A stretch of DNA of 32,000 bases from Pseudodesulfovibrio mercurii (GCF_000189295.2 NC_016803.1:3030001-3062000); one strand, 5' to 3'; shown: positions 1-32,000, counted from the first letter of the stretch. Notes: a model not told the origin generated them from the sequence alone. Numbers and translations: made by a program.

Positions 1-535
1 CGTCCAGGGACAGGGAAAAGTTCTCCTTCTCCGCCGTGTCGTCCATCTTGTTGAACAATTCCTCACGCTTGGCGTTGAACTTCTTGACGATGCGCTCGTG
101 CTTCTTCTGGAAGGTGTCCTTCTCGAACCGGGCCGGAATCTCCTGGCGGATATGGGCGATGGCCTTGGTCTGGGCCGTCTTGAACTTGCGGCCCCGGCCT
201 GCGGGCAGGGACACGGCGATGGGCTTGTCGCTGTCCTCGAAGTTGTACAGGTAGACCCAGTCCGCCGGGGGCGTGGCCTTGGCCGCGGCCGGTTTCAGGA
301 AGGACTGCACGAAATAGGTGCGCCCCATGTTCGGCTCGCCCGCCACGTACAGGTTGTGCTCGTTGCCCTTGATCTCAAGCGCCAGGGACAGGGCGTGGAT
401 CGCCCTGGGCTGGAGCCTGGAGTATACGTTCCGGGCCGGAACGTCGGCGCTGGTGGCGTAGGGAATGGTGGCCGGGTCCAGGGCCGCCCGCAGTTTGCTG
501 CCGGGCAACCCCTTGGGGAAGGTCTTCTGGGTCAT
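1..535 (-). CDS. Lon-related ATP-dependent protease family protein, N-terminal part (gene continues past the left edge)
   Basis: Absent from the ORF track because it runs off the window. Reverse complement from ATG 535-533 reads MTQKTFPKGLPGSKLRAALDPATIPYATSADVPARNVYSRLQPRAIHALSLALEIKGNEHNLYVAGEPNMGRTYFVQSFLKP... and stays open to position 1. An in-frame stop lies upstream at 587-589. The layout and the P-loop-like GEPNMGRTY resemble the N-terminal AAA-like domain of Lon-like proteases, judged from memory of the family. Confidence 0.6.
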   Translation of the reverse strand, partial: MTQKTFPKGLPGSKLRAALDPATIPYATSADVPARNVYSRLQPRAIHALSLALEIKGNEHNLYVAGEPNMGRTYFVQSFLKPAAAKATPPADWVYLYNFEDSDKPIAVSLPAGRGRKFKTAQTKAIAHIRQEIPARFEKDTFQKKHERIVKKFNAKREELFNKMDDTAEKENFSLSLD

Positions 536-583
536 GGGCTCTCGTTCAGGTTGATTTTGCGCGGCGTTTTCACCGTACCCCCG

Positions 584-612
584 AATCTAAGCCCTTTCCC
601 GCCGCTTGTCAC
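584..612 (-). promoter_or_regulatory. Candidate sigma-70 promoter for the Lon-like gene
   Basis: Minus strand reads GTGACA (607-612), a 17-nt spacer, then TAGATT (584-589), about 45 nt upstream of ATG 535. Hexamer matches only. Confidence 0.3.
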
Positions 613-708
613 CACCCGCGTGGGCGTGGAACCGGGGTGGAGACGCCTTCCCCGGCGGACGGCGCGGCGGCGTCCCCGCGTTGGTCCCGCCGTCCGGCCC
701 CGTGCCCG

Positions 709-739
709 AAAAAAAGGGCGGCCTCGCGTGAGGCCGCCC
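709..739 (-). terminator. Rho-independent terminator ending the 6505-764 operon
   Basis: Perfect 10-bp GC-rich stem GGGCGGCCTC / GAGGCCGCCC (716-725 and 730-739) with a 4-nt loop. On the minus strand a T7 run follows (A-run 709-715 on plus). It lies 25 nt downstream of the stop at 764-766. Confidence 0.85.
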
Positions 740-763
740 CTGGTTTGCCGGTCGAAGGTCCGA

Positions 764-2101
764 TCAGAGGCCGGTGCCCCGGAACAGGACCTTTTGCAGG
801 CCCAGGGACCACTGGCCCTTGGGGTAGCCCTGGCCCACGGCGTAGTGGTCCAGGGCGCGCTTGGTCTGTGGCCCGAACCGCTTGTCGATGGGGCCCTTGT
901 AGATGCCCAGTTCCCTGAGGCGGTTCTGGATCAGCTCCACGTCGTCCGGGAAGACCGGGTTGAGGAAGGCCAGGCCGCGTTCCAGAGGACCCTGGGCCGG
1001 GGCGCTGGCCACGGGGGCCGGGGCCGGGGCCGGTCGGGGCGCGGGCTGCGCCGCCGGGATGGCCTGGGGCGCGGACTGGGCGCGGGGAACGGCCTGCGGG
1101 GCCGGTTGGGGCGCGGTCCGGGCCTGCGGTGCGGGCGCGGTCCGGGCGGAGGCGGGCTCGGCGGTGCGCATGGGATCGATGACGTCGTCCGAGTACCCGG
1201 CCTGGGCCGTGCGCGGGGCCTCCTCAACGACCATGGGCCGTCTGGCGGGCTGCGGCTTGTCCGCGGGCTTGGAGTCCCAGCGGGCGATCTGCACGCGGTC
1301 GCGGTCCTTCTCGGGCATGCCGTTGCCCGGCGTGTAGTAGTAGTTGATGTAGAACCGGTCGCGGGAACTGGTGGGCGAGAACTTGGCCGCGAACATGTGC
1401 ACGCGCCAGCCCTGGAAGTCCATGTACCGCTCCTGGTTCTTGACGGAGTTGTCCGTGGCCCGCTTGGCGGTCCTGCGGTCGGAGACGATGGCCTCGAACT
1501 TGGCGTTCAGGGGCAGCCGGTTGCGCAGGAAGGACATGACCATGTAGTTCCCGGCCGGGGCGTCCGTCTGCGGCGGGGTGTAGGCGTGCTCGCGGGCCAG
1601 CCTGTACAGGGCGTTCCAGTCCGAGAAGACCTCGTAGGGGATGGTGGCGAAGGTCTCCATGGGCACGATGAAGACCTCGACCAGGGCCGTGGGCGGCGAG
1701 GCCGTGGCGGCCGCGCACCGGTTGACCCGGATGGCCGCGCCGTTGACCGTGTAGGTGGCCGCGAATTGCAGGGCCGTGAGGCGGCCGCTGCTGTCCGTGA
1801 GGTTTATCACGCCGGAGACGTCGGCGTCGTAGCGGTTGCCCACGCCGTGGTTGGCGTAGCCCACCAGGACGATCCGGCCCGTCTGGAAGGCGGCGTAGAA
1901 GCCGCTCCCCGCGCCTTCGATGGTGGCCTGGGTGCCGGGATCGAAGGTGATGTTCGCCAGGCCCGGCTGGCCCGTTGCCCGGCAGGCGACGGCGTAGGCC
2001 ACGTCGCGGGCGTCGGACGGCCACTGCTGGTCGGCCGCGGCCGCGGGGACGACCTGGCACAGGAGCAGGAGCAGGGCCGGGATGAGGAGTCTGATGCGCA
2101 T
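764..2101 (-). CDS. Exported protein: unknown N-terminal domain, long Pro/Ala-rich linker, C-terminal peptidoglycan-binding (PG_binding_1-like) domain. Paralog of 2745-3947.
   Basis: 445-aa ORF with ATG 2101 preceded by AAGGA. Signal peptide MRIRLLIPALLLLLCQVVPAAAA. C-terminus LNPVFPDDVELIQNRLRELGIYKGPIDKRFGPQTKRALDHYAVGQGYPKGQW fits the PG_binding_1 pattern. Blocks shared with the 2745-3947 product: EVFIVPMETF vs ETYFIPAEKF, and GWRVHMFAAKFSPTSSRDRFYINYYYT vs GWRILVAGGKFAPGSRRYKFYVGVTYK. Confidence 0.8.
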   Translation of the reverse strand: MRIRLLIPALLLLLCQVVPAAAADQQWPSDARDVAYAVACRATGQPGLANITFDPGTQATIEGAGSGFYAAFQTGRIVLVGYANHGVGNRYDADVSGVINLTDSSGRLTALQFAATYTVNGAAIRVNRCAAATASPPTALVEVFIVPMETFATIPYEVFSDWNALYRLAREHAYTPPQTDAPAGNYMVMSFLRNRLPLNAKFEAIVSDRRTAKRATDNSVKNQERYMDFQGWRVHMFAAKFSPTSSRDRFYINYYYTPGNGMPEKDRDRVQIARWDSKPADKPQPARRPMVVEEAPRTAQAGYSDDVIDPMRTAEPASARTAPAPQARTAPQPAPQAVPRAQSAPQAIPAAQPAPRPAPAPAPVASAPAQGPLERGLAFLNPVFPDDVELIQNRLRELGIYKGPIDKRFGPQTKRALDHYAVGQGYPKGQWSLGLQKVLFRGTGL

Positions 2102-2111
2102 GATGGGGTCC

Positions 2112-2717
2112 TTATTGCATGAAGATGCTTTCGTTGAGCGGTGCGGGGCCGCCGCCTCCGGGGGTGTAGGAGCTCATTTCCGGGATTTCGCTGTCCGGGC
2201 CCTTGAGGTTGGAGCCCATGTTGCCGATGAGCGCCTTCTGGTAGTCCTTCTTGGACTTGTCCAGCTTGTCCTTGGCGTCCCTGGTGAACTCGTACACGCC
2301 GTTGGCGGCCTGGAGGGCCTTGACCGTGGCCAGCAGCTGGGGGTTGCTGGCCAGGACCATCTCGATGATCTTGTCCTGGGTCTGGTCGATGACCAGCTTT
2401 TCGACGAACTCGTATTCCGGGGTGTTGTACCACGGGGTGTCGTTCTTGCCGGGTTTCTGGGTCGGCCGGCCTTCCGGGGTGTAGTAGCCGCCCCAGGTAC
2501 CGGGGGCGGGCTCCACGTATTCGCCTTCGATGCCGGTCTCGTAGGGTGTGGAGTCGATCCAGTCGGGGAGGTCCTGGCCCGTGGGGCCGCCGGTGGTGCT
2601 CTTTCCGACGTCGCCGCCTCCGCCGTAGGCGAAGGCCAGGGCGGGCAGGAACAGGCAGAGCAGGGCGGCCGCAAGGCCGAGACGCAGGTGTTTCGAGCGG
2701 GGATTGCCGTGTGACAC
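2112..2717 (-). CDS. Small secreted protein of unknown function with mature N-terminus YGGGGDVG (copy 2)
   Basis: 201-aa ORF with a GTG start at 2717, 7 nt after a perfect AAGGAG. Signal peptide ...LLCLFLPALAFA, then YGGGGDVGKSTTGG. Stop is 10 nt before the next gene's ATG. I recognise no known family. Confidence 0.75.
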   Translation of the reverse strand: MSHGNPRSKHLRLGLAAALLCLFLPALAFAYGGGGDVGKSTTGGPTGQDLPDWIDSTPYETGIEGEYVEPAPGTWGGYYTPEGRPTQKPGKNDTPWYNTPEYEFVEKLVIDQTQDKIIEMVLASNPQLLATVKALQAANGVYEFTRDAKDKLDKSKKDYQKALIGNMGSNLKGPDSEIPEMSSYTPGGGGPAPLNESIFMQ

Positions 2718-2744
2718 GAGGGTTCTCCTTTCCTGTGCGGGCGG

Positions 2745-3947
2745 CTATTGGCCGGTGCCCTTGAACAGCTCCTTCTGCACGCCCAGGGACCACTGCCCCT
2801 TGGGCAGGCCGTGCTGCTCGTTGAAGGTGTCCAGCGCCTTGCGGGTCAGGGGGCCGAAGTCGCGGTCGATCTTGTAGTTGTACAGCTTGAGTTCGTGCAG
2901 CCGGATCTGGATGACCTCCACGTCCTCCGGGAAGACCGGATTGAGGAAGCGCGCACCCGAGGCCAGGGGGCCTTCGGCGGCCTGCGCGGCGGGTTCGGCG
3001 GTCGTGGGTCCGGCGGCCGCCGTGGCCGGTTCGGCCTCATAGGGGCGCTTGACGTTGTGGAACTCGCCGACCACGACCTCGGGCAGGTAGGAACCGGTCT
3101 CCTGCTTGTAGGTCACGCCCACGTAGAACTTGTAGCGCCGGGAGCCGGGGGCGAACTTGCCGCCCGCCACCAGGATGCGCCAGCCGGAGTCGTTGATGGA
3201 CACGCCCTCGGCGAGCCGCTTGCCCGCGCCGTAGGGCCGGTCCGTGACCTTCATGGACAGGGTTGCCTCCTCGTAGATGCGGTCCTTGCAGAAGGTCAGG
3301 ATGTAGTAGTCGCCGGTCAGGCCTGCGGAGCTCTCGCCCTCGCCGTAGGTCATGGGTTCGGCGTTCTCGATGGCGAAGAGGTAGTAGTCCGTGTAGGAGA
3401 GCAGGGTGGACGCGGCCGCCTTGAACTTTTCCGCGGGGATGAAGTAGGTCTCCACCCTGGGGAAGTCGGGCGGGATGCCCGCGACCACGGACTTGGTGAT
3501 GTTGATGGTCCGCTGGCTGACCACGTACTGGGCGCAGAAGTACACGCCCGCGCGGCGGTTGATCATGTCCTTGAAAAGGATCAGCCCTTCGAGCATGGCC
3601 TGGACCTTGCCGGGCGCGAGTTCGGCGGTGATGTAGCCGGTCACGGCCACGTTCTTGACGTCGAAGCCGTCGTAGTTGAAGTCGAGTTCGCCCACGGAGT
3701 GCTGCCCGTCGGGGTCCAGGGTGACGTTCTCGACGCTGATGTGTCCGCCGCGCAGCCGTTCGATGAGGGCGGCGGAGACGAGCTTAATGTCGTCGAGTTT
3801 CTGTTCCGGGGCCGGGGGGATGACCTGGGGCGCGGGCACGTCCTTGGGCGGGGGCGGGGTCAGGGTCGCGGTCCCCGTGGGCGTGTCGCATCCGGCCAGG
3901 GCCAGGCTGCACAGCAGCGCGAGCAGGAATAAGCTGTATTTGCGCAT
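2745..3947 (-). CDS. Lipoprotein: unknown N-terminal domain, short Ala/Pro linker, C-terminal peptidoglycan-binding (PG_binding_1-like) domain
   Basis: 400-aa ORF. Lipobox in MRKYSLFLLALLCSLALAGCDT. C-terminus LNPVFPEDVEVIQIRLHELKLYNYKIDRDFGPLTRKALDTFNEQHGLPKGQW. Full-length paralog of the 764-2101 product. Confidence 0.8.
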   Translation of the reverse strand: MRKYSLFLLALLCSLALAGCDTPTGTATLTPPPPKDVPAPQVIPPAPEQKLDDIKLVSAALIERLRGGHISVENVTLDPDGQHSVGELDFNYDGFDVKNVAVTGYITAELAPGKVQAMLEGLILFKDMINRRAGVYFCAQYVVSQRTINITKSVVAGIPPDFPRVETYFIPAEKFKAAASTLLSYTDYYLFAIENAEPMTYGEGESSAGLTGDYYILTFCKDRIYEEATLSMKVTDRPYGAGKRLAEGVSINDSGWRILVAGGKFAPGSRRYKFYVGVTYKQETGSYLPEVVVGEFHNVKRPYEAEPATAAAGPTTAEPAAQAAEGPLASGARFLNPVFPEDVEVIQIRLHELKLYNYKIDRDFGPLTRKALDTFNEQHGLPKGQWSLGVQKELFKGTGQ

Positions 3948-3990
3948 GGATTATCGCCTTTGGTTGCTGGTTCGGTTCCGGGCCTCGAGC

Positions 3991-4827
3991 CTAGAGCTGG
4001 GGCGTGCCGCCCGCGATGGGCGTGGCGGGTGCGGACGACATGGGGTCGAACGACGGGTCCTGGACGTAGTTGGGCTGCTGGGCCATGTTCGGCGCGCCGA
4101 CGTAGTCCGCCAGTGTCTCCATGGCCTTGCCGATGCCCTTTTCCGTGGCGTAATCCGCAGTTTTCTTGATGCCGAACCGGGCAAAGGCCCGCTTGACCAG
4201 GGCCACCGCCCGGGTCTTGACCTGCTGGCTGACCGTGCTGCGGGCCACGTTGATGCCCGCCCTGGCCGTGTTGAAGGCCTGGTCCGCGTTCAGGGGCGAG
4301 AATCGGCCGACCAGGGTCGAGGCCCCGGCGCTGATGACCACGCCCTTGACGATGTCCTTGGTCCCCAGACCGTCGCGGTAGGCGTTGGCCCCGCCGCGCG
4401 CGGCACTCAGGGTGGCTGCCGTGACCCAGCCCACGCCGGGTACGAAGGACAGACCCTCCTGGGTGATCTCGCCCATCTTGTCCAGGACCTCCAGGGTCTT
4501 GACGCAGGCGTCGAGCATGGCGGCCTCGTTGTTGGCCGCGGCCGAGTTGTGTTCCAGGAAGACCTGGCGGATGGTCAGCAGGTCGCGCTTGGTGATGGTC
4601 GAGCCGGAGAAGGCCTGGACCAGGGTGTCGCGCTGCTGGGCCGAGGTGGAGCTGAAGATCTCCTGCAGCTCGGATTGGGTCCAGGGTTCGATGTTGGTGG
4701 AGGAGGAGGGCGGGCCTCCGACGTCGCCCCCGCCCCCGTAGGCCGAGGCCAGGGCCGGGATCAGCAGCAGGCCGAGCCCGAGCAGGCAGGCCAGTAATGC
4801 GCACAGTCCTCTAGTTTTGCATACCAT
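3991..4827 (-). CDS. Secreted protein of unknown function with mature N-terminus YGGGGDVG (copy 1)
   Basis: The ORF track gives 3991-4986. I place the start at ATG 4827 (MVCKTRGLCALLACLLGLGLLLIPALASA / YGGGGDVGGPPSS) because AAGGAG lies 6 nt upstream and the upstream extension overlaps the preceding gene's 3' end. 278 aa. Confidence 0.75.
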   Translation of the reverse strand: MVCKTRGLCALLACLLGLGLLLIPALASAYGGGGDVGGPPSSSTNIEPWTQSELQEIFSSTSAQQRDTLVQAFSGSTITKRDLLTIRQVFLEHNSAAANNEAAMLDACVKTLEVLDKMGEITQEGLSFVPGVGWVTAATLSAARGGANAYRDGLGTKDIVKGVVISAGASTLVGRFSPLNADQAFNTARAGINVARSTVSQQVKTRAVALVKRAFARFGIKKTADYATEKGIGKAMETLADYVGAPNMAQQPNYVQDPSFDPMSSAPATPIAGGTPQL

Positions 4828-4861
4828 GTTGTTCTCCTTGAATAAAAATGAAATATTTCCC

Positions 4862-6505
4862 CTATCTGCCGTCCGTGGCCATGGACTCGCCCAAGGCCCC
4901 CTCCGGGTCCGCGAGCTCCATGGATCGTTGCCTGTGTCTGGCATGGTCCGGGATGAACTCCGGGACCATGGCGGCCAGTTCCGCATGGCTGAAGCGGAAG
5001 AGCCGCAGGGGCGGACTGGACCGCCCGTCGTCGTCGATGTGGGTCAGGAAAATTTCGGTGAAGGGGGAGTTCCCCTTGGAGGCGAAGGCCAGCCAGCGCG
5101 AGTTGGGCGACCATGTGTGCCAGGAGTTCATCAGCTTCGTGTTGGCCGCGAGCACGTGCGCCTCGCCGCCTTCGGCCGGGACGATGGCCAGCCGGGCGTC
5201 GGGCTGGAGGACCAGGCCGGTGGCGCACTGGGTGAAGGCCAGCCAGCGGCCGTCCGGCGAGTACTTGGGAAAGACGTTGCTCAGGCCGTTGTTCGAAGCC
5301 CCCTCGATGGGCCGCGCCTCACCGCCCCGGCCTCCGTCGAAGGGCACGGACCAGAGGTCGAACTGGATGGGATACTTGGCGTTGGCGGTGCGGATGTCCT
5401 GGGCGGGGTCCTCCTTGCGCAGGTCGCCGGCCACGATCCTGGCCACGAGGTCGGGCTGGACGTCGGCCCGGGCGAAGGCCAGCCGGGTGCCGTCCGGGGT
5501 GAAGGACGGGTTGGTCTGCACAAAACGGGTGTCGTCCGCTCCGGGCAGGGGGGCCACCGCGCCGGTCCCGCGGTCGAGGATGGCGATCTGGCCAGTGGCC
5601 GGGTAGAACATCTGGGAGAAATAGAGGTCGTCGAGCATGATGAAGGCCGAGGTCTCGCCCACGGTGGAGGCGGCGAAGCGACCGTCCGGGGACAGGCTGG
5701 TGAACAGCCCCATGCTGTAGGCGGCGGGCTTGGGCGGGACGTAGGCGTTCCAGGAGACCACGTCGCGGTCGGTCAGGGAGACCCGCTCGGTCACGTCCAC
5801 CAGGGCGTAGCCGCCCTTGTCCCCCTTGTAGTCCATGTCCATGCCGTAGGTGGACCCGTCCAGGGAATAGGCGTGGCAGTTGAAGCACACGGGCACGTCC
5901 TGCATGACGATGCGCGGCCTGCCGTACTCCGTGAGGTCGCCGACGACCACCTGGCTGTCGTGGGGATTCTTCTGGGCAGTGCGGAAGGGCAGCCGCTTGC
6001 GCAGGAAGGAGAGCAGCGCGGCCACGGGCTCGTCGCACACGGCGAAGGAGGTCGCGCCGGAGGAGACCAGACGGTCGTCCGGGCCGATGCCCGCGATGCG
6101 GGCCTCGATGGTCCTTTCGCCCGCTGCGGCCCGGATGCGCTCCCACAGGCCGCGCTCGGGGACCCAGTACGGGGCGTCCAGGAGCCCCTTGCACAGGGGC
6201 TCGCCGTCCACGCTCAGGGTGATCAGCCAGGCTTCGGCGGCGGGGTCCTCCCAGCGCAGGATGGGCGAGGCCGCGTCCACCGGGATGAGCGTGCCCGGAG
6301 CGGGTTCCAGGACCTTGACCGGGGTCGGCGCGTCCGCCGGGACGAGCCGTTCCACGGCCTGGGCCAGGGTGGTGCCCTGCGGCAGGGCGATTTCGGCGGC
6401 GCGGAAGAGCGGATAGGCCCCGGCCCGGACGGGCGGCAGGAGCAGGAGGCAGAGCAGGAGGAGAAGGGGGGGAGTCCGTCGGGGGGCTAAGCGGCGCGGC
6501 AACAT
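4862..6505 (-). CDS. Exported TolB-like (PD40/WD40-like beta-propeller repeat) protein carrying one CxxCH motif
   Basis: Start chosen at ATG 6505 (AGGAGAAAGC upstream), giving MLPRRLAPRRTPPLLLLLCLLLLPPVRAGA as signal peptide. Repeated PD40-like motifs: SPDGRFAAS, TPDGTRLAFA, SPDGRWLAFT, SPNSRWLAFAS. CFNCH is encoded at 5873-5887. Confidence 0.75.
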   Translation of the reverse strand: MLPRRLAPRRTPPLLLLLCLLLLPPVRAGAYPLFRAAEIALPQGTTLAQAVERLVPADAPTPVKVLEPAPGTLIPVDAASPILRWEDPAAEAWLITLSVDGEPLCKGLLDAPYWVPERGLWERIRAAAGERTIEARIAGIGPDDRLVSSGATSFAVCDEPVAALLSFLRKRLPFRTAQKNPHDSQVVVGDLTEYGRPRIVMQDVPVCFNCHAYSLDGSTYGMDMDYKGDKGGYALVDVTERVSLTDRDVVSWNAYVPPKPAAYSMGLFTSLSPDGRFAASTVGETSAFIMLDDLYFSQMFYPATGQIAILDRGTGAVAPLPGADDTRFVQTNPSFTPDGTRLAFARADVQPDLVARIVAGDLRKEDPAQDIRTANAKYPIQFDLWSVPFDGGRGGEARPIEGASNNGLSNVFPKYSPDGRWLAFTQCATGLVLQPDARLAIVPAEGGEAHVLAANTKLMNSWHTWSPNSRWLAFASKGNSPFTEIFLTHIDDDGRSSPPLRLFRFSHAELAAMVPEFIPDHARHRQRSMELADPEGALGESMATDGR

Positions 6506-6546
6506 GCTTTCTCCTGCCTGTATCAATATTTACTTGAATAAAGGAT

Positions 6547-6560
6547 ACGTTGGGCAACGT
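6547..6560. promoter_or_regulatory. Palindrome ACGTTG-GG-CAACGT in the AT-rich region upstream of the cassette (candidate operator)
   Basis: Perfect 6-2-6 inverted repeat, 42-55 nt upstream of ATG 6505, inside the only AT-rich stretch of the 6506-6691 spacer. I could not call clean -35/-10 hexamers. Confidence 0.3.
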
Positions 6561-6603
6561 TAATATCCTGAATGAATTTTGGCAAGGAATAAGCGAATGT
6601 CCG

Positions 6604-6619
6604 ATACCCGTTCGGGTAT
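6604..6619. other. Short inverted repeat ATACCCG-TT-CGGGTAT between fliQ and the cassette
   Basis: 7-bp arms seen directly, about 70 nt downstream of the fliQ stop. No T-run follows on the minus strand, so it is not a canonical terminator. Confidence 0.3.
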
Positions 6620-6691
6620 GGACGGCGGTTCGGGGGCCGGAGGCGGGGCGCGGCAGGGCGCCGAGGGGCGCGAACCGGCCCGTGGCGCGGG

Positions 6692-6961
6692 CTAGCGGAT
6701 GTAGTTGGGCAGGTTCAGGAAGAGATTGGTGGTGTACGCGGTCATCTTGTCCATGATCCAGGGGAAGGCCAGGAGCAGGGCCAGGAAGATGGCGATGATC
6801 TTGGGCACCATGGTCAGGGTCATCTCCTGGATCTGGGTGGCGGCCTGGATGATGGAGATGAAGATGCCCACAATCATGCCGATGCCGAGCATGGGCAGGG
6901 AGATGATCAGGGTCATCTCGATGGCCTGTCTGGCGAATCCGACGACGAATTCCGGTGTCAT
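6692..6961 (-). CDS. fliQ: Flagellar type III export apparatus protein FliQ
   Basis: Start set at ATG 6961 (GGAGGG upstream) rather than the ORF-track 7015. 89 aa: MTPEFVVGFARQAIEMTLIISLPMLGIGMIVGIFISIIQAATQIQEMTLTMVPKIIAIFLALLLAFPWIM..., typical FliQ. Confidence 0.93.
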   Translation of the reverse strand: MTPEFVVGFARQAIEMTLIISLPMLGIGMIVGIFISIIQAATQIQEMTLTMVPKIIAIFLALLLAFPWIMDKMTAYTTNLFLNLPNYIR

Positions 6962-7043
6962 TTCAGGCCCTCCTTGCCGGGGCGGTTGAGGTTGCGGGGA
7001 GGTCTTCGGACGCACCGCTCCCCGGGCAACACGGTGCGCGTGG

Positions 7044-7802
7044 TCACTGGAAGGTGTTGACCAGGGAGCCCACCAGCAGGTTCCAGCCGTCGATGAGGAT
7101 GAACAGCAGAATCTTGAACGGCAGCGAGATCATGACCGGCGGCAGCATCATCATGCCCATGGCCAGCAGGATGGAGGCGACCACCATGTCCAGGATGAGG
7201 AACGGGATGTAGATCAGGAAGCCGATGGTGAAGCCTGTCTTGAGCTCGGAGATGGTGTAGGCGGCCACCAGCATGATGGTCGGGACCTCCTCCTTGTTCT
7301 CGGGGCGCGGCTCCTTGGTGATGGAATAGAAGATCGACAGGTCCTTCTCGCGCGTGTGCTTGAACATGAACTGGCGGATGGGGACCTGGGCCCTGGTCAG
7401 GGCCTCGGTGAAATTGATGGTCTCGTTCATGTACGGCTGGAGCGCGGTCTCGTTGATGGTCTTGCCCACCGGGTACATGATGACCATGGTCATGAAGATG
7501 GCCAGGGCGGCCAGGATCTGGTTGGGCGGCATCTGCTGGGTGCCCATGGCCTGGCGGATGAAGTGGAAGACGATGATGATCCGGGTGAAGGACGTCATGG
7601 TCAGCAGGATGGCCGGGGCGATGGACAGGATGGTCAGCAGGAAGAGTATCTCGAGCAGGGTCGAGACCTCCTGGGGATCGGCCTGTCCGGCGGCCAGCTC
7701 CATGGACAGCTTGGGAATGACCGGGGCCTGGGCCCAGGCCAGGGCCGGGAGGAGCACGGCGGCCAGGACCGTCAGCAGGACGACGAACCGTTTGCTAGTC
7801 AC
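7044..7802 (-). CDS. fliP: Flagellar type III export apparatus protein FliP
   Basis: 252 aa with a GTG start overlapping the fliO stop by 8 nt. Signal peptide, then a conserved FliP core: LTILSIAPAILLTMTSFTRIIIVFHFIRQAMGTQQMPPNQIL... Confidence 0.95.
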   Translation of the reverse strand: MTSKRFVVLLTVLAAVLLPALAWAQAPVIPKLSMELAAGQADPQEVSTLLEILFLLTILSIAPAILLTMTSFTRIIIVFHFIRQAMGTQQMPPNQILAALAIFMTMVIMYPVGKTINETALQPYMNETINFTEALTRAQVPIRQFMFKHTREKDLSIFYSITKEPRPENKEEVPTIMLVAAYTISELKTGFTIGFLIYIPFLILDMVVASILLAMGMMMLPPVMISLPFKILLFILIDGWNLLVGSLVNTFQ

Positions 7803-8175
7803 GGCCCGCGCTCCGCTTGAGGACCGAGGCGAAGGACCTGCGCCCGGCCGGTTCCGGCTCCGGGGCGGCCTCCTCCTCGGCCAGCAGGGTGACGTTGTGC
7901 TCGGTCACGCCCAGCAGCAAATCCTTGTCGCGGTAGCGGACCACCGCCACGGACTGGCGGTTGCCGAGCATCAGCCGGTTGACCAGCCGGGGGCCGTTGG
8001 GCCCGGAGGAGGTCAGCGCGCCGGGCACGCCGAAGCGTTTGAGCAGCCAGTAGGCCAGAAAAATGACGCCGAGCAGCAGGAACAGGTAACCGGCGGTGGT
8101 CAGGATGGTGGTTCCCGAATCCACTGCCGGAAGCTGCACCGGGGCGGCCGCGCCGACCGAAACGGGGCTAGCCAA
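7795..8175 (-). CDS. fliO: Flagellar biosynthesis protein FliO
   Basis: 126 aa with a single TM segment (GYLFLLLGVIFLAYWLLKRFG), then the FliO-like LGNRQSVAVVRYRDKDLLLGVTEHNVTLL. Sits between fliN and fliP. The start (TTG at 8175) is uncertain. Confidence 0.8.
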   Translation of the reverse strand: MASPVSVGAAAPVQLPAVDSGTTILTTAGYLFLLLGVIFLAYWLLKRFGVPGALTSSGPNGPRLVNRLMLGNRQSVAVVRYRDKDLLLGVTEHNVTLLAEEEAAPEPEPAGRRSFASVLKRSAGRD

Positions 8176-8719
8176 GCTGCTTCACCCGCTCGATGGGGCT
8201 GATGATGTCCGTCAGCCGGATGCCGAACTTCTCGTTGATGACCACGGCCTCGCCGCGCGCCACCAGCTTGCCGTTGACGTAGATTTCCAGCGGCTCGCCG
8301 GCCAGCTTGTTCAGCTCGACCACGGACCCCTGGCCCAGTTGCAGCAGCTCGTTGATCAGCAGCTTGGTGCGGCCCAGCTCGGCCGAGACCTCCAGCGGGA
8401 TGTCCAGGATGAAGTCCAGGTCGCGCTTGCCCGAGGAGCTGCCCGCCTTGGCGTCCGGGCCCATGTCGGGCAGTTCGTAGTCGTGGGTCTGGGTGGACAG
8501 GAAGGCCTGCTCCTTTTCGTGGCGGACCTCCTCCTGCTCGGTCTCGGCCAGGGCGGCGGCCCATTCGTCGGCCAGGGCCTCGTCGTCGCTGCCCATGTCG
8601 GCGCTGCCCGCCTCGGAGGGGTCGGTCACGTCGTCCAGGTTCCCCAGGGGGTCCGAATCGCCGCTCTCGAGCAGGGCGTCGGCCCATTCCTGCGCGAGTT
8701 TATCCTGATCGTCAGCCAT
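8168..8719 (-). CDS. fliN: Flagellar motor switch protein FliN with an extended acidic N-terminus
   Basis: C-terminus DLDFILDIPLEVSAELGRTKLLINELLQLGQGSVVELNKLAGEPLEIYVNGKLVARGEAVVINEKFGIRLTDI is a typical FliN/SpoA domain. Start placed at ATG 8719 (GAGGTGA upstream); the ORF track extends to a TTG at 8764. Confidence 0.9.
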   Translation of the reverse strand: MADDQDKLAQEWADALLESGDSDPLGNLDDVTDPSEAGSADMGSDDEALADEWAAALAETEQEEVRHEKEQAFLSTQTHDYELPDMGPDAKAGSSSGKRDLDFILDIPLEVSAELGRTKLLINELLQLGQGSVVELNKLAGEPLEIYVNGKLVARGEAVVINEKFGIRLTDIISPIERVKQLG

Positions 8720-8803
8720 GTCGCTCACCTCGTTGAAAACGTTGTTCATCGTCCGGGCCGTCAAAAACCGGGACGGCCCGAAACCGAACTAGCAAGAAGC
8801 GTG

Positions 8804-9307
8804 CTATTGAATGACCATCTCGGTGATGTAGACCCGGAGCACCCCGCCGTTGCCGATGATCTGGTTCAGGCGGTCGGCGATCTCCTGCTTGAGCTCCACC
8901 TTGTCCTGCATGGTGGACAACCCCTCGTAGGTCTTGCTGGACAGGAGCAGGAGCAGGGTGTCCTTGACCTTGGCCTCGTACTTGGTCAGGGCGGCCTGGG
9001 CGTCGGCGTCGCGCACCTCCACCTCCACCCCGAGCTTCAGGTAGCGTCGACCCAGGGGGTCGGCCAGGTTGACCAGGAACGTGGGCAGGGCCACGATCTG
9101 GCCCTCCAGCTGTTCGGCGGGCTTGCCGGGGTCGCCCGCGGCGTCGGTCTGCGCGGCCGTGTCCTCGGCGGGCGCGGCAAAGAACATCTTGTAGCCGAAC
9201 CAGCCGCCCACGCCCAGCGCCGCCAGCAGGACGACGAGGATGATCCACTTGAGCAGGCCGCCCTTCTTCTTTTTTCCTTCTTCCTGGAGCAGTGCTTCTT
9301 CAGCCAT
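8804..9307 (-). CDS. fliL: Flagellar basal-body-associated protein FliL
   Basis: 167 aa. N-terminal Lys-rich segment plus one TM (LLKWIILVVLLAALGVGGWFGY), then FLVNLADPLGRRYLKLGVEVEV...LRVYITEMVIQ, typical FliL. Confidence 0.9.
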   Translation of the reverse strand: MAEEALLQEEGKKKKGGLLKWIILVVLLAALGVGGWFGYKMFFAAPAEDTAAQTDAAGDPGKPAEQLEGQIVALPTFLVNLADPLGRRYLKLGVEVEVRDADAQAALTKYEAKVKDTLLLLLSSKTYEGLSTMQDKVELKQEIADRLNQIIGNGGVLRVYITEMVIQ

Positions 9308-9385
9308 GGCAGTTCCCTTTTTCGCGGGTTGTTATCCGTTGCTTATCGTCAATCGGCCCGGTTTGCCAGGCCCTTTTCAGGTCCG

Positions 9386-10111
9386 TCAATAGCCGCCGAT
9401 GGGCCGGGCGGTCTTGAGCAGTATCTCCACCCGCCGGTTCCTGGGCGAGGCCACGGGCCGGCCCAGTTCGTTGATCACCGGGAAGGCGTCGCCGTAGGCG
9501 GACAGGGAGAATCGCGAGTCGTGCACGCCCTTGTCCACCAGGAAGGCGAGCACGGCCAGGGCGCGGTCCCCGGACAGTTCGAGCGGGGTCTGGGTCGCGT
9601 CCGAGGCGTCGGTGTACCCGGCCACGTTGATGGGCGCGTCGGTCTGGGTCATCATCGGCACCAGACGGGCCATGAGGAATTTGCCCGTGTCGGACAGCTC
9701 GGACCCGCCCGGGGCGAATAAAATCCGGTCGGTGAAGACCAGGGCAACGCCGTCCTGCTTGGCCAGGACGTCGAGGTTGTCGTTCAGTTCGGCCTTGCTG
9801 ATCTCGTCGGGCAGGATGTCGTCCGGGAAGAGCAGGTCCTTGATGCGCTGCTGTTTGTCCAGGACCTCCCACGGCTTTTCCATGAGCTCGACGATGAGCC
9901 GCTCCTTGGCGTTGACCCGGCCCGAGCCGCGCTTGTCGAGCAGGCCGAGGTCCGCGGTGGTCAGGGTGACCTTGGTCAGGATGGAATTGTCCATGGAGGC
10001 CATGGTCAGGAGCAGGACGAAAAAGGTCAGCAGCAGGGTCATCAGGTCCGAGAACGTGACCAGCCACAGGGCGATGGGCGGGCAGGGCGCTTCCTTCTTT
10101 TTCTTGCCCAT
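9386..10111 (-). CDS. MotB-like stator protein, second paralog (OmpA-like C-terminal domain)
   Basis: 241 aa. N-terminus MGKKKKEAPCPPIALWLVTFSDLMTLLLTFFVLLL has the MotB TM segment with the conserved Asp. C-terminus VAGYTD...SGDRALAVLAFLVDKGV...NRRVEILL is OmpA/MotB-like. Starts 2 nt after the preceding motB stop. Confidence 0.85.
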   Translation of the reverse strand: MGKKKKEAPCPPIALWLVTFSDLMTLLLTFFVLLLTMASMDNSILTKVTLTTADLGLLDKRGSGRVNAKERLIVELMEKPWEVLDKQQRIKDLLFPDDILPDEISKAELNDNLDVLAKQDGVALVFTDRILFAPGGSELSDTGKFLMARLVPMMTQTDAPINVAGYTDASDATQTPLELSGDRALAVLAFLVDKGVHDSRFSLSAYGDAFPVINELGRPVASPRNRRVEILLKTARPIGGY

Positions 10112-10113
10112 GG

Positions 10114-10935
10114 CTATTGCAGCTCCTTGGGCGTGGACACGTCGAACTCGAAGCCGTCCACGCTCATGGCGTCCCGGCGGTCGGGCACCACGGGCATGGT
10201 CTCGACGATGCGGTCGCTCAGGCGGCTGGAGCGCTTGTCCAGGACGATGTCAACCCGCCGGTTGCGGGCCCGGTTCTCCGGGGTGTCCGGCGGATAGTGC
10301 GGCCGGTACTTGCCGAACCCCTCCACGCGGAGCATGTCCGGGCTCATGCCCTTGTCGAGCAGGTAGCGGTAGATGGCCAGGGTCCGGTTCAGGGAGAGCT
10401 TCCAGGAGAGGTCCGGGTTGCGGCTGTCGTCGCCGGGCTGGTAGTTCATGCCGAGCTCGTCGCGCAGGTCCGAGGTGTGCCCGGCCAGGAGCAGGGGGTA
10501 CTTGACCTGTTCGAGCAGGGGCAGGAAGCGGTCCAGGGTGGCCCGCCCCTCGGGGCTCAGGGTGTAGCCGTCCGGGCCGAAGAGCAGGCTCGCGTTGATG
10601 GACAGGATCTGGACGAAGCGGCTGGAGGAAAAGTTGATGTCCTGGCTCACGTTCTCCCATTTCAGGGACTGGAGCGGCTCCAGGTCGCCGGTGTCGATGG
10701 GGCCGGGCTCCACGGTCTTTTTGGTGTCCTTCTGGGAGAAGGTGTCGTAGCCGGCCTGGTTGAAGCCGAAGGTGCCGATGATGGAGCCGAGCGCCACCAG
10801 CTTGCGCCGCTGGTCGATGGTGGCCATGGACACGAGCAGGATGAAGAAGGTCAGCATGAGGGTCATGCAGTCCGCGAACGTGACCATCCACAGCGGCATC
10901 TCCTCGCAGTTCCGTTTTTGCTTCTTCTTGGCCAT
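10114..10935 (-). CDS. motB: Flagellar stator protein MotB
   Basis: 273 aa. MAKKKQKRNCEEMPLWMVTFADCMTLMLTFFILLVS (TM segment with Asp). C-terminal OmpA-like domain LAGHTS...LSLNRTLAIYRYLLDKGM...NRRVDIVL. Directly downstream of motA. Confidence 0.9.
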   Translation of the reverse strand: MAKKKQKRNCEEMPLWMVTFADCMTLMLTFFILLVSMATIDQRRKLVALGSIIGTFGFNQAGYDTFSQKDTKKTVEPGPIDTGDLEPLQSLKWENVSQDINFSSSRFVQILSINASLLFGPDGYTLSPEGRATLDRFLPLLEQVKYPLLLAGHTSDLRDELGMNYQPGDDSRNPDLSWKLSLNRTLAIYRYLLDKGMSPDMLRVEGFGKYRPHYPPDTPENRARNRRVDIVLDKRSSRLSDRIVETMPVVPDRRDAMSVDGFEFDVSTPKELQ

Positions 10936-10959
10936 GGCGCGCCCCCTCGGGCGGGATGG

Positions 10960-11721
10960 TTAGTCGGAGACGATCCTGTCCTTGGGCGGCAGGTAGCTGT
11001 TCAGCTTCTCCTCGATGATGCGCGGGTTCTCGCCCTTGGAGATGGACAGGATGCCCTCCATGATCATCTCGCGCAGCAGGACCTCCTCCTTGCTGCGCGC
11101 CTTGAGCTTGCCCGCCATGGGCATGAGCACGAGGTTGGCGATGATCGCCCCGTACAGGGTGGTCAGGAGGGCCACGGCCATGGCCGGGCCGATGGAGGAC
11201 GGGTCGCTCATGGTCTGGAGCATCTGGACCAGGCCGATGACCGTGCCGATCATGCCCATGGCCGGGGCCAGGGTGCCCAGGGCCGAGACCACGTCCGCGC
11301 CGGTGGCGTGCCGCTCGGCCAGGTAGGAGATCTCGGTCTCCAGGATCTCCTGGATTGTCTGGGGCTCCAGGCCGTCCACGGTCAGCTGCAGCCCCTTGCG
11401 CATGTAGTCGTCGTCGATCTCCTTGATGAGCGGCTCAAGCGACAGGATGCCCTCGCGGCGGGCGCGGTTGGCGTAGTCCTTGAAGCGGTCGATGACCTCG
11501 GCCGGGGAGTCCAGACTGGAAAAGAAGGTGTTCTTGATGACCCCGATGACGCCGATGACGTAGTTCATGGGGTAGTTGACCAATCCGGCCCCGATGGTGC
11601 CGCCCACCACGATGAGCAGGGAGGGCACGGACACGAAGATGATCAGGCTGGAGCCCGTCATGATGGCCGACAGGACCAGTCCGAAGGAGAGGACGATGCC
11701 GATTATGGTACCCAGATCCAT
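10960..11721 (-). CDS. motA: Flagellar stator protein MotA (MotA/PomA family)
   Basis: 253 aa. MDLGTIIGIVLSFGLVLSAIM..., and C-terminal TMs with MGMIGTVIGLVQML and AVALLTTLYGAIIANLVLMPMAGKL, typical of the MotA/TolQ/ExbB family. Confidence 0.93.
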   Translation of the reverse strand: MDLGTIIGIVLSFGLVLSAIMTGSSLIIFVSVPSLLIVVGGTIGAGLVNYPMNYVIGVIGVIKNTFFSSLDSPAEVIDRFKDYANRARREGILSLEPLIKEIDDDYMRKGLQLTVDGLEPQTIQEILETEISYLAERHATGADVVSALGTLAPAMGMIGTVIGLVQMLQTMSDPSSIGPAMAVALLTTLYGAIIANLVLMPMAGKLKARSKEEVLLREMIMEGILSISKGENPRIIEEKLNSYLPPKDRIVSD

Positions 11722-11739
11722 GCTGTCTCCGCTTTGTTC

Positions 11740-12447
11740 TTAGCCGCGCGGCGGCCTCGCCCCGAAAATCCGCGTGCCGATGCGCACCAGCGTCGCCCCC
11801 TCCTGCACGGCCGGGACGAAGTCGCCGGTCATGCCCATGGACAGGTGCGGCAGGGACACGCCCAGCCTCGGTTCCAGCCCGTCGCGCAGCTCCCGCAGCC
11901 GGGCGAACACCGGCCTGGCCCGCTCGGGCTCGTCGAAAAACGGCGGCATCGTCATCAATCCGACGAGCCGCAGCCCCTCCATGCCGAGGACCGCCTCGGC
12001 CAGCTCGGGCAGGCTTTCCACCGTGATTCCGGACTTTTGCGTTTCCCCCGCAATGTTCACCTGAATCAGGATGTCCTGGACGACGTCCAGGCTCACCGCC
12101 TTTTTATGCAACGCCTGGGCCAGCTTGGAGGAATCCACGCTGTGCACCAGGGCGAACTTCCCGGCCACGTACTTGGCCTTGTTGGACTGCAACCCGCCGA
12201 TGAAATGCCAGTTGACGTTCAGCCCGGCCAACTCGTTCTGCTTGTCCAGGGCCTCCTGGACGTAGTTCTCGCCGAATTCGGTCTGGCCGGTCTCGGCCAG
12301 GTCCCGGATGTCCGAGGCCGGGTGCAGCTTGGACACGGCCACCAGGGTGACGTCCTCGGCCGCGCGGCCCGCCTGTCCGGCGGCCACGGCCAGGGCCTCG
12401 CGCACCTCGGCCGCCCGTTCGGCCAGTTCCCGTTTTCTCTCGTTCAT
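11740..12447 (-). CDS. yggS: YggS-family pyridoxal-phosphate homeostasis protein
   Basis: 235 aa. VTLVAVSKLHP (PLP lysine context), GENYVQEA, WHFIGGLQSNK, MGMTGDF and RIGTRIFG are classic YggS/YBL036C motifs. Confidence 0.92.
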   Translation of the reverse strand: MNERKRELAERAAEVREALAVAAGQAGRAAEDVTLVAVSKLHPASDIRDLAETGQTEFGENYVQEALDKQNELAGLNVNWHFIGGLQSNKAKYVAGKFALVHSVDSSKLAQALHKKAVSLDVVQDILIQVNIAGETQKSGITVESLPELAEAVLGMEGLRLVGLMTMPPFFDEPERARPVFARLRELRDGLEPRLGVSLPHLSMGMTGDFVPAVQEGATLVRIGTRIFGARPPRG

Positions 12448-12512
12448 GTTCGACTCTGCCCCACCGGACCGCTGCCGACCCGCCCAATCGGGCCCTTAGG
12501 TCCCAATGGCTC

Positions 12513-12539
12513 TTATCGGTCCGATTTTCAATTAGTTTA
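12513..12539 (-). promoter_or_regulatory. Sigma-28 (FliA)-type promoter upstream of yggS-motA-motB
   Basis: Minus strand reads TAAA (12539-12536), exactly 15 nt, then ACCGATAA (12520-12513). The consensus is TAAA-N15-GCCGATAA, so this is 4/4 and 7/8 with correct spacing. It lies 66 nt upstream of the yggS ATG in an AT-rich island. Confidence 0.6.
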
Positions 12540-12793
12540 CTGAGTTACTGATGATTTTTCGCAACCGTTCGCCGCGTATCCGCTTATACCACGACTTTGC
12601 GCCCCCTAACCACCCGAAATTTTACCGGAACTGTAACCGCATGAAAATGGCCAATATTGCCGGAATGTTAAGTCTAGATTTTCTCTAGTACCCCGGCCAA
12701 CAGAATCCTGACAGTATTTTCTTTCTCCCCATACCGGCCCCTCGCCTACGCCACCCCCCCGGCCCGAAGACCACCACAAACGCCCCCGCACCT

Positions 12794-12910
12794 CGCGAAG
12801 CGGCACTAAAAAGTTTAGGAAGGAGAGGGGGATGGGGGTCCGGGGGAAGGAGGAGAGGGAAGCCCTTTTCAAAGGGTTCCCTCTCCCCCCTTCCCCCGGC
12901 CGCCGGAGGC
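12794..12910. repeat. Repeat family 1, copy 1: ~117-nt G-tract / C-tract imperfect hairpin element
   Basis: CGCGAAGCGGCACTAAAAAGTTTAGGAAGGAGAGGGGGATGGGGGTCCGGGGGAAGG...GCCCTTTTCAAAGGG...CCCCCCTTCCCCCGGCCGCCGGAGGC. A near-identical copy lies at 18365-18478 in the same orientation. Both copies sit just 3' of a minus-strand gene. Confidence 0.85.
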
Positions 12911-12917
12911 GGAACAT

Positions 12918-12943
12918 GCCGGGCGCGGCGAGCCGCGCCCGGC
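12918..12943 (-). terminator. GC-rich hairpin just downstream of the HD-domain gene
   Basis: Perfect 11-bp stem GCCGGGCGCGG / CCGCGCCCGGC with a 4-nt loop, 18 nt after the stop at 12961. No clear T-run, so terminator function is uncertain. Confidence 0.4.
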
Positions 12944-12960
12944 GTGGAGTGTGACCGCCC

Positions 12961-14091
12961 TTAGGCGGGGGTGACGATGGCGTGGATGGTGCGGACGAGT
13001 TCGGGTTCGCCCTGGGCGGCGTAGGTTTCGTACAGGGACATGATGGTCGCCTGGGAGTAGACGTAGTTGCGGAACTGCTTGAACGGCTTGGCCTTGAGGT
13101 CGGCCTGGGAGATTTTGTAGTCGCGCACGGCCACCTTTTCGAGGACGGGCAGGACCCACTGGTTGGCGGGCACGGTCAGGACCCAGTCGTGGTCGCCGAG
13201 GTGGGTGACGAACCCTTCCTGGCGGCGGGGCAGGGGCAGGGTCCTGCCGTCGGCGGCGAGCAGGCCGTAGGCCACGGGATCGACGCCCGCGATGATGGAC
13301 GCGGCGGTCAGCCAGCCGACCACTTGGGCCTCGTCCTGTTCGGTGCGCGGGTGGTTGTGGGCGCAGGCCTGGGCCACGACGACCTCGGCCGGGACGCCCC
13401 GGTGGATGGACTCGGCCACGCCCAGGGGGTGGTGCTCGCCGGTTCCGGCCAGGGAGCGCTCGGTGCGGGACTCGCCGTCCGCGTTCCACTGGAAGACCCA
13501 GGGCTTGTGCAGGTCGTGCAGGAGCTGGGCGGCGATGACCACGTCGCGGTCGAGCATGTAGTCGTAGACCTCGCGGTAGCCGTCGTACAGGGCCATGGAC
13601 ACGCGGGTGTTCAGGCCGGTGTGGGTGCACAGCCCGCCGGGGTAGGCGTGGTGGCTGGAATAGCCGGAGCCGGGCGCGGAGCGGAAGGGCTGGGGCGCGT
13701 TGGCCGGGTCGGCCGAGGGCGGCAGGAAGTCGGCCTCGGAGACGTCCTTGATCAGCCCCTTGGCGGCCAGCTCCTTGTGGATGGCCTGCTTCTCGGACGC
13801 GCCGATACCCTTGGTGACGGTGGGCGCGGGGTTGTTCAGGATTTCCCGGACCTGGGCGCGCAGGGCCGGGTTGCGGATGGCCGCGGCGGCCTGGAGGATG
13901 GACTCCCAGGAGGCGGACACCGGGCCCGAGGCGTCGGCCATGGCCTCGGGAGTCATGGCCAGACACTCGTCCAGGGTCACGGCGGACGGGGCGGCCTGGG
14001 CGCGCACGGGCAGGGCGGTGATCGCGGCGGCGGCCCCGGCCAGGGCCCCCAGTTTCAGGAAATCACGACGATTAAGAGCTTCGGAAGACAT
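12961..14091 (-). CDS. Tat-signal-bearing HD-domain metal-dependent hydrolase family protein
   Basis: Start placed at ATG 14091 (AAGGAGAAAACA upstream), giving MSSEALNRRDFLKLGALAGAAAAITALPVRAQA, a twin-arginine signal. His/Asp motifs SHHAYPGGL, LLHDLHKPW and GEHHPLG are consistent with an HD-type metal site. Confidence 0.65.
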   Translation of the reverse strand: MSSEALNRRDFLKLGALAGAAAAITALPVRAQAAPSAVTLDECLAMTPEAMADASGPVSASWESILQAAAAIRNPALRAQVREILNNPAPTVTKGIGASEKQAIHKELAAKGLIKDVSEADFLPPSADPANAPQPFRSAPGSGYSSHHAYPGGLCTHTGLNTRVSMALYDGYREVYDYMLDRDVVIAAQLLHDLHKPWVFQWNADGESRTERSLAGTGEHHPLGVAESIHRGVPAEVVVAQACAHNHPRTEQDEAQVVGWLTAASIIAGVDPVAYGLLAADGRTLPLPRRQEGFVTHLGDHDWVLTVPANQWVLPVLEKVAVRDYKISQADLKAKPFKQFRNYVYSQATIMSLYETYAAQGEPELVRTIHAIVTPA

Positions 14092-14286
14092 TGTTTTCTC
14101 CTTGAATGCAGATAGGTTGTATGATCTCGTGACCATACCCCGCCCTTTGGTCGGCAGCCTGACGAACGGGTGACGGAATGTGCCCCGCGCATGGAGAATG
14201 GGTCACAGCCGGGCCGGGCCGGGCATTGCACCGGGACGGAAAATAGGAGAAAATGACCGTTTCACCCATTATCCATATAAAGAGGC

Positions 14287-14316
14287 TTGACGAGTCGGCG
14301 GAAAAGCGGGCATAGA
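14287..14316 (+). promoter_or_regulatory. Candidate sigma-70 promoter for topA
   Basis: TTGACG (14287-14292), a 17-18 nt spacer, then GCATAG/CATAGA, preceded by the AT-rich CCATATAAAGAGG. The -10 is weak. Confidence 0.3.
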
Positions 14317-14395
14317 CCCCCCTCAGTCTGTCGGGAACGGGTTTCGGACGTGCCGGGACCCCGCCGCCACCAAGACAGGCCGGATACAATCCTTC

Positions 14396-14449
14396 GGTTG
14401 TTGAAGGATGCGCGAGTGCGAGGACGCAATCGCGCGTCCTTCAACAGCC
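14396..14449 (+). promoter_or_regulatory. Long stem-loop in the topA 5' leader
   Basis: GTTGAAGGATGCGCG (14400-14414) pairs with CGCGCGTCCTTCAAC (14431-14445) with one G-U position. The stem is extendable to 14396/14449 and has an inner TGCG/CGCA stem. It ends 18 nt before ATG 14468, next to the purine-rich GAGAAGAGAG. Confidence 0.45.
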
Positions 14450-14467
14450 TGAGAAGAGAGCCGCAAC

Positions 14468-16879
14468 ATGCCGAAAGATTTGATCATCGTCGAGTCCCCC
14501 GCCAAGGTGAAGACCATCTCCAAGTTCCTGGGAAAGGACTACATGGTGGACGCCTCTGTGGGCCACGTGCGCGACCTGCCCACCCGCGACCTGGGCGTGG
14601 ACGAGGAGAACGACTTCGCCCCGCACTATGAGATCATCCAGGGCAAGGAGGACGTGGTCAAGCGCCTCAAGGCCGCGGCCAAGAAGGCGGACACCGTCTA
14701 TCTCGCGCCCGACCCGGACCGCGAGGGAGAGGCCATCGCCTGGCACGTGGCCGAGCTGCTCCGGCCGGTGAACGACAACATCCGGCGCATCCAGTTCAAC
14801 GAGATCACCTCCCGGGCGGTCAAGGAGGCCCTGGCCCACGCCCAGGACCTGAACGAGAACCTGTTCGACTCCCAGCAGGCCCGGCGCATCCTGGACCGGC
14901 TGGTGGGCTACAAGATTTCGCCCATCCTGTGGAAGAACGTGAAGCGCGGTATCTCGGCCGGGCGCGTGCAGTCCGTGGCGCTCAAGATCCTGGTGGAGCG
15001 CGAAAAGGAGCGGCGCGCCTTCAAGGCGGACGAATACTGGCCGTTCAAGGTCCTCCTGGCGGGCGGAAACCCGCCGCCGTTCTGGATGGACCTGCACAAG
15101 CTCGAAGGCAAGGCGGTCAAGCCGGGGGCCAACCACATCTCCACCGCGAGCGAGGCCGAGGCCTTGCAGGCCCTGCTCGAACAGGGCGCGTTCACCGTGG
15201 ACTCGGTGCAGGAAAAGCAGCGCAAGCGCCAGCCCCTGCCGCCGTACATCACCTCTACCCTGCAACAGGACGCCAACCGGCGCATGGGCTATTCGGCCAA
15301 GCGGACCATGTCCATCGCCCAGCGACTCTACGAGGGCGTCGAGCTCGGCAGCCGGGGCACCACCGCCCTGATCACCTACATGCGTACCGACTCCGTGCGC
15401 ATCGCCAAGGAGGCCCAGGAAGCGGCCAAGGAGCTGATCCTGGAGATGTTCGGGGCGGACTACTATCCGTCCAAGACCCGGAATTTCAAGACCAAGGGCG
15501 GGGCCCAGGACGCGCATGAAGCCATCCGGCCGGTCGACGTGGCCATCACGCCCGAAAGCGTGAAGAGCTTCCTCCCGGCCGAGCAGTACAAGCTCTACCG
15601 GCTCATCTGGCAGCGGTTCGTAGGCTCGCAGATGGCCTCGGCCACCTTCTGGGACACCACCGTGCTGGTCAACGCCCCGCAGACCGTGTGGCGCGCCAAG
15701 GGCGAGCGGCTGCTCTTCGCCGGTTTCCTGGCGGCCATGGACAAGGCCGGTTCCGAGGACGACGTGGAGCTGCCCAAGCTGCATGAGGGAGAGGTCCTGC
15801 AACTCAACGAGCTGAAAAAGGAACAGAAGTTCACCCAGCCGCCGCCGCGCTACTCCGAAGCGTCGCTGGTCAAGACCCTGGAGGAGCTGGGCATCGGCCG
15901 GCCGTCCACCTACGCGGCCATTATCTCCACCCTGATCGACCGCGAGTACGCCCGGCTCGAGGAGAAGCGGTTCGTGCCCACCGAGCTGGGCTTCACCGTG
16001 TCCGACCAGCTGTCCGAGCACTTCCAGGCCCTCATGGATGTGGGCTTCACCGCCCAGATGGAGTCCCTGCTCGACGACGTGGCCGACGGCAAGAAGAACT
16101 GGGGGGAACTGCTCCGTGACTTCGGCGGCGACTTCTACCCCACCCTGGAAAAGGCGCGCACCGAGATGGCCCGGTCCCAGCAGGTCACGGACATCAACTG
16201 CGACCAGTGCGGCAAGCCCATGGCCATCAAGTTCGGCAAGACCGGCGAATTCCTGGGCTGCACCGGGTTCCCGACCTGCCGGAACATCAAGAACTTCACC
16301 CGCGACGAGGAAGGCCACATCCACGTGGTCGAGCGCGAAAAGCCCGAGGACACCGGGGTCATCTGCGAAAAGTGCGGCCGCCCCATGGCCATCAAGCAGT
16401 CCCGGCGCGGCGAGTTCCTGGGCTGCACCGGCTACCCGGACTGCAAGTCCATCGTCAACTTCACCCGCGACGAGGAAGGCAACATCAAGGTTGTGGAGTC
16501 GGAAAAGCCCGAGGTGGTCGGCGTCTGCCCGGACTGCGGCGGCGAACTGCTGCTCAAGAAGGCGCGCACCGGCTCGCGCTTCATCGCCTGCTCCAACTAC
16601 CCGGACTGCACCTACGCCGCCCCGTACTCCACGGGCGTGCCCTGCCCGCGCGAAGGGTGCACCGGCGAACTGGTGGAGAAATCCTCGCGCCGGGGCAAGA
16701 TATTCTACTCCTGCTCCGAATACCCCAAGTGTGACTACGCGGTCTGGAACTGGCCCATCAACGAGCACTGCCCCAAGTGCGACCATCCCATCCTCGTGCG
16801 CAAGACCACCAGGGACAAGGGCGACCACATCGCCTGCCCTAAGAAGGGCTGCGATTATACTCGTCCTGTGGACGAGTAG
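14468..16879 (+). CDS. topA: DNA topoisomerase I
   Basis: 803 aa. N-terminal Toprim MPKDLIIVESPAKVKTISKFLG. Active-site region ITYMRTDS. Five C-terminal Cys4 zinc-ribbon units, e.g. CDQCGKPM...CTGFPTC and CEKCGRPM...CTGYPDC. Confidence 0.97.
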   Translation: MPKDLIIVESPAKVKTISKFLGKDYMVDASVGHVRDLPTRDLGVDEENDFAPHYEIIQGKEDVVKRLKAAAKKADTVYLAPDPDREGEAIAWHVAELLRPVNDNIRRIQFNEITSRAVKEALAHAQDLNENLFDSQQARRILDRLVGYKISPILWKNVKRGISAGRVQSVALKILVEREKERRAFKADEYWPFKVLLAGGNPPPFWMDLHKLEGKAVKPGANHISTASEAEALQALLEQGAFTVDSVQEKQRKRQPLPPYITSTLQQDANRRMGYSAKRTMSIAQRLYEGVELGSRGTTALITYMRTDSVRIAKEAQEAAKELILEMFGADYYPSKTRNFKTKGGAQDAHEAIRPVDVAITPESVKSFLPAEQYKLYRLIWQRFVGSQMASATFWDTTVLVNAPQTVWRAKGERLLFAGFLAAMDKAGSEDDVELPKLHEGEVLQLNELKKEQKFTQPPPRYSEASLVKTLEELGIGRPSTYAAIISTLIDREYARLEEKRFVPTELGFTVSDQLSEHFQALMDVGFTAQMESLLDDVADGKKNWGELLRDFGGDFYPTLEKARTEMARSQQVTDINCDQCGKPMAIKFGKTGEFLGCTGFPTCRNIKNFTRDEEGHIHVVEREKPEDTGVICEKCGRPMAIKQSRRGEFLGCTGYPDCKSIVNFTRDEEGNIKVVESEKPEVVGVCPDCGGELLLKKARTGSRFIACSNYPDCTYAAPYSTGVPCPREGCTGELVEKSSRRGKIFYSCSEYPKCDYAVWNWPINEHCPKCDHPILVRKTTRDKGDHIACPKKGCDYTRPVDE

Positions 16880-16893
16880 CGCGCGCGGGGGGC

Positions 16894-17066
16894 GGCTTCC
16901 GATAGCGGGCCATCCGCACATTTTTTCCGGCCGCGCCAATCCTCACGTAGACGGCTATCGCTGCTGTCGTCATCTCTAAGACCGAGCAAGCTCGGCCTAA
17001 GAGCTGAGGCACGCTGCGGTTGTCGCGGCCGGAAGAAAATGCACGGCTGACCCACTCTCGAAAGCC
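16894..17066. repeat. Repeat family 2, copy A: 173-nt extended imperfect hairpin element
   Basis: The 32-nt arm GGCTTCCGATAGCGGGCCATCCGCACATTTTT pairs with AAAATGCACGGCTGACCCACTCTCGAAAGCC. There is a perfect inner 9-bp stem CCGGCCGCG/CGCGGCCGG (16927-16935 and 17024-17032). Both arms recur essentially unchanged at 24601-24722. Confidence 0.85.
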
Positions 17067-17078
17067 TAGTGCGAGCGC

Positions 17079-17276
17079 GGGGGAGAGAGCCGCTGTCGGG
17101 TGCTGCGCACCCGAGTCGCTCCAGTTGGGGGAGTTGGGACGTTTTTTATTCCCTTTGAATGGCGGGCTTTCGGGTGGCTGCGCCGCCCGAATCGCTCCAG
17201 TTGGGGGAGGGGGGGTATACCGCATTGGCTGGTGGGCTGTCGGGTGCCTGTGGCACCCGAGGCGCGTTGGTGGGTG
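17079..17276 (+). repeat. Repeat family 3, array A: three REP-like ~45-nt units with hairpin cores
   Basis: Units follow the pattern GCTGTCGGGTGC-N3-GCACCCGA(G/A)TCGCTCCAGTTGGGGGA. Hairpin cores at 17096-17114, 17169-17191 and 17240-17260. Three more units at 24740-24890 have the same orientation and the same position relative to a family-2 copy. Confidence 0.8.
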
Positions 17277-17530
17277 TCGGCAAGTTTTTTTGAAAAATGT
17301 TGCCGGCGTTGATCCAGGTCAATGTTTTTTGGGCTGGGGGGTGTAGAAGGGAGGTGCGGATGGGGCATGACCGGCCCCGACGCGCATGACATACTCTCTA
17401 CCATGGGCGGTCCAGCCATTCCGCCCGAACGTCACACCCTACATCCTCCCCAAGAAGGCCGCCTGTCCCGGGCGGCCTTCCTGCTTGCGGAGGGCTGGAT
17501 TGTTTCCCGGAAACAACGTATTTCCTGCCC

Positions 17531-18208
17531 ATGCCCGATACCACCCCCTCCCGTGACGACGTGCTGGCCGCCGCGCGCAGCCTGGGCCGCGACCTGGCCC
17601 CGGACCGGGCCGAACTGCTGGCCGCGTACCTGGACCAGCTTATGAAGTGGAACCGCAAGATGAACCTGGTCGGCCCGTCCGACTGGCGGACAGTGTTCGA
17701 CCGGCTGGTGGTGGATTCCCTGTTCCTGGCCGACTTCGTGACCGGGTTGCGCCTGCCCGAGCGGCCGCTGTGCCTCGACTTCGGGGCCGGGGCCGGGCTG
17801 CCCGGCATCCCCCTGCGCGTGCTCTGGCAGGACGGCGACTACTGGCTGGTGGAGGTGCGCGAGAAGCGGGCCACCTTCATGAAGAGCGTGCTCGGTCGCC
17901 TCGACCTGCCCGCCACCAACGTCTTCCTGGGTCGGGCCGAAGACGCCCTGGACCGGCTGTCCCGGTCCGGGCACCAGGCCACCGCCGACCTCATCCTCAG
18001 CCGCGCCTTCATGCCCTGGCAGAAACTCCTCGACTTCATTCACCCCATGCTCCGCCGCGACACGGAACGCACCGGCGTCGCCGTGATCCTCTCCAACGAC
18101 CCGCCGCCCGCCGAAAACGACATCCCCGCGGGCTGGCGCCTCGGCGACGCGGCCAGCTACCCGGCGGCCGGGACGGAGCGCTACTTCTGGTCGTTCCTGG
18201 TCGAGTAG
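17531..18208 (+). CDS. rsmG: 16S rRNA (guanine527-N7)-methyltransferase RsmG (GidB)
   Basis: 225 aa. YLDQLMKWNRKMNLVG, SAM-binding CLDFGAGAGLPGIPL, and overall GidB layout. Confidence 0.9.
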   Translation: MPDTTPSRDDVLAAARSLGRDLAPDRAELLAAYLDQLMKWNRKMNLVGPSDWRTVFDRLVVDSLFLADFVTGLRLPERPLCLDFGAGAGLPGIPLRVLWQDGDYWLVEVREKRATFMKSVLGRLDLPATNVFLGRAEDALDRLSRSGHQATADLILSRAFMPWQKLLDFIHPMLRRDTERTGVAVILSNDPPPAENDIPAGWRLGDAASYPAAGTERYFWSFLVE

Positions 18209-18229
18209 AGAAAAGCATGCCTCCGGCGG

Positions 18230-18265
18230 CCAGAGGGGAAACTTTCGAGAAAGTTTCCCCTCTGG
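18230..18265 (+). terminator. Perfect 17-bp inverted repeat downstream of rsmG
   Basis: CCAGAGGGGAAACTTTC-GA-GAAAGTTTCCCCTCTGG begins 22 nt after the rsmG stop. A T5 run follows 15 nt later (18281-18285), so the geometry is not canonical. Confidence 0.5.
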
Positions 18266-18311
18266 ACTCCCCTTCAAAGCTTTTTATCGCGCCTTCGGCG
18301 AGACCGTGCGC

Positions 18312-18360
18312 GCGCCAAAGGAAAACCCCGGCTCAACGAACCGGGGTTTTCCTTTGGCGC
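18312..18360. terminator. Perfect 20-bp stem hairpin in the rsmG/cysS convergent spacer
   Basis: GCGCCAAAGGAAAACCCCGG, a 9-nt loop, then CCGGGGTTTTCCTTTGGCGC. Seen directly. No flanking U-run on either strand. Confidence 0.45.
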
Positions 18361-18364
18361 ACTC

Positions 18365-18478
18365 CGCGAAGCGGCGCTAAAAAGTTTAGGAGGGAAAGGG
18401 GGAAGGGGGTCCGGGGGAAGGGGGAAAGGGAAGCCCTTTTCAAAGGGTTCCTTCCCCCTTCCCCCGGCCGCCGGAGGC
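18365..18478. repeat. Repeat family 1, copy 2
   Basis: CGCGAAGCGGCGCTAAAAAGTTTAGGAGGGAAAGGGGGAAGGGGGTCCGGGGGAAGGGGGAAAGGGAAGCCCTTTTCAAAGGGTTCCTTCCCCCTTCCCCCGGCCGCCGGAGGC. It lies 12 nt downstream of the cysS stop at 18490 and is collinear with 12794-12910. Confidence 0.85.
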
Positions 18479-18489
18479 ATTCTTCTCCC

Positions 18490-19947
18490 CTACAGCACGT
18501 CCCAGGTGGCGCCTTGGGGGGTGTCGTGGACTTCGACCTGCATGGCGGCGAGTTCGTCGCGGATGGCGTCGGACCGGGCGAAGTCCTTGTCCTTGCGTGC
18601 CTGGGCGCGGGCGTCCAGGAGTTCCCGGACCTTGGCCGGGTCGATGCCCGCGCGCGCGGCGCGGCTGTCGCGCAGTTCCAGGAGGAACTCGGCGGGCTTG
18701 CGCTCGAAAATGCCGAGGACAGAGGCCCAGTCGGCCATGTCGGCCTTGATCCGGGCGAAGAGGTCGCGGCCGCCTTCGGACTTGCGCAGGTTCTTGTCCT
18801 CGGCCACGCGCCCGGCCAGGCGGATGGCGGAGAAGACGTGGCCGAGCGCCCCGGCGGTGTTCAGGTCGTCGGCCATGGCCTCGGCGAAGTGCTTTTCGAG
18901 GTCGTCCAGTTCCTTGACCAGTTCCTCGGGGAACGGGGATTTCTTCCACTTGTCCCTGGCCAGTTCCTCGTCGATCTGGTTCAGGGCGGAATAGATGCGC
19001 TTGAGGCCCTTTTCGGCCTCTTCCAGGGCGTCGAAGGAGAAGTCCAGGGGGCTGCGATAGTGCATGGTCAGCAGGAAGTAGCGCAGGGTCTCGGGCAGGA
19101 ACTTGGCCAGGATGTCGCGGATGGTGAAGAAGTTGCCGAGCGACTTGGACATCTTCTCGGAGTTGATCTGGACGAAGCCGTTGTGCACCCAGTAGTTGGC
19201 GAAGGGCTTGCCCGTGGCGGCCTCGCTCTGGGCCACCTCGTTCTCGTGGTGGGGGAAGGCCAGGTCCTGGCCGCCGCCGTGGATGTCCAGCGGCAGGTCC
19301 GCGTATTTTTCGGACATGGCCGAGCACTCCAGGTGCCAGCCGGGACGGCCCTTGCCCCACGGGGATTCCCAGAACGGCTCGCCGGGCTTGGCCGCCTTCC
19401 ACAGGGCGAAGTCCAGCGGGTCCTCCTTCTCCTCGCCCGGGGCGATGCGCGCGCCGGACTCCAGCTCGTCGATGTTCCGGCCGGACAGCTTGCCGTACCC
19501 CTCGAAGGAGCGGACCTTGAAATAGACGTCCCCGGACGGGGTGGCGTAGGCGTGGCCCTTGTCGATGAGCCGCTGGGTCAGGGCGATCATCTCCGGGATG
19601 TGCTCGGTGCACTTGGGCTCCACGCTGGGCCGTTCGATGTTCAGGCGGTCCATGTCCACGTAGAACTCGCCGATGAACTTCTCGGCGATCTCGCTGGCCT
19701 CCTTGCCCACCTCGTTGGCGCGCTTGATGATCTTGTCGTCGATGTCCGTGAAGTTGCGGATGAAGTTGACGTCATACCCCTCGTGCTTGAGGTAGCGATA
19801 GAGCACGTCGAAGACCACGCTGGAGCGGGCGTGGCCGATGTGGCAGAGGTCGTAGGCCGTGATGCCGCAGACGTACATGTTCACGTCGTTGTTGTGGGCC
19901 GGGGTGAATTCTTCTTTCCGCCGTTTGAGGGTATTGTAGAGTCTCAT
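18490..19947 (-). CDS. cysS: Cysteine--tRNA ligase
   Basis: 485 aa. HIGH-type motif CHIGHARS, KMSKSLGNFF, and Zn-binding Cys context VCGITAYD. Confidence 0.97.
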   Translation of the reverse strand: MRLYNTLKRRKEEFTPAHNNDVNMYVCGITAYDLCHIGHARSSVVFDVLYRYLKHEGYDVNFIRNFTDIDDKIIKRANEVGKEASEIAEKFIGEFYVDMDRLNIERPSVEPKCTEHIPEMIALTQRLIDKGHAYATPSGDVYFKVRSFEGYGKLSGRNIDELESGARIAPGEEKEDPLDFALWKAAKPGEPFWESPWGKGRPGWHLECSAMSEKYADLPLDIHGGGQDLAFPHHENEVAQSEAATGKPFANYWVHNGFVQINSEKMSKSLGNFFTIRDILAKFLPETLRYFLLTMHYRSPLDFSFDALEEAEKGLKRIYSALNQIDEELARDKWKKSPFPEELVKELDDLEKHFAEAMADDLNTAGALGHVFSAIRLAGRVAEDKNLRKSEGGRDLFARIKADMADWASVLGIFERKPAEFLLELRDSRAARAGIDPAKVRELLDARAQARKDKDFARSDAIRDELAAMQVEVHDTPQGATWDVL

Positions 19948-19990
19948 TGGATTACTCCATTTTTATTGTATTGAAATACTTCAACTTCGA

Positions 19991-20878
19991 TTAAATTTTA
20001 CCCGCCGGGCCATTGTCCACGCGGACGTTCAGGAGGTCCAGGTTCTCGAACAGGTCCCGGCCCATGAAGAAGTACAGCACGGGCACGGACTCCGCCGGGT
20101 TGGCGGACACGGTCAGTGTGCCGGGATCGTTCAGGAAGGTCTTCAGGCCGAGCATGGTCTCGCGGGCCGGTTCGTTGGCCTGGGTCTCGGCGTAGGCGGC
20201 CAGGCCGTCCAGTTCGGCGCTGATCCTGCCCAGGGTGGTGGTCTCTGACAGCCCCATGCGCCGGGCCCAGTCCGCGCTGACCAGGCGCATGAACTCGCGG
20301 TTGTCGAAGGTCAGGACCGCCTTGCGGATGCCCAGGGCGAAGCTTTGCTCCGGGCGGAACCCGGTCAGGTTCAGGTTGTCCAGGGAGCCGGTCAACCGCA
20401 GGGCCCCGAGCTTGGGATCGTCCAGGGTGAGGCCCTTGAGCTCCAGGATTTTGGTCTCCGGGTCGTAGGCGTAGTCCAGGGTGCCGTCGCCGGACAGGAC
20501 CTCGATGCCGAGCCCCCGGATGTATCCGGACAATACGCCGAAATTCTGCGGGGACACCTCGATGGTCAGGCCCCTGGCCGCGATGGTCGCGTAGTGGGGG
20601 ATGGGGTTGTTCCGGTCGAAGGCCGCGATGCTGACGGAGTCGGCCTGGATGTGCTGGCCCGAGGGGAACAGGGCGTCCACCCGGTCCAGGACCACGGTGT
20701 GGTCCACGATGTGCACGGTCAGGTCGGCGTAGGACAGGGCCAGGCCGGGCGTCTCGGCCACGGTCCGGGTCAGCTCCTTGTCCACCTCGGCGTTGACGTA
20801 CCACTTCAGGCCGAAGAAACAGATGGCCGCGAAGATGACGAAGGAGAGCAGGAACTTCTTCAGCCCGGACACGATCAC
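19991..20878 (-). CDS. Membrane-anchored hypothetical protein
   Basis: Only the last ~295 codons of ORF-track entry 19991-22180 look real. A GTG at 20878 overlaps the ispDF stop (GTGA). The N-terminal TM is (M)IVSGLKKFLLSFVIFAAICFFGLKWYV, followed by a soluble domain of normal composition. No family recognised. Confidence 0.6.
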   Translation of the reverse strand: MIVSGLKKFLLSFVIFAAICFFGLKWYVNAEVDKELTRTVAETPGLALSYADLTVHIVDHTVVLDRVDALFPSGQHIQADSVSIAAFDRNNPIPHYATIAARGLTIEVSPQNFGVLSGYIRGLGIEVLSGDGTLDYAYDPETKILELKGLTLDDPKLGALRLTGSLDNLNLTGFRPEQSFALGIRKAVLTFDNREFMRLVSADWARRMGLSETTTLGRISAELDGLAAYAETQANEPARETMLGLKTFLNDPGTLTVSANPAESVPVLYFFMGRDLFENLDLLNVRVDNGPAGKI

Positions 20879-22059
20879 ATCTCCCTCAGGCCGGTGACGC
20901 AGGCCACGGCCTTGATGCCTTTCTTTTCGCCGGTGAAGCCGAGCTTCTCCTCGGTGGTGGCCTTGAAGTTGACCTGGTGCGGTTCGAGCCCCAGGAGCCG
21001 GGCCACGTTGCGGGCGATCTGCGCCGCGTGCGGGGCCAGGCGGGGAATCTGGGCGATGACCGTCAGGTCCGCGTGGACCACGCGGGTCCCGGCCCGCTCG
21101 GCCATGGCCATGACCTCGCGCACGAGCATGCCGCTGTCCGCGTTGTCGAAATTCGGGTCCGTGTCCGGAAAGTGGGTGCCGATGTCCCCGCCGCCGAAGG
21201 TGCCGAGCATGGCGTCGGCCAGGGCGTGCAGGAGCACGTCGCCGTCCGAGTGGGCGACCACGGCCGGGCCGCCGGGGATGGGCACGCCGCCCAGGACCAT
21301 GGGCCGGTCGGCCAAGCCGCCGTAGCGGTGCACGTCGTAGCCCCAGCCGATGCAGGGCACGGTGGTCCGCGCCGCGCGCAGCCGTTCCAGGTCCTCGGGC
21401 ACGGTGATCTTGACGTTGCCCGCCTCGCCGGGGATGACCCGGACCTCGGCCAGCCGCTCGACCATGGAGGCGTCGTCCGTGACCTCCCAGCCCTCGGCCA
21501 GGGCACGGTCGTGGGCCTCCCGGAGCAGCGCGGTCTCGAACCCCTGGGGGGTCTGCACCGCGGCCAGTTCGGCCCGGTTCAGGGTCTCGCGCACGGTCCC
21601 GTCCGCGACCCGCTTCACGGTGTCGGTCACGGGGATGGCCGGGATCACGCCGCGCGCGCCCCGGTCCAGAGCCTCGATCAGGTCCGCGATGATCCGGGCC
21701 GAGACGAACGGGCGGGCCGAGTCGTGGACCAGCACCCGGCCGCATTCCTTGGGCAGGGCGGCCAGCCCATTGCGCACCGAGTCCTGACGGCGGGCGCCGC
21801 CCTGGGCCACGGCCCAGCGCACGCCCAGGTCCTCGGTCTTGAAGTACTGGCGCAGCTTCTTTTCCTGGTCCGCCGCATCCTCGGGCGGGAAGACGAAGAC
21901 CAGACCGCTCATCCCGGCCGCGCGGGCGAAGGTCCGGGCGCAGTGCCAGAAGAGCGGCGCGCCCTTGTACTCGAGGTACTGCTTGCGCTCGCCCCCCGTG
22001 GCCTCGGCCAGGCGGGTGCCCGAGCCTGCGGCCAGGATCATGCCCCAGATGTCGTTCAT
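20875..22059 (-). CDS. ispDF: Bifunctional IspD/IspF (2-C-methyl-D-erythritol 4-phosphate cytidylyltransferase / MEcPP synthase)
   Basis: Start at ATG 22059 (MNDIWGMILAAGSGTRLA, IspD glycine-rich motif). The IspF half has IGWGYDVHRY and HSDGDVLLHALADA. The ORF-track extension to 22143 would overlap rnpB. Confidence 0.93.
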   Translation of the reverse strand: MNDIWGMILAAGSGTRLAEATGGERKQYLEYKGAPLFWHCARTFARAAGMSGLVFVFPPEDAADQEKKLRQYFKTEDLGVRWAVAQGGARRQDSVRNGLAALPKECGRVLVHDSARPFVSARIIADLIEALDRGARGVIPAIPVTDTVKRVADGTVRETLNRAELAAVQTPQGFETALLREAHDRALAEGWEVTDDASMVERLAEVRVIPGEAGNVKITVPEDLERLRAARTTVPCIGWGYDVHRYGGLADRPMVLGGVPIPGGPAVVAHSDGDVLLHALADAMLGTFGGGDIGTHFPDTDPNFDNADSGMLVREVMAMAERAGTRVVHADLTVIAQIPRLAPHAAQIARNVARLLGLEPHQVNFKATTEEKLGFTGEKKGIKAVACVTGLREM

Positions 22060-22090
22060 TGCGGTCCCTGCGGTTGCCTGTCGAAATCGG

Positions 22091-22118
22091 GCGCGGGAGA
22101 GGGTGGCCTCCCCCGCGC
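22091..22118 (-). terminator. Hairpin immediately 3' of rnpB and 32 nt upstream of the ispDF start
   Basis: 12-bp stem GCGCGGGAGAGG / CCTCCCCCGCGC with a 4-nt loop. The single non-Watson-Crick position is a G-U on the minus-strand RNA. Only CCGATTTCG follows, so this is a weak or partial terminator. Confidence 0.4.
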
Positions 22119-22125
22119 GGTAACA

Positions 22126-22494
22126 CAAGTCGGAGCCGGTCATAAGCCGGGTTTTGTTCCCCTTGCGGGGTGGTCATCATTCATCTAGGCCGGCCGTTAC
22201 CGGACGGCTCGAGCAACCAACCCGACAGCTCGGCCGGGCCGGCCTCAAACGCTGTCCTATTCGGTCTTGCTCCGGACGGAGTTCACCTGGCCTGCCGCGT
22301 CGCCGCGACAGCCGGTGGGCTCTTACCCCACCGTTTCACCCTTACCGCCGGGAAATCCCGGAGGCGGTCTGCTTTCTGTTGCACTTGACGGGGATCGCTC
22401 CCCCTGGGCGTTACCCAGCGTCCTGCCCTGTGGAGCCCGGACTTTCCTCCCCGGTCGTTGGACCGCGGCGATGACCTGCCCGACTCCGGACTTG
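22126..22494 (-). ncRNA. rnpB: RNase P RNA, bacterial type A
   Basis: Minus strand carries the universal blocks GGAGGAAAGTCCGGGCTCCA (P4 5' side), CAACAGAAAGCAGACC, GGTAAGGGTGAAACGGTGGGGTAAGAGCCCACC, CCTAGATGAATGATGACC and ACAAAACCCGGCTTAT (P4 3' side). P1 pairing is CGGAGTCGG / CCGGCTCCG. Ends are good to about +/-6 nt. Confidence 0.95.
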
Positions 22495-22499
22495 TGATG

Positions 22500-23246
22500 C
22501 TACTCCTCTTCGTCCAAGGAGATGTTTTCGGCCTGCACGAAGGCCTGCCAGTAGATCAGCCGCTGGCAGTTGGGGCAGCTCAGGATCTGCTGGCCCTTCT
22601 GGAGATCGTTGTACGCCTGCGGCGGGATCATGATGTTGCAGCCCGAGCACACGCCTTCGGACACCGGCACGATGACCGGGTGCTCCATGCGCTCGCGGAT
22701 GAATTCGTAGCGGCCCAGGATCGGCGGCGGAACGGCCTTGCAGGCCTTCTTGCGCTTGCGGTTCAGGGCCTCCAGCTTCTTGTTGGCCTTTTCCAGGCGT
22801 TCTTCGAGGGTGGTCTTGAGGGCCTCGAACTGTTCCTGCACGCCGCTCATTTCATCATTCAGGGCCTGGGTGGCCTCATCCTGGCGGACCAGCTCCTCGC
22901 GCACGGCGGCCTGCTCGTCGTCGCGCATGCGGTTGAGCTTTTCCAGGGAATCCATCTCGCGCATCATGGCGTGATATTCCTTGGTGTTGCCCACCAGCAT
23001 CAGCTTGTTCTTGGACTTCTTGATCTTGCCCGCATCCTCCTCGATCTCCACGGACAGCTTCTTCTTCTGTTCGTTGAGGATGCCCATTTTCTCGTCGATC
23101 TGGCCGCGGCGCTCCTCGAACTCGCCGAGCTGGCCCTCGAGATCGGCCAGCTCCTGGGGCGCCTGGTCGATTTCCTTGGTCAGCTCGAGGATTTCGTCGT
23201 CCACTTCCTGAAGGACGATCAACTGTTCAATCTGTTTCTGATACAT
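22500..23246 (-). CDS. Coiled-coil plus C4 zinc-ribbon protein (HP0958/CT398, DUF164-type)
   Basis: 248 aa. A long heptad-rich Glu/Lys/Leu region is followed by CSGCNIMIPPQAYNDLQKGQQILSCPNCQRLIY, a CxxC...CxxC zinc ribbon. Confidence 0.8.
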   Translation of the reverse strand: MYQKQIEQLIVLQEVDDEILELTKEIDQAPQELADLEGQLGEFEERRGQIDEKMGILNEQKKKLSVEIEEDAGKIKKSKNKLMLVGNTKEYHAMMREMDSLEKLNRMRDDEQAAVREELVRQDEATQALNDEMSGVQEQFEALKTTLEERLEKANKKLEALNRKRKKACKAVPPPILGRYEFIRERMEHPVIVPVSEGVCSGCNIMIPPQAYNDLQKGQQILSCPNCQRLIYWQAFVQAENISLDEEE

Positions 23247-23290
23247 GGATTAACCTCTCTGTCTATTTGAAATCACGAAAAATACTTCCG

Positions 23291-24286
23291 CTATTTGACA
23301 TAGGGGGCAAAGGGGTCCTCGCCCGGGAAGAAGCGGACCTCCGCGTCCGGCAGGGCCTCGCCCAATTCCACGGCGAAGCGGCGCATCATCTCCTCTTCCA
23401 GGGAGAAGTGGCCCACGTCCACCACGCAGACCGGGGTCTCCACGGCCGGGTGGTACTTCATGTCCCCGGTGACGAACACGTCCGCCCCGGCCCCGGCCGC
23501 CCGCTCGATCAGGGACGTGCCCGACCCGCCGCAGTAGGCCACGGTGCGCACGGTCTCCGGCCTGGGCCCGGCGATCATCAGCACCTCGCGTTCGATGAGC
23601 CCGGCCAGCCGCGCCATGAAGGCTTCGAAGGCCAGGGGTTCGGGCAGCTCGCCCGCCTCGCCGAAGCCCACCTCGCTGACCGGCGCGGTCAGGGAGCGCA
23701 GGTAGAACAGGGGGCGTCGGCCCAGGGAAAATTCGATCTTGTCCGCCAGCCCGCGCCATTGGGGCTCGTCGCAGACCACCCGGACCTCGCCCGTGCGGCT
23801 CTGGGCCACGGAGTGCACCCCGTCGTGGTCCGCCCAGATGTCGGCGGCCTCGCGGGAGATGGGCTCGTCGCAGTAGAAGGACGCCTCCACCGGCGCGCTG
23901 CCGTGCTCCACCTCGAGCAGCCGCCCGCCCGTCAGGCCCAGCTCCTCGCCCAGCCAGAAGGCCGGGCCGCCCGGCCGGGTGTCCAGGGAGGTGTGGGCCG
24001 CGTACAGCCAGCTCCCGGACCGGACCACCGCGCGCAGCACGTCCAGGTACATGGACTCCGCGTTGGGGGCCTTGGGCTTCAGGTACAGGGGGTGGTGCGT
24101 GATGATCGCGCCCGCGCCCCAGTCCAGGCAGCGCCCCACGGCCGCCGGGGTCGGCTCCAGGGTCACGGCCACCTTGCCGGTCTCGGCCGCGCTCCCGGCC
24201 ACCTGCACCCCGGAATTGTCCCAGGAACTCTGGTTGCCCTCCGGGGCGAGGTTGCGGAAAATCGCTAAAATGTCTTGAATTTTCAT
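23291..24286 (-). CDS. NIF3-family dinuclear-metal-centre protein (GTP cyclohydrolase 1 type 2 homolog)
   Basis: Start at ATG 24286 (MKIQDILAIFRNLAPE). Motifs AIITHHPLYLKP and VFVTGDMKYH...VVDVGHFSLEE are typical of NIF3/YbgI, with an inserted central domain. Confidence 0.85.
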   Translation of the reverse strand: MKIQDILAIFRNLAPEGNQSSWDNSGVQVAGSAAETGKVAVTLEPTPAAVGRCLDWGAGAIITHHPLYLKPKAPNAESMYLDVLRAVVRSGSWLYAAHTSLDTRPGGPAFWLGEELGLTGGRLLEVEHGSAPVEASFYCDEPISREAADIWADHDGVHSVAQSRTGEVRVVCDEPQWRGLADKIEFSLGRRPLFYLRSLTAPVSEVGFGEAGELPEPLAFEAFMARLAGLIEREVLMIAGPRPETVRTVAYCGGSGTSLIERAAGAGADVFVTGDMKYHPAVETPVCVVDVGHFSLEEEMMRRFAVELGEALPDAEVRFFPGEDPFAPYVK

Positions 24287-24456
24287 GTGCTTACGGCCAC
24301 CTACCATAATGAGGATGCTCCCGTAGGGTTTCCCCCTCGGGAGCATCTCTTGTCCTCTTCGATCACCCGGCCAACGGCCTTAACGGGGGATTTCAGGATA
24401 TATGCGATCTTCTGCTTTCGGGTCTTCGTCAATCACGTCTCCCGGAAGTGGGTCGT

Positions 24457-24532
24457 TGGTAGGCCAGCCAGGATTCGAACCTGGGACCGACCGGTTATGA
24501 GCCGGTGGCTCTGCCAACTGAGCTACTGGCCC
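24457..24532 (-). tRNA. tRNA with CAT anticodon (elongator Met or lysidine-modified Ile2); CCA encoded
   Basis: 76 nt: GGGCCAG-TA-GCTC-AGTTGGCA-GAGC-C-ACCGG-CTCATAA-CCGGT-CGGTC-CCAGG-TTCGAAT-CCTGG-CTGGCCT-A-CCA. It folds as a clean cloverleaf. It is not an initiator: no C1-A72 mismatch and no GGG/CCC anticodon stem. Confidence 0.93.
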
Positions 24533-24535
24533 GCC

Positions 24536-24582
24536 GTGGAGTTGAACACCATAGCCGCGCGCGGCTATGGTGTCAACTCCAC
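24536..24582. other. 47-nt near-perfect palindrome 3 nt upstream of the tRNA 5' end
   Basis: GTGGAGTTGAACACCATAGCCGCG / CGCGGCTATGGTGTCAACTCCAC. The arms are 23-24 nt with a single 1-nt bulge. Seen directly. Confidence 0.8.
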
Positions 24583-24600
24583 GGTGGCGCGGGGGGCGGC

Positions 24601-24722
24601 GGCTTCCGATAGCGGGCCATCCGCACATTTTTAGCGAGGGGCTTTCACCGCAGCGTATTGCCCCATACGTGAGGATGAAAGCCCCTCGCTAAAAATGCAC
24701 GGCTGACCCACTCTCGAAAGCC
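24601..24722. repeat. Repeat family 2, copy B: 122-nt extended hairpin element
   Basis: Same 32-nt outer arms as 16894-17066. The inner perfect 15-bp stem AGCGAGGGGCTTTCA / TGAAAGCCCCTCGCT (24633-24647 and 24676-24690) is unrelated in sequence to copy A's inner stem. Confidence 0.85.
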
Positions 24723-24739
24723 TCGCGGCGTGCGTGCGC

Positions 24740-24890
24740 GGGGGAGAGAGCCGCTGTTCGCGCGCGGTGCGCTCGAAGGCGCTCCAGGGGAGGGGAGAGA
24801 GAGCCGCTGTCGGGTGCGTGCCGCACCTGAATCGCTCCAGGTGGGGGCTGTTCGCGCGCGGTGCGCTCGAAGATGCTCCGGGGGGGGGGG
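24740..24890 (+). repeat. Repeat family 3, array B: three REP-like units
   Basis: Hairpin cores at 24757-24777, 24810-24830 and 24851-24871, each followed by GA(A/G)xxGCTCC(A)G...GGGG. Units 1 and 3 are near-identical. Unit 2 matches the array-A type. The array ends in a G11 run (24880-24890). Confidence 0.8.
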
Positions 24891-24923
24891 CTGCGCTTTG
24901 CGTGCGAAGGCGGTTGGGTCGGG

Positions 24924-26300
24924 TCAGGGGGTGCGGGACTGGCAGGACTCGACCTTGTCGATGGTTCGTTTGGCGAACCACAGGGCCACGGCGGCGGAGG
25001 TCCAGACGATGGCGAAGATGGACAGCCACAGGGCGGTGATGGGGTAGCCGAGGAGCTGGGTGAACAGGGTGAAGAGCAGGAACGGGGCGACCACCTGGCG
25101 GGACAGGCCGAGCCAGATGGCGAACAGGGGCCGCTTCATGCCCTGGAGGACCGAGGTGGGCACGAAGATGGCCACGTAGCCGTACAGGGTGAAGGCGTCG
25201 ATGCGCAGGTAGCCCGCGCCCACGGCGATGACCGCCGGGTCCTGGGTGAAGATGCGCATGAGCGGCTCGGCGAAGAACAGGATGGGCACGGACAGGGGGA
25301 TGAGCAGGTACGCGCCGTAGAGCAGGTTCTTGCGGAAGTTCTCGCGGATGCGGTCGATCCTGCCCGCGCCGTAGTTCTGGGCCGTGATGGTCAGGGCGGA
25401 CACGGACAGGCCGATGGTCGGCATGAGCACCACCTGGTCGATGCGCGTGGCCACGCCGTAGGCCGCCGAGGCCTCGGGTCCGAACCCGGACACGTAGCGG
25501 AAGATGACGAAGAAGCCCAGGGCCACGGTCATGGAGTTGAGCGCCGCCGGGAATCCCTGGTGGGCGATTTCCGCATAGATCTTGAGCCGGGGGATGAGGT
25601 TGCGGCCCTTGTCGGTCTTGAGCAGCCCGGTGCGCCGGGCCTTGCGCAGCAGGTAGACCGCGCCCACGCATTGCAGGAGGATGGTCGCCCAGGCCACGCC
25701 CTGGAGGCCCATGGCGGGCAGGCCGAACCCGCCGTGGATGAACCACGGGTCCAGGATCACGTTCAGCGAGGCCATGAGGATGAGCACGTTGCGCATGCTG
25801 GCCGTGTCGCCCTGGGATTGAAGGATGGCGTTGAACAGGAACAGGGCCATGCTCACCGCGTTGCAGGCGAAGATCGGGATCATGTATTCGAGGCAGGTGT
25901 CCAGGTAGGAGCCGTGCGCCCCGAGCCAGCCGAAGATGGCCGGGGACCACGTCAGGCCGAACCAGGCCAGGAGCACGGACGCGAGCAGGCCGAAGCCGAG
26001 CATCTGCACGGCCACCAGAGCGGCCTTGTTCCGGTCGCGCGCCCCGAGCGCCGCGCCCATCAGGGCGGTGGACCCGGTGCCGATGCCCCCGGCCAGGGCG
26101 GTGATGATGAAGTATACGGGCAGGGACAGGGCCAGGGCGGCCTGGGCCTCGGTGTCGATGCGCCCGGCCCACCATGTGTCCACCACGTTGAACATGGTGT
26201 GGAAGAAAAAGCCCACGCTCGAGGGCACCGCCACCTGGCGGATGACCTCGGAAATGGGCCGCGTGGTCAGGTCGGTCTTGTCGATGCATGCATTGCTCAT
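24924..26300 (-). CDS. MATE-family multidrug/toxic-compound efflux transporter
   Basis: Only the C-terminal 458 codons of ORF-track entry 24924-28076 are real. ATG 26300 gives MSNACIDKTDLTTRPISEVIRQVAVPSSVGFFFHTMFNVVDTWWAG..., with 12 predicted hydrophobic segments, typical of MatE. Confidence 0.88.
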   Translation of the reverse strand: MSNACIDKTDLTTRPISEVIRQVAVPSSVGFFFHTMFNVVDTWWAGRIDTEAQAALALSLPVYFIITALAGGIGTGSTALMGAALGARDRNKAALVAVQMLGFGLLASVLLAWFGLTWSPAIFGWLGAHGSYLDTCLEYMIPIFACNAVSMALFLFNAILQSQGDTASMRNVLILMASLNVILDPWFIHGGFGLPAMGLQGVAWATILLQCVGAVYLLRKARRTGLLKTDKGRNLIPRLKIYAEIAHQGFPAALNSMTVALGFFVIFRYVSGFGPEASAAYGVATRIDQVVLMPTIGLSVSALTITAQNYGAGRIDRIRENFRKNLLYGAYLLIPLSVPILFFAEPLMRIFTQDPAVIAVGAGYLRIDAFTLYGYVAIFVPTSVLQGMKRPLFAIWLGLSRQVVAPFLLFTLFTQLLGYPITALWLSIFAIVWTSAAVALWFAKRTIDKVESCQSRTP

Positions 26301-26393
26301 GGCCGGAGTGTACCCGTTTGCCCCTTGGGGATACAGCCTTTTCCCACCGCTCCGGGCGGTTGACGCGCGGGCGGCGTGCCCGTACCAAGGGGC

Positions 26394-27248
26394 ATGGGCA
26401 AGACGCCGACCAACCGCCAAGTGCGCTTCTGGCGCGACCCGGACCTGCCGGGCGTGGAGGTGCGCCGGTCCTCCTACCGGGAGGAGGCCTTCCGCCCGCA
26501 CGTCCACGACGCCTATTCCCTGGGCTTCATCGAGCACGGCCGGACCACCTTCGAGCTCGAAGGGGGGCGGCACGTCGCGACCGCCGGCCAGCTCGTGTTC
26601 ATCGGGCCGGGCCTGGCCCACGCCTGCAACCCCGACCCGGACTCGGACATGGCCTACACCATGTTCTACGTGGCCCCGGCCTGGCTCACGGCCACGGCCC
26701 GCGAGCTCTTCGGCCCGGAGGCCGAGCCCCCGCGCTTCCCCGACCCCGTGGTCGATGACGGCCCGCTGGCCGAGCGGCTGCGCGCCCTTCAGACGGCCAT
26801 CGCCGACAACGCGGACCGGCTGGAAAAGGAGACCCTGCTCGTCCAGTTGCTGGCCGAGGCCGTGTCCCGCCACGGCGCGCCCGGCCCCGTGTCCGGCCCC
26901 GAACGCGGCCCGGCCCCCCGGCCCGCCGGACGGGACGCGGTGCGGGCGGTGCGCGACTATCTGGCCGCCCACCTGGCGGAAAAGGTCTCCCTGGACGAAC
27001 TGGCCGAAGCCGCCTCCCTCAGCCGCTGCCACCTGCTGCGCGTGTTCCAGGCCGCCACGGGCCTGCCGCCCCATGCCTACCAGAACCAGCTGCGCGTGGA
27101 CCTGGGCAAGCGCCTTCTGGCCCAGGGGCTGCCCGTAAGCCGGGTGGCCGCCGAGACCGGCTTCGCGGACCAGGCCCACTTCACCCGCGTGTTCCGCCAG
27201 TTCACCGGGGCCACGCCCGGCCAGTACCTGGCGGGCGGCCGGTCCTGA
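26394..27248 (+). CDS. AraC-family transcriptional regulator (cupin-like N-terminus, HTH C-terminus)
   Basis: The C-terminal LSRCHLLRVFQAATGLPPHAYQNQLRVDLGKRLL...VAAETGFADQAHFTRVFRQFTGATPGQY is a typical AraC HTH pair. Divergent from the MATE gene. The start is either ATG 26394 or GTG 26376. TTGACG at 26359-26364 is a possible -35. Confidence 0.85.
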   Translation: MGKTPTNRQVRFWRDPDLPGVEVRRSSYREEAFRPHVHDAYSLGFIEHGRTTFELEGGRHVATAGQLVFIGPGLAHACNPDPDSDMAYTMFYVAPAWLTATARELFGPEAEPPRFPDPVVDDGPLAERLRALQTAIADNADRLEKETLLVQLLAEAVSRHGAPGPVSGPERGPAPRPAGRDAVRAVRDYLAAHLAEKVSLDELAEAASLSRCHLLRVFQAATGLPPHAYQNQLRVDLGKRLLAQGLPVSRVAAETGFADQAHFTRVFRQFTGATPGQYLAGGRS

Positions 27249-27320
27249 TCCGGGCCGCAATTTCGTACAATACCCGGTCCGCGCCCTGCGGCATGGTGCC
27301 CCCGAAACCAAGGAGGAGCT

Positions 27321-28271
27321 ATGCCGCTGTGGCAGAAGATGATGATCGGCCTGGCCCGGAGCGCGTCCGTGACCCGGCTGATGCAGGAATCCCGGTACAT
27401 GGGCCGGTTCGCCCGCCGGTTCGTGGGCGGCCGGGACGGGGACGAGGGGCTGGCGCGCGCCCGCGCCCTGCGCGAGCGGGGGCTGTCCGCCTCCCTGTTC
27501 TATCTCGGCGAATACGTGGCCGACCCGGCCGAGATCGAGGCCACCCGCCGGGCCCTGTCCGGGGTGGCCCAGGGGCTGGGCCAGGCCGGGCTGGACGTGC
27601 ACCTGTCCGTGGACCCGACCCAGCTGGGGGCCATGATCTCCTGGGATGCCTGCCGCGGGAATGTGGCCGCCCTGGCCCGCGACGTGGCCGAAAACGGCCG
27701 GGGCGGGCGCGACGTGCTCATGCTCGACATGGAGGACTCCTCGGTCACGGAACCGACCCTGGACCTGTACCACACCCTGCGCGCCGAGGGGCTGCCCGTG
27801 GCCGTGACCGTCCAGGCCTACCTGCACCGGACCGAAGGCGACCTGGCCCGGCTGGTGGCGGACGGGGCCAGGGTCCGCCTGGTCAAGGGGGCCTTCGCCG
27901 AGCCCGGCCGGGTGGCCGTGACCGGCAGGGCGGAGCGCGACGAGGCCTATCGTCGGGCCATCGTCACCCTGCTCTCGCCCGAGGCCCGCGAGCGCGGCGT
28001 GTACCCGGTCTTCGGGACCCACGACCACCGCATGGCCGCCTTTGCCGAACACGTGGCCCAGGTCAACGGCTGGCAACGCGACCGGTGGGAGGTGGAGATG
28101 CTCCTCGGGGTCCGCCCGGCCTGGCAGCGCGAGCTGGCCGACCGGGGTGTGTCCGTGCGCCTCTACCTGCCCTTCGGCCGCGACTGGTGGCCCTACTCCA
28201 TCCGCCGGGTCGGCGAGAACCCCGCCAACCTCGGCTTCGTGTTCCGGTCCATGGCCTCCGGGGCGGAGTGA
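27321..28271 (+). CDS. Monofunctional proline dehydrogenase (PRODH/PutA catalytic-domain family)
   Basis: 316 aa with AGGAGG 5 nt upstream of the ATG. Motifs VQAYLHRT, RLVKGAF and the C-terminal LYLPFGRDWWPYSIRRVGENPANLGFVFRS are characteristic of the family. Confidence 0.85.
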   Translation: MPLWQKMMIGLARSASVTRLMQESRYMGRFARRFVGGRDGDEGLARARALRERGLSASLFYLGEYVADPAEIEATRRALSGVAQGLGQAGLDVHLSVDPTQLGAMISWDACRGNVAALARDVAENGRGGRDVLMLDMEDSSVTEPTLDLYHTLRAEGLPVAVTVQAYLHRTEGDLARLVADGARVRLVKGAFAEPGRVAVTGRAERDEAYRRAIVTLLSPEARERGVYPVFGTHDHRMAAFAEHVAQVNGWQRDRWEVEMLLGVRPAWQRELADRGVSVRLYLPFGRDWWPYSIRRVGENPANLGFVFRSMASGAE

Positions 28272-28331
28272 CCGGAGGCGGACGTTCGCTCGACGGAGGC
28301 CAGCAACGACTTTCGCCCGGCGGCGGGCGAC

Positions 28332-28370
28332 AAAAAAAGGGTGGTCCGCGTCGGCGGACCACCCTTGTCT
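28332..28370. terminator. Bidirectional rho-independent terminator between convergent PRODH and DRTGG genes
   Basis: A7 run (28332-28338), a perfect 11-bp stem GGGTGGTCCGC / GCGGACCACCC (28339-28364) with a 4-nt loop, then the T-rich TTGTCTTCG. Confidence 0.8.
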
Positions 28371-28390
28371 TCGTCTGTGGCGGGCGTGCG

Positions 28391-29455
28391 CTATTTCAGG
28401 CCGAGTTCCTTGACCAGGTATTCGAAGTCGATGTTGCTGGACACGAGCTCCGCGCCCTGCTTGATCTTGATGGCGTCGCGCAGCTTGTGCCGGGAGAGGA
28501 TGTCGTCCATCTTCTTGGCCACGGTGAAGGTGTCCTCGCGGACCATGATGATCGGGGTCTCCAGGACTTCGGACCGAGTCAGGATGATGTCGTTGGGGTA
28601 GAGGTTGCCGGTCAGGATGAGGCAGGGGCAGTCGCCTTCGAGCGCCACCAGCTGCACGTCGGACCGGTCGCCGCCCACGATGATGGCGGAGTTCTTCTTC
28701 TTGCGGAAGTGGGTCATGAAGTTCTCGACCTGCATGGTCCCGATGAGGAAGGACTCGACCACGCGCTCGCTCTTGTTGTGGGCGGAGATGATCTTGCCGC
28801 CCAGCCGGTCGGCCAGGTCGCCGACCTTGATGGCGCCCATGAGCGGGTCGCGGGGGATGACGCCGAGGATCTTGACGCCCTTGGCCTCCAGGGCCGGGCC
28901 CAGGAGCTGGGTGATCTCGTCCATGAAATTCGGGGGCACGTCGTTGAGGATGGCCCCGGCCATGAGGTCGCCGAGCGTCTCCTTCATGGCCATGAGGTAG
29001 TCGTACTTGAGTTCCTTCTGGAAGCGGTCGATGACGATGGTCTTGATGCCCAGGCGGCGGACCACGGAGATGGCGTCGGTGTCGCAGTACTTGCCGGAGT
29101 ACATGGACCCGGAACCGGCCACCAGGGTGATGTCCTTGTCCTTGGACACGGCTTCATAGCCCGCGACGATGCTGTCCAGCAGCCCCTCCATCTTGCCGGT
29201 GAAGGCCTTGACCTTGAAGTCCTGGGTGACCACCACGGGGGTGACCATGGCCGGGTCCTCGGAAAGGCCGAGCACGTCCTGGACAAAGGCGGCGTCCTCG
29301 TCGCCGAGCTTGCCGTCGACCTCCATGGGCATGGCCCCCACGGGTTTCATGTAGCCCACGTTGTACCCGTCTTTCTGCAGGCGCAGGCCCAGGCCCATGA
29401 CGATCATGTTCTTGCCTGAATACCCGGTTGTCGAGCCGATGTAGAGTCCAGCCAT
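28391..29455 (-). CDS. Stand-alone phosphotransacetylase-N-terminal-like protein (BioD-like P-loop domain plus DRTGG domain, no PTA catalytic domain)
   Basis: 354 aa. N-terminus MAGLYIGSTTGYSGKNMIVMGLGLRLQKDGYNVGYMKPVG is a dethiobiotin-synthetase-like fold motif. The C-terminal half with IIVGGDRSDVQLVALEG...LILTG is DRTGG-like. Confidence 0.75.
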   Translation of the reverse strand: MAGLYIGSTTGYSGKNMIVMGLGLRLQKDGYNVGYMKPVGAMPMEVDGKLGDEDAAFVQDVLGLSEDPAMVTPVVVTQDFKVKAFTGKMEGLLDSIVAGYEAVSKDKDITLVAGSGSMYSGKYCDTDAISVVRRLGIKTIVIDRFQKELKYDYLMAMKETLGDLMAGAILNDVPPNFMDEITQLLGPALEAKGVKILGVIPRDPLMGAIKVGDLADRLGGKIISAHNKSERVVESFLIGTMQVENFMTHFRKKKNSAIIVGGDRSDVQLVALEGDCPCLILTGNLYPNDIILTRSEVLETPIIMVREDTFTVAKKMDDILSRHKLRDAIKIKQGAELVSSNIDFEYLVKELGLK

Positions 29456-29480
29456 GCCTATTGTCCTCCTGAGGGTGAAA

Positions 29481-29502
29481 GGGGCGGGAACCGCTCCGCC
29501 CC
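29481..29502 (-). other. Hairpin in the 88-nt spacer between the ACS and DRTGG genes
   Basis: GGGGCGG / CCGCCCC 7-bp stem with an 8-nt loop. On the minus strand TTTCACCC follows, then the AGGAGG RBS of the downstream gene. Possibly a partial terminator or processing site. Confidence 0.3.
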
Positions 29503-29543
29503 GTCTTTTGTTAGTATATGAGACCGCAAAAAATGTCCAAACG

Positions 29544-31652
29544 TCATATGGGCCCCACGGTCACGCGCAGGTCGGCCACGAAGGCCCCCTCGGCGTCCAC
29601 CAGGATGGGGTTGAGCACGGCCTCGCGGATCTCCGGGAAGTCCGTGGCCATCTGAGACATGGACAGCAGGATGTCCTCGATGGCCGTCAGGTTGACCGGT
29701 TCCGCGCCGCGCACTCCGCGCAGCAGGGGGAACGAGCGGATTTCGCGGACGATGTCCTGGACGTCCTGTAGGGCCAGCGGGGCCAGCCGGTAGCTGACGT
29801 CGCCGAGGACCTCGGCCGAGGGCCCGGCCAGGCAGAAGGAAATGAGCGGGCCGAACTGCGGGTCCTGGGCGAAGCGGACCACGACCTCGCGGGCCCTGAT
29901 GGGGCCCATGGTCTGGACCAGGCAGCCCGCGATGTAGATGTCCGGGCGCTTGCGCTGGGCGCGGGCGGTGATGTCCAGCCAGGCGTCGCGCACCTCGCGC
30001 GGGGTGTGCAGGTCCAGGGCCACGCCGTCCACCTCGCCCCGGCTGGTCAGGTGGGGCGATTCGATCTTCAGCGCCACGGGGTAGCCCATCTTCTTGGCCG
30101 CGCGCACGGCCTGGTCCGAGGTGCGCACCAGCCGCGTCTCGGGCACGGGCAGCTCGTAGGCCGCGGCGATGTCCATGGCGTCGTTGAAGGGCAGCTCGGT
30201 CACGCCCGCCGCCAGGGCGGCCTCGATGGTCCGCTCGGCCCGTCCCTTGTCGCGGCGGAAGCAGACCTCCACCGGGTAGGGGCGGTTCTTCCAGCGGTAG
30301 TGGGCGAGCATGGCCGAGATGGCCGTGACCGCCGGTTCCGGGTAGGCGTAGCAGGGGATGCCCGCGTTGAGGAGCATGTCGCGGCCGGGGCCGATGCGAT
30401 CCTCGCCCATGAACGAGGCGAAGATCGGCTTGTCGCAGGTCTTGGCCACGTCGATGATGACCTGGGCGGTCTCGATGATCTCGGCCGAGGCCGTGGGCGT
30501 GAGCAGGACCAGGATGGCGTGGGTGACCTCGTCCTCGGCCACGGCCTCCAGGGTGGCCCGGTAGCGCTCGGCCTTGGCGTCCCCGATGATGTCGATGGGG
30601 TTGTAGATCGAGGCGAAGGGCGGCAGCGCCTTGGCCAGCCGTTCCAGGGTGGCCAGGGAGGGCCGGGCCAGGTTGAGCCCGGCCGCCTCGCAGGCGTCTG
30701 CGGCCAGGATGCCCGGTCCGCCGGAGTTGGTCACCACGGCCAAGTTCGGGCCCTGGGGCAGGGGCTGCTCGGAAAAGGCGCGCGCCAGGTCGAACAGGGT
30801 CTCCAGGCTCTCCACCCGGATGATGCCCGCCTGCTTGAACGCGGCCAGGCCCGCCTCCACGCTCCCGGCCAGGGAGCCGGTGTGGCTGGACGTGGCCCGC
30901 GCGCCCGCGGCGGTGGTGCCCGCCTTGATCATGATGACCGGCTTCTTTTCGGTCACGGCCCGGGCCCGGGTCAGAAATCTGCGGCCGTCGTCCACGGATT
31001 CCAGGTAGCCGATGATGACCTTGGTGTCCGGGTCGTCGCCCAGCGCCTCGAGCACGTCGGCCTCGGACACGCCCGCCTTGTTGCCGAGCGAGACGAACTT
31101 GGAGAAGCCGATGGATTCGCCCTCGGCCCAGTCCAGGATGGCCGAGCACAGGGCTCCGCTCTGGGAGAAGAAGGAGATGGACCCCTTGGCGGGCATGGTC
31201 TGGGCGATGGAGGCGTTCAGGTTGATGGCCGTGTTGAACAGCCCCAGAGTGTTGGGGCCGAGCAGGGTGATGTCCCGGCGCCGGGCCAGGTCGGCCATCT
31301 CCATCTCCAGCTCGAAGCCGTCGCGGCCGGTCTCGCGGAACCCGGCGGTGATGACGCAGATGGCGTCCACGCGGGCGTCGGCCAGGTCGCGCATGGCCTG
31401 AAGGACCTGCTCGCGCGGCAGGGCGATGATGCCGAGGTCCGGCGGGCGCGGCAGGTCGGCCGTGGACGGGTAGGCGGTCAGACCGAGAATTTCTCCGCCC
31501 GCGGGATTGACGGGAAATATTGTCCCCCTGTACCCTGCCGAGATTAAATTCGAAAGGATGAGATGCCCGAGCTTGAGAGGGCTTCGGGAAGCGCCGACCA
31601 CGGCGATGGATTCGGGGTTGAAAAGTTCGTGAAGTTGGGCGTCTGGCTGCAT
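29544..31652 (-). CDS. Acetate--CoA ligase (ADP-forming), fused alpha/beta (CoA-binding, succinyl-CoA-synthetase-like flavodoxin and ATP-grasp domains)
   Basis: N-terminus M(F M)QPDAQLHELFNPESIAVVGASRSPLKLGH, SQSGAL, the conserved phosphohistidine context SSHTGSLAG, and a C-terminal ATP-grasp-like region. The start is ATG 31652 or TTG 31658. Confidence 0.88.
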   Translation of the reverse strand: MQPDAQLHELFNPESIAVVGASRSPLKLGHLILSNLISAGYRGTIFPVNPAGGEILGLTAYPSTADLPRPPDLGIIALPREQVLQAMRDLADARVDAICVITAGFRETGRDGFELEMEMADLARRRDITLLGPNTLGLFNTAINLNASIAQTMPAKGSISFFSQSGALCSAILDWAEGESIGFSKFVSLGNKAGVSEADVLEALGDDPDTKVIIGYLESVDDGRRFLTRARAVTEKKPVIMIKAGTTAAGARATSSHTGSLAGSVEAGLAAFKQAGIIRVESLETLFDLARAFSEQPLPQGPNLAVVTNSGGPGILAADACEAAGLNLARPSLATLERLAKALPPFASIYNPIDIIGDAKAERYRATLEAVAEDEVTHAILVLLTPTASAEIIETAQVIIDVAKTCDKPIFASFMGEDRIGPGRDMLLNAGIPCYAYPEPAVTAISAMLAHYRWKNRPYPVEVCFRRDKGRAERTIEAALAAGVTELPFNDAMDIAAAYELPVPETRLVRTSDQAVRAAKKMGYPVALKIESPHLTSRGEVDGVALDLHTPREVRDAWLDITARAQRKRPDIYIAGCLVQTMGPIRAREVVVRFAQDPQFGPLISFCLAGPSAEVLGDVSYRLAPLALQDVQDIVREIRSFPLLRGVRGAEPVNLTAIEDILLSMSQMATDFPEIREAVLNPILVDAEGAFVADLRVTVGPI

Positions 31653-31667
31653 AAACAAGGGGGTTGA

Positions 31668-32000
31668 ATGGATACTGCTGCGCTACAGGATTGTATCCAC
31701 CATAGGTTTGGCCAAGTCAAGTTCCTGGAGACGGCCCTGACGCACTCCTCGTTCGCCAACGAGCAGGATGGGTTCGAGGACAACGAGCGGTTGGAATTTC
31801 TGGGCGACGCCGTGCTGGAACTGTGCATCTCCGAGGAGGGATTCAAGCGCTACCCCACGGCCCACGAGGGCCAGCTCACGCGCATCCGCTCCCAGCTGGT
31901 CAAGGAACAGTCCCTGGCGGGCATCGCCCGCGAGCTCGAACTGGACCGGTTCATCCGCCTGGGCCGGGGCGAGGAGCTCCAGGGCGGCCGGGAGCGCGAC
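31668..32000 (+). CDS. rnc: Ribonuclease III, N-terminal part (continues past the right edge)
   Basis: Absent from the ORF track because it is truncated by the window. ATG 31668 gives [57 protein letters not shown]..., with the RNase III signature [18 protein letters not shown] lies 4 nt upstream. Confidence 0.93.

What the first reader, a model, noticed from the sequence alone, without database searches (positions are those of the whole stretch)
764..6505. Uncharacterised five-gene, all-exported cassette following fliQ, where fliR/flhB would normally sit
Seen in sequence:
- Five co-directional genes have 10-43 nt gaps. An AT-rich leader with a palindrome lies upstream and a strong terminator (709-739) downstream, so this is probably one operon.
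- Every product carries an export signal: three Sec signals, one lipobox, and one Arg-rich Sec-type signal.
- The first gene encodes a TolB-like PD40 propeller with a CxxCH motif.
- A two-gene module then appears twice. Each module is a secreted protein with mature N-terminus YGGGGDVG followed by a protein with an unknown ~300-aa domain and a C-terminal PG_binding_1-like domain.
- The two PG-binding proteins are full-length paralogs. One is a lipoprotein; the other is a soluble periplasmic protein.

Established knowledge: periplasmic flagellar accessory rings in other lineages (Vibrio MotX/MotY/FlgT, Campylobacter PflA/PflB/FlgP) are built from PG-binding and beta-rich periplasmic proteins. 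FlgT has TolB-like domains.

Inference: this could be a lineage-specific periplasmic scaffold tied to the adjacent fli/mot genes, or an independent Tol-Pal-like envelope module. I recognise no named system with this composition.
Basis: partly seen in the sequence, partly recalled or inferred. Interest (0 to 1): 0.8.

Follow-up and report, generated by a model that had tools for sequence, protein, structure and literature searches.

The report
Uncharacterised cell-envelope gene cassette beside fliQ
The five exported genes after fliQ in Pseudodesulfovibrio mercurii are real and match no named system, but related genomes show a self-contained cell-envelope cassette that sits next to flagellar genes only in this genus, so a flagellar role is unlikely and its function is unknown.

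Summary
Five co-directional minus-strand genes (764-6505) have 10-43 nt gaps, and each product has an N-terminal export signal. A 12-bp-stem terminator follows the last gene. The genes encode:
- a PD40 propeller with an invariant CxxCH motif;
- two small proteins whose mature N-terminus is YGGGGDVG;
- two full-length paralogs (BLASTP E=1e-43), each with an unknown ~280-aa beta-rich region, a Pro/Ala linker and a PG_binding_1 domain.

The window is Pseudodesulfovibrio mercurii ND132.

The flagellar reading is not supported. The conserved unit is the propeller plus one to three pairs of small Tyr-polyGly protein and peptidoglycan-binding (lipo)protein. I found it in 12 loci:
- directly after fliQ in 5, all Pseudodesulfovibrio-clade;
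- two opposite-strand genes away from fliQ in 1;
- with no flagellar gene within up to 9 kb in 5;
- undetermined in 1.

A sigma-70-like promoter element (CTTGCCAWAW) precedes the propeller gene in all 7 clade loci, whatever lies upstream.

The pair also occurs without the propeller in more distant lineages. Neither novel family matches Pfam, NCBIfam or PDB.

Best reading: an autonomous, peptidoglycan-anchored periplasmic complex that resembles Tol-Pal in logic only. Its function is unknown.

The parts
6604..6619 (-). Perfect palindrome ATACCCGAACGGGTAT about 20 nt upstream of the -35-like element. It could be an operator or a weak hairpin after fliQ.
   Evidence: Read. It is retained (weakened) only in the closest relative L002, not in the other clade loci. 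No T-run follows it, so it is not a canonical terminator.
6557..6586 (-). Candidate sigma-70-type promoter of the cassette: invariant CTTGCCAAAA (-35-like TTGCCA at 6580-6585), a 17-nt spacer, then TAACGT (6557-6562).
   Evidence: CTTGCCAWAW occurs once in the window (0.09 expected by chance). It occurs once per locus, 55-81 nt upstream of the g1 ATG, in 7 of 7 Pseudodesulfovibrio-clade loci. These include L001 and L005, where fliQ is not the upstream gene. The -10 in the window is weak, and the simple consensus scan did not call it.
4862..6505 (-). g1: exported 547-aa protein with an N-terminal domain, a PD40 beta-propeller and the conserved C-terminal tail ...GESMATDGR. It is a putative mono-haem c protein.
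   Evidence: PD40 E=6.2e-14. TolB equivalog model 27.8 bits against a cut-off of 343. More than 1475 homologs. PDB profile hits cover only the propeller blades. The tail subfamily coincides with presence of the pair genes in 12 of 12 loci (plus the context calls).
5873..5887 (-). Codons for C207-F-N-C210-H211, a CxxCH haem-c attachment motif in g1.
   Evidence: C207, C210 and H211 are invariant in an alignment of 13 homologs at 37-69% identity, including TPR-fused planctomycete forms. Haem attachment itself was not testable.
3991..4827 (-). g2: small exported protein (278 aa). It has a signal peptide, then Y30-GGGGDVG, then an all-helical body with the conserved motif SFVPGVGWVT...AARGGANAYRDG.
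   Evidence: 39 homologs, none named. Alignment. AF2 gave mean pLDDT 51, helical but unreliable. No Pfam or PDB match.
4717..4740 (-). Codons for YGGGGDVG at the predicted mature N-terminus of g2.
   Evidence: Identical 9-mer AYGGGGDVG in g2 and g4. 44 of 55 family members have Tyr plus a Gly run after the signal peptide, and 17 of 55 have GGGD[VI]G.
2745..3947 (-). g3: lipoprotein (lipobox LAGC20; 400 aa). It has two beta-rich domains (about residues 47-158 and 164-297), a Pro/Ala linker and a C-terminal PG_binding_1 domain (residues 341-382, nt 2802-2927).
   Evidence: Pfam PG_binding_1 26.6 bits. AF2 mean pLDDT 74, domains about 85. Foldseek against PDB returned only Fab light chains with TM below 0.3, so no real match. 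No Pfam hit for the N-terminal region in 20 diverse members.
2112..2717 (-). g4: small exported protein (201 aa). It has a signal peptide, then Y31-GGGGDVG (nt 2604-2627), then a Gly/Pro-rich body unrelated to g2.
   Evidence: Orthologs precede the g5-type protein in L001, L003, L005, L015 and L016.
764..2101 (-). g5: exported, non-lipoprotein paralog of g3 (445 aa) with a longer Pro/Ala linker and PG_binding_1 (residues 386-417, nt 851-946).
   Evidence: BLASTP against g3 E=1e-43. PG_binding_1 29.0 bits.
714..741 (-). Intrinsic terminator closing the cassette.
   Evidence: 12-bp stem (9 GC pairs), 4-nt loop, TTTTTT tail.

Best explanation
The cassette is an autonomous operon for a periplasmic, cell-wall-anchored protein assembly. 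It is not a flagellar component.

Shown:
- The evolutionary unit is a two-gene pair. The first gene encodes a small exported protein whose mature end is Tyr followed by a glycine run (often GGGDVG). The second encodes a cognate large (lipo)protein with two novel beta-rich domains, a Pro/Ala-rich spacer and a peptidoglycan-binding domain.
- The pair is present in 1-3 tandem copies.
- In Desulfovibrionales it is always accompanied by one propeller protein of a specific subfamily, with an invariant CxxCH and a C-terminal SMATDGR tail.

Inferred:
- Each large subunit is fixed in the envelope by its lipid anchor and/or its PG_binding_1 domain, and holds its own small subunit through the beta-rich domains. 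Co-duplication and consistent pairing of types support this.
- The single propeller is the shared third component. It probably docks on a feature common to all pairs, and the conserved Tyr-polyGly N-terminus is the obvious candidate. TolB binding Pal and the glycine-rich N-terminal epitopes of colicins is a precedent (my own knowledge).
- The propeller probably carries one c-type haem. It could therefore add a redox or sensing function.

The position after fliQ reflects inherited gene order within one genus.
For: Conserved core and variable copy number:
- One pair: L004, L006, L007, L010, L017.
- A remnant second pair: L002.
- Two pairs: window, L001, L003, L015, L016.
- Three pairs: L005.
- Sources.

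Pairing and association:
- g2-type pairs with g3-type and g4-type with g5-type in L005, L015 and L016.
- In L010 the pair is a separate, convergent transcription unit next to g1, so the association survives rearrangement.
- Pairs without g1 occur in L011, L012 and the P0235 contig.
- g1 proteins with the SMATDGR tail were found with pairs in 12 of 12 loci. The two tail-less homologs examined (L008, L009) lack pairs.

Independence from flagellar genes:
- No flagellar gene lies within the sequence available (up to 9 kb) in L001, L006, L007, L010 and L017.
- Two opposite-strand genes are inserted between fliQ and g1 in P. portus.
- The promoter element CTTGCCAWAW is conserved in 7 of 7 clade loci.
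- By inspection, a sigma-54 GG-N10-GC arrangement is seen in only one locus (L001). No sigma-28 motif is seen in the window leader.

Envelope location:
- All five products have export signals.
- All 20 diverse large subunits tested have PG_binding_1.
- 44 of 57 candidate family members have a lipobox-like motif, by a crude regular-expression count.
- CxxCH is invariant in g1.
Against: - There are no functional data of any kind. No paper mentions the locus tags.
- Subunit contacts are inferred from gene order only. No multimer prediction was possible, and the g2 model is unreliable (pLDDT 51).
- Adjacency to fliQ holds in 5 of 6 Pseudodesulfovibrio-clade genomes that have both. No canonical terminator separates fliQ from g1 in the window, so read-through co-transcription is not excluded.
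- The promoter's -10 is weak in the window.
- Haem binding is unverified.
- Whether the Tyr-polyGly end is a binding epitope or just a flexible tether is open. Three to five homologs have Cys in place of Tyr in a lipobox-like context, which favours a tether.
Confidence: 0.55

Rival explanations
1. It is a lineage-specific periplasmic flagellar accessory, such as a stator or basal-body scaffold analogous to MotX/MotY/FlgT or PflA/PflB/FlgP. It would be expressed with the motA-motB-motB2-fliLNOPQ cluster in Pseudodesulfovibrio.
For: - The cassette lies directly downstream of fliQ, on the same strand, in the window, L002, L003, L015 and L016.
- No canonical terminator lies between fliQ and g1.
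- Known motor scaffolds are built from peptidoglycan-binding and beta-rich periplasmic proteins (established knowledge; review PMC7990780 listed).
Against: - The same cassette, at 47-65% g1 identity, sits in five unrelated neighbourhoods with no flagellar gene within the sequence available, up to 9 kb.
- P. portus has two opposite-strand genes between fliQ and g1.
- A promoter of its own is conserved irrespective of the upstream gene, and it is sigma-70-like rather than sigma-28 or sigma-54.
- There are no Pfam hits to FlgT, MotY-type OmpA, FlgP or TPR scaffold families.
- Adjacency among congeneric genomes is weak evidence, because gene order is inherited.
Confidence: 0.12
2. It is a periplasmic redox enzyme or sensor. 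The CxxCH propeller would be the catalytic haem subunit, and the pairs would serve as cell-wall anchors or substrate-presenting partners.
For: - CxxCH is invariant over more than 1475 homologs' worth of divergence, as sampled.
- His463 in the motif NSWHSWSPN is also invariant and is a possible distal ligand.
- One distant large-subunit relative (P0325) replaces PG_binding_1 with a cytochrome P460-like domain. This is a second link to haem proteins.
- Propeller haem enzymes are well known, for example cd1 nitrite reductase and hydrazine synthase (my own knowledge).
Against: - There is no sequence similarity to any solved haem propeller enzyme.
- No redox partner, cofactor-maturation or electron-transfer genes lie in the cassette.
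- Pairs exist without g1 in other lineages, so the pair's role cannot depend on the haem protein.
Confidence: 0.15
3. It is an array of exported toxin or bacteriocin genes with cognate protective lipoproteins. The small proteins share a conserved N-terminal trafficking region and have divergent bodies. Each is followed by a partner gene, and the copy number varies.
For: - g2 and g4 share only the signal peptide plus the Gly-rich N-terminus, with unrelated bodies.
- Pairs occur in tandem arrays of 1-3 copies.
- Bodies of the g2 type have Gly/Ala-rich, moderately hydrophobic helices.
- Glycine-rich disordered N-termini that bind TolB are the hallmark of group A colicins (my own knowledge).
Against: - The putative 'immunity' partners are large (about 400 aa), homologous to each other and peptidoglycan-anchored. 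That is unlike immunity proteins.
- Small-subunit orthologs are stably conserved across genera (38-70% identity) rather than polymorphic.
- There is no secretion system, lysis gene or mobile-element signature.
- PHROG gave no hits beyond weak PG_binding_1-region matches to endolysin families. Anti-phage defence models (PADLOC) were not searched.
Confidence: 0.06

Closest known systems
Tol-Pal system (TolB propeller with the Pal peptidoglycan-binding lipoprotein)
   Same: - It combines a periplasmic PD40-type beta-propeller with a lipoprotein that binds peptidoglycan non-covalently.
- TolB also recognises glycine-rich disordered N-terminal epitopes, the colicin TolB boxes. This is a precedent for the proposed g1 binding to Tyr-polyGly (my own knowledge).
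   Different: - g1 fails the TolB equivalog model (27.8 bits against a cut-off of 343) and gives no Pfam hit other than PD40 and a sub-threshold DPPIV_N match.
- g1 has an invariant CxxCH that TolB lacks.
- The lipoprotein uses PG_binding_1, not an OmpA-like domain.
- There are no tolQ/R/A or cpoB genes in the unit.
- It adds a small Tyr-polyGly subunit and variable tandem copy number.
Periplasmic flagellar scaffolds (Vibrio MotX/MotY/FlgT; Campylobacter PflA/PflB/FlgP)
   Same: They are exported, beta-rich and peptidoglycan-binding proteins. In this genus the cassette is also encoded next to mot/fli genes.
   Different: - There is no homology to any of those families.
- The cassette occurs away from flagellar genes in 5 of 11 informative loci.
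- It has its own sigma-70-like promoter.
PG_binding_1 domain proteins such as SleB and L,D-transpeptidase N-terminal domains
   Same: The C-terminal ~60 aa of g3 and g5 match PF01471 above threshold. They also match the SleB PG-binding domain structures 6tci and 4fet.
   Different: No catalytic domain is attached. The remainder is a novel two-domain beta-rich region.
Haem-containing beta-propeller proteins such as cytochrome cd1 nitrite reductase and hydrazine synthase subunits
   Same: They combine a propeller with a c-type haem motif in an exported protein of anaerobes.
   Different: - There is no detectable sequence relationship.
- g1 has a single CxxCH lying next to or inside the propeller region, rather than a separate cytochrome domain.
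- No structure model of g1 was made.

Membership tests
TolB (Tol-Pal system) | Score above the curated cut-off of the TolB equivalog model TIGR02800 | tested here: not met
   27.8 bits against a cut-off of 343.15. Only residues 404-493 align.
TolB (Tol-Pal system) | N-terminal TolB_N alpha/beta domain preceding the propeller | tested here: not met
   The Pfam scan of g1 returns only PD40 and a sub-threshold DPPIV_N hit. PDB profile hits to TolB cover propeller blades only.
TolB (Tol-Pal system) | Encoded with tolQ-tolR-tolA and pal/cpoB | tested here: not met
   The neighbours are mot/fli genes or unrelated genes in all 12 loci. No OmpA-type Pal or TolA is present.
Pal / OmpA-like peptidoglycan-binding lipoproteins | OmpA-like domain (PF00691) | tested here: not met
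   g3 and g5 match PG_binding_1 only.
PG_binding_1 domain proteins (PF01471) | Pfam score above the gathering threshold | tested here: met
   g3 scores 26.6 bits and g5 29.0 bits against a cut-off of 23. 20 of 20 diverse family members match, best E=3.4e-13.
PD40 / WD40-like beta-propeller proteins | Repeated PD40 units | tested here: met
   PF07676 E=6.2e-14 with 3 stretches. Homologs carry precomputed Tricorn_N, Tricorn_2nd and PD40 hits.
c-type cytochromes | Conserved CxxCH haem-attachment motif in a Sec-exported protein | tested here: met
   C207, C210 and H211 are invariant in 13 homologs. The signal is Sec-type with no TAT_signal hit.
c-type cytochromes | Covalently bound haem | not testable with these tools
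   This needs haem staining or mass spectrometry of the purified protein.
Flagellar periplasmic scaffold proteins (FlgT, MotX, MotY, FlgP, PflA/B) | Sequence membership in the respective families | tested here: not met
   No Pfam or NCBIfam hit to any of them at E<=1 for the five proteins.
Flagellar periplasmic scaffold proteins (FlgT, MotX, MotY, FlgP, PflA/B) | Consistent genomic or regulatory linkage to flagellar genes | tested here: not met
   Linkage occurs only within the Pseudodesulfovibrio clade. Five loci have no flagellar genes. The promoter is sigma-70-like.
Flagellar periplasmic scaffold proteins (FlgT, MotX, MotY, FlgP, PflA/B) | Location at the motor and a motility phenotype | not testable with these tools
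   This needs mutants and cryo-ET.
Bacterial lipoproteins | Lipobox [LVI][ASTVI][GAS]C at the end of the signal peptide | tested here: met
   g3 has L17-A18-G19-C20. A lipobox-like motif occurs in 44 of 57 candidate family members. g5 has none.

The most novel reading that the evidence does not exclude
The pair defines a previously unrecognised kind of envelope module. The invariant mature N-terminus of its small subunit (Tyr followed by polyglycine, often GGGDVG) would be a new sorting, docking or attachment signal. It could be read by the CxxCH propeller, or used to link the protein to peptidoglycan or the outer membrane through its free N-terminus, as N-terminally peptidoglycan-linked outer-membrane proteins are in some alpha-proteobacteria. 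In Pseudodesulfovibrio such a wall-anchored, haem-bearing assembly might additionally have been recruited to the neighbouring stator cluster, which has two MotB paralogs.
Probability: 0.15. Interest if true: 0.7.

Novelty: new variant of a known kind. Interest (0 to 1): 0.42.

Why it matters
- If the inferred assembly is real, it adds a new way of tethering proteins to the cell wall in sulfate-reducing and related anaerobes. It has three parts: a haem propeller, a Tyr-polyGly subunit and a peptidoglycan-binding lipoprotein.
- It defines two new protein families: the ~280-aa two-domain region, with about 80 clusters at 50% identity, and the Tyr-polyGly small proteins.
- It flags a widespread CxxCH propeller family (more than 1475 homologs) with no known function.
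- It removes a tempting mis-annotation. The genes should not be labelled flagellar, or TolB, on the basis of position or PD40 repeats.
- It does not bear on a long-standing open question, and nothing about function is shown.

Tried and rejected
1. Foldseek of the g3 model against PDB returned only antibody light chains with TM below 0.3 and rmsd about 15 Å. I rejected these as generic two-beta-domain noise. The g2 model (pLDDT 51) was too poor to search.
2. PDB profile searches gave only propeller blades for g1 and the SleB-type PG_binding_1 domain for g3. The WD40 'hits' to a 25-column stretch, with no stretch passing the E-value threshold on its own, were discarded as repeat artefacts. Nothing was found for g2.
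3. Pfam, NCBIfam and PHROG scans of the five proteins, and of 20 diverse members of each novel family, gave no family for the novel regions.
4. The genome-collection scan found only 4 loci. The metagenome scan found only 2, one a 1.5-kb fragment. Neighbourhoods were therefore collected by exact-protein look-ups.
5. Sigma-54 reading of the invariant TTGC: a GG-N10-GC arrangement is present only in L001, so I rejected it. No sigma-28 -10 element (GCCGATAA) is seen in the window leader by inspection.
6. Tat export of g1: there is no TAT_signal hit, and c-type cytochromes are Sec substrates, so I rejected it.
7. Literature searches for the locus tags, TolB plus CxxCH, Desulfovibrio motor scaffolds and ND132 fitness data returned nothing relevant. 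The E-ring review (PMC13023049) concerns FlgY/FlbB, which are unrelated.

Full report
**Source and layout.** The window is Pseudodesulfovibrio mercurii ND132: g3 is identical to DND132_2725 and g2 to DND132_2726. On the minus strand the gene order is as follows.
- yggS, then motA (10960-11721), motB (10114-10935) and a second motB (9386-10111).
- fliL, fliN, fliO, fliP, then fliQ (6692-7015).
- A 186-nt spacer.
- g1 (4862-6505), g2 (3991-4827), g3 (2745-3947), g4 (2112-2717) and g5 (764-2101).
- A terminator at 714-741, followed by a LonC-type protease gene that runs off the window.

**Check of the observation.**
- The gaps between the five genes are 34, 43, 27 and 10 nt.
- The terminator has a 12-bp stem and a T-run.
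- The leader is AT-rich and holds the palindrome ATACCCGAACGGGTAT at 6604-6619.
- Each product has a single N-terminal hydrophobic segment.
- g3 has the lipobox LAGC20.
- g2 and g4 have A-x-A followed by YGGGGDVG.
- g1 has three PD40 repeats (E=6.2e-14) and CFNCH at residues 207-211.
- g3 and g5 carry PG_binding_1 above threshold and are paralogs over their full length (E=1e-43).

One correction is needed. g2 and g4 share only the signal peptide and the Gly-rich N-terminus, by BLASTP and by profile-profile comparison. Their bodies belong to different families.

**The unit that is conserved.** I collected neighbourhoods with a genome scan and exact-protein look-ups. They show one propeller gene followed by a variable number of small-plus-large pairs.

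| Pairs | Loci |
|---|---|
| One | L004, L006, L007, L010, L017 |
| One plus a remnant | L002 (P. karagichevae); g4 is gone and g5 lacks its first domain but has a new signal peptide |
| Two | window, L001, L003, L015 (P. indicus), L016 |
| Three | L005 (P. portus) |

- The type of small protein matches the type of large protein wherever it could be scored.
- In L010 the pair is transcribed convergently to g1 yet stays adjacent to it.
- In more distant lineages the pair occurs without g1. It appears as two tandem pairs in L011 and in L012, and as one pair on the P0235 contig.

The primary unit is therefore the pair. The propeller is a constant companion in Desulfovibrionales.

**The g1 subfamily.** Within the large g1 family (more than 1475 hits), the members found with pairs all end in ...S-M-A-T-D-G-R. 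The two tail-less homologs I examined, L008 (next to CsgG-like genes) and L009 (a TPR fusion), have no pair.

**Relation to flagellar genes.**
- The cassette follows fliQ directly in five loci, all from the Pseudodesulfovibrio clade.
- In P. portus an FAD oxidoreductase gene and an unknown gene lie between them on the opposite strand.
- In L001, L006, L007, L010 and L017 no flagellar gene lies within the sequence available, up to 9 kb.
- L004 is uninformative because its contig starts inside g1.
- Upstream of g1, the decamer CTTGCCAWAW is present exactly once per locus, 55-81 nt before the start codon, in all seven clade loci. These include L001 and L005. In the window it occurs once against 0.09 expected.
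- With a 17-nt spacer and TAnnnT downstream in six of the seven, it reads as a sigma-70-type promoter.
- By inspection, a sigma-54 GG-N10-GC arrangement is seen in only one locus (L001), and no sigma-28 motif is seen in the window leader.
- No canonical terminator separates fliQ from g1 in the window, so some read-through cannot be excluded.

**The proteins.**
- **g1.** C207, C210 and H211 are invariant in 13 homologs down to 37% identity, including TPR-fused forms. H463 is also invariant. g1 is probably a mono-haem c protein exported by Sec. It is not TolB (27.8 bits against a cut-off of 343; no Pfam hit beyond PD40 and a sub-threshold DPPIV_N match).
- **g3 and g5.**
  - AF2 gives a usable g3 model (mean pLDDT 74). 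It has two alpha+beta/beta-rich domains (about residues 47-158 and 164-297), a disordered Pro/Ala linker and the helical PG_binding_1 domain.
  - Foldseek against PDB finds nothing credible.
  - An exhaustive profile search of 1.84 billion representatives finds 117 hits at E<=1e-30. About 80 of the best 150 span the novel region; the rest are multi-repeat PG_binding_1 proteins.
  - All sampled relatives are unnamed metagenomic 'hypothetical proteins'.
  - One lineage (P0325) replaces PG_binding_1 with a cytochrome P460-like domain.
- **g2, g4 and relatives.**
  - 44 of 55 have Tyr plus a Gly run directly after the signal peptide.
  - Two have His at that position.
  - Three to five have Cys in a lipobox-like context.
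  - 17 have GGGD[VI]G, including members of the distant L012 locus.
  - The g2 body is predicted helical at low confidence. Its strongly conserved motif is SFVPGVGWVT...AARGGANAYRDG.
  - There are no Pfam or PDB matches.

**Mechanism.** What is shown: co-inheritance, co-duplication and type-consistent pairing of the small and large subunits; their export; the peptidoglycan-binding domain; the companion propeller with a conserved haem motif; and a promoter of its own. The rest is inferred.
- The large subunit is fixed to the wall and/or a membrane and binds its cognate small subunit.
- The propeller serves all pairs, perhaps by recognising the shared Tyr-polyGly end. TolB recognises Pal and glycine-rich colicin epitopes in a comparable way (my own knowledge).
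- The haem may add a redox or sensing role.
- The Tyr-to-Cys replacements suggest that the glycine run may also simply be a flexible tether next to a membrane anchor.

I put about 0.55 on 'autonomous wall-anchored periplasmic assembly, not flagellar', and much less on any detail of how it works.

**Rivals.**
- A genus-specific flagellar scaffold (0.12) has only congeneric synteny in its favour.
- A haem enzyme or sensor with wall anchors (0.15) fits the invariant CxxCH and the P460 fusion. It does not explain pairs that lack g1.
- Toxin-immunity arrays (0.06) fit the shared N-terminus, divergent bodies and variable copy number. They do not fit the large, mutually homologous, wall-bound partners or the stable orthology.

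**Comparison with known systems.** The closest analogy is Tol-Pal: a periplasmic propeller plus a peptidoglycan-binding lipoprotein. Every defining feature of membership that I could test failed. The only family memberships met are generic: PD40, PG_binding_1, lipobox and the CxxCH motif. I file the cassette as a new variant of wall-anchored periplasmic propeller/lipoprotein assemblies, built from two undescribed protein families. If the Tyr-polyGly end proves to be a new sorting or attachment signal, it would deserve a stronger label.

**Verdict.** This is a real, well-delimited and uncharacterised cassette. The flagellar framing that made it look exciting is not supported. Interest is moderate at 0.42.

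Noticed in passing
window 9386-10935 (-): Two tandem MotB paralogs follow a single MotA. Both have MotB_plug plus OmpA domains and share about 26-28% identity with each other. The arrangement is conserved in every Pseudodesulfovibrio-clade locus that includes this region: L002, L003, L005, L015 and L016. One stator channel gene with two alternative plug/anchor subunits is unusual.
   Followed up: partly
L002 10293-11258 (+), P. karagichevae: A natural deletion variant. g4 and the first beta-rich domain of g5 are missing, yet the remaining g5 (321 aa: domain 2, linker, PG_binding_1) has acquired a new signal peptide, MMRTKSIVFILSLLLTWTVSAHA. This suggests the truncated protein is still exported and used.
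   Followed up: partly
protein P0325 and its cluster of 20 marine metagenome members, including TARA samples: The novel two-domain region of g3/g5 is fused to a C-terminal cytochrome P460-like domain (PF16694, E=1.8e-5, just below threshold; CISCH near the C-terminus) in place of PG_binding_1.
   Followed up: partly
L011 5379-7004 (+): A 541-aa relative of the small subunit carries about 20 tandem NPGGNQNT repeats between the His-polyGly N-terminus and the conserved C-terminal ...AKRGGANQNEA motif. It is a very Gln/Asn/Gly-rich low-complexity insert.
   Followed up: no
L008 4825-9677: A tail-less g1 homolog (45% identity) lies in an apparent operon with a TPR-CsgG fusion, a second CsgG-like gene and a 366-aa protein with weak LpoB/CsgG similarity. 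The wider CxxCH-propeller family may therefore work with other periplasmic or outer-membrane lipoprotein assemblies.
   Followed up: partly
window 6604-6619 (-): The perfect 16-nt palindrome ATACCCGAACGGGTAT lies about 20 nt upstream of the -35-like element. It is shared, in weakened form, only with the closest relative. It may be an operator for a species-specific regulator or a weak hairpin after fliQ.
   Followed up: partly
g1 C-terminus, window 4865-4885 (-), and homologs P0029-P0071: A strictly conserved C-terminal heptapeptide S-M-A-T-D-G-R marks exactly the g1 subfamily that travels with the pair genes. A second subfamily ends in ...GNVR. The function of these tails is unknown.
   Followed up: partly
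window 12961-14136 (-): A 391-aa protein has a Tat signal but no other Pfam domain. It is conserved beside yggS/motA in L016, and a 376-aa gene with no Pfam hit occupies the same position in L005. It is uncharacterised.
   Followed up: no
L012 4658-6058 (+): A 466-aa polytopic membrane protein with a C-terminal LuxR/GerE helix-turn-helix lies directly upstream of two g1-less pairs. It is a candidate membrane-bound regulator of the module in that lineage.
   Followed up: no
window 1-612 (-): A LonC-type (AAA_32/LonC_helical) protease gene follows the cassette on the same strand in the window, L002, L005 and L016. It has its own promoter-like site at 584-612. It is replaced by a LysR regulator in P. 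indicus, so it is probably not part of the unit.
   Followed up: partly
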